Below, in pieces: positions 1-64,000 of a stretch of DNA of 64,000 nt (the stretch's first letter is position 1; each line of letters starts with the position of its first letter). Made by a program: the position numbers and the translations under genes. The stretch lies in IMG/VR virus record IMGVR_UViG_3300034104_005687, positions 285,370 through 349,369 of that record; one strand, written 5' to 3'. Below the pieces are notes generated by a model that saw only the letters and a program-made list of their open reading frames with translations, ran no database searches and had not been told where the DNA came from.

Positions 1-1
1 C

Positions 2-793
2 GAGCAAGGTGTGGCGGAAGGCGTTCCTCAACCTGGTAAATCATCTGGCAAACCTATATCCTGGATTGATCCTACCAAAGTTGTAACAGAATATCTAACG
101 CTAGATGAGATATTCAAGTCAGTATCAGGCATACCATACTATAACAATGTTGTAACAGATAGAGATAATAAAGACTTTACTTGGGGAGTAACTAAAAGAG
201 TAATTCAATATGCAAAAGAATTAGTCATACGACCCGATGCCTATAAAAACTGGCCTCCTATAATAGTTTTAGATGGCAAATTACAAGACGGGGCACATCG
301 CATATCCACTATATACTTGATGCAACAAAGAGTTCAGCCAAATAACCCAATTTGGAAAAACGCTAAACTAAAAGTAGAATTTGGTACATCAGATAATGTA
401 AAGCAAGGTGTGGCGGAAGGCAACGATGATATCTGGGGACCGCAAGGAAACTTTGCTGGAGATATCAAAATAGATGTTGGCACAGCAAGCATGAAAAAAA
501 TACAAGCTGGTGATACTGTAAAGTATTTTGGAGAAACAGCACAAGTAATTGAACTAGATCCAGACAAAAACTATGCTCGAATCTCAGCCAATGGCAAGAC
601 TCTGAATGTGCGTTTATCTGACTTAAAACAGTTAGGTCGAGGTGTAGGCGAAAACCAAGGTTGGGCTGCTACCTTTACCAACGAAGACGACTACATAGAA
701 GAAAAGTGGAGCAGCAAGTACAAAAACAGCATCAACTGTGCTGCACCACGAGGATTCAGTCAACGTGCTCACTGTGCTGGCCGCAAAAAATAA
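2..793 (+). CDS. 3' part of a modular (probably virion-internal) polyprotein: ParB/Srx-like cassette, KOW/SH3-like module, basic Cys-containing tail; open at window edge
   Basis: Frame open from position 2; PPIIV..DGAHR ParB-like motif; modules delimited by QGVAEG, QGVAEG, RGVGEN. Confidence 0.75.
   Translation, partial: EQGVAEGVPQPGKSSGKPISWIDPTKVVTEYLTLDEIFKSVSGIPYYNNVVTDRDNKDFTWGVTKRVIQYAKELVIRPDAYKNWPPIIVLDGKLQDGAHRISTIYLMQQRVQPNNPIWKNAKLKVEFGTSDNVKQGVAEGNDDIWGPQGNFAGDIKIDVGTASMKKIQAGDTVKYFGETAQVIELDPDKNYARISANGKTLNVRLSDLKQLGRGVGENQGWAATFTNEDDYIEEKWSSKYKNSINCAAPRGFSQRAHCAGRKK
3..21 (+). repeat. 19-bp repeat AGCAAGGTGTGGCGGAAGG copy 1
   Basis: Exact match to 402-420, 8621-8639, 8975-8993. 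Confidence 0.97.
402..420 (+). repeat. 19-bp repeat copy 2
   Basis: Exact copy 399 bp (133 codons) after copy 1. Confidence 0.97.
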
Positions 794-876
794 TTGATTT
801 TTGTTTCAAAACCACTAGAAAAATTTTGTCAGGCCGTGTATAATCTGTAAATATTAGCACATTTTACGGAGATACC

Positions 877-1779
877 ATGGCAGACATTCAACCCACAACC
901 ACCCCACCTAGCAACACTGATCCCGCTCAAGTACAGATTCAAGTTGATCTAGATTACTTGCGCACTACTCGTGTTCATATCTGCATGCCATGCTACGGCG
1001 GCATGATGACTGAACAAACATTCATGAGCTTTATCAAATGGGGCAATACTTGTCGCCAATTGGGCATTGACTGGACTGTGGAAACCATGACCAATGAAAG
1101 CTTAATCAGTCGTGCACGAAACACACTCACAGCCAAGTTCTTGAACACACCCGAAAGCACTCACTTGATGTTTATCGACGCAGACATTGGCTGGGAACCC
1201 TGGCACCTGTTGGTCATGATCAATGCTCGCAAAGACGTGATCGGCGGCTTGTACCCCATGAAGAGTTTGCCTGTGAAATGGTGCGTCAACGGCATCCCGG
1301 GCAAAGAAGAAGGCACACCCGAACAACCACACTTGGTAGAAGTCAGCAAAACTGGCACAGGTTTCTTGTTGATCAAGCGCGATGTGTTTGAAAAGCTGAA
1401 TCAGCACCCTGCTACTCGTCCGTTCAACAACGACATTGGCTTGCCCGAAGAACTCAATCCTTACATGAAAACCTACTTTGACACAGCAGTGCGTGAAAAT
1501 CGTTACTACTCCGAAGACTGGACATTCTGTGAAAACTGGCGTGATCTAGGCGGGGAAGTGTACGTGGACAAACGTGTGCTGTTGCGTCACGTGGGCACCT
1601 ATGTGTTTGACGGTCAAACACAAGACAAACTGTATCAGGACCTTGCTGCTCTGGTCAAAGGTCCCACACATCAGATTCCTAGCCAGTTGCCGCCTGCGGC
1701 TACAGAGGCTGCACCTGCTGCAGAGCCTGAAGTGTTTGCATCTAGCCAAACCCCCGAAACAACTTCTACAGCTCCGTAA
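877..1779 (+). CDS. GT-A fold glycosyltransferase-like protein
   Basis: ARN..T..FL, FIDADIGW (DxD), GTGFLLIKR, SEDWTFC; GGAG RBS. Confidence 0.7.
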   Translation: MADIQPTTTPPSNTDPAQVQIQVDLDYLRTTRVHICMPCYGGMMTEQTFMSFIKWGNTCRQLGIDWTVETMTNESLISRARNTLTAKFLNTPESTHLMFIDADIGWEPWHLLVMINARKDVIGGLYPMKSLPVKWCVNGIPGKEEGTPEQPHLVEVSKTGTGFLLIKRDVFEKLNQHPATRPFNNDIGLPEELNPYMKTYFDTAVRENRYYSEDWTFCENWRDLGGEVYVDKRVLLRHVGTYVFDGQTQDKLYQDLAALVKGPTHQIPSQLPPAATEAAPAAEPEVFASSQTPETTSTAP

Positions 1780-1782
1780 CGG

Positions 1783-1788
1783 TAAATA
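1783..1788 (+). promoter_or_regulatory. T4-like late promoter core TAAATA (representative of many copies)
   Basis: TAAATA/TAAGTA recurs 4-8 nt before many ATGs, e.g. 8084, 15420, 31254, 40321, 57252. Confidence 0.65.
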
Positions 1789-1793
1789 CACTC

Positions 1794-4700
1794 ATGAACC
1801 TCCATGAGTTAGATTCCTACAACCTTGCAGATGCAGTAAAATTCCACAATCGCCTTAACCCGCGGTTGTGGGACAAAACTGAACATCTGTTGCCCGAAGT
1901 ACACAACAAACTGCTGGAAATAGCAGCCGATTTTCAAGAATTTTTGGGTGTGCCTGATCTAGACGTAGTGGATGTCACAGTGTCAGGATCCAATGCAGCC
2001 TACAGTTATACCCCACACAGTGACATTGACCTGCATCTTGTGGTGCAAATGCCAGAGCAAAACAGCGAAGTATTTCAAGAACTTTTCAACGCCAAAAAAT
2101 ATCAGTACAACGATGAACACGACATACGCATAGGGGGTGCTGATGTTGAACTCTATGTTCAACCTGCGGATCAAAAACATCATAGTCTAGGAATCTACAG
2201 TGTCAAAAACAATGACTGGGTCCAGGTACCACGCAGACGCAAAATAGAACTAGACGACCAGTGCGTGGCTCATAAAACTGAAGATCTGGCAGCCAGGATT
2301 GATCAAGCTGTGGCATCCGGCAGCGAAGAAACCATGCAGCGTTTGTGGGACAAAATTAAGACCATGCGTCAGACTGGGCTAGAGCAAGCCGGCGAGTTTG
2401 GCTGCGATAACTTGGTATTCAAAATGCTGCGTCGTTCTGGACACATCGAACGTTTAACGCAAGCCAAGACACAGGCTCATGATCGTGAGCTCAGTCTCAC
2501 AGAAAAGAAAAAACGCAAGAAGGCCAAAAAGAAATTTACCTATGGTGCGTTTGGTGGCTGGTTCTATCCAGGCTACAACTTTGGCGCAGGCGAAACCGGT
2601 GATGCTGGTGGCGGAGACGGCGGTGGAGAAAGTGTACGCGAAGTTGATTCAGGCATTGCACAAGGCAGCGCCATTGGTGACGCTGGTGCACAAAGCACAT
2701 GGGACGGGGTAAGTCCTGACACTGACGAATATCTCAGTGAAGAAGCCGAAGCCGAAAGCATTGTGCGTGATTTCATTAGAGACACTGCTCGCCGACTGAA
2801 CATTCAGAAACTACCGCGTGTGCGACTACACAATGATGACAGCTGGAGCGAAAATGCCGGCAGCTTTGGCAGATACGTACCTGAAACACACGAACTACAT
2901 GTGAACATGGCCGATCGCCACATCATGGACATATTGCGTACCACTGCACACGAATTGGCACATTGTAGACAGCACGAACTGTCGCCGTTGCCTGCTGATG
3001 CTGGCAACACTGGCAGTCGTTGGGAAAATCAAGCACATGCCACAGCTGGTGTGATCATGCGTGATTATGCTGATGCACATCCAGAAATGTTTGACAAATC
3101 TGCTGTAACTGAAAGCTCAGGTTACATTCCCACTGACGCAGAAAAGAACGATCCACGCTTTGTGATGGCCTTGAGTCCAGATGTTCGTCCAGGCGCAACA
3201 GGCAAGAATGCCAACAAGATGGCGTTGAGGACCAATGCACAAGGTCAGCCACAATTGGCCAAGACCAATGGCCTAGTAGAAAGCCTGCGTCGAGAGTTTG
3301 CTCTCCTAGAGGATGAATTTCTAGGCGAAATCAAAATGACCAGCAAGAATCTGCGAGCTGAAGCCGCCAAGACTGGTGCTATAGCTGGCATGGAATTTGA
3401 AATGATTGTGCCCAACACTGAAGGCAACGATGACGGTGACTTGGAACCCGACTATGACGCAGACCAACGCTGCCGTAGCATAGATGATGCTGTGGAGTTT
3501 TTCTATGACGGCGACTACAATGGCCGTAGAGATGTTGAAAACCTACGTGCAAGAATGAACAACGATTTCCAGGAATGGCGTGATGATAAAATTGGCAATG
3601 ATTGGGATACGGATGGGGATGATTATGTGCGTGAGTGGGTTGCCAACAATGTAGACGAATCAGAATGGAACAACAATGAAGATGATCCTGAAGCTTCGCG
3701 TGAAGAAAAATTAGACAACTTTGCTGCTAATGTTTACAATGATCCCGGCAGTAATTACCATCAACAAGCATTTGATGAGTTCCGAGAAGAAAATCAAGAC
3801 TCATATGACGAAAGTGACTGGTTAGACGCTGAAGACCTAGATCGCATGAGCGGTGTTGAAAACGCCTATGATATTTCTTGGCCGCACTGGACCAGCGGTG
3901 GCGGCGGTGGCGAAGCCAGTATTGAAGATGTAGCACAAGAGTTTGAAAATGCCATAGGCCGTGACGTTCGAGCCAGTGGCAGCTATCATTCAGGACGAGT
4001 ACAAAGACCCAGCCCTACACAACAACACTATGTGGTCGAGCCCGATGGCAGTTTGGAGCCGGATGATACCAATGATCAAGGCCTGGAGTTTGTAAGTCCG
4101 CCCCTGCCCATTGACGATATACTAAGTGACTTGAACAAAGTCAAGGCCTGGGCCAAAGAATATGGCTGCTATACCAACGACTCAACAGGCTTGCACATCA
4201 ACATCTCAGTGCCCAACTACAGCAGAGAAAACTTGGACTTTGTAAAGTTAGCATTGTTAATGGGCGACGAGTATATCCTGGACTTGTTTGGTCGTGTTGG
4301 CAATACCTACGCTAAGTCAGCCATGAAGCTGGTCAAGGAAAAAGTACGTGAAAATCCAGATGCAGCAAAACAGTTGCTGGACAAGATGAAGGGTAACTTG
4401 GATGCACTTGCTACCAAGGCCATCCACTCAGGTATTACCAGCAAGTACACCAGCATCAACACCAAGGACGGACACATTGAATTCCGCTCACCTGGTGGTG
4501 ACTGGCTGGATGACAACTTTGACAAGATTGAAAACACCCTGTTACGATTCACAGTGGCCATGAGTGCGGCACTGAATCCGGATGCTTATCGTCAAGAGTA
4601 TCAAAAGAAACTTTACAAATTGTTGACTGCGGACCAAAAGGATTCAGACACAATCAAGTATTTTGCACAATATGCTGCTGGTGAGCTACCCAAGGCTGCC

Positions 4701-6020
4701 TTGCGTAGTTTTGTTAAGCAAGCACAACTAGAGCGCAAGGTAAAACGCGGCGAAACAATCAATCAAAAAATGTGGTGGAGCGTTACCAATCCCCCGCAAA
4801 GTTCTGCCGGTATAGAAGTTGTTGCTACCTCTAAAGAAGAAGCCATTGCCCAAGCCCTGGGACCAGATGGCTATCCTGGCTGGGCCAACACACGACAATC
4901 AGTTGTGGCCAAGCCTTTGCGTCCATTTGAAGACACCAGTTTGGACAAACCTTTTGTATGGAAAGTTCAAGGCACTGATTCTCCATATCAAAGACAAGGT
5001 ATAGAAGTTGTTGCTTTTAGTGAGCTCGAAGCAATGCAAAAAGCCAGACGACGATGGAATTTAAACATAGGTACAACCCCAGAACAAGAATTCTTTAGAA
5101 CCAACCGTTGGATTGCTACCACTGTTCGTCCTGCTGAAGAACCTGAACAAGATCAAGACAGTGCAACAACTGGCAACTGGGGAGCTTATGTAACGGTGCT
5201 TGATCGGTTTGCAGAATTCAACGACCAAGGTACCACCCGTACTAGGAGATTCAGAGACCAGGCAGCAGCTGAGTCCTGGATACAGAATTATAATATAAGG
5301 TACCCTAGAAATGATCTTGAATTGACTGCTCGAGAGCTTGAACCTTCTGAACAAGCGCCGCAGTCTGGCCGTGCTGCCACAAGCCCAACAGGACAGTGGA
5401 AAATGGTTGATGGTTTAAATCGTGAAGTATATCGTTTCCGTCCTGCAGAGAATACTAGAGCCAAAGCCAATGAGTTAGCCTCACTATGGGCACGGGAAAA
5501 CAACTTTGATGGCAATTATCAAGTTGAACCTGCGGAAGATACTGCACAAACAGATACGAACCCACTAACACCAACAGGCTCTGGACCCTGGGAAGTAGCC
5601 AGCAGAAGCAACAATCAAGTTTATTACAACCCACCAAGCAGTAATCCTATTGAAGCAGAGTCACAATCAAGAACGTGGTTAAGACAAAACGATCACAACG
5701 AATCAGACTTTGAAGTACGAACTCGAGAAGGTGTTGGTGGCACAGACACAGCACAAGGTGGTATCATTGATATTGAACCAGATATATCACAATACAATGC
5801 ACCACAAACACTGACCCGCCCTGGGCAAGATCAGCAGGTGTTTACAGGCCAATGGAAAGTAACACTCGATGGCGAAGAGATTCATCGCTTTGGCGGCATT
5901 GGTAACAATCAAATGGATGCAAATCGTGTTGGCCGTGAATGGGCACGTAATCAAATACGTCAAGGATTATTATATCCTGCGGGCGATATCGAAGTCTTTC
6001 CAGTAATGGGAAATGCCTAA
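1794..6020 (+). CDS. Polyvalent protein: Pol-beta-type nucleotidyltransferase + HExxH metallopeptidase-like domain + amidoligase + C-terminal repeats
   Basis: GSNAAY..SDIDLHL; HELAH; GMEFE..EPDGSL..GLEFVSPP..TGLHINIS..IEFRSPG. Confidence 0.8.
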   Translation: MNLHELDSYNLADAVKFHNRLNPRLWDKTEHLLPEVHNKLLEIAADFQEFLGVPDLDVVDVTVSGSNAAYSYTPHSDIDLHLVVQMPEQNSEVFQELFNAKKYQYNDEHDIRIGGADVELYVQPADQKHHSLGIYSVKNNDWVQVPRRRKIELDDQCVAHKTEDLAARIDQAVASGSEETMQRLWDKIKTMRQTGLEQAGEFGCDNLVFKMLRRSGHIERLTQAKTQAHDRELSLTEKKKRKKAKKKFTYGAFGGWFYPGYNFGAGETGDAGGGDGGGESVREVDSGIAQGSAIGDAGAQSTWDGVSPDTDEYLSEEAEAESIVRDFIRDTARRLNIQKLPRVRLHNDDSWSENAGSFGRYVPETHELHVNMADRHIMDILRTTAHELAHCRQHELSPLPADAGNTGSRWENQAHATAGVIMRDYADAHPEMFDKSAVTESSGYIPTDAEKNDPRFVMALSPDVRPGATGKNANKMALRTNAQGQPQLAKTNGLVESLRREFALLEDEFLGEIKMTSKNLRAEAAKTGAIAGMEFEMIVPNTEGNDDGDLEPDYDADQRCRSIDDAVEFFYDGDYNGRRDVENLRARMNNDFQEWRDDKIGNDWDTDGDDYVREWVANNVDESEWNNNEDDPEASREEKLDNFAANVYNDPGSNYHQQAFDEFREENQDSYDESDWLDAEDLDRMSGVENAYDISWPHWTSGGGGGEASIEDVAQEFENAIGRDVRASGSYHSGRVQRPSPTQQHYVVEPDGSLEPDDTNDQGLEFVSPPLPIDDILSDLNKVKAWAKEYGCYTNDSTGLHINISVPNYSRENLDFVKLALLMGDEYILDLFGRVGNTYAKSAMKLVKEKVRENPDAAKQLLDKMKGNLDALATKAIHSGITSKYTSINTKDGHIEFRSPGGDWLDDNFDKIENTLLRFTVAMSAALNPDAYRQEYQKKLYKLLTADQKDSDTIKYFAQYAAGELPKAALRSFVKQAQLERKVKRGETINQKMWWSVTNPPQSSAGIEVVATSKEEAIAQALGPDGYPGWANTRQSVVAKPLRPFEDTSLDKPFVWKVQGTDSPYQRQGIEVVAFSELEAMQKARRRWNLNIGTTPEQEFFRTNRWIATTVRPAEEPEQDQDSATTGNWGAYVTVLDRFAEFNDQGTTRTRRFRDQAAAESWIQNYNIRYPRNDLELTARELEPSEQAPQSGRAATSPTGQWKMVDGLNREVYRFRPAENTRAKANELASLWARENNFDGNYQVEPAEDTAQTDTNPLTPTGSGPWEVASRSNNQVYYNPPSSNPIEAESQSRTWLRQNDHNESDFEVRTREGVGGTDTAQGGIIDIEPDISQYNAPQTLTRPGQDQQVFTGQWKVTLDGEEIHRFGGIGNNQMDANRVGREWARNQIRQGLLYPAGDIEVFPVMGNA

Positions 6021-6562
6021 TGCGAGCTAATGAGTTTGTTGTTGAAGCACACGTTCCACCTATACGTGATCAGATTCGTGCTGACGTGAAAAAGAATGGT
6101 CCTGGTGAATATTTTGTGCGTGTAACTGCTGTAGACCAACTGGGATTTAGTGCCAGGCAAAAGTTTGGTCGATCGCCCGACATGGATGATCCCAACTTTG
6201 ATGTAGACTACATTGGTGCAGGCCGAGGACGTCCTGCACTTTGGTTCTACCCAGTTAACGAATATCTCAAAAACAAAGACTTGTACGCAACAGAAAATCC
6301 TTATGTTTGGCTAGTTAAACTAAAAGACACAGCTTGGCTACAACCTGCTCGTCGTGGTGATTCAGGTGTGGCTAATCCGCCGCAGGGTAAACAACGTGTG
6401 GGTATTATGCGTATGAGTAATCCTCCGGCTGCTATATTCTTCCAGCCAGGATTTGATGTTGTAGGACGTTACTATGACTATGCAGGACAACACAAGCGTC
6501 ACGGCGAAGTCAAGGGTCGTCCTGATCCTAGCTGGTTTGATCGTGTTAGAGGTCAATCATGA
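6020..6562 (+). CDS. Hypothetical protein with capsid-targeting-like N-terminus MRANEFVVE
   Basis: TAATG coupling; N-terminal motif shared with neighbours. Confidence 0.75.
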   Translation: MRANEFVVEAHVPPIRDQIRADVKKNGPGEYFVRVTAVDQLGFSARQKFGRSPDMDDPNFDVDYIGAGRGRPALWFYPVNEYLKNKDLYATENPYVWLVKLKDTAWLQPARRGDSGVANPPQGKQRVGIMRMSNPPAAIFFQPGFDVVGRYYDYAGQHKRHGEVKGRPDPSWFDRVRGQS

Positions 6563-7041
6563 GAGCACAAGAGTTTGTAGGCGAAAAAGTTTCTCCAGAA
6601 ACTGCACAAGACGGTTTTCTTGATCAGCAGCTGGTCAACAACGGAGAATGGACAATCAAAGCCACGGGCGATACACGACGCTATGGTGACACAGTTGCCA
6701 ATGTGTTGCATGTAAAGGTGTTTGATACCAACACCAATGAAGAACTGGCCTGGGTCGATTTTCTTGTAAAAACTCGTAGAGAAGATGGAGAGCGATACAT
6801 GGAGTCAGCATACACTTATGTAAATCCTCGATACCGCGGCAAGGGACTGGCCAAGTTAATGTATCAGTATGCCAATAGCTTGGGCAACGACATTCAACCA
6901 AGTCAAATGCAAACTGACATGGGCAAAGGTATGTGGAAAGGACTCAACAAGGCTGTGAAACAACCTCCTTTGCTGCCTACTGTGTCTGTGCCCGAGAAAC
7001 CGCCCAGTGTGTGGCAGCGTTTGCGAAAGGCCGTGGTATGA
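6559..7041 (+). CDS. GNAT acetyltransferase, N-terminus MRAQEFVGE
   Basis: YVNPRYRGKGLAKLMY acetyl-CoA motif A; ATGA overlap. Confidence 0.8.
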   Translation: MRAQEFVGEKVSPETAQDGFLDQQLVNNGEWTIKATGDTRRYGDTVANVLHVKVFDTNTNEELAWVDFLVKTRREDGERYMESAYTYVNPRYRGKGLAKLMYQYANSLGNDIQPSQMQTDMGKGMWKGLNKAVKQPPLLPTVSVPEKPPSVWQRLRKAVV

Positions 7042-7586
7042 GAGCAAATGAATTTACACAACCACGGGCTGCTGGCTGTATAATAGTAGCTGAGGACACA
7101 GGTCGTTGGTGTTTACAGCAACGCAGTGACACAGTGAGTGATCCTGGCCTGTGGTCAACCTGGGGTGGCGGCTGTGAACTAGGAGAAACACTGGAACAAT
7201 GTGTGCGTAGAGAGCTGGCAGAAGAAGGTGGATATGTAGGCCCACTCCAGTTGGAACCACTCAGCAGCAACAGTCAGTATGCCACCTTTATTGGTCGTGT
7301 GCCACATGAATTTGAACCCAAAATCAATCGTGAATCAAAAGACTGGTGCTGGTGTGAGTCAGATCAACTGCCTGAACCCATGCATCCAGGACTTGCACAA
7401 GCGTTGAGTGAAAACTTTGCTGACGGCAAAGTAAAAGGAAAAAGCAGACCTGGGCGTGTAAAACGTGCAGGTGCCAGCTGCAATGGAAGTGTAACAGATC
7501 TAAGAGCAAGAGCCAAACGTGCATCAGGAGAAAGAGCCCGTATGTACCACTGGTGTGCCAACATGAAATCAGGACGTAAAAAATAA
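7038..7586 (+). CDS. NUDIX hydrolase with basic Cys-containing C-terminal module, N-terminus MRANEF
   Basis: Nudix box GGGCELGETLEQCVRRELAEEGG; start moved to the ATGA overlap at 7038. Confidence 0.85.
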   Translation: MRANEFTQPRAAGCIIVAEDTGRWCLQQRSDTVSDPGLWSTWGGGCELGETLEQCVRRELAEEGGYVGPLQLEPLSSNSQYATFIGRVPHEFEPKINRESKDWCWCESDQLPEPMHPGLAQALSENFADGKVKGKSRPGRVKRAGASCNGSVTDLRARAKRASGERARMYHWCANMKSGRKK

Positions 7587-7624
7587 GAGGCGGTCTCCTG
7601 TAACTTAAACTTATTTCAAAAACA

Positions 7625-8075
7625 AACAGCACAAGGTTGGCGGGCCGAATATAATACCGCTGGTGAATCCGCTCTGATGTGTGGCGGTAGCCAATTCTGT
7701 CCGCTGTTAACAGGCTTCTGTTCTCTACCCCTGTGCCGCAGGGATGCCCAGAGAAAACGTCTGCCCTGTGGCAGTAGCGTTAGAACAGTCGTACGGGTTG
7801 AGCGTAGCGCAAGCTAGCTTATTGTCAGATACTGTCATAGATCCAATTGACACCGAGGGATCTTTAAAAGTCGTAGCAGGTAGGGTAAGGTACAGAGCCC
7901 AGAACAGTAGACAACACAAATACCTGCTGTCATAAGTGTGGCTGAGCAACTCAGCGAATGTCTTGGCGCCCTGTTTCAGGGTGTCGTATGGCGTCACAAT
8001 CTAGCGAAATATCTCTTGTGTATTTGTATAAACAAAGCGAGCTGACAAGCGAAGCTTAGGATTGCGTAGCAATCC
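7625..8075 (+). ncRNA. Putative large structured non-coding element (RNA or ssDNA)
   Basis: About 510-bp gap in a gene-dense region with many nested inverted repeats; strand uncertain. Confidence 0.5.
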
Positions 8076-8097
8076 GATCAGACTAAATACAAATACT

Positions 8098-9228
8098 ATG
8101 CTATTCAACGAACTCTTTAACTCTAGCCCTGAACCCCTTGCTGAGGGTGTATTGGATAACCCTGGGCAAGAACACAGCCCGGTTGCGTCTGCTATTATTC
8201 GTCGTATCTTGCTACAGCGTACAGACTTATTGAGCAAGTACGGTCCTGAGCGAGTGGGTGCAGCAGTTGACGATGTTGCTGACTTTGTGGGTGACACGGA
8301 CGAAATTGGCAGTAGCGATGTATCCGGTTGGGTTCGCCAAGTTGAACAGATGTTGGGCAACATGACAGAAGCTGGATACAAGCGTGATGCGTATCAAAGA
8401 GATTACGACAATAGTGTTGCAGGCATGAGCAAACGTGACTCTTACGCCTACAGTCAAGACGGTGGTGGCAACGATGAACGCCACGATCTAGATCCCACTG
8501 AGTGGTACATTGTCAAAGATGGCAAAATGTTCAAAGCAACTGTGTATCCTACCCAAGTACAGTCAGCAATGTCACAGGGCTTTAGTCCCAGCAGAGAAGA
8601 AGCCAAAGCCAGAGCTGACCAGCAAGGTGTGGCGGAAGGCTCAGATTTTTTTGCAGGTAGCAAATTTGCCGACGAAGATGGCAATACATTTAGTGTAGAA
8701 AAAATAATAGCCTTTGCCAAAAAAAATCCAAAATATTTTCATAAAGATTTTCCATTATCAAAAATAAAACATGATCTTTCATGGTGGCAAGGAAATAAAG
8801 AAAGAATGATGAATGCTGATACAAGTTTTCCACTGTTAGTAATTCAAAATGATGATGGACATCTTGGTGTTGCTGATGGGCTTAATCGCATGAAAAAAGC
8901 AGTTGATGTTGAGAAGAAAACAACTATTGATGTTTATCTAGTTCCAAAAAAAGATATTATGAAGTTCTCTGAAAAGCAAGGTGTGGCGGAAGGTGATATC
9001 GGTCAGTTAGAAAAAGATATTGCTGCTGCACCAGTTGAGCCTATTGCCAACATGGAAGGCTCCAACGAAAAGATTGGCAATATGGATGCTGATGCGTTTG
9101 ATTCTGCCATGGCACGCCTTAAAAAGCTAGCAGGTGCAGGGCCAATGAAAACTGTGTGGGATCCTACCAAACGTGTTTACCGCAACATGCCCACAGCAGT
9201 TCAACCTCCTCAACAGCCCAAAAAATGA
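8098..9228 (+). CDS. Modular polyprotein with repeat-flanked ParB/Srx-like cassette
   Basis: ATG follows TAAATA at 8084; modules separated by LAE/MTE/VAE/NME; PLLV..DGLNR motif. Confidence 0.8.
   Translation: MLFNELFNSSPEPLAEGVLDNPGQEHSPVASAIIRRILLQRTDLLSKYGPERVGAAVDDVADFVGDTDEIGSSDVSGWVRQVEQMLGNMTEAGYKRDAYQRDYDNSVAGMSKRDSYAYSQDGGGNDERHDLDPTEWYIVKDGKMFKATVYPTQVQSAMSQGFSPSREEAKARADQQGVAEGSDFFAGSKFADEDGNTFSVEKIIAFAKKNPKYFHKDFPLSKIKHDLSWWQGNKERMMNADTSFPLLVIQNDDGHLGVADGLNRMKKAVDVEKKTTIDVYLVPKKDIMKFSEKQGVAEGDIGQLEKDIAAAPVEPIANMEGSNEKIGNMDADAFDSAMARLKKLAGAGPMKTVWDPTKRVYRNMPTAVQPPQQPKK
8621..8639 (+). repeat. 19-bp repeat copy 3
   Basis: Exact copy. Confidence 0.97.
8975..8993 (+). repeat. 19-bp repeat copy 4
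   Basis: Exact copy 354 bp (118 codons) after copy 3. Confidence 0.97.
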
Positions 9229-9491
9229 GAGCCAGCGAGTTCATTGGCACCGTTGCCAAACGTAATGCTCGCGTAGGCTCCAGACATCAACGTGGGCACA
9301 CTCCGCTGCCCAGATATCGTTACAGCAATGATCAAAAATTGGATGAACTCAGTTTCCTGGGTTCTGAATGCACCAAGGACTGTTCAGGACATCGTGCTGG
9401 CTACGACTGGTACAAGAAACGTGGCTATGAACCAGCCAGCTGGAGCAACAGCTTCAACCGTGGTGCTGCCTTGGCTGCTGCTGGCAAATAA
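9225..9491 (+). CDS. Small basic protein, N-terminus MRASEF, with CTKDCSGHRAGY module
   Basis: ATGA overlap; shared N-terminal motif. Confidence 0.7.
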   Translation: MRASEFIGTVAKRNARVGSRHQRGHTPLPRYRYSNDQKLDELSFLGSECTKDCSGHRAGYDWYKKRGYEPASWSNSFNRGAALAAAGK

Positions 9492-9524
9492 CAACTCACA
9501 ATCACAGCTAGCATACATACGTGC

Positions 9525-10364
9525 ATGATTGATATTTGCACTGTTGTATTCCAACAAGAAATTCCTGTGCTGAAATTACAGGCTCAAAGCATAGATTTGT
9601 ACTGCCACGACATTGGCGTAAACTGCATTTATGTTGTGGTCAACGATCACGACTCAGTTGTGCAACTGATTGATCCTGCATGGTGGGGCAGTATGAGCCA
9701 TTTGGTTCGAGTCATACCCAGATCTGTGTTTTCAACTGACTTTGTGGACAATGGATGGGTCAGTCAGCAAGTACTCAAACTACTGGTGCCCGCCATGAGC
9801 TACAATCAGTGTACCATGGTATTGGATGCCAAAACTGTATTTGTTCAACCTGTGACATTGTCACAACTGTTTGATTCCACAGGCAAGATTGCCACAGGAA
9901 CCCTGGAGCTGTATCCAGTGTTTGATGCTGCTAGACAAATTGTCAATGCCACATACAACATTGACCTACAGCATCAAATTGGACCCGGCGGCGTGCCGTT
10001 TGTGTTCAACAACAACACAGTGAGAATGATGATTGCAGATACCACTGCACTGACTCAGCAGAACTTCCCTGAATGGTTTCAATCGCAAGGCATGCTCACA
10101 GAGTTTGTGCTGTATTCTGGTTATGTGCAATACCGACATGGTTCATTGACCAGTTTGTACACTACAGATCAACCATCAATACGGCCGGTAAACATGTGTC
10201 ACAGTGAGGTTGCATTAGCGGATCGTATACTAGATCATATGCAGCAGGCCACCACAGTGAGCATACACCGAAACGCCTGGCCGCAGCTCACTGTGAGTCA
10301 GCAACAACAGTATCGTGATTTGCTGATCGACAAAGGAATTACTCAAGCATGGGCACTAAAATAA
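9525..10364 (+). CDS. Glycosyltransferase-like protein (DUF6492-like)
   Basis: GWVSQQVLKL, VLDAK, TEFVLY; paralog of 12729-13745. Confidence 0.6.
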   Translation: MIDICTVVFQQEIPVLKLQAQSIDLYCHDIGVNCIYVVVNDHDSVVQLIDPAWWGSMSHLVRVIPRSVFSTDFVDNGWVSQQVLKLLVPAMSYNQCTMVLDAKTVFVQPVTLSQLFDSTGKIATGTLELYPVFDAARQIVNATYNIDLQHQIGPGGVPFVFNNNTVRMMIADTTALTQQNFPEWFQSQGMLTEFVLYSGYVQYRHGSLTSLYTTDQPSIRPVNMCHSEVALADRILDHMQQATTVSIHRNAWPQLTVSQQQQYRDLLIDKGITQAWALK

Positions 10365-10873
10365 ACGCACTGTGCATGGTTGCACACCCTGATGACTGTG
10401 TGATTTTTGCCTATAGTTATATTCACAATCATCCAGAAATGAATTGGACCATTGGATACCTGACCTATACTGAACAAGACCCACGAGGTGCAGAGCTTGC
10501 TGCTTTTTGGCGCCGCCGAGGTATTGATACTGTGTTCTTGGGATTTGAAGATCATTGGCACGACAATGAACAAAAACAATTCACTAGATGGACAGAGGAA
10601 CGTGCCGAACGAGCCTGTTGGGAGTTGGCAAAGAATTTTGATCTGGTGTTGACACATGATGAATTTGGCGACTACGGACACATACATCATGTGTTGGTAC
10701 ACAATTCAGTGCAATGGCATCCGCGTCTGGTCACATTTGCGCCACCAGGCCAAGGTACCACATACACTGTGCCTGCAGGTACATACAACCTCAATGAGTT
10801 GCCCATGCACGGTGAAATTGTGCAAGGCTTTCATCACAGTGAACACCGCAACAGTTACAAGGAAACAAAATGA
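10349..10873 (+). CDS. PIG-L/LmbE-family deacetylase
   Basis: VAHPDD and THDEFGDYGHIHH motifs. Confidence 0.8.
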   Translation: MGTKINALCMVAHPDDCVIFAYSYIHNHPEMNWTIGYLTYTEQDPRGAELAAFWRRRGIDTVFLGFEDHWHDNEQKQFTRWTEERAERACWELAKNFDLVLTHDEFGDYGHIHHVLVHNSVQWHPRLVTFAPPGQGTTYTVPAGTYNLNELPMHGEIVQGFHHSEHRNSYKETK

Positions 10874-11682
10874 AATTAATGGTAGCAGGATGTAGTTATT
10901 CAGCAGTGAGTCAGCGCATGCCTGGCACCAGCTGGAGTGAGTTGCTGGCTCAACAACTAGGCTGGGACCTGACGAATCTAGCACGACAGGGTTGCAGCAA
11001 CGGGGGCATACGTGTGCAGATTGATGAAATACTGAGGCAACGTCCTGACTTTGCTGTGATCACTCCCACGTTCTGGGACAGAATGGAAATACCAGCTTCG
11101 GCAGCACCATTTGATTGGAAAAAAAGCACAGGTGGATGGAATCCAGAAATACAGCGTCACTTGCAAGATCGCACATTAAAAAATGGCTATAATCGTGACG
11201 ATGGCATCAACAACGTCAACTACGGCAACAACAACTACAACATGATCTGCGAGACTATCTACACCTTAGCAGAAAACTTTGATCATCCTTATCGTTCAGG
11301 GCTGATCAGCAAAACATCTCAGACTGCTGTACGACACTACATAGATGGTATATATGATTCAGAATGGAAACGGCAACAAGACGAATGGATTGTTAAGTCG
11401 GGCATTTTTGAACTGCATCATGCTGGCATTGACTTTTTGTTTGTGCCTGTGTTGTTGTGGCCCTTTGATCCTGCGTTGGGGGCAACTCAATGGCGCAAAT
11501 CAATCAGTACTGCTGTGCCTGACCGCAACGTGATGTTTGACGAACGAGAATCAATATTGCCGTTGTGTGGCAACAATCCGTTTGAAGGAGAAGATCCTGG
11601 TTACCATTCGGGTGCCCGGGGCCAACAACTCATTGCTGACAACTACTATCGCAGAATCACACAAGATTTTGGATTAGCGTAA
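10870..11682 (+). CDS. SGNH-hydrolase-like protein
   Basis: AGCSYS, NLARQGCSN, C-terminal DPGYH. Confidence 0.55.
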   Translation: MKLMVAGCSYSAVSQRMPGTSWSELLAQQLGWDLTNLARQGCSNGGIRVQIDEILRQRPDFAVITPTFWDRMEIPASAAPFDWKKSTGGWNPEIQRHLQDRTLKNGYNRDDGINNVNYGNNNYNMICETIYTLAENFDHPYRSGLISKTSQTAVRHYIDGIYDSEWKRQQDEWIVKSGIFELHHAGIDFLFVPVLLWPFDPALGATQWRKSISTAVPDRNVMFDERESILPLCGNNPFEGEDPGYHSGARGQQLIADNYYRRITQDFGLA

Positions 11683-12732
11683 ATGTGGCTCAATCATGCG
11701 CTGCATTTCGGAGTATTTTTCTTGACGAAACTCATATAGCCTGTGATGATTGTGGTCCAGGATGGATCGAGCTTGCAGTAGTATTTTCTGATGGTCTTGT
11801 TGACTCAACCATTTTACTTGCTCAAATGCAGCTTGCCAACGATCAATGTCACGTTCAATGCTGTCATAGCTTTCGTCCAGTATGGAATCAAAAGTCTTGA
11901 ATCCAAAGGATCGAAGTTTTTTCAACCAGTGTGCTACGCCAAAGTGCACAAACAGTCTACGAGCATGTAGGCATTTGCCAATCTTTTCTGCCATGAGATA
12001 GCAGTCTCCAGATCCCAGTGTTTCTACCAAGATGCTGTAGTATGTGCGATTGTATATTTCCCAGGGTTCGATGCTGCTGATAGAGTTGTCAAGATGTTCT
12101 CTTACCTCCCATGCAGGATCTAGATTTGGACTCACATAAGGCCACACAATTTTTTGATCAGGAAATTGTTGTTGTACTTTGTCAGTGGTTTCGGTGATGT
12201 TGCCACCTACAAAAATGTCTCGGTAGGTAGCAATACTGTGATTCAGCAGTCCTGATTTTTCAAGACTCAGCATCACATAGTCTCGATGTTCTCTGCGTGT
12301 GCCACACAAACAGTCAAACAAATAAGGACGTGACAGTGGAAAATCATCACGTGGTGGGTTCCACTGTAGGAAAGTAAAACTCCACCATGGACGATACACT
12401 GTACGATGAGTCAAAGTTTCAGAAGCATACAGTCCTGCTACACTCAACAGCCAGTTGTTGGCATCGGTGGTATCAATCCAGTTGATCAACTCTGTCTGCG
12501 ATCTAAACTCAATATCAGTAAACAACACCAGGTCAAACTGACTCAATTGTAGATTTTCAAATTCTGGTTTGTAAGAAAATTCTGTGGGTCGATTAAAGTA
12601 CACTGGCAATACTGCAATCTTGGTAGGCTGTGCCAGTGCAGTGGCTAGATCCACTATCTGTGGATAATCAAAACCCCAATCTATGGCTTGGTAGCCCGGG
12701 CTATAAATTTTGAGTTGCGAGAAATCTGTCAT
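11674..12732 (-). CDS. Putative GT-B-like phage protein (ET..EK..GF.TF..DESYD family)
   Basis: Motif shared with 27532, 39352 and 42995 ORFs. Confidence 0.6.
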   Translation of the reverse strand: MTDFSQLKIYSPGYQAIDWGFDYPQIVDLATALAQPTKIAVLPVYFNRPTEFSYKPEFENLQLSQFDLVLFTDIEFRSQTELINWIDTTDANNWLLSVAGLYASETLTHRTVYRPWWSFTFLQWNPPRDDFPLSRPYLFDCLCGTRREHRDYVMLSLEKSGLLNHSIATYRDIFVGGNITETTDKVQQQFPDQKIVWPYVSPNLDPAWEVREHLDNSISSIEPWEIYNRTYYSILVETLGSGDCYLMAEKIGKCLHARRLFVHFGVAHWLKKLRSFGFKTFDSILDESYDSIERDIDRWQAAFEQVKWLSQQDHQKILLQARSILDHNHHRLYEFRQEKYSEMQRMIEPHLR

Positions 12733-13745
12733 GGTTTCCAGGCCTTGTAAGTGTTACCAAACTTTTGAGTTAGGTGTTGGTCGTCTGCAGCACTGCGTCC
12801 TAACCAATGTTGATCAGGCTGTCCAGGGCATATTTCTTCCATAATTGAAGTCTTGATCACACCCGTAGCTTCAGAAAGCCTTTGCCGTATCTGATCCATC
12901 CACTGATCAAAGTTCTCAATTTCTTTTTTATCCCAATCAAATCGCACACTGCGGTTAAGATCGGGCACAGCATCACAGATTGCTGTGTGATAGTCAGGAT
13001 CAAACCCGCCAATCTTGGTCATATCATCATACATGTACCTGTGCTGTGGCTCTGTAGAGATCTCTCTGCGACTCATGGTCCAGTTGCCCAGTAATTCGTA
13101 CTCAGACAACCAGCGTATGAGTTCACCTTTGCCCCAGGGTGGCACAGTGGCTTCTCCTGGACAGTTGTCCACAATGGCGTCTAACCATTTGATGTGATGA
13201 CGTTGTTCCAGGAACAGTCGTAGATCAGTGATGTCTTGTTTGAGTACAGGCACATATTCAGAAATAAAGCAGTGAGGTGTTTGTCTTTCAATTCCCAAAG
13301 CGTTTTTGATAGTTTCGTAGTAACCCCAGCTGTGTCGTTGATTTTCCAGTACCATGTAATTCAACTTGCCGTTCTTGAACGGTTCATAATCGCGAATCAA
13401 GATACAGTCAGGGTCGTTCATGACCATGAGATCATAATCTAGGTAATCCAAAAAAGCCATCTTGATGGCCTGTTGTCGCAGCCACCAACCCCGATAGTCA
13501 TCTTCAAACACCCAGTTGTTGACTTCGGGATACAGTCTGTAGATTTCTGAGTCGGGCGCATAATCAAAGTTAGTGGTATCAATGCCGTATTTTTCAAATA
13601 CGGGCCATAGTTCTTCTTTGGGCACAGGACTGGCAATACAGGTTCTGTCTACACCAATCAGGTGCCGGCTAAACTCTGATTGCAACGCCATCACAGCGTG
13701 CGGCACACGATAACGTGCAAGGTATACAATTTTTGCTGATGTCAT
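12729..13745 (-). CDS. Glycosyltransferase-like protein (DUF6492-like)
   Basis: GWWLRQQAIK, DPD, SEYELLG. Confidence 0.6.
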   Translation of the reverse strand: MTSAKIVYLARYRVPHAVMALQSEFSRHLIGVDRTCIASPVPKEELWPVFEKYGIDTTNFDYAPDSEIYRLYPEVNNWVFEDDYRGWWLRQQAIKMAFLDYLDYDLMVMNDPDCILIRDYEPFKNGKLNYMVLENQRHSWGYYETIKNALGIERQTPHCFISEYVPVLKQDITDLRLFLEQRHHIKWLDAIVDNCPGEATVPPWGKGELIRWLSEYELLGNWTMSRREISTEPQHRYMYDDMTKIGGFDPDYHTAICDAVPDLNRSVRFDWDKKEIENFDQWMDQIRQRLSEATGVIKTSIMEEICPGQPDQHWLGRSAADDQHLTQKFGNTYKAWKP

Positions 13746-14341
13746 AATATTTCTTTGAATTGATCACGATGCCACAACGACATGTTGTTGGCATCACAGT
13801 CTGTGACCTGATCCAGCGGGACAGGAAAGTTCCAGGGTGGCAACTGCCAGTTGACACCAGATGATGGAAAATGTTCTGCAGAGTATTCAATATCAACGTT
13901 TTGACCAATGTATGTTTGGTGTGTGATAAGAATCCAAGGAACACTGCTGTTGTACCAGTTGAGCCATAATTGACGACAATCATGATTGTTGAGATGTATA
14001 GCAACATCTCTCACAAACAGCAAATCAACTTTGGGTATGGGATCTGTGGTCACATCGTGTAACACAACATCAAGCTCAGGATGGCGATGCCAAGCATCTG
14101 CAACCATGGCCAAACTGATATCGCCCCCTTGGTACTGCACAAACTGTCCCACTCTCTTCATCCAATTGCAGTCGTTACACCCAGCATCAAAAATACTGGA
14201 TATATTATGTTTCTTAAAAAGTTCAATAATGTTGTCACGTAAGCGTTGTGTACCGGGCACACTACTGGCCCCTGTTAAATTGCCAGCAGTATGAGTTGGT
14301 GAATACAACTTTGAAAATATTTTTTGTAAGGTTAGATTCAT
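13742..14341 (-). CDS. Class I SAM-dependent methyltransferase
   Basis: IFDAGCND, GGDIS, DLLFVRDVAIHL. Confidence 0.75.
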   Translation of the reverse strand: MNLTLQKIFSKLYSPTHTAGNLTGASSVPGTQRLRDNIIELFKKHNISSIFDAGCNDCNWMKRVGQFVQYQGGDISLAMVADAWHRHPELDVVLHDVTTDPIPKVDLLFVRDVAIHLNNHDCRQLWLNWYNSSVPWILITHQTYIGQNVDIEYSAEHFPSSGVNWQLPPWNFPVPLDQVTDCDANNMSLWHRDQFKEIL

Positions 14342-15390
14342 ATCTTGTTGCAGGTTTTAACGCACTGGTATGTTCTACCTTGTGCTATGCTATTTAATTG
14401 CCATGTTTGTTCCACACGATCAAACCATTCAAGACATTGAGTCAATGGATATTCCAGTGCGTTGTTTTGATGTATCAGCGTGGCCAGTTCTTGATTACCA
14501 GGATGATTCATTTGTCCCGGATAGAATCCCAAAAAGCAACAAGGGTACACAGATCCGTTGGCGGCCACATAGATTTCTCGGTTGCGTTTGTGAATACACT
14601 GTATGTCAAGATCGGGCGTGTCCTTGGCTTCTTTGACAGTTTTGGAATCGTACCAAGTAACATGATTTTCTAACAAGGGTTTGATATCTCTAGGAGTCCC
14701 GTTGAATCCAGGATCGTTACCAATTTGATGACTAAACTCTCCAGTGCGTGTAAATGCAGGGCCGTTGTCTCTGCCGTCGTATATGTTTTCAAACTTGGCA
14801 AACCCAAGCTGTTGTGCCATGTTTCTACAGGCCTGTTCTTGATGACGATTATGTTCAAATGGAACAAATCTCCATACTGCACGACCGCCTGCTTGGATAA
14901 AGGCAGAGGCATGTTCAATGATTCTATGCCAGTCAGTGTCTTGACGATATAAAGAATGAGTATCTGCTAGTCCGTCAATTGCCCAACCAATTTCTACTCC
15001 TGACATAGCCAATCGAGCCCACCATTCAGAGTTGCGCACACTGCCATTGGTATTGATTGCCACAGGCACGCCGTGGTCAACTAGATACTTGACTATTTCT
15101 GCGCCGTCTCGCGCTGATCCAAAATCCCCAAGATTACCGTTGAAAGAAAATCCGTGCGAGAATCCATATGACACAGGAACACGCCCGTTGACAGGAGGAT
15201 CAGGCTGCATGATACTGGCCAATATTTCAGGAGTAAAAATTTGTTGAAATTGAACTAAGTTGAGTTCACACACAGGATAACCTGAATTAAAATCCATGCC
15301 TCTATAGTTGCGCATGCACATAGGACAACGAGCATTGCATCTTGTGGTTAACTCAACGTGGACTCTACGTATCTGATTTAGTTTTAACAT
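14338..15390 (-). CDS. Radical SAM protein with SPASM/twitch domain
   Basis: CNARCPMC, NTNG, GSVYPCC. Confidence 0.9.
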   Translation of the reverse strand: MLKLNQIRRVHVELTTRCNARCPMCMRNYRGMDFNSGYPVCELNLVQFQQIFTPEILASIMQPDPPVNGRVPVSYGFSHGFSFNGNLGDFGSARDGAEIVKYLVDHGVPVAINTNGSVRNSEWWARLAMSGVEIGWAIDGLADTHSLYRQDTDWHRIIEHASAFIQAGGRAVWRFVPFEHNRHQEQACRNMAQQLGFAKFENIYDGRDNGPAFTRTGEFSHQIGNDPGFNGTPRDIKPLLENHVTWYDSKTVKEAKDTPDLDIQCIHKRNREIYVAANGSVYPCCFLGFYPGQMNHPGNQELATLIHQNNALEYPLTQCLEWFDRVEQTWQLNSIAQGRTYQCVKTCNKI

Positions 15391-15397
15391 TGTAGAA

Positions 15398-15425
15398 TAT
15401 TTATAGGCGTAGTTTTTGATAAATA
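15398..15425. promoter_or_regulatory. Divergent late promoters (TATAAATA minus, TAAATA plus)
   Basis: tatttata 15398-15405 and taaata 15420-15425 between divergent ATGs. Confidence 0.65.
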
Positions 15426-15430
15426 TTCTT

Positions 15431-15727
15431 ATGAAAAGTCAGTTTGTCAAATTGGTGTTCGATGTATACTGTCGTTGGAGTGACACTCCTCCACGATATC
15501 GTTGCTATGTTGAAGACGAGTTGTTTGCTGAACGAACATGGACATGGCAAGGTGTTCATCTTGAAGAAGCATTTCAGATACAGGCACCGCCGGGTCGATA
15601 CAAAATAAGATATGAGTTGTTGGATACTGAAAAAGCAGAACTGCGTCTGCGCAACGGCAGAGTAGAAGTGGGATCAGCTGTGTTGCACAAAGGTGATGTG
15701 TTGGAGATAATCAATGAAAATGCGTGA
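15431..15727 (+). CDS. Hypothetical protein
   Basis: ATG 5 nt after TAAATA. Confidence 0.7.
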   Translation: MKSQFVKLVFDVYCRWSDTPPRYRCYVEDELFAERTWTWQGVHLEEAFQIQAPPGRYKIRYELLDTEKAELRLRNGRVEVGSAVLHKGDVLEIINENA

Positions 15728-15911
15728 AATTATGGAAACGGCCAGTGGTGGTGCCAGTGCAGGTGTTACATCAGCTGGCAGTATGGCTCCGGCTATAGGC
15801 AACATGGGCATGTTGTCAAGAACAGGCTCAGGCCTACTGACAGGTAAATATACATCAGAGCCGACGCCTAACACGCCGGCCAAATACAAAAGGAAAAAAC
15901 GTGCTAGTTGA
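15714..15911 (+). CDS. Small protein with targeting-like N-terminus MKMREIME
   Basis: GGAG RBS; Gly/Ala-rich with basic tail. Confidence 0.65.
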   Translation: MKMREIMETASGGASAGVTSAGSMAPAIGNMGMLSRTGSGLLTGKYTSEPTPNTPAKYKRKKRAS

Positions 15912-16344
15912 TGATTTAAAAACACTGTTGGCCACCCAATATGCTTATGTGCTCAAGGCACAGTTGTTTCATTGGAACGTTGAAGGCCCAGACTTTGCCC
16001 AACTACACAAATTTTTTGGCAAGATATACGAAGAAGTGTACGAAAATTCTATAGATCAAACCGCAGAATTTATTCGCATACTTGACGACTACACCCCAGG
16101 CAGCTTTGAACGTTTTGCTGAACTCAGTTTGATTCCTGGTCAAACCAAAATCCCGCGTGCTCGACTCATGATTGAAGAACTGTTCAATGACTCAGAGCAA
16201 TTGATTGCATTGTTGAATCAGTGTTTTGATGTGTCTGAAGCCGAAGATCAACAAGGCATTTGTGATTTCCTTGCTGGTCGTATTGATGCCATGGGCAAGC
16301 ACCGTTGGATGCTGAGAAGTTTCTTGAAAGACCAACGAGCATGA
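15901..16344 (+). CDS. dps: Dps/ferritin-like protein
   Basis: HWNVEGPDFAQLHKFF, D..AE.IR, K..WML. Confidence 0.9.
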   Translation: MLVDDLKTLLATQYAYVLKAQLFHWNVEGPDFAQLHKFFGKIYEEVYENSIDQTAEFIRILDDYTPGSFERFAELSLIPGQTKIPRARLMIEELFNDSEQLIALLNQCFDVSEAEDQQGICDFLAGRIDAMGKHRWMLRSFLKDQRA

Positions 16345-17090
16345 CCGTAGATATTCGCACCATATTGCAACGCATTACAGCCATTGAAGAAGGTGCAACC
16401 ACACCAGCTGTGGTCAAGCACGGGCTAAATCCTCAACAGAAGTCAGTGCCGCAGTTGCCTGCATTGTTCAAGCCTAGATCTATCAAAGCATTGGGTGCAA
16501 AGACTGATCCGCAGCATCCCATGAAAGGGTATGCTGTGGGTGCAGATGAAAGTGCAGAGTCCAAGAAGTCTGCCTTGGAAGAAGCCATGGCCCAGGTAGA
16601 AGAAGACATGCTGAGCAAAGTCAAAGCTGATCTCAACAGCTACCTAGACAGATTAGAAAACAAATTGGCCGGTGATGATGGCCAGCGCGACAAAGGCACA
16701 CCTGACTTGGATCGTCTAGAAAAGAAAACTCGCATCGACCGAGACCTAATAGACAAGGCTGTGAATGCTATTGAAAAAGGCCAGGCTGAAAGCGACCAAG
16801 CAGTTGCAGAAGATCCCACACAACAAGACTCTATGTCTGCGGCGCCACCTGTGCCTGTTGAAGATCCTGTGTTGCCTGAATCAGCAGGTCCTGTGTTCAC
16901 AGTGGAAATGAGTGACGGATCATGTTTAGAATGTTGGGGCGACGAAGGACGCGGTTTTGAAGTACGCAGACAAGGTCGTTCTATGCCTAGTCGTTTCCCC
17001 AAAGTTGATCATGCTAAGATGGCCATGGACCTGTTTAGGAATCAGTGGGAACGACAAGACCGTGGGCAGGATTACATAGAGGAACACTGA
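16341..17090 (+). CDS. Hypothetical acidic protein, possibly head-internal
   Basis: ATGA overlap; several hydrophobic-x-E junctions. Confidence 0.7.
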   Translation: MTVDIRTILQRITAIEEGATTPAVVKHGLNPQQKSVPQLPALFKPRSIKALGAKTDPQHPMKGYAVGADESAESKKSALEEAMAQVEEDMLSKVKADLNSYLDRLENKLAGDDGQRDKGTPDLDRLEKKTRIDRDLIDKAVNAIEKGQAESDQAVAEDPTQQDSMSAAPPVPVEDPVLPESAGPVFTVEMSDGSCLECWGDEGRGFEVRRQGRSMPSRFPKVDHAKMAMDLFRNQWERQDRGQDYIEEH

Positions 17091-17127
17091 AATACTGCCG
17101 ATGAAATATCAGTAGCAAACAAGAACA

Positions 17128-17210
17128 CCCTTAGGACCGCACTTGTTGCGAGGGCGCCCGGCTGCTGGGCGTGGTAATCCGATTCGCTACCGGAACCCAC
17201 TAAGTGAGCA
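17128..17210 (+). ncRNA. Putative structured RNA with pseudoknot
   Basis: Three stacked hairpins; loop TTCGCT complementary to downstream AGTGAG. Confidence 0.4.
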
Positions 17211-17228
17211 AATACCCTCAACAGAGGC

Positions 17229-17257
17229 TTGACTTCGGCCGCTGTTTCATTTATACT
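17229..17257 (+). promoter_or_regulatory. Sigma70-type promoter
   Basis: TTGACT-17-TATACT. Confidence 0.75.
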
Positions 17258-17280
17258 AGTGTTTTAAACAGGAGTATTGT

Positions 17281-17541
17281 ATGGAACAAAAAACATTCAA
17301 CGGTGAACAAAAGATCAAACTGATTCAAATCATCAACGAAGGTATGCAGGTCACTCAAGAAATTGAAACTCTAACCGGCGGCCTCAATGACACCATCAAG
17401 GCTGTGGCCGAAGAACTGGAAATCAAACCAGGTGTACTGAAAAAAGCCATCAAGCTGGCACACAAGGCCGAATTTGGCAAAGCCAAACAAGACCACGAAC
17501 TGCTGGAAACAATTTTAGAAACTGTTGGCAAGACCTTATAA
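17281..17541 (+). CDS. T4 DsbA/GapR-like dsDNA-binding protein
   Basis: 86-aa helical protein with IK.VAEELEIKP.VLKKAIKL pattern; AGGAG RBS. Confidence 0.6.
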   Translation: MEQKTFNGEQKIKLIQIINEGMQVTQEIETLTGGLNDTIKAVAEELEIKPGVLKKAIKLAHKAEFGKAKQDHELLETILETVGKTL

Positions 17542-17613
17542 ATATCTGTTTCAACAGCGAGTCGCTACCGTAAGCAGCATGAATCACGGCCTTCCGGCCA
17601 TAAACGGAGAACA

Positions 17614-20280
17614 ATGAGTTATATTGACGCACTATTTGATCGTGAGCACGATCGCATTCATGTTGTAGAACGCCGCGATGGCATTCGCAAATATCAAGAG
17701 TACCCTGCAAATTACGTTTTTTACTACGACGATGCTCGTGGCAAATTTCGCAGTATCTACGGCAATCCAGTTTCAAGATTCAGTTCCAAAAACAACAAAG
17801 AATTTCGCAAAGAAGTGCGACAGCACAGCCACAAGCAGTTGTATGAAAGCGATATCAACCCAATCTTTCGTTGTCTAGAAGACAACTACAAGGGTCAAGA
17901 TGGTCCCAAGCTACAAACAGCATTTTTTGACATTGAAGTAGCATTTGACAAAGAGCGTGGGTTTTCACCTACCACAGATCCTTTCAATCCTATCACAGCA
18001 ATATCAGTGTACCTGGACTGGCTGGATCAACTGATTACTATGGCAGTGCCGCCGCGAGGGTTGAGTTGGGAAACTGCACAGGAACTGGTAGCAGAGTTTG
18101 ACAACACATTTTTGTTTGAACGTGAAGAAGACATGATCAAGATGTTTCTTGACATCATCGATGATGCTGATGTGTTGAGTGGTTGGAACTCCGAGGGCTA
18201 TGATATACCTTACACAGTAAACCGTACCACACGGGTGCTCAGCAAGGATGACACTCGCAAGTTTTGCTTGTGGGGACAGTTGCCCAAAAAACGCATGTTT
18301 GAACGTTTTGGTGCAGAGAACGAAACATACGACTTGATTGGTCGAGTGCATATGGACTATATGCAACTGTATCGCAAGTACACTTACGAAGAACGTCACA
18401 GTTATAGCCTAGATGCCATTGCTGAATACGAACTAGGCGAACGCAAGACACAGTTCGAAGGCACACTGGATCAGTTGTATAATCAACACTTCAAGAAGTT
18501 TATTGAATACAACCGTCAGGACACTGCACTGATCGGCAGACTGGACAAGAAGCTGAAGTTCTTGGATCTGGCCAACGTGTTGGCACATGAAAACACTGTG
18601 CTGTTGCAGACCACCATGGGTGCTGTGGCAGTGACTGAGCAAGCTATTATTATCGAAGCCCACGAACGTGGAGTTGTTGTTCCTAACCGCAAAGAAAGAC
18701 TCGCAGATGAAGACACACAAGCCGCAGGTGCCTATGTTGCTTACCCCAAAAAAGGCATCCATGAATACATTGGCAGTATTGACATCAACTCGCTCTATCC
18801 CTCGGCTATTCGTGCGCTCAACATGGGGCCAGAAACCATTGTTGGTCAACTCAGACCCACGGCAACTGATAAATTGATTCGTGACAACATGTCTCAAGGG
18901 CAAAGCTTTGCTGCTGCCTGGGAAGGCTTGTTTGCCAGCATAGAGTATACTGCTGTGATGGAACAGAATCGCGGCAGCGAAATCACCATTGACTGGCAAG
19001 ATGGCACAGAAAGCACACACTCAGGTGCTGAAATTTGGCACATGATTTTTGATTCTAACCAGCCCTGGATCATGAGCGCCAATGGCACTATTTTCACTTA
19101 TGAACGTGAAGCAGTGATTCCAGGCCTGCTGAAACGTTGGTATGCTGAACGCAAACAAATGCAGGCCAAACTCAAAGAGTGCATTGACTCAGGAGACAAA
19201 GCTGCCGAAGAGTATTGGGACAAGCGTCAATTGGTCAAGAAGATTAACTTGAACAGCTTGTATGGTGCTATTTTGAATCCAGGATGTAGATTCTTTGACA
19301 AACGTATTGGACAGAGTACCACACTCACAGGCCGTAGTATTGCTAAACACATGGATGCGTATGTCAACGAATGTATCACAGGCAAATATGATCATGTGGG
19401 CGAGACCATCATCTATGGCGACACAGATTCGTGTTATTTCTCGGCCTGGCCAGTGTTGCAGAAGTCTGTGGAAGCTGGCGAAATGGAATGGAACAAAGAA
19501 ATTTGCATTCAGCTGTATGATTCAATTGCTGATCAAGTCAACGAAAGCTTTCCTGGATTTATGGAGCAAGCATTTCATTGTCCCAGGGAAATGGGTTCAG
19601 TGATCAAGGGCGGTCGAGAAGTTGTGGCATCAAAAGGACTGTTTATTACCAAAAAGCGATATGCTGTGATGATTGTGGACAAAGAAGGCAAACGTCAAGA
19701 CATCAATGGCAAGCCGGGCAAGGTCAAAGCCATGGGGCTGGATCTAAAACGCAGCGATACTCCCAAAGTGATTCAAGACTTCTTGAGTGATGTATTGCAC
19801 GATGTGCTAACAGATGCCACACGCGATGCTGTGGTTGAAAAAATACGCACATTCAAATATGTGTTTTCAGAACGTCCAGCCTGGGAAAAAGGTTCACCCA
19901 AGCGTGTCAACAATTTGACCAAGTATGGTGCTGCCGAGGCTGCGCAAGGCAAAGCCAATATGCCAGGACATGTGCGAGCAGCACTGAACTGGAACACACT
20001 GCGTCGCATGAACAGCGACAACTATTCAATGCAGATTGTGGATGGCATGAAAACCATTGTGTGCAAGTTAAAGTCGAATGCATTGGGCTGGACATCAATT
20101 GGTTATCCCACTGACGAGCAGAGACTGCCCGCCTGGTTCACAGAATTGCCTTTTGATGACGGGCTCATGGAAGCCACTGTGGTTGACGGCAAAGTTGACA
20201 ACTTGTTGGGTGTGTTGGACTGGGACTTGGCAGCAGCCACCAACACTGAAAACACATTTACCTCACTGTTTAGCTTCTAA
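17614..20280 (+). CDS. Family B DNA polymerase (gp43-like)
   Basis: FFDIEV exo I, DINSLYPS, KINLNSLYG, YGDTDS, KKRYA. Confidence 0.97.
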   Translation: MSYIDALFDREHDRIHVVERRDGIRKYQEYPANYVFYYDDARGKFRSIYGNPVSRFSSKNNKEFRKEVRQHSHKQLYESDINPIFRCLEDNYKGQDGPKLQTAFFDIEVAFDKERGFSPTTDPFNPITAISVYLDWLDQLITMAVPPRGLSWETAQELVAEFDNTFLFEREEDMIKMFLDIIDDADVLSGWNSEGYDIPYTVNRTTRVLSKDDTRKFCLWGQLPKKRMFERFGAENETYDLIGRVHMDYMQLYRKYTYEERHSYSLDAIAEYELGERKTQFEGTLDQLYNQHFKKFIEYNRQDTALIGRLDKKLKFLDLANVLAHENTVLLQTTMGAVAVTEQAIIIEAHERGVVVPNRKERLADEDTQAAGAYVAYPKKGIHEYIGSIDINSLYPSAIRALNMGPETIVGQLRPTATDKLIRDNMSQGQSFAAAWEGLFASIEYTAVMEQNRGSEITIDWQDGTESTHSGAEIWHMIFDSNQPWIMSANGTIFTYEREAVIPGLLKRWYAERKQMQAKLKECIDSGDKAAEEYWDKRQLVKKINLNSLYGAILNPGCRFFDKRIGQSTTLTGRSIAKHMDAYVNECITGKYDHVGETIIYGDTDSCYFSAWPVLQKSVEAGEMEWNKEICIQLYDSIADQVNESFPGFMEQAFHCPREMGSVIKGGREVVASKGLFITKKRYAVMIVDKEGKRQDINGKPGKVKAMGLDLKRSDTPKVIQDFLSDVLHDVLTDATRDAVVEKIRTFKYVFSERPAWEKGSPKRVNNLTKYGAAEAAQGKANMPGHVRAALNWNTLRRMNSDNYSMQIVDGMKTIVCKLKSNALGWTSIGYPTDEQRLPAWFTELPFDDGLMEATVVDGKVDNLLGVLDWDLAAATNTENTFTSLFSF

Positions 20281-21221
20281 TGAAACTGAGTGATTTGGTT
20301 GCCTATAGAAACTTGTTGGAAGAATATTCCCTGGCGGATATTCACCAACAGTCTCGCGGTCAGCTCAATGCTGTGATGCATCAAGTGGTCAACCATGGAC
20401 TACAATTCAAACAGTTCAGCAGGGAACTGGGGCAGGATGCTGCCGCAATTGATTCAGCATTTGTCAAATTTGGTACCACTATCAACGACATCAAACAACA
20501 CCTAGATGTGTTGATTGAGCAACAATATCCCGACATGCTTAGAGAAAGCCTGCGTTGGTTTGAACACGAAAGCATATACGAGGCCACTGACTATGTGCTG
20601 AATCGCAAACTGCATCTTGATCCAGCTAGTCAGGAATTGTTGTTGGGTCGAGTATTGAGATACACTGATTGGCGATTGCCTGGGTTGTGTTTTAGACCTG
20701 GATTAGAAAAATGGGTAGAACACTTGGTACCCTTGGATCCGTTGTATCTGGTAGACCACAACACTGAGTTATTGGCACCAGCAGTGGCAGGGTTTCACGA
20801 GCAGTATCAGCGCAGACTGAGATTGTATACCATTAATGATTGCAACAACAATCAGGCTATTTTATCACAACTACCCAACAATCAATTTGGTTATGTGTTT
20901 GCCTACAACTGGTTCAATTTCAAACCATTGCAGGTAATCGAGCAGTACCTACGTGAACTGTGGCACAAGGTACGACCTGGCGGTACAGTGTTGATGACAT
21001 TCAATGACTGCGATTATGCACATGGTGTTGCACTAGCCGAACGCAATTTTATGTGCTTTACCCCGGGCACACGCATCATGAAGGCTGCCGAAACAGTGGG
21101 GTTTGACACCCTGGATCGACATCGCGGGCTAGGTGATGTAGCCTGGTTAGAATTCCAAAAGCCCGGAAAAATTTACAGCCTGCGCGGCGGCCAAACATTG
21201 GCCAAAATAATTGAGAAATAA
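20280..21221 (+). CDS. Methyltransferase-fold protein
   Basis: KVRPGGTVLMTF motif; translationally coupled to polymerase. Confidence 0.55.
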   Translation: MKLSDLVAYRNLLEEYSLADIHQQSRGQLNAVMHQVVNHGLQFKQFSRELGQDAAAIDSAFVKFGTTINDIKQHLDVLIEQQYPDMLRESLRWFEHESIYEATDYVLNRKLHLDPASQELLLGRVLRYTDWRLPGLCFRPGLEKWVEHLVPLDPLYLVDHNTELLAPAVAGFHEQYQRRLRLYTINDCNNNQAILSQLPNNQFGYVFAYNWFNFKPLQVIEQYLRELWHKVRPGGTVLMTFNDCDYAHGVALAERNFMCFTPGTRIMKAAETVGFDTLDRHRGLGDVAWLEFQKPGKIYSLRGGQTLAKIIEK

Positions 21222-21232
21222 TATCAATTTAG

Positions 21233-21261
21233 TTGAAAAATCTAAATATATCCTGTATAAT
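21233..21261 (+). promoter_or_regulatory. Sigma70-type promoter with embedded TAAATA
   Basis: TTGAAA-17-TATAAT. Confidence 0.7.
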
Positions 21262-21278
21262 TGTTTAAAGGAGAAATC

Positions 21279-22001
21279 ATGAGAGACCATTTGTTAGACC
21301 TAGTACAACACAGCATTGACCTTGGCTGTATCGACATGTTGAAAATTGAGGGCACTGAGACCGAGACCAAAATCATTGGTGTAGGCAATGATCAAAGTGT
21401 GGTGATTGATGGTGTATTCCATCATCCAATTGCTGAGTTTGTGGGATCGTTTGGCATGCCTAATCTGCCCAAACTCAAAACTATTTTGAATCTTGATGAG
21501 TACAAACAAGATGCCAACTTGACCATGAGCCGCAACAACAGCGGTGATCTTGACGGCATTGAATTTGCCAACAAGTCTGGAGACTTTCGCAACACCTATC
21601 GATTCATGGTAGCAAATGTTGTGGCCAGCAAAGTGCCCACACCTAAGTTCCGTGGAGCCAACTGGCACGTTGAATTCCAGCCAGCCGCTGCCAACATTCA
21701 ACGCCTGAAATGGCAAATGAGTGCCAATGCTGAAGAACCCAACTTTCAAACCAAAGTTGAAAACGGCGATTTGAAGTTCAGCTTTGGTGCAGCGGCCACA
21801 CACGCTGGCAACTTTGTGTTTCAATCAGCAGTGACAGGAACACTCAAACGCAGTTGGAATTATCCTGCCGCACAGATTGCCAGCATTTTAGGCAGCAGTG
21901 GCGACAAAACCATGAAACTCAGTGACGATGGTGCTATGCAGATCACTGTGGATTCAGGACTGGCTGTTTACAACTACATCATCCCTGCTCAGACCAAGTA
22001 A
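21279..22001 (+). CDS. Sliding clamp (gp45/PCNA-like)
   Basis: 240 aa, FGMPNLPKLKTIL and YNYIIPA clamp-like patterns, near polymerase; AAGGAG RBS. Confidence 0.7.
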   Translation: MRDHLLDLVQHSIDLGCIDMLKIEGTETETKIIGVGNDQSVVIDGVFHHPIAEFVGSFGMPNLPKLKTILNLDEYKQDANLTMSRNNSGDLDGIEFANKSGDFRNTYRFMVANVVASKVPTPKFRGANWHVEFQPAAANIQRLKWQMSANAEEPNFQTKVENGDLKFSFGAAATHAGNFVFQSAVTGTLKRSWNYPAAQIASILGSSGDKTMKLSDDGAMQITVDSGLAVYNYIIPAQTK

Positions 22002-23635
22002 TGACTGATTCTATTGTTCAAGACAATCTCACAGCCAAGCAGTCAGACTATGCTGTGTTTTTACCAGCTATCTCAGGCTTCTATGCTACCTTTGTAGGAA
22101 AACAAAGGAACGAGCACTATGTGGATCCTGCACGTTTCCCTGCTGGGCTCACAGACATGGAACAGATGAATTGGCTCAACAGCCAAAAAGCCTTGTTTCC
22201 GTATCGTTGGAGTCTGTATTCTGGTGGGCATGCCAACTTGGACTTGAACAAGCAGGACTGGTCAGAGGACATGGTTCGCAACCGAGAGCCCGGCACGTTC
22301 ATCCTAGGCGACTCAGGTGGATTTCAAATTGCCAAAGGCCTGTGGGAAGGCGATTGGAAAGCCAACTCGGGTTGTCCAAAAGCACAAAAGAAACGTGAGT
22401 TGATTCTAAACTGGCTAGACACAGTGGCTGACTACGGAATGATTCTTGATATTCCAACTTGGGTCATTCACGACAAGAAAGCATCAGAAGCCTGTCAGAT
22501 TACCACATTGCAAGAAGCCGTGGATGCCACCAAGTTCAACAACGAATACTTCATGCGTCACCGCAAGGGTGTAAAGAATGGTGGTGCCAAGTTCTTGAAC
22601 GTGTTGCAGGGAGACAACCACACCAGTGCGGATGCATGGTACGAGACCATGAAGGAATATTGTGATCCTGCAAAATATCCAGACACACATTTTGATGGGT
22701 GGTCAATGGGTGGTCAGAACATGTGCGATGTTCATTTGGTGTTGCGACGACTGGTGGCTTTGCGATACGACAACTTGCTGCAACAGGGAGTACATGACTG
22801 GATGCACTTCTTGGGCACATCAAAACTAGAGTGGGCGGTGTTGCTCACTGTTATTCAGAGAGCTGTGAGAAAATATGTCAACCCTGCTTTTACTATCTCT
22901 TTTGATTGTGCTAGTCCATTCCTTGCAACGGCGAACGGGCAAGTCTATTTTGAAAACGTTTTTGAGCACGATTCTAAGTGGTCGTACAGAATGGCGCCGT
23001 CGGCAGACGACAAAAAGTACTCAACAGACACCCGCAAGTGGTCAGACGGAGTAGTACAAGACGGTGTCTATCCACGTTGGGAAGACTCACCAATCAGCAA
23101 CATGCTGAAGATGAAAGACATCTGTATCTACAAGCCAGGTGTGCCCAAAGCAGGTGTTGTTATCACAGAAGAAAACTTCCGTGATCCAGAAATGTATGAT
23201 GTATTGCCTGATGTCAACAAGAACAGCAAGTGGGGTAAGACATCCTGGGACAGTTTCAGTTATGCCTTGCTGATGGGTCACAACGTTTGGATGCATTTGA
23301 CTGCGGTGCAAGAAGCCAACCGACGCTTTGATGCTGGTGAACATCCTGCTATGATGCAACGTTCGGGAGGTGATTACGCCAAGTTTGCGGACATTGTAGA
23401 AGCTATCTTTGCAGCACCAGACCGTGACAGTGCAGAAGCCATAATTGAACACTATGACACATACTGGATGGAGATTGTGGGCACACGCGGATTCAAAGGC
23501 AAAAAGACCAAAAACGCACGTACACAGTTCAACGCATTGTTCAGTTTGGACGAACCCGAGGTTGCACAATCCAATGACGACAGTGTACAATTAGACAACA
23601 ACAAACTCGATCAACTAGAGCAGGATCAACAATGA
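22001..23635 (+). CDS. dpdA: TGT-fold guanine transglycosylase, DpdA-like
   Basis: DSGGFQ, LDIP, NVLQG, HFLG, SFDCAS; folE/queD/queE nearby. Confidence 0.75.
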   Translation: MTDSIVQDNLTAKQSDYAVFLPAISGFYATFVGKQRNEHYVDPARFPAGLTDMEQMNWLNSQKALFPYRWSLYSGGHANLDLNKQDWSEDMVRNREPGTFILGDSGGFQIAKGLWEGDWKANSGCPKAQKKRELILNWLDTVADYGMILDIPTWVIHDKKASEACQITTLQEAVDATKFNNEYFMRHRKGVKNGGAKFLNVLQGDNHTSADAWYETMKEYCDPAKYPDTHFDGWSMGGQNMCDVHLVLRRLVALRYDNLLQQGVHDWMHFLGTSKLEWAVLLTVIQRAVRKYVNPAFTISFDCASPFLATANGQVYFENVFEHDSKWSYRMAPSADDKKYSTDTRKWSDGVVQDGVYPRWEDSPISNMLKMKDICIYKPGVPKAGVVITEENFRDPEMYDVLPDVNKNSKWGKTSWDSFSYALLMGHNVWMHLTAVQEANRRFDAGEHPAMMQRSGGDYAKFADIVEAIFAAPDRDSAEAIIEHYDTYWMEIVGTRGFKGKKTKNARTQFNALFSLDEPEVAQSNDDSVQLDNNKLDQLEQDQQ

Positions 23636-24129
23636 ATCGCAAAGGACACGACCATGTGAATTTTTTCACTGGTACAGAAGTAGAAAAAACTCCTGCATTT
23701 GGCAAACAAACACTGTTTGTGGTAGGTGTGCAAAGTGTCGAAAGTGTTGCACTGAATTTACAAGGCTGCGAACATATCTTTTTTGGAGCCAATCACAGCT
23801 TTGATCCCAAAGACAATCTAGAGTGGGCACGTTGGGAAGGCATGATCGGATACTTTCTTGAGCGTGGTTATTTGTGCAGTTTGGATATTCCCACAAGTGC
23901 TGTAGAGCAATTCAATGACTCGGGCTTGTGCGAATATCGCAACTTTGTGCCACAGATTCGTGTGAGCATTCCGTATATTAAATTGTGGAACTACAACACC
24001 ATGATCAAGATTGACGACAACGATTTTGACGCAACCAATCCCGGCGTATGGACGCACAGCTTGCACAGCCTAATGTCAAAGCGAACGTTCACAGACTGGG
24101 ATCAATACAACAAGGACCAACCTATATGA
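23632..24129 (+). CDS. Hypothetical protein
   Basis: Coupled ORF in operon. Confidence 0.75.
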   Translation: MNRKGHDHVNFFTGTEVEKTPAFGKQTLFVVGVQSVESVALNLQGCEHIFFGANHSFDPKDNLEWARWEGMIGYFLERGYLCSLDIPTSAVEQFNDSGLCEYRNFVPQIRVSIPYIKLWNYNTMIKIDDNDFDATNPGVWTHSLHSLMSKRTFTDWDQYNKDQPI

Positions 24130-24569
24130 ATCAACAACAAAGAGAAACAGTAGAACGCATTATGACTGCGGCAGAGCGTAAAATTTGGATCACGTTTCGC
24201 AAGGAAGGCATTCACTGCTATCCTGCAGCCGCAACTGATCCTGCACTGGCCACAGGCGACGAGTATGATGTGAGCTTTCTTGGCACACCACACCGTCACA
24301 TCTTTCACTTTCGTGTTTGGATCGACGTGATTCACAATGATCGAGACATTGAGTTCATCCAGTTCAAACGCTGGTTAGAGAATCTTTACAGAGACAGTAT
24401 TCTACAGTTGGATTACAAGAGCTGTGAAATGATGGCAGATGATCTATATCTACAGATTGCTGCAAAGTATCCAGATCGTGCGGTCTGGATTGAGGTTGCC
24501 GAAGATGGTGAAAACGGCGCCCTTATAAAGTACGAAACTTACCGCCCTCAACTCAGTGTTAACATTTAA
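24126..24569 (+). CDS. dpdL: QueD-like T-fold protein, DpdL-like (candidate CDG decarboxylase)
   Basis: LGTPHRHIF matches LxxxHRHxF; SCEMMA; EDGENGA. Confidence 0.65.
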   Translation: MNQQQRETVERIMTAAERKIWITFRKEGIHCYPAAATDPALATGDEYDVSFLGTPHRHIFHFRVWIDVIHNDRDIEFIQFKRWLENLYRDSILQLDYKSCEMMADDLYLQIAAKYPDRAVWIEVAEDGENGALIKYETYRPQLSVNI

Positions 24570-24578
24570 GGAAGTATC

Positions 24579-24806
24579 ATGGCCAAGCCTACATTCAAAC
24601 CCAACCAGCGCCTGACTGAGATCTTTGAAGATCTCGAAGTGTTCTTGGAATTCTGCCAAGACTACGGGTATCGTTACAACGAGAGCGATCTCTACAACTT
24701 CAAAAGCTATGCTTGGCAACAGTTTACCAAGTACAGCACCGGCAAGAACGCCAAGAACATGTGGTGGGAAGATGCACGCCGCTTTGCAGGATACCGCCCA
24801 GCATGA
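24579..24806 (+). CDS. Hypothetical protein
   Basis: AAGGA RBS, 75 aa. Confidence 0.7.
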   Translation: MAKPTFKPNQRLTEIFEDLEVFLEFCQDYGYRYNESDLYNFKSYAWQQFTKYSTGKNAKNMWWEDARRFAGYRPA

Positions 24807-26017
24807 GAAAGCTGTTCTACATGGGCTTGGAGAGCTACGAAGCCCGTTACACACTACAGCTCACAGAGTGGAACCGGCGTGTTTTTGAACGCCGTGGCTT
24901 AGACGTTGTGTATGTACCCGGCAACACCATTGACAACACACAGGCCATCTCAGTGGGTCAAGTGTTGGATGCACATGGTCGCAGTTACTTTGCCATGAGC
25001 CAGATGATGAATTTGGTTCAGATGATGAAGAACGGTGATGTCACAGGTGACGATGTGATCTACTTTGAAGACATGTTCCAGCCAGGCTTTGAAAGTCTTG
25101 GCTATATCATGAATCAGATTCCACGTGAACAATGTCCCAAAATCTATGTGCGTTGTTTGGCACAGGCCATTGACCCTGATGACTTTGTGCATGTATGGGG
25201 TATGGCAAAGTGGATGAACTTGTATGAACAAATGGTCAATGAAATGGTGGCTTTCTCGGGGGGTGCAGTATTGGCTACCAATGAGGAAATGGTCGCGCAC
25301 ATGCGCATTGCTGGATGGACTGCTCCAATCTACAACATTTCTGGTCTTGCATTTGGAAAGGCGGAAGTACTGGAGCGGATCGGTGGACTGGAAAAAATCC
25401 AACCGTTTAATCAGCGTTCCCGGAGGGTGGGTTTCGCAGCAAGGTTTGACCAAGAAAAGCAACCTGGCTTCTTTATGGATCTCATTGAAATGTATGGCGA
25501 GCTTACCACGGAGCCATGTGAGTTTGCAATTTACAGTGGCGGACCTTTGCGATCCAACAATCCAGAGTATGTTGAACGTGCCCGCCGTATGGAGGCAGAA
25601 GGCAAACTCCAGATCTATGACAACATAAGCAAGAACGAATACTATGCTCACCTTAACAATACTCGTGTGCTGTTTAATTGTGCTCTACAAGACTGGGTCT
25701 CTAACACAGTTTCCGAGGCTGACACTCTTGGCTGCAATGTTCTTTATCCTGCCTATCGCAGTTTCCCCGAAACTTTTGCAAACGATCCAAACAGGCTTTA
25801 TGTCCCTTGGAGTATAGACGATGCCTACCACAAAATGCAACTACTCTTACGAGAACCGCATCACAACATGGGACTTATTAGCGATTGGAACAATGCCACT
25901 GTGGATCGTGTTGTTGATATCGTTACTGGCATGGGTGAGCAGTGGAATCGAGCGGGCAATCGCTATCGTGACCATGCTGCTCACGAAAAATATCAAGTTG
26001 TAAAGATTGAATCATGA
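24803..26017 (+). CDS. GT-B (GT4-like) glycosyltransferase
   Basis: ARFDQEKQP, EADTLGC..LYP. Confidence 0.75.
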   Translation: MRKLFYMGLESYEARYTLQLTEWNRRVFERRGLDVVYVPGNTIDNTQAISVGQVLDAHGRSYFAMSQMMNLVQMMKNGDVTGDDVIYFEDMFQPGFESLGYIMNQIPREQCPKIYVRCLAQAIDPDDFVHVWGMAKWMNLYEQMVNEMVAFSGGAVLATNEEMVAHMRIAGWTAPIYNISGLAFGKAEVLERIGGLEKIQPFNQRSRRVGFAARFDQEKQPGFFMDLIEMYGELTTEPCEFAIYSGGPLRSNNPEYVERARRMEAEGKLQIYDNISKNEYYAHLNNTRVLFNCALQDWVSNTVSEADTLGCNVLYPAYRSFPETFANDPNRLYVPWSIDDAYHKMQLLLREPHHNMGLISDWNNATVDRVVDIVTGMGEQWNRAGNRYRDHAAHEKYQVVKIES

Positions 26018-26958
26018 ATGTTGTAGTAACAGGCGCTGCTGGCTATATTGGCGGCCAAGTGGCATTGCAGTTGCAAGATGCAGGCCACTCTGTAACAGGC
26101 ATTGACCGCAGACCTTTGCCACAACACCTTCGAGGTATAATGAAGTTTGTGCAAGCAGACTTTGACAGCGACGAGTCCTATAAATTGTTGTTGGATGTGC
26201 AGCCCAATGCTATTGTACATTGTGCCGGTACTAGCCTGGTTGGGCCCAGCATTAAAAAACCTTCAGATTACTACAACAACAATGTGGCCAAGACCCTGCA
26301 CCTGCTTAATTTTATAACACAGGCTTTGCCTCGAACTAGATTTATTTTTAGTTCAAGCGCAGCAGTATACGGTGAACCTATTATGACACCATGTCACGAA
26401 GTTGATCCTTTGCAACCTATCAGTCCCTACGGTCAAAGCAAATTGATGACAGAAATGATCTTGGAGAGCTATCATTGTGCTTATGGGCTGGACTATGTGG
26501 CATTCCGCTACTTCAATGCCTGCGGTGCCGACAGCCAAGCTAGGCATGGACAAGAGACAGGTGCCACGCACATCATTGCCAGGGTGCTGGAAAGCATTAG
26601 AGATCAACAAGATTTTGTGCTCAACGGCATTGACTATGCCACCCCCGACGGAACCTGTGTGCGTGACTATGTGCATGTGGAAGACATTGCTAGAGCACAT
26701 GTCATGGCATTGGATCAGACAGTTCCTGCTGGAGTATACAATCTTGGATCCAACACAGGAACCAGCAACAGAGAAATTATTGACACAGCACAACAGGTCA
26801 CTGGCAGTGCTGTGGTAATTCAAGTAGGCAAAAAGCGAGCAGGCGATCCTCCTGTGCTCACAGCCAGCGCCGCTAAGTTTGAATTGGTTGTAGGTAATTG
26901 GAAACAACACAGCTTGACTGACATGATTCGTCATGCATGGGCCTGGTACAATGTTTGA
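26014..26958 (+). CDS. galE: UDP-glucose 4-epimerase
   Basis: GAAGYIG, FSSSAAVYG, YGQSK, RYFNACG, RDYVHV. Confidence 0.92.
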   Translation: MNVVVTGAAGYIGGQVALQLQDAGHSVTGIDRRPLPQHLRGIMKFVQADFDSDESYKLLLDVQPNAIVHCAGTSLVGPSIKKPSDYYNNNVAKTLHLLNFITQALPRTRFIFSSSAAVYGEPIMTPCHEVDPLQPISPYGQSKLMTEMILESYHCAYGLDYVAFRYFNACGADSQARHGQETGATHIIARVLESIRDQQDFVLNGIDYATPDGTCVRDYVHVEDIARAHVMALDQTVPAGVYNLGSNTGTSNREIIDTAQQVTGSAVVIQVGKKRAGDPPVLTASAAKFELVVGNWKQHSLTDMIRHAWAWYNV

Positions 26959-27535
26959 TAAGATCTTAAAATTTGAACAAGAGTTGGCCGAGTTTACCGG
27001 CGCACCTTATGCCATCATGACCGACTGTTGCACACATGCTATCGAACTGTGCTTGCGACATGACCGGGTGCGTGAAGTGGTGATGACTCCATATACCTAT
27101 CTCAGCATACCTATGACCATGCACAAGTTGGGCATCAAGTATTACTACAAAGAAGAAGAATGGACGGGCGAATATCGTTTTCACGGTACTAGAATCTGGG
27201 ACTCAGCACGAAGACTTGAAAAAGATATGTATCGTGCTGGATCAATGCAGTGCTTGAGTTTTGGATACACCAAGCCCTTGCACATAGGTCGTGGTGGCGC
27301 TATCTTGTTGGACGATTTAGCCGCATACAAAACTATAATTCGTCAACGCTACGATGGTCGAGATCTTGATATCTCGCCCTGGCAAACTCAAAAAACATTT
27401 CATGTGGGCTATCACTACAAACCCACGCCCGAAGAAGCAGAAATTGGCAGTGCGTTGTTGGTAGGTCTGCGGGAAAGCAAACCCAACCCTGTGCCAGTAC
27501 TTTACCCTGACTTACGCAATATAACTATTGTATGA
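26951..27535 (+). CDS. DegT/DnrJ-like sugar aminotransferase (short)
   Basis: CTHAIEL, DSA, SFGYTKPL..GRGG. Confidence 0.75.
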   Translation: MFDKILKFEQELAEFTGAPYAIMTDCCTHAIELCLRHDRVREVVMTPYTYLSIPMTMHKLGIKYYYKEEEWTGEYRFHGTRIWDSARRLEKDMYRAGSMQCLSFGYTKPLHIGRGGAILLDDLAAYKTIIRQRYDGRDLDISPWQTQKTFHVGYHYKPTPEEAEIGSALLVGLRESKPNPVPVLYPDLRNITIV

Positions 27536-28548
27536 ATTGTATACGTCGACAACATTCAGGGTTGCTGCATTATGGTGCATTGCATCTTGCCCCAGGTCAT
27601 ATTGACACTGTGGAACAAGTTGAATCTATAGTGCTCAGAGATCTCAATGACAGTGGTCTAACCATTGATGATTTAAAATCCAATACTTTGTTGTTGGACT
27701 TTAGGTGCGAAGGACAATGTGACAAACTTGTCAAGAATATAATCACATATTTTCGCAGTGTTCCAGTGATGGATATAGCCGTGATATTCAATGCCAAGGT
27801 CAATGTTGATGAGTTAGATTATCTCGCAGTGTCAGATCCCGAAACTCTGGTAGATCATCAACAATGGTTTACTTTGCTAAAACAACATGCATTGATTCAG
27901 GACACAGACTGTGACTTTTTGTGTCTAATGCGTAGACCCAGTCATACCAGGGCAAAACTGGCCAGTCGACTTTTAAAAGAAGTTGGTAGTTTAAGAATCA
28001 GTTTTGGATCTATGTACCAGTCGCCGGGTTGGCTTGTTGACTATCAACATTATTTTTCTGACCACTCATTGCCGTTGTTGTTGGATGGTATAACTGTTAG
28101 AGATCACCGCAAACTGGAGTATCAAGTTGACAGTGCACTATTTAGAAAGTGTGCTGTAAATATCATTGTTGAAAGTTCCAGTCAGACAGGTACAGATAGT
28201 TGGCACAGTATTTTTGTCACAGAAAAAACGTTCAAGGCTTTTGGAATGCTGCAATTGCCAATTTGGTGGGCAGTACCCGGAGTGGTAGACTGTGTGCGAA
28301 ACATGGGATTTGATGTGTTTGACGACATAATTGATCACAGTTACGACCAAGAACACAATGAAGATCTAAGATTTGAAATGTTGATCAAACAGATCAAACA
28401 GTTGGAATCTAAAAATCTTGCACAACTCAGAACTGAATTGATGCCTCGCCTCATAGCCAATTGGGAAACACTTGATCATAAATGCAATGCTAATTTTGGG
28501 CAATTTCGACGCATATTAAAAGATTTAAATCTTGACACTGCAATCTAA
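27532..28548 (+). CDS. Putative GT-B-like phage protein (ET..EK family)
   Basis: FVTEKTFK, GFDVFDDIIDHSYD. Confidence 0.6.
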   Translation: MNCIRRQHSGLLHYGALHLAPGHIDTVEQVESIVLRDLNDSGLTIDDLKSNTLLLDFRCEGQCDKLVKNIITYFRSVPVMDIAVIFNAKVNVDELDYLAVSDPETLVDHQQWFTLLKQHALIQDTDCDFLCLMRRPSHTRAKLASRLLKEVGSLRISFGSMYQSPGWLVDYQHYFSDHSLPLLLDGITVRDHRKLEYQVDSALFRKCAVNIIVESSSQTGTDSWHSIFVTEKTFKAFGMLQLPIWWAVPGVVDCVRNMGFDVFDDIIDHSYDQEHNEDLRFEMLIKQIKQLESKNLAQLRTELMPRLIANWETLDHKCNANFGQFRRILKDLNLDTAI

Positions 28549-28560
28549 ATACATTACAAT
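28532..28560 (+). promoter_or_regulatory. Sigma70-type promoter
   Basis: TTGACA-17-TACAAT. Confidence 0.75.
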
Positions 28561-28599
28561 AGCACAAAGACATCCACGTCATTAACTCGGAGAACTGAA

Positions 28600-29421
28600 T
28601 TGACAAAAAACTTTATCCCGCATCCAATCATCCATGCGGATTCAAAAAACAAATTTATACCCAAAAATTACAACATTCCGCTTGAAGAAACAGGCCTAGA
28701 TGCAATGGCAGGCGATGGTGGATACCGAGAAGAAAAGTATCTTGGAAATTACCTTCGTGCAAAGATGAAGCGTGACGGCAAAAGATTTTGGGCAGGTGAC
28801 AACATCAGTGAGTATGTTAACGAACAAGACAAAGAGCAACTGATCGACGAAGCCACAGAAGCATTTGAACTAGTGCTTGACCGTTTGCTGATTGATCGAG
28901 AAACAGATCCCAACTCAAAAGGCACAGCAAGACGACTGGCCAAAATGTACTTTAACGAAATCATGGAAGGTAGATATGAGCCAGAACCAGACGCAACCGC
29001 TTTTCCCAATGACTCAGCGGATCGATATGAAGGAATGCTTGTGGTGCGCAGTGAGCTTCGCAGTATGTGCAGTCATCACCACCAACCTGTCAGTGGCGTT
29101 GCTTATATCGGGATTATTGCCGCTCAAAAGCTCATTGGTCTTAGCAAGTACACTCGTATTGCTCAGTGGTGTGCTCGTCGTGGCACACTACAGGAAGAAC
29201 TTTGTAATGACATTGCCCGCGAGATTTGCAGGGCCACCGATTCAGAAAGCGTAGCAGTATACATTCAGGCCACACACGGTTGCTGTGAGAATCGCGGCAT
29301 TATGGCTCACAGTAGCCTCACACAAACCACAGTACTAAGAGGCGCCTTCAAACAAGACCAAAGTGTCAAGAAGGAATTCTTTGACAACATCAAACTACAA
29401 CAGGACTTTGCACCACGATGA
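28600..29421 (+). CDS. folE: GTP cyclohydrolase I
   Basis: SMCSHHHQP, IGLSK, LQE, HGC..RG. Confidence 0.93.
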   Translation: MTKNFIPHPIIHADSKNKFIPKNYNIPLEETGLDAMAGDGGYREEKYLGNYLRAKMKRDGKRFWAGDNISEYVNEQDKEQLIDEATEAFELVLDRLLIDRETDPNSKGTARRLAKMYFNEIMEGRYEPEPDATAFPNDSADRYEGMLVVRSELRSMCSHHHQPVSGVAYIGIIAAQKLIGLSKYTRIAQWCARRGTLQEELCNDIAREICRATDSESVAVYIQATHGCCENRGIMAHSSLTQTTVLRGAFKQDQSVKKEFFDNIKLQQDFAPR

Positions 29422-29813
29422 CCGATCTTGAACAAGCACAAGCTGCGGGAATCGCCCCGTGGGATTTAAAAGTTGTCGACCTTAGTGATTTTCATGTGAC
29501 TGTGTTTGAAGATCGATATCCTGTTGCTGTTGGGCATCTACTGTTTGTACCCAACTACAACACTCCTACAGTGATAGTAGATGCGTTTGAATCTGCGTTG
29601 GCTCAGGGTAATCGTATGGTGGCCGCGAGCAAATGCGATGCATTTAACATTGGAATCAACATGGGATCAGCAGCAGGTCAGACTGTGATGTATCCGCATG
29701 TGCACTTGATTCCGCGACGCACCGGAGACTGTGCCGACCCTGTGGGCGGAGTGCGTGGCGTAATTACTGGGCAAGCCAACTACAAGCAATCAGGCTATCG
29801 TCAACCTGGATAA
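29418..29813 (+). CDS. HIT family hydrolase
   Basis: GHLLFVP, AGQTVMYPHVHLIPR. Confidence 0.9.
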   Translation: MTDLEQAQAAGIAPWDLKVVDLSDFHVTVFEDRYPVAVGHLLFVPNYNTPTVIVDAFESALAQGNRMVAASKCDAFNIGINMGSAAGQTVMYPHVHLIPRRTGDCADPVGGVRGVITGQANYKQSGYRQPG

Positions 29814-29823
29814 GTACTATCTC

Positions 29824-29862
29824 AGCGGCCTTTCCGGCATTCATCCCGCTATACAAACTCTG
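29824..29862 (+). promoter_or_regulatory. preQ1-I-like riboswitch candidate upstream of queD
   Basis: AGCGG/CCGCT stem, loop ending CATC, A-rich tail ATACAAACT. Confidence 0.4.
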
Positions 29863-29896
29863 CAGGCCTATGCTATAATATACATAGGAGAACACA

Positions 29897-30421
29897 ATGG
29901 CAAAATATCTTTCAACAAAAACTTACGGCAACGACCGCGGACTTTCATGCTGTTTTAGACAGTGGCGCAGTGCTCACAGTCACTGTAGTCTACTGCACGG
30001 ATACTCAATCGGAATCAAGTTGGTGTTTGAATCGGAAACACTAGATGATCGAAACTGGGTCATGGACTTTGGTGGACTCAAGGCATTCAAAGAGTGGAGT
30101 GAATGGCAATTTGATCATACCACTGTGATTGGTCATGATGATCCTCATCTGGCAAAGTTCAAAGAACTGGCTAAGTTGGGCAAGCAGGCAGAAGGCGGTG
30201 TACTAGATCTACGTATTGTAGAAGCAGTAGGTTGCGAAAAGTTTGCCGAACTAGCTTATCGTACAATGGCAGAAATTCTAGAAGCATATCAGCAAGGACA
30301 GGGTTGGACACACCCAGATGGTCGTGTGTTTGAAGCACGTTATCCTGTGGGCGCAGGTGTTAGATTGCGCAGTGTGGAAGTGTTTGAACATGCTGGTAAC
30401 TCAGCAACCTACGAAGGGTGA
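29897..30421 (+). CDS. queD: 6-carboxytetrahydropterin synthase
   Basis: CSLLHGY, VMDFG, FDH, EH..NSATY. Confidence 0.88.
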   Translation: MAKYLSTKTYGNDRGLSCCFRQWRSAHSHCSLLHGYSIGIKLVFESETLDDRNWVMDFGGLKAFKEWSEWQFDHTTVIGHDDPHLAKFKELAKLGKQAEGGVLDLRIVEAVGCEKFAELAYRTMAEILEAYQQGQGWTHPDGRVFEARYPVGAGVRLRSVEVFEHAGNSATYEG

Positions 30422-31260
30422 ACATGAAACCTAAATTTGACATAGCCCTTCTACTGCCCACTCGTGGGCGTACTGAAGCATTGATCACCAGTGTGAAAAG
30501 TGTGTTTGAATTGGCAGACATTCCTGATCGCTTACAGATGCTGTTTGCGTTTGATCGAGATGACGAAATTGGTAAAAAGTTTTTCCAAGATGAAATCCAA
30601 CCTTGGCTGGACGAGAAGAAGTATCACTATACAGCCATGTTGTTTGATACCATGGGCTATGTTGGTCTGCATCGTTACAACAACAAACTGGCAGAAAAAA
30701 CAGACGCCCGGTGGTTGGTAATCTGGAACGATGATGCTATCATGGAAACTCAGGGATGGGATACGGAAATCATGAAGCATCAAGGTGATTTCAAACTGCT
30801 GGCATTTCATACACACAATGATCATCCCTACAGCATCTTTCCTATTTTGCCACGAGAGTGGTACGAATTGCTGGGATATATTAGTCCGCATCCCACACAA
30901 GATGGCTGGCTCAGTCAACAGGCATACATGCTAGACATATGGGAGCGTATTCCTGTGTGGGTCACGCACGATCGACACGATCTTACTGGAAACAATCTCG
31001 ACGAAACTTATAAGAATCGTGTGATGTACGAGGGAAAACCCAATGATCCTCGAGATTTCCACAGTGTGGAACAACTGAGCCTACGTCATCAAGACTGCTT
31101 CAAACTTGCTGCGCATCTTAAACAGAACTACAACAAAGACATGACATTTTTTGAAAACGTATTCAAAGGCACACAAGATCCTTGGGAAAAATTAGCACAG
31201 AACGATGTCAATCAACAGATGGTGCAATTTGACAATCCGCACAAACATTTTAGTAAATAA
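30418..31260 (+). CDS. GT2-like glycosyltransferase
   Basis: LLPTRGR, WNDD. Confidence 0.7.
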   Translation: MNMKPKFDIALLLPTRGRTEALITSVKSVFELADIPDRLQMLFAFDRDDEIGKKFFQDEIQPWLDEKKYHYTAMLFDTMGYVGLHRYNNKLAEKTDARWLVIWNDDAIMETQGWDTEIMKHQGDFKLLAFHTHNDHPYSIFPILPREWYELLGYISPHPTQDGWLSQQAYMLDIWERIPVWVTHDRHDLTGNNLDETYKNRVMYEGKPNDPRDFHSVEQLSLRHQDCFKLAAHLKQNYNKDMTFFENVFKGTQDPWEKLAQNDVNQQMVQFDNPHKHFSK

Positions 31261-31263
31261 CGG

Positions 31264-33261
31264 ATGAAAACAAAAATTGCATGGGTTCAACCCAATTTCC
31301 AACAAGGTCCCAAAGAATTCAACGCATACTACCTACCTTATTCAGCAGGTGTAGTATGGAGTTACAGCCTTCATGATTCTGCCATACGCGATCAGTTCGA
31401 AGTTACCGAGTGGATATGGCGTAGAGAAGCCATTGAGGAAACAGCACAGCGTCTAGCAAAAAATGACATTATAGCATCCAGTGTATATGTATGGAATCAT
31501 CGTTATAACTATGCCCTGTGCAAACGAATAAAAGAAATCAATCCCAACGTGTTGATTGTGATCGGCGGGCCCGAGCCAGCAATCACAGACCCTAAATTGT
31601 TTCTTGACAATCCTTGGATGGACCTGGTAGTGTGCTACGAAGGCGAAATAACTTTCAAGCGTTTGCTACAACATTATCATAACAAAGACTGGGAGTCAGT
31701 GCCGGGCTTGTTGATCAACCAGAACGGCGAAGCAGTAAAAACCCAAGACTCTGAACGTATTGAGGAACTAGGAGATGTTCCTAGTCCGTACCTGGCCGGA
31801 ATTTTTGATGACTTGATAGCTAAACATCCTGAGATCACTTGGCAAGGTACACTGGAAACCAATCGTGGTTGTCCATATGCTTGTACATTCTGTGACTGGG
31901 GCAGTTTGACCTATAACAAAGTCAAAAAGTTTGGCCTGGAGCGTGTGTACGCTGAATTAGAGTGGATGGCACGACGCAACTTTGACTGGATCTCAATCAC
32001 CGACGCCAACTTTGGTATGTTTCCCGAGCGCGATGGTTTGATTGCCGACAAGATCATTGAGTGCCAAGAAAAATACGGATCACCACGTACATTCTCTGTG
32101 GCCTGGGCCAAGAATCAAAAGAAAGAAGTAATTGACATTGTCAAAAAGTTGCTGGACAGCAAAGGCTTCAATCAAGGACTTACACTGAGTGTGCAAAGTC
32201 TTGACTTGGATGTATTAGAAAACATCCGACGCAAAAACATGGAAATGAACAAGCTAGAAGAAGTATTCAGCTTGTGTGACCAACGCAACATTCCTGCCTA
32301 TACAGAATTGATCCTTGGGTTGCCTGGGGAGACCATGGAGACTTGGAAGAAAAACTTTTATGCCTTGTATGATCTAAATCAGCACACTGGCATCACTGTT
32401 TTCCAGGCGCAGTTGTTGGAGAATGCTGAAATGAACTTGCTGCAAAAAAAGCTGTTCAAGATCACTAGCCAACCAGTCACTGACTATTTTGCCGGCAGCT
32501 ACAGTGTAGAACACATTGAAGAAAGCATTGACGTAATCACTGGCACCAAAGATATGCCTACTCCAGTCATGCTGGATGCACAAATTTTTAGTTGGTTTCA
32601 GACTACATTTCACATCAATGGGTTTGCTACCTTGATTGCTAGATTTGTAAACAAGCATCTGGGCATCAGCTACAACGACTACTACGAAGATCTGTTTGCA
32701 TACTGCAAATCAAATGCGTGGATTGCCAAAGAAGAGGCTGAAGCTAGGCAGTATTTTGGAAACTGGATGACCACTGGAAAAATTGATCACCCCAAAATTG
32801 GTGTTGAGATACATGGCTGGAACATTATTCATCGTACCAGCATGAACATGCACAGCGAAAACAAAACTGATGAATTGTATGATTTCATTGAAACATTTTT
32901 GCAAAGATACAATTTGCCACAGGATCTGATTGACAGTGTGATGAAACTGCAACGTTCGTACTATATCAAGTACGATGCTCGAAATCACTATCCAATGGTG
33001 TTGGAACTAGACTACAATATTTGGGATTTTCTCAGCTTTGACCAGCCATTGACCAAGGCCAAAACTCAATACAAATTGGATTTTCCTGAAGACAAAACCA
33101 TGAGTTTCAACAGATTTCTAGAGTTGTTTTATTTTGCTCGTCGTCGAAACTTTGGCAAAGCCACTGTGGACCTTGTGGGCACAACAAGTACCAAGGGAGC
33201 ACAACGTGGTGCAGGCGCAGCAAAAGCACAAGGATCATTCTCAATCAAACAACTGTCATGA
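31264..33261 (+). CDS. B12-binding radical SAM protein
   Basis: IVIGGPE, EGE, RGCPYACTFC, DANFG. Confidence 0.9.
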   Translation: MKTKIAWVQPNFQQGPKEFNAYYLPYSAGVVWSYSLHDSAIRDQFEVTEWIWRREAIEETAQRLAKNDIIASSVYVWNHRYNYALCKRIKEINPNVLIVIGGPEPAITDPKLFLDNPWMDLVVCYEGEITFKRLLQHYHNKDWESVPGLLINQNGEAVKTQDSERIEELGDVPSPYLAGIFDDLIAKHPEITWQGTLETNRGCPYACTFCDWGSLTYNKVKKFGLERVYAELEWMARRNFDWISITDANFGMFPERDGLIADKIIECQEKYGSPRTFSVAWAKNQKKEVIDIVKKLLDSKGFNQGLTLSVQSLDLDVLENIRRKNMEMNKLEEVFSLCDQRNIPAYTELILGLPGETMETWKKNFYALYDLNQHTGITVFQAQLLENAEMNLLQKKLFKITSQPVTDYFAGSYSVEHIEESIDVITGTKDMPTPVMLDAQIFSWFQTTFHINGFATLIARFVNKHLGISYNDYYEDLFAYCKSNAWIAKEEAEARQYFGNWMTTGKIDHPKIGVEIHGWNIIHRTSMNMHSENKTDELYDFIETFLQRYNLPQDLIDSVMKLQRSYYIKYDARNHYPMVLELDYNIWDFLSFDQPLTKAKTQYKLDFPEDKTMSFNRFLELFYFARRRNFGKATVDLVGTTSTKGAQRGAGAAKAQGSFSIKQLS

Positions 33262-33959
33262 CACGACTGTTTACATTTGGATGTAGCTACACTAACTATC
33301 GGTGGAGCACGTGGGCAGACTGCCTTGCCCCAGAATTTGATTACTTTGAGAACTGGGGTCAAGGCGGTGGCGGCAATCATTACATATACAACAGCGTAAT
33401 GGAGGCTGATCAGCGTCATTGTTTTGGTGCAGGCGACACTGTAATTGTATGCTGGTCTACTTTTATGAGAGACGATAGATATGTACAAGGTCGTTGGCAT
33501 ACTCTAGGTGGTATGTTTACTACTCCAATATATCAATCCGAATACTTGAAATCTCATGTAGATGAGCGAGGGTATGTTATACGTGACCTTGCGTTTATTA
33601 AAGGTGTAAAATCATTGTTAGAAACTAAACCTAATCTAACATGGAAATTTCTTAGTCTAGCCAATCTCAAGCTGGGCACTAGGTGCGAGACGGCGCCTGG
33701 CGAACCCAAAGATGTGATGGAAGTGTATGCAAATGTGCTAGATACAATATTGCCCAGCTACCAGGAAACAATATTTAAAAACGGATGGAAACAGGCAGAA
33801 GATCCTCACCCATCTCCCGAAGAACACTTAGCCTATCTGGATACAGTTTTGCCAGGCTGGGTGACAAAACAATCTACTCGTGTTAAAATGTGCGAAGAGA
33901 GTATCAATCTAAATAAAAATCCCCGCAAGCCGGGACTAGCAAAGGTAAAAAGACTATGA
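33258..33959 (+). CDS. SGNH-like hypothetical protein
   Basis: FGCSYT, NWGQGGGGN, DPHP. Confidence 0.55.
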   Translation: MTRLFTFGCSYTNYRWSTWADCLAPEFDYFENWGQGGGGNHYIYNSVMEADQRHCFGAGDTVIVCWSTFMRDDRYVQGRWHTLGGMFTTPIYQSEYLKSHVDERGYVIRDLAFIKGVKSLLETKPNLTWKFLSLANLKLGTRCETAPGEPKDVMEVYANVLDTILPSYQETIFKNGWKQAEDPHPSPEEHLAYLDTVLPGWVTKQSTRVKMCEESINLNKNPRKPGLAKVKRL

Positions 33960-34801
33960 AATTCAAAGTTAGTGAATTATTTTATTCAGCGCAGGGCGAA
34001 GGTCGCTATGTGGGAGTGCCCAGTGTGTTCCTTCGCATGTTTGGCTGCAACTTTACCTGTTCGGGATTTGGCTGCAAGCCTGGAGAAAAAAGCACCGAAG
34101 CAGATGAGGTAGCAAAAACTGTTGAACTGTACAAAACGTTTGAAGAACTACCCTTGGTGAACACTGGCTGCGACAGCTATGCCAGCTGGCATCCTGCGTT
34201 CAAGCACTTGAGCCCAACATATACTGCCGAAGAACTTGTGGACAAAATGGCAGCGATATTGCCCAATGGAGTGTGGCAACAACCCAATGGCAATCCTGTG
34301 CACTTGGTAATCACGGGTGGTGAACCCTTGCTGGGTTGGCAACGTGCTTATCCAGAACTGCTGGACCTGTTGCACGAACGTGGTCTGCGCCACATCACAT
34401 TTGAAACCAATGGTACCCAAGAACTTGGTGCAGAATTCAAACAGTACTTGTTGAATTGGTTTGGTGAGATTACATTTAGTGTAAGTCCAAAGTTGAGTGT
34501 GAGTGGCGAAAGCTGGGATGATGCCATCAAGCCTGATATTGTGTGGGACTACGAAACATACGGCATCACCTACATGAAGTTTGTGGTAGAAAAGATTGCA
34601 GACTTTGATGAACTGGATCGTGCAGTACATCAGTATCGACTGCGTGGGTTTGCTGGTCCTGTGTTTGTGATGCCCGTGGGCGGGGTAGTCAGTGTGTACG
34701 ATGGCAACCGTATCAATGTTGCTGACGAAGCACTGCGTCGAGGTTACTGGTACAGTCCAAGATTGCATGTGGATCTTTGGGGCAATGGTTGGGGGAAATA
34801 A
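33956..34801 (+). CDS. queE: 7-carboxy-7-deazaguanine synthase
   Basis: FYSAQGEG, FLRMFGCNFTC, TGGEP, ETNGT, SPK. Confidence 0.92.
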   Translation: MKFKVSELFYSAQGEGRYVGVPSVFLRMFGCNFTCSGFGCKPGEKSTEADEVAKTVELYKTFEELPLVNTGCDSYASWHPAFKHLSPTYTAEELVDKMAAILPNGVWQQPNGNPVHLVITGGEPLLGWQRAYPELLDLLHERGLRHITFETNGTQELGAEFKQYLLNWFGEITFSVSPKLSVSGESWDDAIKPDIVWDYETYGITYMKFVVEKIADFDELDRAVHQYRLRGFAGPVFVMPVGGVVSVYDGNRINVADEALRRGYWYSPRLHVDLWGNGWGK

Positions 34802-35224
34802 ATGTTTGATCAAATCAAAGCATTGTTTGGTGCAAACGCCAACGTAAATCCTAAACCCACTGTACTAAAGCCTGAGCCGCCGCCTGCTCCGCCCAAGAAA
34901 AAAGCACCTGAAAAGTCAGCCAAAGAATTGGCCACCGAAAGTGGCGAACCTTATGTGGCCGTGCTCAGCATGGATGTAGACCCAGACAATCTGCACCAAG
35001 GCGCATTTGAACTAGACTGGAATGACATCTTTGTGGCTCGTCTGGTCAAGGCCGGCTACATGATGAAACCCACAGATACCGATGCTGACATTGTGGATCG
35101 CTGGTTCCAGAATGTGTGTCGTCATGTTGTGATGGAAACTTGGGAACAAGAACAAGCCATCAAACAATCGGGTATCTATGTACAAACCAAACCTCTAGGC
35201 AACGGCAGGAGCGAAGTGTCATGA
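34802..35224 (+). CDS. Hypothetical protein
   Basis: Abutting ORF in operon. Confidence 0.7.
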   Translation: MFDQIKALFGANANVNPKPTVLKPEPPPAPPKKKAPEKSAKELATESGEPYVAVLSMDVDPDNLHQGAFELDWNDIFVARLVKAGYMMKPTDTDADIVDRWFQNVCRHVVMETWEQEQAIKQSGIYVQTKPLGNGRSEVS

Positions 35225-35697
35225 TTTTTAACCACATCAAAGAACTCAAATCCCAAGGCAAAAAAATTGGCATTACATTCAGCACCTTTGACATGTTGCA
35301 TGCTGGACACATTGCCATGCTGAGCGAAGCTCGAAATTATTGTGATTACCTTATTGCCGGACTTCAAACTGATCCCACTACTGATCGTCCTGACACCAAA
35401 AACAAACCAATTCAAAGTGTAGTCGAACGTCAGATACAGCTGGCCGCTTGTCGTTACGTAGATGAAGTTGTTGTTTATCAAACAGAACAAGATCTTGTTG
35501 ACTTACTGTTGATCTTACCAGTGGACGTTCGTATCCTTGGGGTAGAATACGAAGGCAAAGACTTCAGTGGCCAACACGAATGTTACATGCGAAACATTGA
35601 AATTGTGTTTAACGGCCGAGATCATTCATTTAGTAGCAGTAGTTTGCGCAAGCGAGTTGTTGCCGCAGAAATAGAAAAAGAACTAATCAAAAAATGA
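35221..35697 (+). CDS. Cytidylyltransferase (TagD/RfaE-like)
   Basis: FDMLHAGH (HxGH), YVDEV, SSSSLR. Confidence 0.88.
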   Translation: MIFNHIKELKSQGKKIGITFSTFDMLHAGHIAMLSEARNYCDYLIAGLQTDPTTDRPDTKNKPIQSVVERQIQLAACRYVDEVVVYQTEQDLVDLLLILPVDVRILGVEYEGKDFSGQHECYMRNIEIVFNGRDHSFSSSSLRKRVVAAEIEKELIKK

Positions 35698-36464
35698 TAT
35701 TGTATGTCAACGGCGATAGCCATGCCGCGGCTGCTGAAGCTGTGGTTCCACATGCCTGGGCACAAGACGACGGGCTTCTTTGGGGCATGGGCCAGAAACC
35801 GCATCCCGCCAACGTTCGTGCCAGTTTTGGCTGCGAACTTGCCAATCACTTGTTTGCTATACTAGATCTAGATGCCCAAGCAGGTGGAAGTAACGCCCGT
35901 ATTATGCGCACCACCAGAGATTGGATCAAACGTAATCATGCTGATTTAGATAACACGTTTATGTTGATACAGTGGAGCACCTGGGAACGAGAAGAATGGT
36001 TTTATGACAACGAGTGGTGGCAAGTAAACGCATCCGGTATTGATCATGTGCCTCCGGAACTGGAACAACGTTACAAACAGTTTGTGGTTGATATAGACTG
36101 GCCTGCATGTACTCGAAAAGCACATGAAGAAATCTGGCAGTTTCATTGTGAGTTAGATCAACAAGGTATTAGACATTTGTTTTTTAATGCCAACAGTCAT
36201 TTTGCTATGCCAGTACTAAATGATCAAAATCTTCAAGAACCAGTTATTTTACCACAAGATCAAAAACCATGGGGCGCCAGCTATATTGGCCCATATGACC
36301 CTCAACTGACCTACAACAGTGTGCTAAAAAACAACGGATTTGACTATAAAAATCCTGCAAGTTATCATTTTGGTGCGGATGCCCATTGCTTTTGGGGCGA
36401 ATATCTGTTACAATACATCAAGACCAATCAACTCTTAAGGCCTGATGAAATACCTACTTATTGA
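35694..36464 (+). CDS. SGNH-like hypothetical protein
   Basis: NGDSH, GGSN, YHFG. Confidence 0.55.
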   Translation: MILYVNGDSHAAAAEAVVPHAWAQDDGLLWGMGQKPHPANVRASFGCELANHLFAILDLDAQAGGSNARIMRTTRDWIKRNHADLDNTFMLIQWSTWEREEWFYDNEWWQVNASGIDHVPPELEQRYKQFVVDIDWPACTRKAHEEIWQFHCELDQQGIRHLFFNANSHFAMPVLNDQNLQEPVILPQDQKPWGASYIGPYDPQLTYNSVLKNNGFDYKNPASYHFGADAHCFWGEYLLQYIKTNQLLRPDEIPTY

Positions 36465-37503
36465 TACCAGCAACATGTTCTTTCGTGCTCGTCATCAAGC
36501 ACACAGAGCAGCAGACACTTGGACCAAGCTGGGCTTTGCATTGCACTTGACCATCATGAGCGCCAACAAAGTAGCACGTGATTTAGGTGCAGACCATGTG
36601 GTATTTGCACTAGAAGGGCGTAGCTGGCGCAAAGATTACTACAAGCCCTACAAGGCCAATCGTGCTGTGGCCCGTGGTGACATGAGCGAAACAGAAGCAG
36701 AAGAAGACAAGCTGTTCTGGGAAACCTATGATGAGCTGACTAAATACTTGTCTACAAAAACCAATTGCAGTGTGATTCGTTGCGCAACAGCCGAAGCGGA
36801 TGATGTGATTGCACGTTGGATAGCTTTACACCCCCAAGATGAACACACTATCGTAAGCACAGATTCTGACTTTGTTCAGCTGGTGGCCCCCAATGTGCGT
36901 CTCTACAACGGCGTCAATGATCACTTGTTTACTGTGGATGGTGTAGCTGATGGCAAAGGTAAAAAATTGGCATTCACTGTTGAAAGCAACTCAAAGATCA
37001 AAGTTGGCAAACCCAATGCCGACTTTGTGCCTCCTGTGGACTATCACAAGTGGGCACTGTTCTTGAAATGTGTTCGCGGCGATCCCGGCGACAATGTGTT
37101 CTCGGCATATCCCGGTGCTCCGGTTAAAGGCACAAAGAATCGTGTGGGCATCACAGAAGCATTTGAAGATCGTGGCCGTCGGGGCTATGCCTGGAACAAC
37201 ATGATGTTGCAACGTTGGGTCGACCACGAAGAGGCCGAACACCGAGTACTGGACGATTATGAACGCAACGTGACCTTGATCGATCTTACCGCACAGCCAC
37301 AGGCCATCAAAGACACAGTAGACACAGCTATCCGCGAACAAGTCAGCCACAGAGACGTGGGCATGGTAGGTGCTCACTTTTTAAAGTTCTGTGGTCGATA
37401 CGAACTGACCAAACTCAGCGACCATGCAGATGCAGTGGGTCGCTGGTTGAACAACACATACAAAGGAGCGTTAGATGATACTAGCCAAACCGGTAATAGC
37501 TAA
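36445..37503 (+). CDS. rnh: T4-type RNase H / 5'-3' flap exonuclease
   Basis: LIDTSN, YKANR, EADD, STDSD, GDPGDN. Confidence 0.9.
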   Translation: MKYLLIDTSNMFFRARHQAHRAADTWTKLGFALHLTIMSANKVARDLGADHVVFALEGRSWRKDYYKPYKANRAVARGDMSETEAEEDKLFWETYDELTKYLSTKTNCSVIRCATAEADDVIARWIALHPQDEHTIVSTDSDFVQLVAPNVRLYNGVNDHLFTVDGVADGKGKKLAFTVESNSKIKVGKPNADFVPPVDYHKWALFLKCVRGDPGDNVFSAYPGAPVKGTKNRVGITEAFEDRGRRGYAWNNMMLQRWVDHEEAEHRVLDDYERNVTLIDLTAQPQAIKDTVDTAIREQVSHRDVGMVGAHFLKFCGRYELTKLSDHADAVGRWLNNTYKGALDDTSQTGNS

Positions 37504-37921
37504 TCGTTATTGGATACTGAAAAAAGACGATCAAAAAGTAGGCATCGTTGAAGCAGTAGACGACGGATACGACATCAAACTAGAAGACAAAAAACTCAAC
37601 TACAAAACTATTCCCATGATCAGTCGTAGGGAAAATATTTTGTTTGAGAATCCGATCAAGCCCGCCGAGATACCCAAAAACATTGTACACGGATTTGAAG
37701 TTGCAGGCCGTGTGCATAATCCACTGTGGGACGTCAAACATCGATTGCCGCTGTTTACACGAGATACCAAAAGCAAATCGTGGTACGCCGCCGGATGGTA
37801 TATGGTCAAACAGCACCGCGCTTGGCGAGTTGTACAAAATCCCAAACTTATTACCTTGCAACGTTATGCGTATCAAGGTCCGTTCCATACTCGAGAAGAA
37901 GCAAATGAATCCATTTCGTGA
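37475..37921 (+). CDS. Hypothetical protein
   Basis: AAGGAG RBS. Confidence 0.7.
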   Translation: MILAKPVIANRYWILKKDDQKVGIVEAVDDGYDIKLEDKKLNYKTIPMISRRENILFENPIKPAEIPKNIVHGFEVAGRVHNPLWDVKHRLPLFTRDTKSKSWYAAGWYMVKQHRAWRVVQNPKLITLQRYAYQGPFHTREEANESIS

Positions 37922-38267
37922 CCAAGAAAAATTTATGCGAGCTTGTGATCAAAGCGTAGATCAGTTCAATGAAAAACAATACTTAATGTATGTCAAACTT
38001 ATCAACGAAGAACATCAAGAATTGTTAGAAGCCACGTTGTCAGAAGATCGAGTAGAACAATTAGATGCGTTGATTGATATATTAGTTGTTACCATTGGAG
38101 CAATACATAGCTTTGGAGCAGATGCCGAGGGTGCCTGGAAAGAAGTTATGCGAACTAACTTTGCCAAGATTGACAAAGAGACGGGCAAGGTTCGCAAGCG
38201 TGAAGATGGCAAAGTTCTCAAGCCAGTGGGCTGGACACCGCCCAATCTTAAACCTTTTGTGAAATGA
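37905..38267 (+). CDS. All-alpha NTP pyrophosphohydrolase (MazG/PRA-PH-like)
   Basis: EEHQEL, DALIDI, N.AK, DGKVLKP. Confidence 0.8.
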   Translation: MNPFRDQEKFMRACDQSVDQFNEKQYLMYVKLINEEHQELLEATLSEDRVEQLDALIDILVVTIGAIHSFGADAEGAWKEVMRTNFAKIDKETGKVRKREDGKVLKPVGWTPPNLKPFVK

Positions 38268-38431
38268 ACAACATGAAACTGATCAACGACCAGTACAATG
38301 ACTGGTGGGTATGGGTAGAAGATCACAACGAAGATCTGGTACTCAGCCCGCATTTTGACTACGAAGAAGATGCTGTTCAGTGGCGTGATAGAATGATCAA
38401 AGAGGTACACAATGTCAAAAATAATGGTTGA
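38264..38431 (+). CDS. Small hypothetical protein (55 aa, absent from ORF track)
   Basis: ATGA overlap; MNNMKLINDQYNDWWVWVED... Confidence 0.55.
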   Translation: MNNMKLINDQYNDWWVWVEDHNEDLVLSPHFDYEEDAVQWRDRMIKEVHNVKNNG

Positions 38432-38464
38432 CATCGATATTGCACCCTACATGGAGTTCAAACA

Positions 38465-38686
38465 ATGAGCCTGCACATACATAGATTTGTTGATGCTGTC
38501 AAAGCTGCCGAGTCTCGTGGTCAACGAGACCTACAAATGACCTTGCGAGACGCCAAAGACCTGCATGCTGACATTACCAAGCTGTTGATTACCCTGGAAC
38601 AGATGCGCAAATTGCCCGAATCAGGCACGGCCGCAGACGATGTTATAACGGTTGAGCTCACTGGCGGAACATTTAAAAACCCCTAG
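38465..38686 (+). CDS. Hypothetical protein
   Basis: GGAG RBS. Confidence 0.7.
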   Translation: MSLHIHRFVDAVKAAESRGQRDLQMTLRDAKDLHADITKLLITLEQMRKLPESGTAADDVITVELTGGTFKNP

Positions 38687-38716
38687 TTATTGACATAAAT
38701 AACAGTGGAGTTTGCA

Positions 38717-39016
38717 ATGTCAAGACCTAAACCACAAGTACTCATAGAACACACTCACCGACAAACCTACAAGACCGAACAAGTGTTGGCATCTGAAGGA
38801 GTGTGGGCAGTGTTTTATGATGGGCAGCCTATCAACCTTAAAACGTTTAATATACTGACACAATATCCAGGACCCAAGTATAAAAAAGTCAGCTTTTCAA
38901 ATCCTGGACATGCCAAGAACTTGGCCAAAAAACTCAACATACAGTTCAAGTCAGACAAATTCACAGTGGTGTTGTTGACACAAGGGGCGCAAGTGTACCC
39001 CAATGAACAGAAGTGA
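38717..39016 (+). CDS. Hypothetical protein (MSRPKP...)
   Basis: TAAATA and GGAG upstream. Confidence 0.7.
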   Translation: MSRPKPQVLIEHTHRQTYKTEQVLASEGVWAVFYDGQPINLKTFNILTQYPGPKYKKVSFSNPGHAKNLAKKLNIQFKSDKFTVVLLTQGAQVYPNEQK

Positions 39017-39368
39017 TTTTACTCAACAGTGCTGGCAGCAATTGCCAGAAGCCGTACGTCAAACCCGCACCCTAGATCAAACCACTGTGGACTGGTGGCA
39101 TGATGCCAGAGAAGACGGAGGATGGCGACTCAGTTGGGCTGGCTTGGTTGATCTCACAGACTTGCTGAATCAGGAATCCTGGGACTTTGAATTTGTGAAT
39201 CAAGATATACAGCCCTGGGCCTTGCTGAAGTTGAAAAAACATCTTGTTGTGCCCTACTACATTGTGCAAAATCGCAAGCATACCAAAATCACCGTACTAG
39301 ACAGCAAACATGCCATGATGATTGGGTTGTATGGTCAGGTAGAGAACTGGGTCAAGTCGTTGTGCTGA
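39003..39368 (+). CDS. Hypothetical protein
   Basis: Overlapping operon ORF. Confidence 0.65.
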   Translation: MNRSDFTQQCWQQLPEAVRQTRTLDQTTVDWWHDAREDGGWRLSWAGLVDLTDLLNQESWDFEFVNQDIQPWALLKLKKHLVVPYYIVQNRKHTKITVLDSKHAMMIGLYGQVENWVKSLC

Positions 39369-40308
39369 ACAGTTGACTCGCTCGCTGAACAAAATTGGTT
39401 CTGTACCAATCTGTTAAATTGTTCAACACATAATGACTTTGATCTGCTAAACGTTGCTGCAGATGATCAATGGGTATTTTGCCCATTATGAGATCTTGAT
39501 TTCGCAACAGTGCTTGTTCCACACGTTGGTCGTTGGGCAAAAAGTCGTAGGATGTGTCTACCACGTCGTCGAACACATCTAGCCCCATGTCTTTGCAATC
39601 AGCCACAATGCCCGCAGATCCTATGATGATGGGAATCTGTCCAGCTGCCATTGCAAACAGAGTTTTCTCACATACCAATCCTGGCACATGGTCGTACACA
39701 GTTTCAGTCACAATGTTCACTGCGGCTGACCCATATATTGGCAACAATCTCACAAAGTTTTCATCGTTCTCAGTTCCGCGATAGGTATCGTATGCCCACT
39801 GAGGCAATTTTATTTCGGTGCCGTAACTGAGCCAACCGTTGGGCCATGCCTGCAATATGTCCGCTGCTCGTCTACGATGAGCACACATTCTGCCGTTTAG
39901 GCACTGCCATGCATAGGTACGAGATTGATTCAGTGCAGGCTCACATTCATGCCACCGTGCAGCCAATCTTGCCATTTCTCTGCAGTTGTGATTGCTGTAT
40001 TCAATCAGCTTGATAGGACCATGATAAACTTTTTCCAATCCATGATGCATGTGAGTTACCAAAATTTGATCAGAGTTGCTGCCATAGAATTGTTCTAACC
40101 GCTCTAGCTCTACAATTTTGCCTTGATCAAATGTTACAAAATCTTGAAAGTGCATCACCAGCACAGTCTTTGGCCCAAACTCAACTGTGGGCAATTTAAG
40201 AGGCCATCCCGATCGAGCATTGTAAGGTGGGTCGTATGCATTCCAAACACCGTGTACATCCAGTCCTAGGTTGCTGAGTGTGTGTTGAAAAAATTCAGTA
40301 TATTCCAT
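39352..40308 (-). CDS. Putative GT-B-like phage protein (ET..EK family)
   Basis: NIVTET, CEKT, GLDVFDDVVDTSYD. Confidence 0.6.
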   Translation of the reverse strand: MEYTEFFQHTLSNLGLDVHGVWNAYDPPYNARSGWPLKLPTVEFGPKTVLVMHFQDFVTFDQGKIVELERLEQFYGSNSDQILVTHMHHGLEKVYHGPIKLIEYSNHNCREMARLAARWHECEPALNQSRTYAWQCLNGRMCAHRRRAADILQAWPNGWLSYGTEIKLPQWAYDTYRGTENDENFVRLLPIYGSAAVNIVTETVYDHVPGLVCEKTLFAMAAGQIPIIIGSAGIVADCKDMGLDVFDDVVDTSYDFLPNDQRVEQALLRNQDLIMGKIPIDHLQQRLADQSHYVLNNLTDWYRTNFVQRASQLFSTTT

Positions 40309-40331
40309 GATTGTATTTACTAAGTAGTTGC

Positions 40332-41036
40332 ATGGAATACTGGAATAATCCCTTGCACACTGTCAGGGTGCGCGACTACAAATATGATCCTGTGATCAGC
40401 AGTTTTCACAATGGACGTCATTGTTTGTTTTGGAATCCTGCCAGCAAGTTCGACAACATTGTTACCAATCAACGGCTAGACGATTTGATCAAGTGGGCCA
40501 ACGAATGGTTAGAGACAGATGGTGTGGATGGGTTCGAAAAAGAGGCACGCAACCATTACGATATAGCAAACTTAACCAAACTCAATATGTGGGTCAATGA
40601 CATTCGGCAGCAAGGTATTGTAAAACCTTGGCTGTTGCAAGATCAAGGCAATGGAACGTTTGTGGCAGGCACTGGTGACAGCCGACTTCGCTGCCTGGAA
40701 GTTATGCCTGAAATTGCCACAGTGCCAACGTTTGTGTCTACCACAACGGATCGTGCACATCTTTACGCAGACTTAGAACCAGTAACTGATTTTGCACACT
40801 TTGCTAAATTATGCAAAGCCGAGCCCGAAGTGGAGTTTATTTTCCGTCTCACTGAACCAACTGCACCGTATGGCATGTACTGGTATGAATACACCACCAA
40901 CCGAACTCGGGCAGTCACTCCTGGTCAAGATCAAGCAGTATGTATGTTTTTGAATTATGCACGTTCAGTGCCAAATTTTCGAGTCAGCAGGGACTGGTTT
41001 ACCAAGCCAATTGTGTGGACCAATTACACACTGTAG
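40332..41036 (+). CDS. Hypothetical protein (weak ParB-like motif)
   Basis: GIVKPWLL..GDSR; TAAGTA upstream. Confidence 0.65.
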   Translation: MEYWNNPLHTVRVRDYKYDPVISSFHNGRHCLFWNPASKFDNIVTNQRLDDLIKWANEWLETDGVDGFEKEARNHYDIANLTKLNMWVNDIRQQGIVKPWLLQDQGNGTFVAGTGDSRLRCLEVMPEIATVPTFVSTTTDRAHLYADLEPVTDFAHFAKLCKAEPEVEFIFRLTEPTAPYGMYWYEYTTNRTRAVTPGQDQAVCMFLNYARSVPNFRVSRDWFTKPIVWTNYTL

Positions 41037-41578
41037 GTCCAGTAGTTGATTTGCAATGCACGCCTTACACAATCAAACGTGGTTTTGGGGTAACTGTGCC
41101 AGGTATCAGTGCTGGGCACAAAAAACATACATCTGTTGTCCCGCGCTTCTACCACATGATCGTCTCCGATAGTGGTGCCAGGCCATAAGTGCTCGTGGTC
41201 GGTGTACACCAAAGCAGTAAGACGTTTTTCCAACAGATCGTGATGACGTTCCAGCTCAAACTCGCCAATGTCACTGATTACTTCTATGCGCGGAAACAGT
41301 CCTGAATAGCGTTGTTTGGTGTAGTGTTCAAAGTACTGTTGAGTGGCACCGTTGTGCATATCACGCCACAGTGCATGCAGATGCGGATATTGGTGCTGTA
41401 CGTCATCGTCAATGAACAGTCGACCCTGTCCTACTCTTTTGCCCGCAGTGTTCTGATGACGCTGATGAGGTATAGACTTTACCTCAGCCAGTGTTTGTTC
41501 GTTCAAAAAGTTATCAGCAATCCAGTGCTGCCACGGCTCACGATGCTGCTGTGTAATTACTAAATGTCTGTTGTACAA
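41024..41578 (-). CDS. 2OG-Fe(II) oxygenase; start uncertain
   Basis: HHD..LVY..WH..R pattern. Confidence 0.7.
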   Translation of the reverse strand: MYNRHLVITQQHREPWQHWIADNFLNEQTLAEVKSIPHQRHQNTAGKRVGQGRLFIDDDVQHQYPHLHALWRDMHNGATQQYFEHYTKQRYSGLFPRIEVISDIGEFELERHHDLLEKRLTALVYTDHEHLWPGTTIGDDHVVEARDNRCMFFVPSTDTWHSYPKTTFDCVRRALQINYWTYSV

Positions 41579-42995
41579 TTTGTTTCCAATCTTGATATCT
41601 GTCGCCAGAGGGCACAATATTTACGTCAAGCCATGGCAAGCTGTCGTTGGCGTGACCAGCGAACCCCTGTTTGGGCTGAACTGGTTTGTTTATTTTGCGT
41701 TCAAAAAAAGTTCTCAGCAACTGTTTGGGTTGTGCACCCACTCGCAAATGCCACGGCAAGTTCAATGCAAAAGTCATCACAGACTTCAACAAAAACGGAT
41801 TGCGTGTTTCGCGCCCCCATTGTCCGCCCAGTCGGTCCAGTCCGGGTGCATCCACTCCTACGACCTGGTACCAGTAGTCCATCAGCAGTGTTGCAGGCCT
41901 GGGATCGCCGTGATATCGATCCAAACAACGATGCCACAACTGATCGTGATCGTGCTGACTGTAAGGACTGTTACTGCCCAATACATCATAGGTCAGATTC
42001 TGATACAGGTCGTAGCCCCCAAACAATTCATCGGCACCTAGGCCAGTGAATATCACGCGGGTTGCAGCATGTTTGGCTATCAACCATTTGCCCACATAAC
42101 TCCAGGTCTGTGCCGGCATCTTGGTCTGCACTGTGAGATTTTGATAGTGCTGTGCCCATTGTTCAGGGTCTACTTGAATTTTCTTGCAGGTCAATTGGTC
42201 CACAATGGGATCTTTGCCCGTGACATCTATTGCCAACAGTTCAAGATTGGCAATGTATTTGGCAATCAGTTCGCTGTCGATGCCGCCACTGTAGCTCAGG
42301 GTAGCTGGTTGCTCGGGACGAGTGATAGAACATGCTGCGGTCCACACACGATTAAATTCTTCAACGGCTTGGTCCAGGGTCAGTTGCTGCGGTTCAGTGA
42401 TCCAATCAAACACACTGTCCAACTGCTGATCAGGTTTGCCGTCTCGATACAAGCGACCAGGTTCACAGCGAACAATACCTGTCCAAGGTGTCTGACCAAT
42501 CATGGTCCAGCACTTGTTGGCATAAGGCAGTGTAGACCGTGCACAATCAACATAGTGCAGTATGGCAGCAACTTCGCTGGCCACAATCAAGATGTTGTCG
42601 TCCTGATAGTGATACAAACAGCGTTCACCTTGTGGATCACTGGCATACAGCACAGTATCAAAGTTGGTGTATGCCCAAGCCCACGGACCTTCAAAGTAAC
42701 GAATTTTTCTCAGGTCCGACGTCACTGCATGATGCATTGCTTCAGTATCTGAACTGTAGTTGCCAAACCATTTGTAGTTGTAGATTTCACCGTTGTAGCT
42801 CAAAAAATCCTGATGAGGTCTTTGATAGTAGTCATCAGTGCCAGTGATACGCAACACAGTCTGAGCAATAAACGTGTTGCCTTGATGTTGATACCTTGTA
42901 AAATCAGGGCCGCGTGGTTGTAGAATTTTTGTTGCCTGTAGATGTTGTTCCAGAGGTATGGCACTGGTACTACGAACATACAGCACTCCGCACAT
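41538..42995 (-). CDS. Asparagine synthase-like amidotransferase
   Basis: MCG N-terminus, RGPD, NGEIYN, SGGIDS, GADELFGGY. Confidence 0.88.
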   Translation of the reverse strand: MCGVLYVRSTSAIPLEQHLQATKILQPRGPDFTRYQHQGNTFIAQTVLRITGTDDYYQRPHQDFLSYNGEIYNYKWFGNYSSDTEAMHHAVTSDLRKIRYFEGPWAWAYTNFDTVLYASDPQGERCLYHYQDDNILIVASEVAAILHYVDCARSTLPYANKCWTMIGQTPWTGIVRCEPGRLYRDGKPDQQLDSVFDWITEPQQLTLDQAVEEFNRVWTAACSITRPEQPATLSYSGGIDSELIAKYIANLELLAIDVTGKDPIVDQLTCKKIQVDPEQWAQHYQNLTVQTKMPAQTWSYVGKWLIAKHAATRVIFTGLGADELFGGYDLYQNLTYDVLGSNSPYSQHDHDQLWHRCLDRYHGDPRPATLLMDYWYQVVGVDAPGLDRLGGQWGRETRNPFLLKSVMTFALNLPWHLRVGAQPKQLLRTFFERKINKPVQPKQGFAGHANDSLPWLDVNIVPSGDRYQDWKQIVQQTFSNYTAAS

Positions 42996-44056
42996 CAGGC
43001 TATCCGTTGTACTACGCTGGGCCACCATGCAGCAAAATCTGCAGGCCAACTCGATTGCATGCGGGTCAGCACAGATTGATTTGTTGCAGCGGCCTGTGCG
43101 GCACGTTCAGACACAGTGCTGATATCCATGTGTTCAATTGCGTCAGCACCCTCAAACAAGAAGTCCACCATTTTGTCGCCATAGGCCGCAGTTTTATTTT
43201 CAAACATGCCGTCATACCGGTGTTGTACCACATCACTCATGGTGTCAAATCCCATGCTGTTGAGATATGCCACAGTGTGGCGACCACAATAAACCATCCA
43301 GGGCACAGGCAAGCACAAGGCTCTAAACGTTTTTTCGCTTAAGGCCACTGTGGTATCGCTGCTGTAGGTTTCCATAACCACGTTTAAATGTGCTTGAGTA
43401 TGACACTGCTCATGTGTAAGTGTGTGATTGCGAAACGGAACGTTGGGCAACACTCTATGGTATGTGCTATCATACACATCTTGAAATGTTTGTTCCAACT
43501 GTTGAAATTGACGTTGAAAATTTTGCTGCAGGCCTTCGGTGCTGCTGTTGTCACCGTCCCAGCTCCAGCAATTGAAATTCACATAGTCCAGATTGTGTGC
43601 ATTGGGCATGTACTGACAGCGCAGTTGCAGTTCCAAAAACAGCAACAGTCGTTTGGCATCCAATCTGTTGACACTGAAGTTAAAACGTCGATCAGGCTGC
43701 CAGGCAGCATGGTCGGGTCGATGTGCATAGATGCCAAAGAAGCTGTCGGGCAGTTGACACACTTGATATTGTGTGGGCACGTTAACACGATTGTCTGTGA
43801 TTACCACAGTGTGTCGATCAAACAAGTAAGGCAGAGTTTTTGAATAGTCCTCGGCACAGGTGCTGAAATCATCTACCAAACACACAACCACTGTTTGATG
43901 CCCGCGTTGCCAAACTTTATTGTTGGGATTGATACTTTGATATCCCAGTGTAGTTAAATTACTGCGAAAAAAATCCAACAATGTATTTTCATGCCAGATG
44001 CAATTGCTTTTTTTAAAGATTTCGTTTTCGTAAATTGCGTGATATAGGTCAACCAT
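42995..44056 (-). CDS. Putative GT-B-like phage protein (ET..EK family)
   Basis: NVVMET, SEKTFR, GFDTM; TAAGTA upstream. Confidence 0.6.
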   Translation of the reverse strand: MVDLYHAIYENEIFKKSNCIWHENTLLDFFRSNLTTLGYQSINPNNKVWQRGHQTVVVCLVDDFSTCAEDYSKTLPYLFDRHTVVITDNRVNVPTQYQVCQLPDSFFGIYAHRPDHAAWQPDRRFNFSVNRLDAKRLLLFLELQLRCQYMPNAHNLDYVNFNCWSWDGDNSSTEGLQQNFQRQFQQLEQTFQDVYDSTYHRVLPNVPFRNHTLTHEQCHTQAHLNVVMETYSSDTTVALSEKTFRALCLPVPWMVYCGRHTVAYLNSMGFDTMSDVVQHRYDGMFENKTAAYGDKMVDFLFEGADAIEHMDISTVSERAAQAAATNQSVLTRMQSSWPADFAAWWPSVVQRIA

Positions 44057-44175
44057 GCTGTTACTTATAAACAACACTTTTAGTGGGTCAAATATCCCAA
44101 ATTGTTGTGTAAAAACAACACTTTTTGCCCTAAAAAGTAATGCTTTTGTAGTACTATTTTTCATGTGCAAAACGG

Positions 44176-44204
44176 TTGACCAAAAATTGCCAATTTGCTA
44201 TAAT
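44176..44204 (+). promoter_or_regulatory. Sigma70-type promoter
   Basis: TTGACC-17-TATAAT, 6 nt before ATG. Confidence 0.75.
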
Positions 44205-44210
44205 ATACAC

Positions 44211-44549
44211 ATGAACACAAAAACAGTAGCCCGTAAAAAGCGTACCGATCGCACTCATATCATTTACATGATTGAGTCGGGCACAGACTTCTATATTGGC
44301 GTTACTGCCAAGACAGAAAGCACTGTTAAGAAAAGTGTGATTACTCGTTGCCGCAAGCACTTCTATCGTATGCGTTCTGAAGACAAGGGCTGGATGCTGT
44401 ACGACACCATGCGTGAGCGTGGTGTGGAAGAGTTCACTGTGCGAGTGGTCACTGTGGTTCGAGGCAAGAGCGAGGCTCACCGCACGGAACGTACCCTGAT
44501 CCGTGAATTGAAGCCAAATTTAAACACTGACACAAGAGGAGTTTTGTAA
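44211..44549 (+). CDS. Small GIY-YIG nuclease-like protein
   Basis: IIY..FYIG.T, R..H, E..LI....P.LN. Confidence 0.75.
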   Translation: MNTKTVARKKRTDRTHIIYMIESGTDFYIGVTAKTESTVKKSVITRCRKHFYRMRSEDKGWMLYDTMRERGVEEFTVRVVTVVRGKSEAHRTERTLIRELKPNLNTDTRGVL

Positions 44550-44692
44550 TGCGTGGTTATAATGTTCGAGTATTTCTCAGCGAAAGCCGTTGGACTGATA
44601 CTGTTATCTATGCCGACACTTGGTTCAATGCTCAGAGCCTGGGTCAAGGTCAAAGCCCTATCTCCAAGGCTGTTTTTCTCAGCGAAGCCTGA
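44549..44692 (+). CDS. Small hypothetical protein (47 aa)
   Basis: GAGGAG RBS, TAATG coupling. Confidence 0.6.
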   Translation: MRGYNVRVFLSESRWTDTVIYADTWFNAQSLGQGQSPISKAVFLSEA

Positions 44693-44704
44693 TCAGTAGC
44701 GGTC

Positions 44705-45070
44705 ATGAACGAAACGCTGTGGTTGATCCTGGCATTGGTGACCAAACACTTTGTGGTGGACTTTCCACTGCAGACACAATATCAGTGGAGCAACAAAGGT
44801 ACCTACGGACACCCGGGTGGCATGTTGCATGCGTCACTGCACGGCCTTGGTACATATCTAAGTTTTGCATGGTACGCACCCATGGCCGCGGTTTATTTGT
44901 GTTTAGCCGACACAGTGATTCACTATCACATTGACTGGGCCAAAATGAAACTGAACCGGTGGTTTGGCTGGGCTCCTAACACACACGACCAGTTCTGGTG
45001 GTTGTTGGGACTGGATCAATACCTGCATGTTTTGACCTATATTGTTTTTGTTGCCACAGTGGTTGTATGA
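44705..45070 (+). CDS. DUF3307-like membrane protein
   Basis: HFVVDFPLQ, HYHIDWAK, DQYLH. Confidence 0.75.
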   Translation: MNETLWLILALVTKHFVVDFPLQTQYQWSNKGTYGHPGGMLHASLHGLGTYLSFAWYAPMAAVYLCLADTVIHYHIDWAKMKLNRWFGWAPNTHDQFWWLLGLDQYLHVLTYIVFVATVVV

Positions 45071-45138
45071 ACACAAATTATCAGGCGCAGAAGGCACCAT
45101 GTGCTTGCTGAAAAAAATTGTGGCTAAGTAATCATACA

Positions 45139-47088
45139 ATGGATACACCACGCAAGATAATACCAATACAAACTATACAAGCGCCAAACCCCGAACCACA
45201 AAGTTTAAACCTAGATCCACATGTGGTTCTAGCAGAGATGTACATGGCGGAGAACCGTCCGCGACTTGAAAGTCGTAAACAAAAGAATCTAACAGAAGTT
45301 GTGCAATACACTGATGCCACACGCAAAAATCGTGTGGCCTTGATAGTTGCTCCGGAATGGACGCAATTGGCGCCACCATATGGTATTGCTAGAATGAGTG
45401 CGTTGTCCAAACACGGCGGCTGGCCTACCCGTGTATGGGACATAAACATTCTTACCAAACATGAGGCCGGAGTGCCCGAACTATGGACCGCATACGAAGA
45501 CTGGAAATGGACCGACCCCAACTACAGTAAAAATGTACATCCTGTTATTGAGCCCACTTTGCTCAAGTACATGGCCCAGGTAGTTGAGTGGGGACCTACT
45601 GTTATTGGATTTAGTACATGGTATACCAACGATACTTGTACCATGTGGATGGCCCGAGAATTTAGACGTCTTATACCCGGTGTTAAGATCATCATAGGCG
45701 GTGCCAATGCCACACAGCTAAAAGTCAGCGACCCCGCAGTGGCAGACCATGTGGTGTCAGGCGAAGGCGAACTATGGTTTGTTCGTATACTTGAAAACTT
45801 AGAAAATCCCACAGAAGAAATTCCGCATATTTGCATACAAAGCAAAGACCAAAGAGTAGATCTTGATTCAATGCCTCCGGCTGATTACACAGACATAAAC
45901 ATTAGTTTGTACGACAGCAAAGGCATCAGTTGTGAGTTCAGTCGTGGATGTATTGCCAACTGTGTTTACTGCAACGAAACAGTTTTCTGGAGGTTTAGGG
46001 CCAGGCAGGCAAGTCGTGTACTAGAAGAAATTGAAATAGTATATCGACAACAAAAGATTCAATCTGTATGGTTTATTGATAGCTTGCTCAACGGTAACCT
46101 GCGTGAACTAGAAGCATTTGCGTTAGGACTGATCGACAGGAACATTCGTGTCAATTGGAATGGGTACAGCCGCATCGACGGCAAAATGGACAGAGATTTT
46201 TGGCGGATGTTGAAGCGGTCAGGAGCCAGTGGTTTTGCATTTGGGGTCGAGTCTGGATCACAAAAAGTGCTAAACTTGATGAAGAAGAACTGCAAGACTG
46301 AATGGATTGAACAAAATTTCAAGGATCTTGCTGGGGTTGGTATGACCAATAACTTTGCCACATGGTTTACAGGATTCCCTGGAGAAGAACTAACAGACGT
46401 GGCACAGACATTAACAATGATGTGGCGCTTGCGAGTATCCGGCATGGGCGGGCTGAGTTCGGGAACCTGCGGCCTAGGTCACGGAACACCGTTGGATCTT
46501 GAACGTGGACAATTTGGTGTTGGACAAGACTGGTGCTACGGCTGGGCAACTACTGATGGCAAGAACACTGGCTTCAATAGATTTGTACGGTGGAAGACCA
46601 CAAACATCTTGATAGAACATTTTAGATTGCATAATGTGCCGGATTGGCTGAGTCCAGTGAAGCAGTATCCTACTCTAGAGAATCATTATAGCTTGGAGTA
46701 CGATCCCGCAAACTGGCAAGATCCTATTCCCTGGGAAAAGGATTTTGACTACTACATAATCAAAGAAGATATCAATCCTGTTGCCAACCACTTGGTCAAT
46801 GAGATATGGCCTTTGTTGCGTGTTTTATGGCTAGCAATGGGCCCGTTTAAACTTCATTTAGAGTTTGATCCAGATCGGGATCTGACGGAGTTTGGATATC
46901 TGCGTTATCCAAGAGGCGGTGAACATAGATTGTGGGCACAGTATGATTTTGACATTGCAGCCGACGGCCAATGGAATGCTGATTTTGATATCAAAATGCA
47001 GGGCGAGCCATGGAACGGCAAAGATGTTGATTTTCACCTAGAATGGAAACACTCAGATACCTGGTCCAGGCCTGTCGAACAAGGTTGA
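45139..47088 (+). CDS. B12-binding radical SAM protein
   Basis: PPYG, IIGGANAT, GEGE, RGCIANCVYC, GVESGS. Confidence 0.9.
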   Translation: MDTPRKIIPIQTIQAPNPEPQSLNLDPHVVLAEMYMAENRPRLESRKQKNLTEVVQYTDATRKNRVALIVAPEWTQLAPPYGIARMSALSKHGGWPTRVWDINILTKHEAGVPELWTAYEDWKWTDPNYSKNVHPVIEPTLLKYMAQVVEWGPTVIGFSTWYTNDTCTMWMAREFRRLIPGVKIIIGGANATQLKVSDPAVADHVVSGEGELWFVRILENLENPTEEIPHICIQSKDQRVDLDSMPPADYTDINISLYDSKGISCEFSRGCIANCVYCNETVFWRFRARQASRVLEEIEIVYRQQKIQSVWFIDSLLNGNLRELEAFALGLIDRNIRVNWNGYSRIDGKMDRDFWRMLKRSGASGFAFGVESGSQKVLNLMKKNCKTEWIEQNFKDLAGVGMTNNFATWFTGFPGEELTDVAQTLTMMWRLRVSGMGGLSSGTCGLGHGTPLDLERGQFGVGQDWCYGWATTDGKNTGFNRFVRWKTTNILIEHFRLHNVPDWLSPVKQYPTLENHYSLEYDPANWQDPIPWEKDFDYYIIKEDINPVANHLVNEIWPLLRVLWLAMGPFKLHLEFDPDRDLTEFGYLRYPRGGEHRLWAQYDFDIAADGQWNADFDIKMQGEPWNGKDVDFHLEWKHSDTWSRPVEQG

Positions 47089-47134
47089 CACTATCTGGCA
47101 TAGTTGCTATAATAATTTATCACTAAAGACACAT

Positions 47135-47548
47135 ATGGAATTCTTACCTGTACTTGAACTAATTGATCGACTGTGCATTGCCAGAGTCAAACACGAACGC
47201 ACCAAAGGTGCCAACCAGGACGAATTGGACTGGTACGAAGACAAATACCGTCAGCTGATATTGACTCTCGACCATGATCAACGTGGTACCTTGGATCACA
47301 ATATCTCAGAGATCACTGTGATACATAACCGTATCTGGGATCTAGAATGGCAATTGAAATCTGGCGTAGAGCACTTGTTGACCATGGACGAAATTGGACG
47401 CAGGGCCATTGCTATCCGTGACTGGAACAACCGGCGCATTACCTACAAGAACTCCATTGCTGAACTGTTTGGCCTAAAGATGCGTGAAATCAAAACGGAC
47501 CACCTAAGCGATCCTGAGCAGTTGTTTAAAACTGTTGACACTAAATAA
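47135..47548 (+). CDS. Hypothetical protein
   Basis: Follows TTGACA-17-TATAAT at 47085-47113. Confidence 0.7.
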   Translation: MEFLPVLELIDRLCIARVKHERTKGANQDELDWYEDKYRQLILTLDHDQRGTLDHNISEITVIHNRIWDLEWQLKSGVEHLLTMDEIGRRAIAIRDWNNRRITYKNSIAELFGLKMREIKTDHLSDPEQLFKTVDTK

Positions 47549-47571
47549 AAACCCTGTTACAATGGGGTTAT

Positions 47572-47646
47572 GGGGCTATAGCTTAATGGTAAAGCAGTGA
47601 ACTCATAATTCATTGAGTCTAGGTTCAATTCCTAGTGGCCCTACCA
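47572..47646 (+). tRNA. tRNA-Ile2/Met (CAT)
   Basis: Cloverleaf with CCA; promoter TTGACA-17-TACAAT at 47535-47563. Confidence 0.88.
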
Positions 47647-47652
47647 TTTTTA

Positions 47653-47727
47653 CTGGGGTTCGTATAATGGATAATACACGGGTCTTCTAAGCCCTTTATA
47701 GAGGTTCGATTCCTCTACCCCGGACCA
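47653..47727 (+). tRNA. tRNA-Arg (TCT)
   Basis: Cloverleaf, GGTTCGATTCC, CCA. Confidence 0.88.
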
Positions 47728-47734
47728 CATAGTC

Positions 47735-47783
47735 ATTGATGTTTTCTATGGTCATCATAAAAACAATTTCAGGCAAAAATTAT
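47735..47783 (+). promoter_or_regulatory. OxyR-like operator upstream of ahpC
   Basis: ATTG-N7-CTAT-N7-ATAA just upstream of TTGATT-17-TACACT. Confidence 0.45.
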
Positions 47784-47868
47784 GATTTTTCTTGATTTCA
47801 TTGCTATATACTATTACACTAAACACTCAGTACAAACACTGAGATACTTTTTAACCTAAGGAAATTTT

Positions 47869-48408
47869 ATGAAAACAGTTGGCGACAAAATTGAATCTTT
47901 TACCGTTACCGGTGTCAAACCAGGGCAACCCGATAATGCATTTTTTGACATCACAGCAACCAGCTTTCACGGCAAGTGGAAGGTTATTGTGTACTATCCC
48001 AAGGACTTTACATTTGTTTGTCCTACAGAAATCGTGGCATATGACAAGTTGGCTCAGGATTTCGAAGATCGTGACGCAGTGCTGCTCACAGGATCAACAG
48101 ACAATGAGTTCTGCAAAGTGGCATGGCAAACAGCTCACGCTGATTTGAAACAAATCAAGCACTACCAGTTTGCTGACACACAGCGCGGCGAGAATAGTTT
48201 GATCGAACAGTTGGGTGTGTTCTACGCTCCAGCAGGTGCCGCACTTCGCGCAACATTCATTGTTGACCCGGAAAACGTTATCCAACACGTAACTGTGAAC
48301 AATTTGAACGTTGGTCGTAGCCCCGAAGAAACATTGCGTATTCTTGACGCATTGCAAACTGGCGAACTGTGTGCCTGCAATCGCACCGTTGGTGGTGAGA
48401 CACTGTAA
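47869..48408 (+). CDS. ahpC: Peroxiredoxin AhpC
   Basis: YPKDFTFVCPTE, GR...E.LR, GELC. Confidence 0.95.
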   Translation: MKTVGDKIESFTVTGVKPGQPDNAFFDITATSFHGKWKVIVYYPKDFTFVCPTEIVAYDKLAQDFEDRDAVLLTGSTDNEFCKVAWQTAHADLKQIKHYQFADTQRGENSLIEQLGVFYAPAGAALRATFIVDPENVIQHVTVNNLNVGRSPEETLRILDALQTGELCACNRTVGGETL

Positions 48409-48584
48409 TGTTCAAGCTTCAACGAGGTATTGATACATTACGACAACCTGATCGCAATCCCAGATGTTATGAAATGACAGAACAGGAACGATCGGATCGC
48501 GTTCGTGAATGGAATAATCGCAATGTTTGGAACACTCCAGAACTTGCCGATGAAGATGAATTAAATTTCTACCAAGGAGCATGA
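48408..48584 (+). CDS. Small hypothetical protein (58 aa)
   Basis: Coupled at both ends (TAATG and ATGA). Confidence 0.55.
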   Translation: MFKLQRGIDTLRQPDRNPRCYEMTEQERSDRVREWNNRNVWNTPELADEDELNFYQGA

Positions 48585-49276
48585 CTATGTTAGAAACAAC
48601 TTATGAAAGCGGAACATCGTATCGTTCTGCCAGTGAAATCAACTCAGCAATGGGTCGTGTGTATGGACACATGAGTCTTGCTGTACTTGTATCAATGTTT
48701 GTGAGTTACTTTGTGGGCACCAGTCCAGAGTTGCTGGCATTCTTTTTTACAGGCTGGACGAAGTGGATTGTGATCTTTTCACCACTGGTGGCAATTTTTG
48801 GTGTTGCAATGGTACTAGCCAATAACCCAAGTAAAAGTGTAGCACAGTTATGCTTGCATGGCTTTGCGGCCTTGATGGGCTTGAGCTTTGCCACAATCTT
48901 TGCTGTGTTCACCATGGGCAGTATTGTGTCAGCATTCATGGGTGCGGCCATCCTGTTTGGTGTAATGAGTGTATATGGTTACTTTACCAAACAAAGTTTA
49001 GATAGTGTTGGTAAGTTTATGTTTGTGGGACTGATTGCTATCATCATTGCCAGCATTGTGAACATCTTTATTGGATCAACTGTGATGCAGATGGTGATTA
49101 GTGCTTTGGCAATTATTATCTTCCTTGGATTGACTGCTTATGACACACAAAAGATCCGTGAAGAACTCAGCATGGAAACCAGTGACAGCGCAGAAGTCCG
49201 TGGTGCATTGACACTATACATGGACTTCATTAACTTGTTTATTAACCTGTTACAACTGTTTGGTGATAGAAAATAA
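48581..49276 (+). CDS. Bax inhibitor-1/YccA family membrane protein
   Basis: About 7 hydrophobic segments, AYDTQKI, ALTLYMDFINLF. Confidence 0.92.
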   Translation: MTMLETTYESGTSYRSASEINSAMGRVYGHMSLAVLVSMFVSYFVGTSPELLAFFFTGWTKWIVIFSPLVAIFGVAMVLANNPSKSVAQLCLHGFAALMGLSFATIFAVFTMGSIVSAFMGAAILFGVMSVYGYFTKQSLDSVGKFMFVGLIAIIIASIVNIFIGSTVMQMVISALAIIIFLGLTAYDTQKIREELSMETSDSAEVRGALTLYMDFINLFINLLQLFGDRK

Positions 49277-49908
49277 TGAGTTATATTGTAGGATCGTTAC
49301 CGCCTGTCAAATGTTTTGTCAAACGAGAGTTTCTCTATAACTTTGAAAAGGGTCACGGAGAATTAGAACCTGCAATATGGGTCAGTCTCAAAGCCCTACG
49401 TGGACAAGTGTTTCGTATTGAATCATTACTGCCCAACTACGGAGCACTCTACGACAAACTACCTATTCATGCTTATGTGTGGCAAGAAGACTACTCGGGC
49501 AATTTGCCCGTAGATACACTACAGCTTTGGGACTGCATGGGTTATCGCTTTACTATCATTGAAAAAATAGGCCTGCGTAATCTAGGTGTTAAGTTTCTGG
49601 GCAAAGATCGGGAATGGCATCACGGAACCTATTTGTTTACAGTGGATTTTTGTGCTGACGGCATGGATGTAGACACAGGCTTTACTGAGGTCGCGGAAGA
49701 ACACAAATCGTTTAATTTTATTCGACTGGAAAACGGTCAGTTTGCCTGCCAACCCAACAATCGATGCTTGTGGTACGATCAAAGTTTGATTTCTGGCAAT
49801 GTTAAGTTTCCAGATTTCAAAGCCGCACAGACCATATTCACAGTGGATGGCACACGCAAGTGGTCAGCAGGAGATGATTGGTTTTATTCAATTGAGGAAA
49901 GAAAATGA
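49276..49908 (+). CDS. Hypothetical protein
   Basis: Coupled ORF. Confidence 0.75.
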   Translation: MSYIVGSLPPVKCFVKREFLYNFEKGHGELEPAIWVSLKALRGQVFRIESLLPNYGALYDKLPIHAYVWQEDYSGNLPVDTLQLWDCMGYRFTIIEKIGLRNLGVKFLGKDREWHHGTYLFTVDFCADGMDVDTGFTEVAEEHKSFNFIRLENGQFACQPNNRCLWYDQSLISGNVKFPDFKAAQTIFTVDGTRKWSAGDDWFYSIEERK

Positions 49909-50411
49909 GTTTTATTGAAACAGTAAAAGGCGCATTGCCAGACTATGCCAAAGACACCAAGTTGAATCTTGATGCTGTGCTACTGCGTAGTACTTTAGAT
50001 GCAGATGTGGCCCTGGGCTGTGCTGTGGCTGCACTGGCTGCAACTGGCAACGGAAAGGTACTGGCTGTGTTGTTGGCAGATGCTCCTGAGTTTGCCGACA
50101 GTGCAATGACAGCCGCAAGCATTATGGCTCAGAACAATACCTGGTATCCTTACATTGAAATGGCAGAAGATCCTGCATTAAAAGGGTTGCCGGCACAGTT
50201 GCGTATGAACGCTATTGCCAGCCACGGTGGCACAACCAAGGCCAACTTTGAAGCATTCAGTTTGGCAGCCAGCATTGTGGGCAAGTGCCATTTCTGTGTA
50301 AAAGCACACTATGACACCTTGAAGACAGAAGGCTACACAGTGGAACAACTTCGTGACATTGGACGTATTGCCAGTGTTATGAATGCCGTGGCCAAGGTTC
50401 TCAACAGCTGA
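49905..50411 (+). CDS. ahpD: Alkyl hydroperoxide reductase AhpD
   Basis: LPDYAKD.KLNL, CHFCVKAH. Confidence 0.92.
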   Translation: MSFIETVKGALPDYAKDTKLNLDAVLLRSTLDADVALGCAVAALAATGNGKVLAVLLADAPEFADSAMTAASIMAQNNTWYPYIEMAEDPALKGLPAQLRMNAIASHGGTTKANFEAFSLAASIVGKCHFCVKAHYDTLKTEGYTVEQLRDIGRIASVMNAVAKVLNS

Positions 50412-50487
50412 TCAAACAGGTTGACTGCTCTACTCAAAGTCCTGTATAATGTGCATACAGGACTTTTTTACGATGTAAATAAACAAC

Positions 50488-50571
50488 GCGACTGTGGTGG
50501 AATGGTATACACAGCAGACTTAAAATCTGCCGCCTACGGGATTGAGGGTTCAAGTCCCTCCAGTCGTACCA
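50488..50571 (+). tRNA. tRNA-Leu (TAA)
   Basis: Type II cloverleaf, CCA. Confidence 0.9.
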
Positions 50572-50582
50572 ACTTGGTATTC

Positions 50583-51149
50583 ATGATGATTAGTTCAAGC
50601 CCCTCCCGTAATACCTTTCAAAAAGAAAAGTATATCGAACGCTGTAAGGAACAAGGCAAAGTGCCCAACAAAGCATATATCAAAATGTACGAACAACACA
50701 ACATTGATAAGTTAGAACGAGAAGAAAATCCAGAATGGCAAAAGAACAATATGGAGTTTGATCTCCGTAGTACCGATTGGATTCTAGCCAAAGTTCGTGC
50801 GTCCGAAGCCTACGCACAGAATCTTTATGCTGCCATGTGCAACCGCGAATTTCAAAAGAATGAAGTATGGCCCTTGTTGAAAAATCAAACCTGGGGTGCC
50901 AGTTGGCGATATGCCGGCGGCATTATCGCCGACATGCGTGGCGAGGGAGACTACATAGACTGGTACTGTTCGGGCATTCAAGGCGGAGTCTCGGAAGCAG
51001 AACTGGCAGAAATGACTGCAGAGCAGCAGGAACGACACCACTGGTATGAAAAAAACTTTGTACCCGAAGGCGTGGTCACTGACGAGATTCGTGCAGACCT
51101 GTTGAAGTTGGGATGGCTAGTAGTGGATGAAAAACAAGACCTTGCGTAA
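50583..51149 (+). CDS. Hypothetical protein
   Basis: Start placed after tRNA-Leu. Confidence 0.7.
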   Translation: MMISSSPSRNTFQKEKYIERCKEQGKVPNKAYIKMYEQHNIDKLEREENPEWQKNNMEFDLRSTDWILAKVRASEAYAQNLYAAMCNREFQKNEVWPLLKNQTWGASWRYAGGIIADMRGEGDYIDWYCSGIQGGVSEAELAEMTAEQQERHHWYEKNFVPEGVVTDEIRADLLKLGWLVVDEKQDLA

Positions 51150-51242
51150 TTTTACATAAATATTGTTACCATCTGCTCAGATGTGTTATTTTTATTCATC
51201 AGAATAAAATTCATTAACCAAACAAAATTTTCAAGGATATCA

Positions 51243-52151
51243 ATGAAAAAAATTATTTCAGCATTGGCCATTGCTTTGGCATGTTTTTCAGCATCGGCTA
51301 CTCCTACCGCACCGCAAACTGTACAACTAGTTTGGCCTTTTGCTGTTGGGGGTATGGGAGCGATGACCCGAAGTCTTATGGATATTGCCAATCAACAACA
51401 AAGCACATATCAATTTGTGTTTACTCATAAACCAGGTGCCGGCAGCACAGTTGCTGCCAACTATGTGTTGTCTTCAACGTCGTTGACAGTGTTTGCAAAC
51501 TCTGATGGAATGTACACCAGACCACTGATGTACAACGAAAGTCACGATCCGGCTCAATTCCAATTGGTGAGTGCAACGTGCACAAACATTCCATTGGCAA
51601 TCTACAGCCGTCGATACGCATCTGTGGACAACTTAAAAAACAAAGATGTCAGCGTGGGTATTATCCCCGGAACTGCAACTCAATTGTTCACACGCTTGCT
51701 GTCGGCCAACAATCCTGATTTAAAATTCACCGACGTGCCATACAAAGGTATTCCTGAATCAACTGTTGATGTGTTGGGCGGACATGTTGACGCCAATGTT
51801 GCCTTTCTTGGCAAAACAGGCTCTGCGCTGGCTTCAGGAGACGTATCACTTCTTGGTATTTCAGGAACTCGTAGTTTTCCTGGTGCGCCCACTTTTGCAA
51901 GTTTAAAAGTAAAAGGTGTTGAACAATTGACCAATGGTTACTATATCTTTGTTCCACGAACTGTTGATGCAAAAATAGCACAAGACCTCAATAGAATATT
52001 CAACAATGCTGCCAATTCAGATGCTTTCAAAGAAATTTGCACAGGAGAACGCGGGACTGTAGAGTCTGTGACATTTGGACAAACAGAAAAAATGCATCAA
52101 TCCAACATACAGCAATGGACTCGATTCACCCGCGGTATTGCAAAACAGTAA
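51243..52151 (+). CDS. Bug/TctC substrate-binding protein
   Basis: Signal peptide, WPFAVGG, KPGAG, VPYKG..DVLGGHVD. Confidence 0.85.
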   Translation: MKKIISALAIALACFSASATPTAPQTVQLVWPFAVGGMGAMTRSLMDIANQQQSTYQFVFTHKPGAGSTVAANYVLSSTSLTVFANSDGMYTRPLMYNESHDPAQFQLVSATCTNIPLAIYSRRYASVDNLKNKDVSVGIIPGTATQLFTRLLSANNPDLKFTDVPYKGIPESTVDVLGGHVDANVAFLGKTGSALASGDVSLLGISGTRSFPGAPTFASLKVKGVEQLTNGYYIFVPRTVDAKIAQDLNRIFNNAANSDAFKEICTGERGTVESVTFGQTEKMHQSNIQQWTRFTRGIAKQ

Positions 52152-52205
52152 TTTTGGATAGTTACAGAACTCACCAACAAAAGTACATTTTTATGAATTA
52201 TTTGT

Positions 52206-53477
52206 ATGTACCCACCAGCAGATAAAAATCGTTATGGATACTACACTGTTGGTGATTTCAAAACTTACAGCAAACTGGAAGCCATAGAACTCAGCGGAAA
52301 AATCAAACAACCTCTACAATGGAGATTCAACCAGCCCAAATTTGAGCAGTTTGACTGGACGCACGAACCTCCGGGTAGTTTGGAATTTTGGTACAAACAA
52401 CGGGCACAGCAGCTGAGAGAACAATATGATTATATTGTTATATGGTATTCTGGCGGCGCTGACAGTCACAATGTTCTTATGAGTTTTGTGAGAAACAATA
52501 TTTTTGTCGACGAGATTGCACAATACCACAATCTCAACGGTGACAAAGGCAACAAAAATACATATCTCAACGAAGAAGTATTTGCCACCTCCGCTCCTAT
52601 CACTCAGGATCTAATTGCAAACAATCCACTGTATCGTCATACCAAACACAGATTGGTAGATCTGTCAGACATACAAATGAAGATTCTTAAAGAAGACAGC
52701 AACAAATGGGACTATGTTTACAAAGTAGGAACCCATCCAAGCCCCAATGCACTGGCCAGAAGCTATCTTCGAGAAGTTATACCTGATTATGTTTCTTTAA
52801 TTGAACAAGGCAAACGTGTTTGTTTTTTGTTTGGCGCCGAAAAACCACTGGTACAATATCACAACGCTGATTGGTACGTGGCATTTCAGGACATGCTGGA
52901 CAATGCAGTGAGCCCAAGAACACAGATGTTGAATAGAGCATGGGAACATGACGAACTGTTTTACTGGAGCGATACCATGCCTCAATTGGCTGCAAAACAA
53001 GCTCATGTAGTAAAACGTTTTTTAAGTGGGCTCTCCCCAGAATTAGTTGACAATGTGCATGTTTCTTCTTACAATAAGTTATATGACGAATATGGCAGGA
53101 AAAAAGTAAATTCCTGGTGTGCCAATATTGACGTGAGCGGAATCAAATATCAATTGTTGCCCGATGGCCTTCATCGTTTGATCTACCCTGACTGGAATCC
53201 AATGTCTGTTGTTGCCAATAAGCCTCCGAGTACTTTGTATACTCCAAGAGATACCTGGATGTTTAACTCTGCAGCCCCCGATATTGGACAAAAATACTAT
53301 CATCACGGGTTATTGCATTTGCGACAGTTGGTCAAAAAGGCAGCCCCAGAATATTGGTGGGAATTCAAATATGATCCCGAATCAGGCATGCCATATGTTG
53401 GTGGATTAACGGCATGCTACAATAGGTACTGTCTGACGCCGAAATCAGGAATTGCCCAACCCACAACAATCAAATGA
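52206..53477 (+). CDS. PP-loop (adenine nucleotide alpha hydrolase-like) protein
   Basis: YSGGADS. Confidence 0.7.
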   Translation: MYPPADKNRYGYYTVGDFKTYSKLEAIELSGKIKQPLQWRFNQPKFEQFDWTHEPPGSLEFWYKQRAQQLREQYDYIVIWYSGGADSHNVLMSFVRNNIFVDEIAQYHNLNGDKGNKNTYLNEEVFATSAPITQDLIANNPLYRHTKHRLVDLSDIQMKILKEDSNKWDYVYKVGTHPSPNALARSYLREVIPDYVSLIEQGKRVCFLFGAEKPLVQYHNADWYVAFQDMLDNAVSPRTQMLNRAWEHDELFYWSDTMPQLAAKQAHVVKRFLSGLSPELVDNVHVSSYNKLYDEYGRKKVNSWCANIDVSGIKYQLLPDGLHRLIYPDWNPMSVVANKPPSTLYTPRDTWMFNSAAPDIGQKYYHHGLLHLRQLVKKAAPEYWWEFKYDPESGMPYVGGLTACYNRYCLTPKSGIAQPTTIK

Positions 53478-54703
53478 ACCATTACAATACTCAATTTTTT
53501 GATGTAACGCTGGAACAAAATTTCAAGTTAGGATATTATCAAGTTGGCAATCAAATTTATGTCAGCAAAGTCCAAGCCTTGATGGAAGCCACCAAAACCA
53601 ACCAGTTTCCACATTGGAATTTCAACAACGAAGTTTTTTCCAAACAGGCCTGGACTGCGGAGCCTGAAGTCAATATAAGAGAACTGTATAGACTGCGAGC
53701 TCAGCAACTGCGTGACAAGTATGACTACATCAGAATTGAATGCAGCGGCGGCGGAGACAGCACACAGGTAGTCTACAATTTTTTGCTCAACAACATTCAT
53801 GTTGACGAAATTTTGGTTCGATATCCCAAGGCCGGCGAACACAACATCAAAAAAGACCCCTTCAACTTCAGAGTAGAAAATCATCTCAGTGAATATGAAT
53901 ATGCTGCTCGACCACTGTTGAACTGGGTCAAAACAAATTTTCCCAAAGTAAAAATCACTGTCCATGACTACAGTGAAGACATGTTGAACGACACAGACCG
54001 TGACGAATCTTGGGTGTATGCTGCCAAGGACTTTTTGCAACCAGCACACGTGACCAAGTTCACCACATATCATACCATGGATCAACGAACCCTGGTGGAC
54101 CAAGGCAAAAAGATTTGCATATTGTACGGTATTGACAAACCCAAAATTTGCCACAAAGACGGCAAATGGTATTTGTATTTTATAGATTTTCAAGCCAACT
54201 ATGCCAATTCGGATGTTGGAGAATACAACAATATCACCAATGAATATTTTTTCTGGACTCCAGATTTCCCTGAGATACTGTTGAAGCAAGCACACATCAT
54301 TGTGAAATGGTTTAATCAACCAGCCAACCGTCATTTACAGTATCTGGCCAGATGGCCTAATCACAGTAATTTACAACGCACAGCATACGAAGCCTGTGTC
54401 AAACCCCTGATTTATGTAGATTACGATCCTGCCACTTTTCAGGTAGCCAAGCCTATTACTAATTTTTACAGTGAAATGGACCATTGGTTCTATACCAATT
54501 TCAAGGATCACAAACTGTACAGTAGTTGGAAAGCAGGCATTGACTTTGTTGAACGCACCATAGACAACAAATATTTCAACAAAGAATTCGGACGCAATAT
54601 CGGATTTATTGGATTCTTGAGTCCCTTCTACTATATCAGAGACGTAGAGCACGGCCAGGATCAACACATCAAGTTAGCAACAAATAACTTTGACAGATTT
54701 TGA
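53474..54703 (+). CDS. PP-loop protein, paralog of preceding gene
   Basis: RAQQLR..YD, SGGGDS, KQAH shared. Confidence 0.7.
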   Translation: MNHYNTQFFDVTLEQNFKLGYYQVGNQIYVSKVQALMEATKTNQFPHWNFNNEVFSKQAWTAEPEVNIRELYRLRAQQLRDKYDYIRIECSGGGDSTQVVYNFLLNNIHVDEILVRYPKAGEHNIKKDPFNFRVENHLSEYEYAARPLLNWVKTNFPKVKITVHDYSEDMLNDTDRDESWVYAAKDFLQPAHVTKFTTYHTMDQRTLVDQGKKICILYGIDKPKICHKDGKWYLYFIDFQANYANSDVGEYNNITNEYFFWTPDFPEILLKQAHIIVKWFNQPANRHLQYLARWPNHSNLQRTAYEACVKPLIYVDYDPATFQVAKPITNFYSEMDHWFYTNFKDHKLYSSWKAGIDFVERTIDNKYFNKEFGRNIGFIGFLSPFYYIRDVEHGQDQHIKLATNNFDRF

Positions 54704-54889
54704 CTCACTAAGTACAAAGCAACGCCGCACTGCCGACGTCGGACAACATATTGACGCTTGAGGTACAAAAACCTCTTTACTGCTGTGATACATGCAGAAC
54801 GCCAATTCCCGTAAGTAGAAAATCTACCAGCCAAACATCATTGACAAATTCACACAGAATTTGTATAATTTTACATTGGAGAAACAAAC

Positions 54890-55798
54890 ATGAAAAAACT
54901 TTTAACTGCTGTGGTTCTGTCCATGGCCGCACTGAGTGCAAATGCCAAAGAAACCATTCAAATCATCTATGGGTTTGGAGCCGGTGACAACAGCACCAAC
55001 TATGCTCGCAACATGGCCGCAGAAGCCAACAAAATTCAAAACAAATACAATTTTGTGTTTGACGTCAAGTCCGGCGGCGGACAAGTCGTGGCCTTTAACT
55101 ATGTGAAAAATACGTCAGGTGCAATTTTTATGACATCGGGTGCATATTGGCTGCGACCCAATTTCTATCCCACAGCAAGTTATGATGTCAACGAATTTCG
55201 CACCATCATGACACAATGCAGTGTGCCGTTTGCTGTGGCATCCAAGAAGCATGCCAACTGGGCCAGTGTGCCCAAAAATCAGCCAATTACCATTGCCACC
55301 TCGGGGCTGGGAGTGGTCAGTCATTTGACAGCATTGCAAATTCAAAAGATATATCCCAACTCCACTATTGTGCCATACAAGAGCACTTCCGAAGCATTGG
55401 TTGCCACAATGTCAGGACAAGTTGATCTTGTAGTGGGTTTTGTAGGCGACATCGAAAAATACACACAAGAAGGATTTGCTGGAAAACTAACTACCTTGGG
55501 CACCACCGGTCCCAAGTTTGTGGGCAACTATCCTAACTTGACCAGTCAGGGATTCCCTGCACCGCTGGCCAAGATGAATACTCCCTACAACTTGATGGTG
55601 CCACGATCTTTTCCTGAAGACAAAGCCAAAGAAATTCGTGAAATCTTGTTGTCGGTGGAAAACAAAAAATCAGTACGTGATGCATATGCACTGGACCATT
55701 GCCAGCCTTTCCAAGTACCTGCAAAGGATCTTGGCACCTGGTGGAACGAGCAAAATCAATACTGGTCTGGTTTGACTGTTGGCGTCAAGATTGATTAA
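54890..55798 (+). CDS. Bug/TctC substrate-binding protein
   Basis: Signal peptide, VPYKS..SGQVD. Confidence 0.8.
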   Translation: MKKLLTAVVLSMAALSANAKETIQIIYGFGAGDNSTNYARNMAAEANKIQNKYNFVFDVKSGGGQVVAFNYVKNTSGAIFMTSGAYWLRPNFYPTASYDVNEFRTIMTQCSVPFAVASKKHANWASVPKNQPITIATSGLGVVSHLTALQIQKIYPNSTIVPYKSTSEALVATMSGQVDLVVGFVGDIEKYTQEGFAGKLTTLGTTGPKFVGNYPNLTSQGFPAPLAKMNTPYNLMVPRSFPEDKAKEIREILLSVENKKSVRDAYALDHCQPFQVPAKDLGTWWNEQNQYWSGLTVGVKID

Positions 55799-55808
55799 AT
55801 AAAAGTTA

Positions 55809-56176
55809 TTGCTGTATGAAGCAAAGAGAAAAGTGTCTTGGACGGGGGTGCGAATCCCCCCAGGTCCACCAATAAGGATGATTATGAACGTTACACAAAC
55901 ATTAAAAGTTACAGGCTATCTAGTAGGTGCATACATTGCTTACAAGTTAGGTCTTGAAGTGTGGTGTGTTGTTTATGGACTGCTTTATTGATGGGCCTGA
56001 CCTAGATTCGACAGGGCAACAAGTAAATTAGTGGACAGCTCGGCAATGTGAAAGCCGTTAGGGTTGGGAGAACTCGGCCGTAGAAGCAAAAAAAGTAACC
56101 GCAAACGACTCACAGTTCGCATTGGCAGCTTGAACAAGGCTACCTAGGGTAAGACATACCTCGTAACAGAAACTCC
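55809..56176 (+). ncRNA. ssrA: Circularly permuted two-piece tmRNA, tag ANDSQFALAA; outer ends approximate
   Basis: T-arm + CAGGTCCACCA (ends 55871) precedes GGGCCTGA..GATTCGAC (55993); G3-U70 pair; tag 56101-56133. Confidence 0.9.
55884..55991 (+). CDS. 35-aa hydrophobic ORF inside the tmRNA intervening segment
   Basis: AAGGA RBS; fills the spacer almost exactly. Confidence 0.45.
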   Translation: MNVTQTLKVTGYLVGAYIAYKLGLEVWCVVYGLLY

Positions 56177-56203
56177 AAAAAGGCGTCAAAATACGCCTTT
56201 TTT
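56177..56203 (+). terminator. Intrinsic terminator
   Basis: AAAAGGCGT..ACGCCTTTTTT. Confidence 0.8.
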
Positions 56204-56278
56204 GTTGACTTAGTTAGTAAAACCACTATATACTTGTCTATGGTCGACTTTGATCATACTTTCTAAAGGAAAAATCTA

Positions 56279-57160
56279 ATGAAGAAAATTTTAGTTACAG
56301 CCGCTTTGTTGGCTACTTGTGCTCTGGCTTCTGCACAAACTACTGTGTACGGTCGGATGAACGCCACAGTTGACAACACCAAAACAGGTGCCAGCACTGT
56401 CAACAGCATCGCCAACGATATCAGCCACATTGGCTTTCGTGTACAAGAAAATATCGGCAAGGGCTTGACAGCTCGTGCTGTGATCGAAACTGGCATTAAC
56501 AGCCAAGATCCCACCGGTGGTACAGACACACAGCTGGGCAATCGCCACAGCACTGTGGGTCTTGTTGCCAAAGCAGGTAGCCTGGACCTAGGACGTAGAA
56601 CTCACGGCATCTTTACCACTGCTGCCGACAATGATTCTTTTGGCGCACTGTACGGCAGTATTGCTGGTGATGTACACAATCTACGTGGCAATCGACTCAG
56701 CAACGGCGTGTTTGCTCGTGTTACTGCTTTTCCCGGTGTAGCATTGGGTGCTGACCGTACTCATACTGCTGCCGGTCAAGAAGTCACTGTATACAGTGCC
56801 GGCGCCAAGTTTGGCATTGTCAACACCAGTGTTGCTCAATTTGATCAAGGTGCCGAAAAGAGCACAATGCTTGGCGCCAATGCCAAGTTTGGTGCAACCA
56901 CTGTGTTTTACAGCCACAGTGACAATCAAGGCGTTGTTGCCAACAAAGGCAACTTGGTTGGCGCTGCTCAAAAAGTAGGTGCTTACACCCTCAAGGCCAG
57001 CTATGGCAAGACCAACGCCGATGTTGAAGCCTACAATGTTGGTGCTGAGTATGCACTCAGCAAACGTACTGATCTCTTGGTCAGCTATCGCAACGTTGAC
57101 AAAACAGGTTCTGTCAACGACGTCAAACAGGTTGGCGTAGGCGTTACACATCGCTTCTGA
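56279..57160 (+). CDS. Gram-negative general porin
   Basis: Signal peptide, TVYG, GAEYALSKRT, terminal HRF. Confidence 0.9.
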   Translation: MKKILVTAALLATCALASAQTTVYGRMNATVDNTKTGASTVNSIANDISHIGFRVQENIGKGLTARAVIETGINSQDPTGGTDTQLGNRHSTVGLVAKAGSLDLGRRTHGIFTTAADNDSFGALYGSIAGDVHNLRGNRLSNGVFARVTAFPGVALGADRTHTAAGQEVTVYSAGAKFGIVNTSVAQFDQGAEKSTMLGANAKFGATTVFYSHSDNQGVVANKGNLVGAAQKVGAYTLKASYGKTNADVEAYNVGAEYALSKRTDLLVSYRNVDKTGSVNDVKQVGVGVTHRF

Positions 57161-57178
57161 TTTCAGTAGTGTACTAAC

Positions 57179-57206
57179 AAAACCCGCCGAGGCGGGTTTT
57201 CTTTTT
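57179..57206 (+). terminator. Intrinsic terminator
   Basis: AAAACCCGCC-GA-GGCGGGTTTT. Confidence 0.85.
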
Positions 57207-57222
57207 GATTAAATTGTCGGGT

Positions 57223-57240
57223 CTGTAACAAAATTGTAAC
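57223..57240 (+). promoter_or_regulatory. Pho box
   Basis: CTGTAAC-AAAA-TTGTAAC, 11-bp period. Confidence 0.7.
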
Positions 57241-57261
57241 AGTCTTCGTCTTAAATAATAG

Positions 57262-58143
57262 ATGAAGACATATCGCTCAATCTTTGTCAGTGATGTCCAT
57301 CTTGGAACCAAAGATTGTCAAGCCGATCGTCTCAATAACTTTCTCAAACACAACACCTGTGACACACTGTATCTAGTAGGCGATATTATCGATGCCTGGA
57401 AGATACAACAAAACAAATGGCGCTGGAAACAAAGCCATACCAACGTGGTACGCAGAGTACTGGGTCATGCCAAGCGCGGAACCCGTGTAGTATTCATAGC
57501 AGGCAATCACGATGAATTCCTTAGGCCCATGATACCTTATGGTTTCAGTTTTGGTTTAATAGAAATACACAATCAAACGGAACACATAGGCGCAGATGGT
57601 AAGCACTACTTAGTTGTTCACGGTGACTTGTTTGACGGCATCACCCGCCTAGCACCATGGATAGCATTCTTAGGAGATAAAGCATATGATGTTGTTCTTG
57701 CACTCAACAATAAATTTAATTGGATTCGTCGTCGCATGGGTTTTGGGTACTTTAGCCTTAGCCGGTATCTTAAGTACAAAGTTAAAAAAGCAGTAGACTT
57801 TGTGTTCAAGTTTGAAGAGAATTTAGCCAACTACTGCAAAAAGCGTGGCTTTGATGGAGTCATCTGCGGACACATACATCACGCAGAAATAAAAGAAATC
57901 AACGGTGTCGCATACATGAATGATGGCGACTGGGTTGAATCGTGTACAGCACTTGTAGAACATCACGATGGCCGTTGGGAAATCGTAACTTGGACCAAGG
58001 AGAGCGACCATGTGGATACTGATAATACTGGCAGTGCATCTAAACAATCCAAAAGACATTCCAGGACGGGTAATGATAGAATTTCCTACCCTCCAGGACT
58101 GCGAGCGAGCTCGGTCAACAATGACCAGTTGGCTAAAATTTGA
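57262..58143 (+). CDS. plcP: PlcP-like metallophosphoesterase (LpxH-related phospholipase C)
   Basis: SDVHLG, LVGDIID, GNHD, HGD, GHIH, NDGDWVES; Pho box and downstream GT. Confidence 0.7.
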   Translation: MKTYRSIFVSDVHLGTKDCQADRLNNFLKHNTCDTLYLVGDIIDAWKIQQNKWRWKQSHTNVVRRVLGHAKRGTRVVFIAGNHDEFLRPMIPYGFSFGLIEIHNQTEHIGADGKHYLVVHGDLFDGITRLAPWIAFLGDKAYDVVLALNNKFNWIRRRMGFGYFSLSRYLKYKVKKAVDFVFKFEENLANYCKKRGFDGVICGHIHHAEIKEINGVAYMNDGDWVESCTALVEHHDGRWEIVTWTKESDHVDTDNTGSASKQSKRHSRTGNDRISYPPGLRASSVNNDQLAKI

Positions 58144-58183
58144 TAACTTCAAGGTGGTAGCAGAATGCAAGAAACAACTCTAA
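58010..58183 (+). CDS. 57-aa ORF overlapping the plcP tail
   Basis: AAGGAG RBS; MWILIILAVH... Confidence 0.5.
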   Translation: MWILIILAVHLNNPKDIPGRVMIEFPTLQDCERARSTMTSWLKFDNFKVVAECKKQL

Positions 58184-58884
58184 GCGACACAATTACCATA
58201 GTGGTACCCTGTAAGAATGAGGAGAACTATATTGCACATTTATTAATGCACCTACGCCAGCAGTCAATAGGTCGTACTAGAATTATCATTGCCGACTGTT
58301 CAACAGACCGCACTCGAGAAGTTATAGAAATAATGAAAGGTGAATTGAATGTTGAAATCATTGAGGGCGGGCCTGTTTCTACTGCCAAGAACCGTGGAGC
58401 ACAACTGGTCACCACTCCCTACATCTTGTTCGTTGACGCTGATGTACGTTTCTTCAAAGACACAGTCATCCGTGATGCTGTTGACCTAATAGAGTCTAAA
58501 AACCTAGATCTTATCGGCCTGAATATCAAATGCTATGACAAGGACCTACGAGCAAAGATTGGATTCACTGCATTTAATTTAATCAATCATGCATTAAAAT
58601 ACTTTTCGCCATTTGCTGTAGGAGCGTTCATGCTGACCCGCAGAGATCGTTTTGAAGAGTATGGCGGCTTTCCTGAACAATTTTCCACCAGCGAAGACTT
58701 CTTCTTGTCAAGAAAGTACAATCCTCGAAAGTTCAAAATTGTAAAACATTACTTTGGACAGGATAGTCGTAGATTTAAGAAGATGGGTTATTTTGGGATG
58801 GGCAAATACCTAATAAAGAACTTTGTTAATCGCAACAACCAGGCATATTGGAACCGTTTGGACGGATCCAAATACTGGTCATAA
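58165..58884 (+). CDS. GT2 glycosyltransferase
   Basis: VVPCKNE, STDRT, FVDAD, GGF..SED. Confidence 0.88.
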   Translation: MQETTLSDTITIVVPCKNEENYIAHLLMHLRQQSIGRTRIIIADCSTDRTREVIEIMKGELNVEIIEGGPVSTAKNRGAQLVTTPYILFVDADVRFFKDTVIRDAVDLIESKNLDLIGLNIKCYDKDLRAKIGFTAFNLINHALKYFSPFAVGAFMLTRRDRFEEYGGFPEQFSTSEDFFLSRKYNPRKFKIVKHYFGQDSRRFKKMGYFGMGKYLIKNFVNRNNQAYWNRLDGSKYWS

Positions 58885-58904
58885 TTTTGTAACAAAATTG
58901 TAAT
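58876..58904 (+). promoter_or_regulatory. Pho box with three half-sites
   Basis: TGGTCAT/TTGTAAC/TTGTAAT at 58876, 58887, 58898. Confidence 0.75.
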
Positions 58905-58946
58905 ATTATTCTACTTAAATAATTTTGTCACAACAAGGAGAACCCA

Positions 58947-59951
58947 GTGAACAAACTACTAGCAATTTTATTAGCCGCAGTAACGGTGTCAGCACAAGCT
59001 GCAGACATCACAGGCGCAGGCGCCACTTTCCCGTTCCCAATCTATGCCAAGTGGGCTGAAGCCTACAAGAAAGAAACAGGCATTGGGCTCAACTATCAAT
59101 CAATTGGATCATCGGGCGGCATTAGACAAATCAATTCCAGGACTGTGACGTTTGGCGCAACAGACGCACCTGTTAAGGGCGAAGATCTTGACAAGAATGG
59201 TCAAGTGCAGTTTCCGGCCATCATTGGTGGTACTGTGCCTATTGTTAACTTAGATGGTTTCAAGCCAGGCGAACTACGCATCACAGGACCTGTTATGGCT
59301 GAAGTGTTCATGGGCAACATCTCTAAATGGAATGACCCTAAACTAACAGCATTGAATCCAGGTAAGAATTTACCTAACGAACCAATCACAGTGGTTCACC
59401 GCGCTGATGGTTCAGGCACAACATTCAACTGGACTGACTATCTAAGCACAGTCAGCAAAGAGTTCAATGATAAAGTAGGAAAAGGTGCCGCAGTTAAATG
59501 GCCGGCTGCCACTTCAATTGGTGGCAAAGGCAATGAAGGTGTTGCTGCCAACGTCAACAGAGTTAAGGGCAGTATTGGTTATGTAGAGTATGCTTATGTT
59601 AAGAAAAACAACATGACGTTCCTACAACTACAAAACAAGTCAGGAAAGTATGTTAGCCCAGATGACTTAACATTTGCCGCAGCCGCAGATGGCGCCGATT
59701 GGTTCTCAGTACCTGGCATGGGATTAAGCATTGTTGATCAACGTAATCCTAATGCTTGGCCAGTGAGTTCAGCCAGTTTCATCATCATGTACAAGACTCC
59801 TGCTAACAAAGCCAATAGCGATGAAGTGTTAAAGTTCTTTGACTGGGCATTCAAGAACGGCAAGAAAGATGCTGTAGATTTAGACTACGTGCCATTGCCT
59901 GATGCTCTAACAAAGCAGATCCGTGAACGTGTTTGGACTCAGATCAAGTAA
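58947..59951 (+). CDS. pstS: Phosphate ABC transporter substrate-binding protein
   Basis: GAGATFP, YQSIGS, RADGSGTT, GYVEY. Confidence 0.97.
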   Translation: MNKLLAILLAAVTVSAQAADITGAGATFPFPIYAKWAEAYKKETGIGLNYQSIGSSGGIRQINSRTVTFGATDAPVKGEDLDKNGQVQFPAIIGGTVPIVNLDGFKPGELRITGPVMAEVFMGNISKWNDPKLTALNPGKNLPNEPITVVHRADGSGTTFNWTDYLSTVSKEFNDKVGKGAAVKWPAATSIGGKGNEGVAANVNRVKGSIGYVEYAYVKKNNMTFLQLQNKSGKYVSPDDLTFAAAADGADWFSVPGMGLSIVDQRNPNAWPVSSASFIIMYKTPANKANSDEVLKFFDWAFKNGKKDAVDLDYVPLPDALTKQIRERVWTQIK

Positions 59952-59997
59952 ATCGACCACAACGATAGAGTGGCGCTGGAACTCGTAACCAGCATGC

Positions 59998-60023
59998 AAA
60001 AAGGCTACTTTGATAGCCTTTTT
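59998..60023 (+). terminator. Intrinsic terminator
   Basis: AAAAAGGCTA..TAGCCTTTTT. Confidence 0.8.
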
Positions 60024-60025
60024 CT

Positions 60026-60207
60026 TTGACTTTTTTGTTGCAGGCATATATAATGCACTATGATGACAGCAATCGCATTCACCGTGAAAAACATACCGGC
60101 CATTTGTGAGCAGGCCTATGAGCATGATTACCCGCGAGGTCTTTGTCGTTGTAGTTAACAAAAGTACTACATTCTGCAAAGACCCGCACACTAGGCGGGT
60201 TTTTTTA
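60026..60207 (+). promoter_or_regulatory. Attenuator-like unit 1: promoter, 32-aa leader ORF (60060-60158), antiterminator, terminator
   Basis: TTGACT-17-TATAAT; 60138-60146 pairs with 60176-60184, overlapping terminator 60181-60207. Confidence 0.6.
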
Positions 60208-60311
60208 TGGCGGTAGACACAATATTCACAATTTGCTACAATAGAAACAAGTTAGGAAATACAGCAAAGTTTGCAAAGACCCTACAAATTGAAGGGCTTT
60301 TGCAAAACAAG

Positions 60312-60393
60312 TTGACCAGTAAAACACAAGATGTTATACTAGAGACTAGTTAGGAAATAGTAGATCGAGACTGTTTTCAAAGTTCGTTAAAAA
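60312..60393 (+). promoter_or_regulatory. Sigma70 promoter and boxA-like element for tRNA array
   Basis: TTGACC-17-TATACT; GTTCGTTAAAAA at 60382. Confidence 0.55.
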
Positions 60394-60429
60394 ATTCAAG
60401 TTTGTATAGTGTACTCGGGCTTGCTCGGG

Positions 60430-60696
60430 CACTATATGTAAACACATTAAGGTTACCTACACTGTTAGGGGTGAACGAAAAGGCGTTGAAGAAGTACTTC
60501 GGTACACGGCCTTGATACCCATGAAGCAGGAAGCCCGAAATAGATACCTGAGCCTATACCAAAGGCAACGAGCGGTTGAAATAGGGAACAACTTCTGGGA
60601 ATGCGACAGGCTAAACAGTAGGCTGTAATGAGAAAAAATGTAAACTAACAGGTGGTGCTGAGTTTATATCCTCCCTTAATGTTTTTTCATATAGTG
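60430..60696 (+). ncRNA. Stem-closed putative small RNA
   Basis: CACTATATG.AAACACATTAAGG pairs with CCTTAATGTTTTTTCATATAGTG. Confidence 0.5.
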
Positions 60697-60704
60697 ATTT
60701 TTTT

Positions 60705-60780
60705 GGTCTTAAAGTGTTCATGGACGCACGATGGCTTGTCACGCCATAAGAGTGGGGATCGTTACCCCCTAAGACCGCCA
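60705..60780 (+). tRNA. tRNA-Asp (GTC)
   Basis: Cloverleaf, atypical T loop, CCA. Confidence 0.82.
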
Positions 60781-60859
60781 AGTTTTGAGAGCCACATCGC
60801 CCTGATACTTCCCTCGGTAACGAGGCACTAGGTCTTGCAACCGTGGCTCTCCTCTTTTT

Positions 60860-60934
60860 GCTGGGTTCGTCTATCGGTTAGGACACAAGCCTTTCACGTT
60901 TGTAAGACGGGTTCGATTCCCGTACCCAGTACCA
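60860..60934 (+). tRNA. tRNA-Glu (TTC)
   Basis: Cloverleaf, CCA. Confidence 0.9.
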
Positions 60935-60938
60935 TTTT

Positions 60939-61024
60939 GGAGATGTAGGAAAATTGGTAACCCCAGTGGACTGTAAATCCGCCGCCTTACGGCACTACTG
61001 GTTCGACTCCAGTCGTCTCCACCA
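60939..61024 (+). tRNA. tRNA-Tyr (GTA)
   Basis: Type II cloverleaf, CCA. Confidence 0.9.
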
Positions 61025-61231
61025 ATGAACGTTCCGGGTGTCTCCGGATAGTGTGACCCACACGATGAGAAGTTGAGTGACATCAACGGGTGGTAGTCTT
61101 TGAACCCAAAGGCCGCTGGCAATGCGAGAACGGTCCCTGTCGGGAAGCGGGTGGAAGGTACGTGTGATGGGTACGATAGCGTCGTATCTTGATGTACTAC
61201 AATTACCGCCGGGGGATGCAGAGCATTTTTG

Positions 61232-61389
61232 TTTTTATAGTCAAGCATCGATACAGGTATCGTGACAGGACGCTGTCACTATTCGGGCCTAACTGTGCGA
61301 GGAACAGGTCCTGACATAACTGCTATTCGCTTGTCAGTGTTAGCTACATTGTTGACAAATCGGCATCTCTCGGTGCTTGACTATAAAAA
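61232..61389 (+). ncRNA. Stem-closed putative small RNA
   Basis: 20-bp closing stem 61232-61251 / 61370-61389. Confidence 0.5.
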
Positions 61390-61392
61390 TAT

Positions 61393-61470
61393 GTAGGGGT
61401 GGCAGAGTGGTCAAATGCAACGGATTGCAAATCCGTAAAGCCGTGAGTTCAAATCTCACTCCCTACTCCA
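61393..61470 (+). tRNA. tRNA-Cys (GCA)
   Basis: Cloverleaf, U73, CCA. Confidence 0.88.
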
Positions 61471-61557
61471 TTGATAAACACATTCACAGATCCGCCCTGT
61501 TACCTAGGGAGTCAGCGAGTAACCGCTTATGGACTGTTCAAGAGTGTGTTTTTCAAT

Positions 61558-61649
61558 GGGAGTGAGACTTGGTAGTCAGAGAGGTCTTATATACCTTTTA
61601 GCGCCAGATTAGCGTTCTTGAGAGAGTTCGATCCTCTCCACTCCTACCA
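61558..61649 (+). tRNA. Atypical tRNA with TAT anticodon and long variable arm
   Basis: GGGAGTG/CACTCCT acceptor, GAGGT-CTTATAT-ACCTT, T arm, CCA. Confidence 0.65.
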
Positions 61650-61659
61650 TAAATAATGG

Positions 61660-61735
61660 CGCAGTGTGTTAGAAGCGGTATCTGGCAAGGCTCATAACCT
61701 TGAGGTCGGGGGTTCGATTCCCTCCACTGCAACCA
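61660..61735 (+). tRNA. tRNA-fMet-like (CAT)
   Basis: C1xA72 mismatch, CCA. Confidence 0.82.
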
Positions 61736-61793
61736 ATTTGAGTCGTGTGATATAAATATCACACAAGAGCTTCTTGAGGTCAACCTCAAGAAG

Positions 61794-62004
61794 TAAATAA
61801 AGTACAATAGGACTTATGATGCAAACAATCATTCATTCACAGTTAAAATCCGCAATGTGCCCCCAGACACTGGTCTGGTCACGCGGCTTTACATCTGCGA
61901 ATAGTATTCCAGGGTCACCTGGGTCCTTTGAAGGCGAGAAGATTCTAAAAGTCTAACTCGCACAAATTCAAAAGGACCCCGGGACTAAAAACCCCGGGGT
62001 TTTT
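61794..62004 (+). promoter_or_regulatory. Attenuator-like unit 2: 46-aa leader ORF (61816-61956), antiterminator, terminator
   Basis: 61921-61932 pairs with 61967-61979, overlapping terminator 61976-62004. Confidence 0.6.
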
Positions 62005-62186
62005 CTTTTAGTGCAACGGCAACGCGAGCCGGCAACACTCTAAACTGCAAATGGGCGGCCTGTAGGATGGAGCACTTCTTCTAGTGTGAAAAATTACAGC
62101 GTATTAAAGCATTCTTTAAGAACAGGCAGCCTAAGTATTTTAGAGTGCTTTAATACACACATTCCTAAGAGTGTGTTTGAAAATTT

Positions 62187-62261
62187 GGGCTGATAGTGAT
62201 AATGGGAGCACAGTGGCTTTGCAAGCCTCGGGTCGGGGTTCGATCCCCCGTCGGTCCACCA
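62187..62261 (+). tRNA. tRNA-Ala (TGC)
   Basis: G3-U70, CCA. Confidence 0.9.
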
Positions 62262-62266
62262 AATAG

Positions 62267-62340
62267 GTATCCATAGTGTAATGGCAGCATCGCGGTCTCC
62301 AAAACCGTCAGTCTAGGTTCGAGTCCTAGTGGGTACGCCA
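62267..62340 (+). tRNA. tRNA-Trp (CCA)
   Basis: Cloverleaf, CCA. Confidence 0.9.
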
Positions 62341-62348
62341 AGTTTTGT

Positions 62349-62422
62349 TCGGGTATAGTGTAATGGTAACACCACAGACTTTGACTCTGTTATTCTAGGT
62401 TCGAGCCCTAGTACCCGTGCCA
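62349..62422 (+). tRNA. tRNA-Gln (TTG)
   Basis: Cloverleaf, CCA. Confidence 0.9.
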
Positions 62423-62430
62423 GTTTCGTT

Positions 62431-62504
62431 GCTCGGTTAGTTAAATGGTATAACGGACGCTTGATAAGCGTTTATTACAAGTTCAATTCTTGTACTGAGC
62501 ACCA
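62431..62504 (+). tRNA. tRNA-Ile (GAT)
   Basis: Cloverleaf, CCA. Confidence 0.9.
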
Positions 62505-62549
62505 ATTTTTGTAGGCGGTCACAGAGCCGTCTATAAGTAAAAAGTTCAT

Positions 62550-62639
62550 GGTGCGGTCCTATAATGGTATTAGAGCGGATTGCTAATCCGTCGCTCGGTG
62601 AAAGCCGGGTTCTGAGTTCGAGTCTCAGTCGCACCGCCA
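62550..62639 (+). tRNA. tRNA-Ser (GCT)
   Basis: Type II cloverleaf, CCA. Confidence 0.9.
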
Positions 62640-62645
62640 GAATAT

Positions 62646-62721
62646 TCCCCAGTAGCACAGCGGTAGTTGCACTTGACTGTTAATCAAGGTGTCCGTGGTT
62701 CGATCCCACGCTGGGGAGCCA
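62646..62721 (+). tRNA. tRNA-Asn (GTT)
   Basis: Cloverleaf, CCA. Confidence 0.9.
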
Positions 62722-62726
62722 AGTTT

Positions 62727-62800
62727 GCCCTATTAGTATAATGGTATTACACCTGTTTTGTAATCAGGTTACGGCAGTTCGATTCTGTCATGGGGCACCA
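62727..62800 (+). tRNA. tRNA-Thr (TGT)
   Basis: Cloverleaf, CCA. Confidence 0.9.
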
Positions 62801-62807
62801 AAACAAC

Positions 62808-62881
62808 GCGGGATTAGTTTAATGGTCAAACGAAACCTTGCCAAGGTTTAGTCAGGAGTTCGATTCTCCTATCCCGCTCCA
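62808..62881 (+). tRNA. tRNA-Gly (GCC)
   Basis: Cloverleaf, CCA. Confidence 0.9.
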
Positions 62882-62885
62882 TCTT

Positions 62886-62959
62886 GCTCCTATAGTATAA
62901 TGGTAATACACGCCCTTGGTAAGGGCGAGCCGCAAGTTCAATTCTCGCTAGGAGCACCA
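62886..62959 (+). tRNA. tRNA-Thr (GGT)
   Basis: Cloverleaf, CCA. Confidence 0.88.
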
Positions 62960-63014
62960 TTTACAAGTCTACACTCTCCCTTGACGAGCTAGGTCCCTGG
63001 ACTTTTGTTTCACT

Positions 63015-63092
63015 GCGTCTCTAGTTCAACTGGATAGAACACCGGCCTACGAAGCCGTGAGGTTGGGGATTCGAATTCCTCGGGACGCACCA
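63015..63092 (+). tRNA. tRNA-Arg (ACG)
   Basis: Cloverleaf, CCA. Confidence 0.85.
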
Positions 63093-63100
63093 AACAGCAG

Positions 63101-63129
63101 TTGACAACATTCTGTGATTGTTGTATAAT
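63101..63129 (+). promoter_or_regulatory. Consensus sigma70 promoter inside tRNA array
   Basis: TTGACA-17-TATAAT. Confidence 0.85.
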
Positions 63130-63239
63130 AATATTTTTGACACAAAGAGGTAATGACATGAAACGAGGTAAACTCTAGTGTCATCCTAGACCCCGTATGG
63201 TCCTGGATGGCACGATAAAGACAATTCTTTACGATCCAT

Positions 63240-63314
63240 CCCTTCGAGATGTTATGGTAGCATAGCGGACTCTTAATCCGACAAGCGTCAGTTCGACTCT
63301 GACCGGAGGGACCA
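63240..63314 (+). tRNA. tRNA-Lys (CTT)
   Basis: Cloverleaf with A8, CCA. Confidence 0.8.
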
Positions 63315-63317
63315 TAT

Positions 63318-63392
63318 GGGGGTATAACTTAACGGCTAAAGTAGTAGGCTTTTAACCTATTAATCAGAGTTCGATTCTCTGTGCCCCTACCA
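63318..63392 (+). tRNA. tRNA-Lys (TTT)
   Basis: Cloverleaf, CCA. Confidence 0.9.
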
Positions 63393-63474
63393 TATAAAAA
63401 CACATTACAAGCGGTATCGCTTTTCGGCAAAGCCCGTGCCAAAGTAGTCAGTCTAGGATAGTGTGTTTCTATAT

Positions 63475-63549
63475 GGTGTCCATAGTTTAGTGGTAAAACC
63501 GCGGGTTGTGATTCCGCTATCACGAGTTCGATTCTCGTTGGATACCCCA
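63475..63549 (+). tRNA. tRNA-His (GTG)
   Basis: G-1:C73, CCA. Confidence 0.9.
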
Positions 63550-63559
63550 AAATATTTTG

Positions 63560-63634
63560 GGTTGTATGACATAGACGGATGTGTACCGGCTTCATAAGCC
63601 GAGGAGGTTGGATCGATACCAACTACAACCACCA
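63560..63634 (+). tRNA. tRNA-Met (CAT)
   Basis: Cloverleaf, CCA. Confidence 0.82.
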
Positions 63635-63635
63635 A

Positions 63636-63710
63636 GGGCCTTTAGTTCAACGGATAGAATGCCATGCTTCGAACTTGGCGATGTGGGTTCGATTCCTGCA
63701 GGGCCCGCCA
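63636..63710 (+). tRNA. tRNA-Arg (TCG)
   Basis: Cloverleaf, CCA. Confidence 0.88.
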
Positions 63711-63711
63711 G

Positions 63712-63882
63712 TTAGATGTTTTCGATAAAATTCAATGCGTCTTCCATGTTGGTAAAATATCGCATGGTCAGGCGTTCGTTGTAAATATCGTTGACAAAGA
63801 TGTAGCACACAGATGCATCGTGGTTGACGGATAGGTGTATATGAGCCCATCCGTTGGCAGCAAAGAAGTCACGTTGTTGCAT
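63712..63882 (-). CDS. 56-aa hypothetical protein antisense between two tRNAs
   Basis: Minus-strand TAAATA at 63887-63892, 4 nt before ATG; fills the spacer exactly. Confidence 0.55.
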   Translation of the reverse strand: MQQRDFFAANGWAHIHLSVNHDASVCYIFVNDIYNERLTMRYFTNMEDALNFIENI

Positions 63883-63894
63883 CAAGTATTTATT

Positions 63895-63968
63895 GCGGGG
63901 TTCGTATAGTGGTAATACCTTAGCCTTCCAAGCTAAAGCGAGGGGTTCGATTCCCCTACCCCGCTCCA
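63895..63968 (+). tRNA. tRNA-Gly (TCC)
   Basis: Cloverleaf, CCA. Confidence 0.92.
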
Positions 63969-64000
63969 AAGGATTATAACATGATAATTGAAAGCACATC

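What the first reader, a model, noticed from the sequence alone, without database searches (positions are those of the whole stretch)
60430..63476. Family of long-stem-bracketed inserts between tRNAs
Seen: unrelated interiors are closed by related arms AAACACATT..A(G/A)TGT(G/T)TTT at 60430-60696, 61468-61559 and 63390-63476. There is also an empty ACACATTC/GAGTGTGT hairpin (62157-62176) and other 15-20-bp closures (61232-61389, 62101-62156). In two cases the stem pairs the upstream tRNA CCA with TGG at the next tRNA 5' end. Inference: processing stems (RNase III-like) releasing undescribed small RNAs, or a cassette format for RNA cargo.
Basis: partly seen in the sequence, partly recalled or inferred. 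Interest (0 to 1): 0.6.

Follow-up and report, generated by a model that had tools for sequence, protein, structure and literature searches.

The report
Stem-clamped small RNAs between phage tRNAs
A giant freshwater phage carries, between its tRNA genes, many small structured RNAs that are each closed by the same kind of roughly 18-base-pair stem starting at the upstream tRNA's CCA end; I found no earlier description of this arrangement, and hundreds of related phage contigs share it.

Summary
All six stems lie at the stated coordinates. The window is the end of a 349-kb IMG/VR phage contig.

- **Size of the family.** In 125 related tRNA arrays I found 97 unique inserts with a stem of at least 15 bp that starts exactly at a tRNA's CCA. 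Control CCA sites gave 14 of 5551. A pattern scan found more than 120 further contigs.
- **Consensus.** CCA|UAUAAAAACACAUU...cargo...AGUGUGUUUCUAUA|UGG.
- **Pairing acts on the RNA.** Outside one mismatch hotspot there are 168 G.U pairs against 9 A.C pairs.
- **Cargos are diverse.** The 97 inserts fall into 61 sequence clusters. Some are conserved structured RNAs: the window's 267-nt insert belongs to a family of 210-270 nt in which 30 of 44 predicted pairs show compensatory changes.
- **Context in relatives.** Related arrays also carry GOLLD, a Ro60-like protein and YrlA-like RNAs.

Best reading: these are tRNA-punctuated, stem-capped stable RNAs. The helix serves both as processing site and as end protection. 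RNase III involvement is inferred, not shown. Rfam, GenBank phages and the literature searches I ran describe nothing like it.

The parts
60214..60340 (+). Two tandem sigma-70-like promoters (60214-60242, 60312-60340) that probably drive the first part of the array.
   Evidence: Consensus scan, 10 of 12 matches each. They form a direct repeat, family D11. Similar promoters precede the first unit in L009 and L110. Activity is not shown.
60430..60696 (+). A-type RNA, 267 nt, closed by a 23-bp stem (60430-60452 / 60674-60696). It is the first unit after the promoters.
   Evidence: pair I1. nhmmer finds 17 unique hits in related arrays. In the RNAalifold consensus of 14 sequences, 30 of 44 predicted pairs show compensatory changes. 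No Rfam hit.
60781..60859 (+). B hairpin RNA, about 65 nt, with a 9-bp closing stem GAGAGCCAC/GUGGCUCUC and a U-rich tail. It lies between an atypical tRNA-Asp and tRNA-Glu. Its arms are not of the AAACACAUU type.
   Evidence: Fold z = -3.6. Homologue in L009 11203-11277. Similar units in L181 and L104.
61025..61231 (+). C1, a conserved structured region after tRNA-Tyr. It lacks the family arms.
   Evidence: 81% identity over 189 nt to L044 17067-17253. Only a weak, sub-threshold match to permuted tmRNA (20 bits).
61232..61389 (+). C2-type RNA, 158 nt, closed by a 20-bp stem (61232-61251 / 61370-61389).
   Evidence: pair I2. Fold z = -6.7. Homologue in L009 (77% identity over 164 nt). Its cargo resembles the cluster L111/L173/L200.
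61468..61559 (+). D-type RNA, 92 nt. An 18-bp stem begins at the CCA of tRNA-Cys. The core is a three-way junction with two short hairpins.
   Evidence: pair I4. z = -5.8. Eleven unique homologues lie between different tRNA pairs. The two hairpin loops stay complementary through five different sequence combinations.
62101..62156 (+). Family member with a short 26-nt cargo. Its arms UAUUAAAGCAUUCU / AGAGUGCUUUAAUA match a common arm variant.
   Evidence: pair I7. The homologous unit in L042 has a longer cargo. The arm variant UAUUAAAGCAUACU recurs.
62157..62176 (+). Empty arm hairpin ACACAUUC-CUAA-GAGUGUGU.
   Evidence: Read. A homologous empty hairpin lies at the same place in L042. Full-length empty elements exist, for example L103 1788-1826.
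63389..63477 (+). I-type RNA, 89 nt. A 19-bp stem runs from the CCA of tRNA-Lys(UUU) to the G-1/G+1 of tRNA-His. It is the closest match to the family consensus.
   Evidence: pair I3. z = -4.8. Homologous cargo at the same junction in L161.
60705..63968 (+). The tRNA array that punctuates the inserts. It has 22 tRNA or tRNA-like genes, and every one encodes its CCA end.
61976..62005 (+). Intrinsic-terminator-like hairpin with a T-run. It splits the array into sub-operons.
   Evidence: Read. The consensus scan lists this hairpin on the minus strand only. The plus-strand reading, CCCCGGG...CCCGGGG followed by TTTTTCTTTT, is mine.

Best explanation
The inserts are separate small non-coding RNAs, transcribed together with the tRNAs in polycistronic precursors. 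Each folds so that its 5' and 3' ends form one long terminal helix of 15-24 bp, most often 17-20 bp. The helix begins at the upstream tRNA's CCA, which pairs with UGG, and ends at or a few nucleotides before the next tRNA.

I propose two jobs for this helix. First, it marks the unit for excision. RNase P cuts at the downstream tRNA, and a double-strand-specific endonuclease, most plausibly host RNase III, has to open the helix so that the upstream tRNA's CCA end can be matured. Second, what remains of the helix leaves the released RNA with both ends base-paired, so exonucleases cannot easily attack it.

The arm sequence is conserved and its register is fixed relative to the CCA. That points to a shared determinant for processing or protein binding. 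The interior is free to carry very different cargos: A-type and D-type structured RNAs, tRNA-like folds, or nothing at all.

Shown here: the anatomy, conservation of pairing at the RNA level, the register relative to tRNA ends, the diversity of cargos, and covariation in two cargo families. Inferred: transcription, the identity of the nucleases, the stability of the products, and any function of the cargos.
For: 1. Anatomy and enrichment. 97 unique stems of at least 15 bp start exactly at a tRNA CCA. Control CCA sites give 14 of 5551. The 3' arm ends at -2 relative to the next tRNA (32 cases) or 4-13 nt upstream of it (about 30 cases).
2. Selection on the RNA in the tRNA sense. There are 169 G.U/U.G pairs and 40 A.C/C.A pairs, and 31 of the 40 lie at one hotspot, position 8. 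Elsewhere the count is 168 against 9. Most stem positions show 3-6 different pair types.
3. The arm consensus keeps a fixed register from the CCA: a mismatch at position 8, AAACACAUU at positions 9-17, and a U.G wobble at position 16 in 39 of 97 stems.
4. The stems occur without cargo, for example window 62157-62176 and L103. The helix is therefore a unit in its own right.
5. Cargos are real RNAs in at least two families: A-type, with 30 of 44 pairs showing compensatory changes, and D-type, with 45 invariant columns and loops that stay complementary.
6. Every tRNA encodes CCA. In a precursor whose CCA is held in a stable duplex, single-strand nucleases cannot reach the 3' end. This last step is reasoning from established E. 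coli tRNA 3'-end maturation and is my own knowledge.
7. Precedent: T4 transcribes two stable RNAs of unknown role from its tRNA region (PMC3014915).
Against: - There are no expression or RNA-end data.
- No RNase III gene is seen in the window, or among the roughly 30 most common array-linked protein clusters. The nuclease would therefore have to come from the host.
- Stems of 15-18 bp are at the short end for E. coli RNase III substrates (own knowledge).
- Where TGG overlaps G1G2 of the next tRNA, the last pairs compete with that tRNA's own acceptor stem.
- Many cargos at one junction are unalignable. Most interiors could therefore be neutral filler rather than functional RNAs.
- A different conserved-stem family, the YrlA-like RNAs, coexists in related arrays. 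So a protein-binding role for conserved stems has a precedent in these same phages.
Confidence: 0.5

Rival explanations
1. The conserved stem is a protein-binding handle, as in Y RNAs. The inserts would be Y-RNA-like partners of the phage Ro60-like protein or another RNA-binding protein. The variable interior would tether or gate other factors.
For: - At least 14 related loci encode a Ro60-like protein close to or inside their tRNA arrays. Its top 13 Foldseek hits are all Ro60/TROVE proteins, with E from 5e-9 to 9e-6.
- In L190 and L153 a family element lies directly downstream of that gene.
- The general plan matches Y RNAs: a long terminal stem of conserved sequence plus a variable interior (PMC4201824, PMC12135203).
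- A T-loop motif is enriched in the cargos, 9 of 97 against 0.26 expected.
Against: - The RNA directly upstream of the Ro60-like gene is a different family, UAGGAUAC..ACAGCAAA...GUAUCCUG. In its long members the T-arm and D-arm are in the YrlA order. That family is the more likely Ro partner.
- The Y-RNA motif GNCGAAN0-1G is not enriched in family cargos (3 of 97 against 3.6 expected).
- No Ro60-like gene lies in the 64-kb window.
- The T-arm-like hairpins sit against the 3' strand of the closing stem. That is the acceptor-stem position, not the YrlA topology.
Confidence: 0.15
2. The arms are DNA-level inverted repeats of a small mobile or recombining element, like a MITE or a cassette. The conserved arms would serve as recombination or endonuclease sites that shuffle cargos and tRNAs between phages.
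For: - One junction holds many different cargos, and one cargo lies between many different tRNA pairs.
- Empty elements exist.
- An uninterrupted junction, CCATATGG between the two tRNA-Lys genes, is itself a palindrome.
- HNH and GIY-YIG (SegE-like) homing endonucleases are common in these arrays.
Against: - The excess of G.U over A.C pairs is strand-specific, 168 against 9 outside position 8. Decay of DNA repeats does not predict this.
- Pairing is maintained through compensatory changes.
- No target-site duplication is apparent in the elements I read (not tested systematically), and no transposase lies next to the elements.
- Arms within one genome are no more alike than arms between genomes (0.54 against 0.56, p = 0.76). 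Recent transposition or gene conversion would predict otherwise.
- Recombination through the conserved arms may still occur as a by-product.
Confidence: 0.12
3. The stems are only folding insulators or spacers that keep neighbouring tRNAs from misfolding. The interiors would be neutral filler with no released product.
For: - Most cargos are singletons: 61 clusters among 97 elements.
- Cargos are unalignable at orthologous junctions.
- Empty hairpins exist.
Against: - Most tRNA junctions in the same arrays manage with 1-10 nt spacers.
- Arm sequence, not just pairing, is conserved in a fixed register.
- Several cargos are conserved and show covariation.
Confidence: 0.1

Closest known systems
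Phage T4 stable RNAs RNAC and RNAD (species 1 and 2) in the T4 tRNA cluster
   Same: They are non-tRNA small RNAs encoded within a phage tRNA gene cluster, next to tRNAs, and their role is unknown (PMC3014915; annotation). rnaC has a T-arm-like hairpin near its 3' end and rnaD ends in CCA. This resembles the tRNA-like cargos and CCA-ending neighbours seen here.
   Different: The predicted folds of T4 rnaC and rnaD have no 17-20-bp terminal helix, and their ends do not pair with a tRNA's CCA. A blastn search of the GenBank phage collection, which should include T4-type phages, returned no credible match to the window's inserts. T4 has two such RNAs; these arrays have many, with a shared arm.
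RNase III processing stems (bacterial rRNA operons; T7 early transcripts)
   Same: A long helix forms between the sequences flanking the RNA to be released, within a polycistronic precursor that also holds tRNAs. The stem length is close to two helical turns. A localised internal mismatch is present, as in T7 sites (own knowledge).
   Different: Cleavage is untested. The arm sequence is conserved across unrelated cargos and kept in register with a tRNA CCA end, which is not a known feature of RNase III sites. Many of the stems are shorter than 20 bp.
Y RNAs / YrlA with Ro60 (bacterial and phage)
   Same: Both are small RNAs whose 5' and 3' ends form a long stem of conserved sequence around a variable interior. 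Several paralogues occur per genome. Some carry tRNA-like modules. Phage versions are known (PMC4201824, PMC12135203). Relatives of this phage encode a Ro60-like protein.
   Different: The GNCGAAN0-1G motif is not enriched. A separate YrlA-like family with a different stem occupies the position next to the Ro60-like gene. The tRNA-like cargos put the long stem in the acceptor-stem position, not the anticodon-stem position.
GOLLD and ROOL large RNAs of phage tRNA islands
   Same: They too are non-coding RNAs of unknown function located in phage tRNA islands (10.1101/2024.12.08.627333). GOLLD itself is present in related arrays, L106 and L110, and is directly followed by a family element. The window's A-type RNA shares a 27-nt stretch with the region upstream of the Rfam GOLLD match.
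   Different: No insert in the window reaches any Rfam model. The inserts are 40-270 nt, not 400-800 nt. The shared feature here is the closing stem, not the interior.
tRNA-punctuated release of other RNAs (mitochondrial tRNA punctuation; MHV68 tRNA-pre-miRNA transcripts)
   Same: Flanking tRNAs supply RNase P and 3'-end processing sites that define the ends of a neighbouring non-tRNA RNA or hairpin (own knowledge).
   Different: Those systems do not pair the tRNA's CCA into the neighbouring hairpin and do not share a conserved clamp sequence. They belong to a different domain of life and use different enzymes.

Membership tests
Y RNA / YrlA | Long stem formed by pairing of the 5' and 3' ends, enclosing a large internal loop or module | tested here: met
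Y RNA / YrlA | Conserved GNCGAAN0-1G motif in the interior (PMC4201824) | tested here: not met
   3 of 97 cargos against 3.6 expected by shuffling.
Y RNA / YrlA | tRNA-like domain in YrlA order: T-arm, closed acceptor-like hairpin, D-arm | tested here: not met
   The T-loop motif is enriched (9 of 97 against 0.26), but it always abuts the 3' strand of the closing stem. None of the nine T-loop-bearing cargos listed is from the window. The YrlA order is seen instead in the separate GGAUAC-stem family.
Y RNA / YrlA | Encoded next to a Ro60 orthologue | tested here: inconclusive
   No Ro60-like gene lies in the window, but only 64 of 349 kb are visible. In L190 and L153 a family element lies just downstream of the Ro60-like gene.
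Y RNA / YrlA | Bound by Ro60 | not testable with these tools
   Needs pull-down or gel-shift experiments.
RNase III processing stem | Double-stranded helix of about two turns formed by the sequences flanking the released RNA | tested here: met
   Stems are 15-30 bp, most often 17-20 bp. In the D-type the helix continues coaxially by a further 7 bp.
RNase III processing stem | Staggered cleavage by RNase III in vivo or in vitro | not testable with these tools
   No RNA-end data are available.
T4-type stable RNAs of tRNA clusters (RNAC/RNAD) | Non-tRNA RNA gene inside a phage tRNA cluster, on the tRNA strand | tested here: met
T4-type stable RNAs of tRNA clusters (RNAC/RNAD) | Sequence or structural homology to T4 rnaC or rnaD | tested here: not met
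   A blastn search of the GenBank phage collection gave no credible hit. The predicted T4 RNA folds lack the long terminal helix.
GOLLD (RF02032) | Match to the Rfam covariance model | tested here: not met
   There is no GOLLD hit in the window at gathering score or at E up to 1. GOLLD is found in relatives L106 and L110.
MITE-like inverted-repeat element | DNA-level terminal inverted repeats that decay equally on both strands, plus a target-site duplication | tested here: not met
   The G.U excess is strand-specific, 168 against 9. No duplication is apparent in the elements I read, though this was not tested systematically. Arms within one genome are no more alike than arms between genomes.

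The most novel reading that the evidence does not exclude
The conserved 18-bp clamp is a general display scaffold. A phage or host factor would recognise the clamp, while the interior evolves fast or is swapped between phages to present diverse RNA modules: aptamer-like, tRNA-like or GOLLD-related. These modules would act as decoys or regulators in phage-host conflict. This would make the tRNA islands of freshwater giant phages a library of exchangeable functional RNA cassettes.
Probability: 0.15. Interest if true: 0.85.

Novelty: new variant of a known kind. Interest (0 to 1): 0.68.

Why it matters
Phage tRNA islands are already known to hold enigmatic RNAs: the T4 RNAs RNAC and RNAD, GOLLD, ROOL and Y RNAs. 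This finding adds a common architectural rule, a conserved clamp helix that starts at a tRNA's CCA. The rule marks well over a hundred unique small RNAs in uncultured freshwater phages and offers a simple way to find more.

It also yields at least two new structured RNA families with covariation support. The A-type is 210-270 nt. The D-type has a core of about 55 nt.

The finding makes a concrete question testable: how is a tRNA 3' end matured when its CCA is locked in a duplex, and what are the released RNAs for? If the clamp is a recognition handle, it could also serve as a portable tag for expressing stable RNAs.

Tried and rejected
- **Rfam.** I searched the window at gathering score, and 59900-64000 at E up to 1. 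No insert matched. The only matches were tRNAs, the tmRNA at 55.8 kb and chance hits.
- **GenBank phages.** Distant blastn with the whole array and with the two inserts at 60430-60696 (A-type) and 61468-61559 (D-type) found only tRNA matches or chance 24-26-nt hits. No cultured relative exists in that collection.
- **PstS as anchor.** It gave 80 loci, but only three had a tRNA array nearby. PstS moves between genomic contexts.
- **Exact D-type core pattern.** It found only 3 contigs and was too strict.
- **tRNA-Tyr anchor.** A conserved 36-mer of tRNA-Tyr worked and retrieved 118 stretches.
- **Within-genome homogenisation of arms.** Rejected: 0.54 against 0.56, p = 0.76.
- **Y-RNA motif enrichment.** Rejected.
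- **RNA-processing enzymes.** I looked among 30 window ORFs and the roughly 30 most common array-linked protein clusters. I found no RNase III, RNA ligase or CCA-adding enzyme. I did find a Ro60-like protein, HNH and GIY-YIG endonucleases, a TadA-like deaminase, an RF-1-domain protein and an RNA polymerase omega-like protein.
- **Loop-loop pairing in the D-type.** Support is only moderate: cognate loops pair over a mean of 4.0 bp, non-cognate loops over 2.8 bp. I treat it as a lead.
- **Sequence search for the Ro60-like protein.** phmmer against PDB sequences found nothing. Only the fold comparison did.
- **One wasted search.** A literature search with the word 'TROVE' returned irrelevant papers.
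- **Covariance model for the A-type.** Not attempted, because a model of that length would probably exceed the calibration limit. I used nhmmer and RNAalifold instead.


Full report
**What the window is.** The window is the last 64 kb of the IMG/VR contig IMGVR_UViG_3300034104_005687, which is 349,369 bp long (locus L001 is the window itself). It encodes a family B DNA polymerase, B12-radical SAM enzymes, a porin, PstS, TctC-type binding proteins and other host-like genes. It also carries a permuted, betaproteobacterial-type tmRNA at 55759-56224. From 60705 to the end of the window runs an array of 22 tRNA or tRNA-like genes on the plus strand, and all of them encode CCA. No cultured phage in GenBank is related at the DNA level.

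**Checking the observation.**
- 60430-60452 / 60674-60696, 23 nt;
- 61468-61485 / 61542-61559, 18 nt;
- 63389-63407 / 63459-63477, 19 nt;
- 61232-61251 / 61370-61389, 20 nt;
- 62101-62115 / 62142-62156, 15 nt.

The empty hairpin lies at 62157-62176. The folds are far more stable than dinucleotide shuffles, with z between -4.8 and -6.7 for the three compact inserts. None of the inserts matches any Rfam family, even at E up to 1.

**Finding relatives.** PstS retrieved 80 loci, but only three had arrays nearby. A 36-nt stretch of tRNA-Tyr that is identical in four arrays retrieved 118 further IMG/VR stretches. In the 125 loci with at least three tRNAs there are 792 unique gaps of 20-600 nt between tRNAs. 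Of these, 74 close with a terminal duplex of -20 kcal/mol or better. When 5' and 3' ends are paired at random, none reaches that value.

**The rule.** The listing shows a consistent pattern. The 5' arm begins with the upstream tRNA's CCA. The 3' arm ends in UGG. The consensus is CCAUAUAAAAACACAUU...AGUGUGUUUCUAUAUGG.

A scan anchored on tRNA CCA ends gives 97 unique elements with at least 15 pairs and at most 2 mismatches. The same test gives 14 of 5551 for CCA sites outside the arrays.

The UGG either overlaps the first two G of the next tRNA (32 cases) or lies 4-13 nt upstream of it (about 30 cases). In the remaining cases more material follows before the next tRNA. The CCA:UGG pairing is therefore a property of the element and not an accident of tRNA 5' ends. 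First-in-operon members that have no upstream tRNA carry the same arms with CUA/UAG in place of CCA/UGG.

**RNA or DNA?** Across the 97 stems there are 1628 Watson-Crick pairs, 169 G.U or U.G pairs and 40 A.C or C.A oppositions. Of those 40, 31 lie at one position: position 8, counted from the first C of CCA, which is unpaired in 39 of 97 stems. Elsewhere the count is 168 wobble pairs against 9 A.C.

An A.C opposition on this strand would be a G.U pair on the other strand. The asymmetry therefore shows that pairing is selected on the tRNA-sense transcript. Most stem positions show three to six different pair types. That set was selected for pairing, so the informative point is the variety of pair types, not the 96% paired fraction.

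The conserved bases keep a fixed register from the CCA: A9-A11, C12, A13, C14, A15, then a U.G wobble at position 16 in 39 of 97 stems.

**Cargos.** The interiors fall into 61 sequence clusters among the 97 elements. Total element length ranges from 38 to 306 nt in this set. Empty elements of 38-39 nt exist.

At one junction, tRNA-Lys(UUU) to tRNA-Met(CAU), eleven phages have the same arms around eleven unalignable interiors. Conversely, the D-type cargo of window 61468-61559 occurs in eleven unique copies between at least five different tRNA pairs. Its 55-nt core has 45 invariant columns. It also has two hairpin loops that stay mutually complementary through five sequence combinations: GUUAC/GUAAC, UAGU/ACUA, CUAG/CUAG, GUCC/GGAC and CGG/CCG. 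That support is moderate.

The 267-nt insert at 60430-60696 belongs to a family of 210-270 nt with 17 unique nhmmer hits. In an RNAalifold consensus of 14 sequences, 30 of 44 predicted pairs show compensatory changes, including two internal hairpins and two long-range helices. The insert at 61232-61389 has homologues in L009 and in a three-member cluster.

A T-loop-like motif is enriched in the cargos, 9 of 97 against 0.26 expected. It always lies next to the 3' arm, so some cargos look like tRNAs with a greatly extended acceptor stem.

**Wider context in relatives.**
- Related arrays contain GOLLD RNA in L106 and L110. A family element follows it directly.
- The window's A-type RNA shares a 27-nt stretch with the region upstream of the Rfam GOLLD match.
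- At least 14 loci encode a protein of 470-490 aa (Pfam DUF2828/DUF7788, with a DxSGSM motif) inside or beside the array. Its AlphaFold model (mean pLDDT 71) matches Ro60/TROVE structures over its full length. The top 13 Foldseek hits are all Ro60 (E from 5e-9 to 9e-6) and include the Ro60 of Thermus phage phiLo.
- Directly upstream of this gene lies an RNA of a second stem family, UAGGAUACnnACAGCAAA...GUAUCCUGUUUU, with 34 unique members. Its long members have a T-arm, a closed hairpin and a D-arm in the order described for YrlA (PMC4201824).
- The AAACACAUU family is therefore not the obvious Ro partner, although one of its members lies just downstream of the gene in L190 and L153.
- The Y-RNA motif GNCGAAN0-1G is not enriched in family cargos.

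**Spread.** Of the 115 new loci, 114 carry tRNAs, with a median of 14. In 185,579 species genomes the same pattern occurs only five times. All five are on freshwater-type MAG or genome-bin contigs of 14 kb or less: two in a Polynucleobacter MAG, one in a Planktophila MAG and two on one contig of a gammaproteobacterial bin. These look like mis-binned phage fragments. Together with the beta-type tmRNA and the TctC genes, they weakly suggest a freshwater betaproteobacterial host.

**Mechanism.** The anatomy supports a tRNA-punctuated precursor. Sigma-70-like promoters lie at 60214-60242, 60312-60340 and 63101-63129, and a terminator-like hairpin at 61976-62005 (and reading).

RNase P would cut at each downstream tRNA. 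The upstream tRNA's CCA, however, is buried in a stable duplex whose 3' end would then be flush or recessed. From what is established for E. coli tRNA 3' maturation (own knowledge), single-strand-specific RNase E and the trimming exonucleases could not reach it. A double-strand-specific cut, most simply by host RNase III, would free both the tRNA and a stem-capped RNA.

The fixed-register mismatch at position 8 could mark that site; this is inference. No nuclease is identified. No RNase III gene appears in the window or among the common array-linked proteins.

Arms within one genome are no more alike than arms between genomes. This argues against recent transposition or gene conversion and for a constraint shared across the whole phage group.

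**Comparison with known systems.**
- T4 transcribes RNAC and RNAD from its tRNA region, and their roles are unknown (PMC3014915). Their predicted folds lack a long terminal helix.
- GOLLD and ROOL are known residents of phage tRNA islands (10.1101/2024.12.08.627333).
- Y RNAs share the plan of a conserved stem with a variable interior, but they fail two membership tests here.
- RNase III processing stems share the geometry, but cleavage is untested.

I found no description of a conserved clamp helix that starts at a tRNA CCA end and brackets diverse cargos. I searched Rfam, GenBank phages and the literature. I therefore rate it a new variant of a known kind, namely non-tRNA stable RNAs in phage tRNA clusters with processing stems.

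Noticed in passing
window 61558-61649: A 92-nt tRNA-like gene with anticodon UAU and a long variable arm, so it has class II shape. ARAGORN calls it tRNA-Ile. Rfam scores it only as a weak tRNA-Sec match (29.9 bits, below threshold). ARAGORN also calls tRNA-Ile(tat) genes in L081 (92 nt), L112, L115 and L173. A long-arm tRNA that reads AUA is unusual and might carry a non-Ile identity.
   Followed up: partly
L190:7978-9456 and at least 13 other related loci (not in the window): A protein encoded within or beside the tRNA arrays (Pfam DUF2828/DUF7788) folds as a Ro60/TROVE plus vWA ring protein. Pfam's TROVE model does not detect it.
   Followed up: yes
for example L153 (oriented) 6444-6557, L200 3839-3955, L088 8719-8827: A second family of stem-closed RNAs, UAGGAUACnnACAGCAAA...GUAUCCUGUUUU, with 34 unique members. 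The long members have a T-arm, a closed hairpin and a D-arm in YrlA order and lie directly upstream of the Ro60-like gene. They are probably the phage's Y RNAs. No member is visible in the window.
   Followed up: partly
L106 6249-6711; L110 407-872 (minus strand): GOLLD RNA (Rfam, 197-220 bits) lies inside related tRNA arrays with a tRNA-Lys embedded in it. It is preceded by a conserved stem-closed RNA of about 125 nt and followed by a family element.
   Followed up: partly
window 60637-60663, compared with L106 about 6060-6090: The A-type RNA shares a 27-nt stretch (core AGUAACAGGUGGUGCUGA, 89% identity) with the region 5' of the Rfam GOLLD match. This may be a shared structural module.
   Followed up: no
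window 60026-60208: A self-contained unit lies between PstS and the array. It has a near-consensus promoter (60026-60054), a leaderless ORF of about 32 codons (MMTAIAFTVKNIP...) and an intrinsic terminator near 60180-60208. L009 has a similar small ORF.
   Followed up: no
window 63101-63178: A perfect sigma-70 promoter (TTGACA, 17 nt, TATAAT) is followed by a ribosome-binding site and a 6-codon mini-ORF, MKRGKL (63158-63178), with two Lys codons. It sits just upstream of the two tRNA-Lys genes. L042 has MKRSSAKL at the same place. It may be a leader peptide.
   Followed up: no
window 55759-56224: A phage-encoded permuted (two-piece) tmRNA of betaproteobacterial type, with tag ANDSQFALAA. Several PstS-linked relatives carry one too.
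   Followed up: no
window 60705-60780 and 63560-63631: Two atypical tRNAs. A tRNA-Asp(GUC) with T-loop AUCGUUA is found by ARAGORN but not by Rfam, and is conserved in L009. A CAU-anticodon tRNA is found by Rfam (47 bits) but missed by ARAGORN.
   Followed up: no
window 61025-61231: A conserved 207-nt structured region after tRNA-Tyr, 81% identical to L044 17067-17253. It lacks the family arms and gives only a 20-bit match to permuted tmRNA.
   Followed up: partly
related loci (representatives L104:10226-10528, L119:522-1106, L058:3215-3718, L097:6528-6941, L121:8807-9616): Genes that recur inside or beside the arrays: an RNA polymerase omega (Rpb6)-like protein in 23 loci, HNH endonucleases in 17 and 13 loci, a TadA-like deaminase in 10, an RF-1-domain protein in 7, and a SegE-like GIY-YIG endonuclease in 6.
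   Followed up: partly
L204, L244, L205, L248, L267, L297, L302 (upstream of family elements): Several non-tRNA RNAs that precede family elements also end in NCCA. For example, one ends ...CAGCAACACUGACACCA. They may have tRNA-like 3' ends.
   Followed up: no
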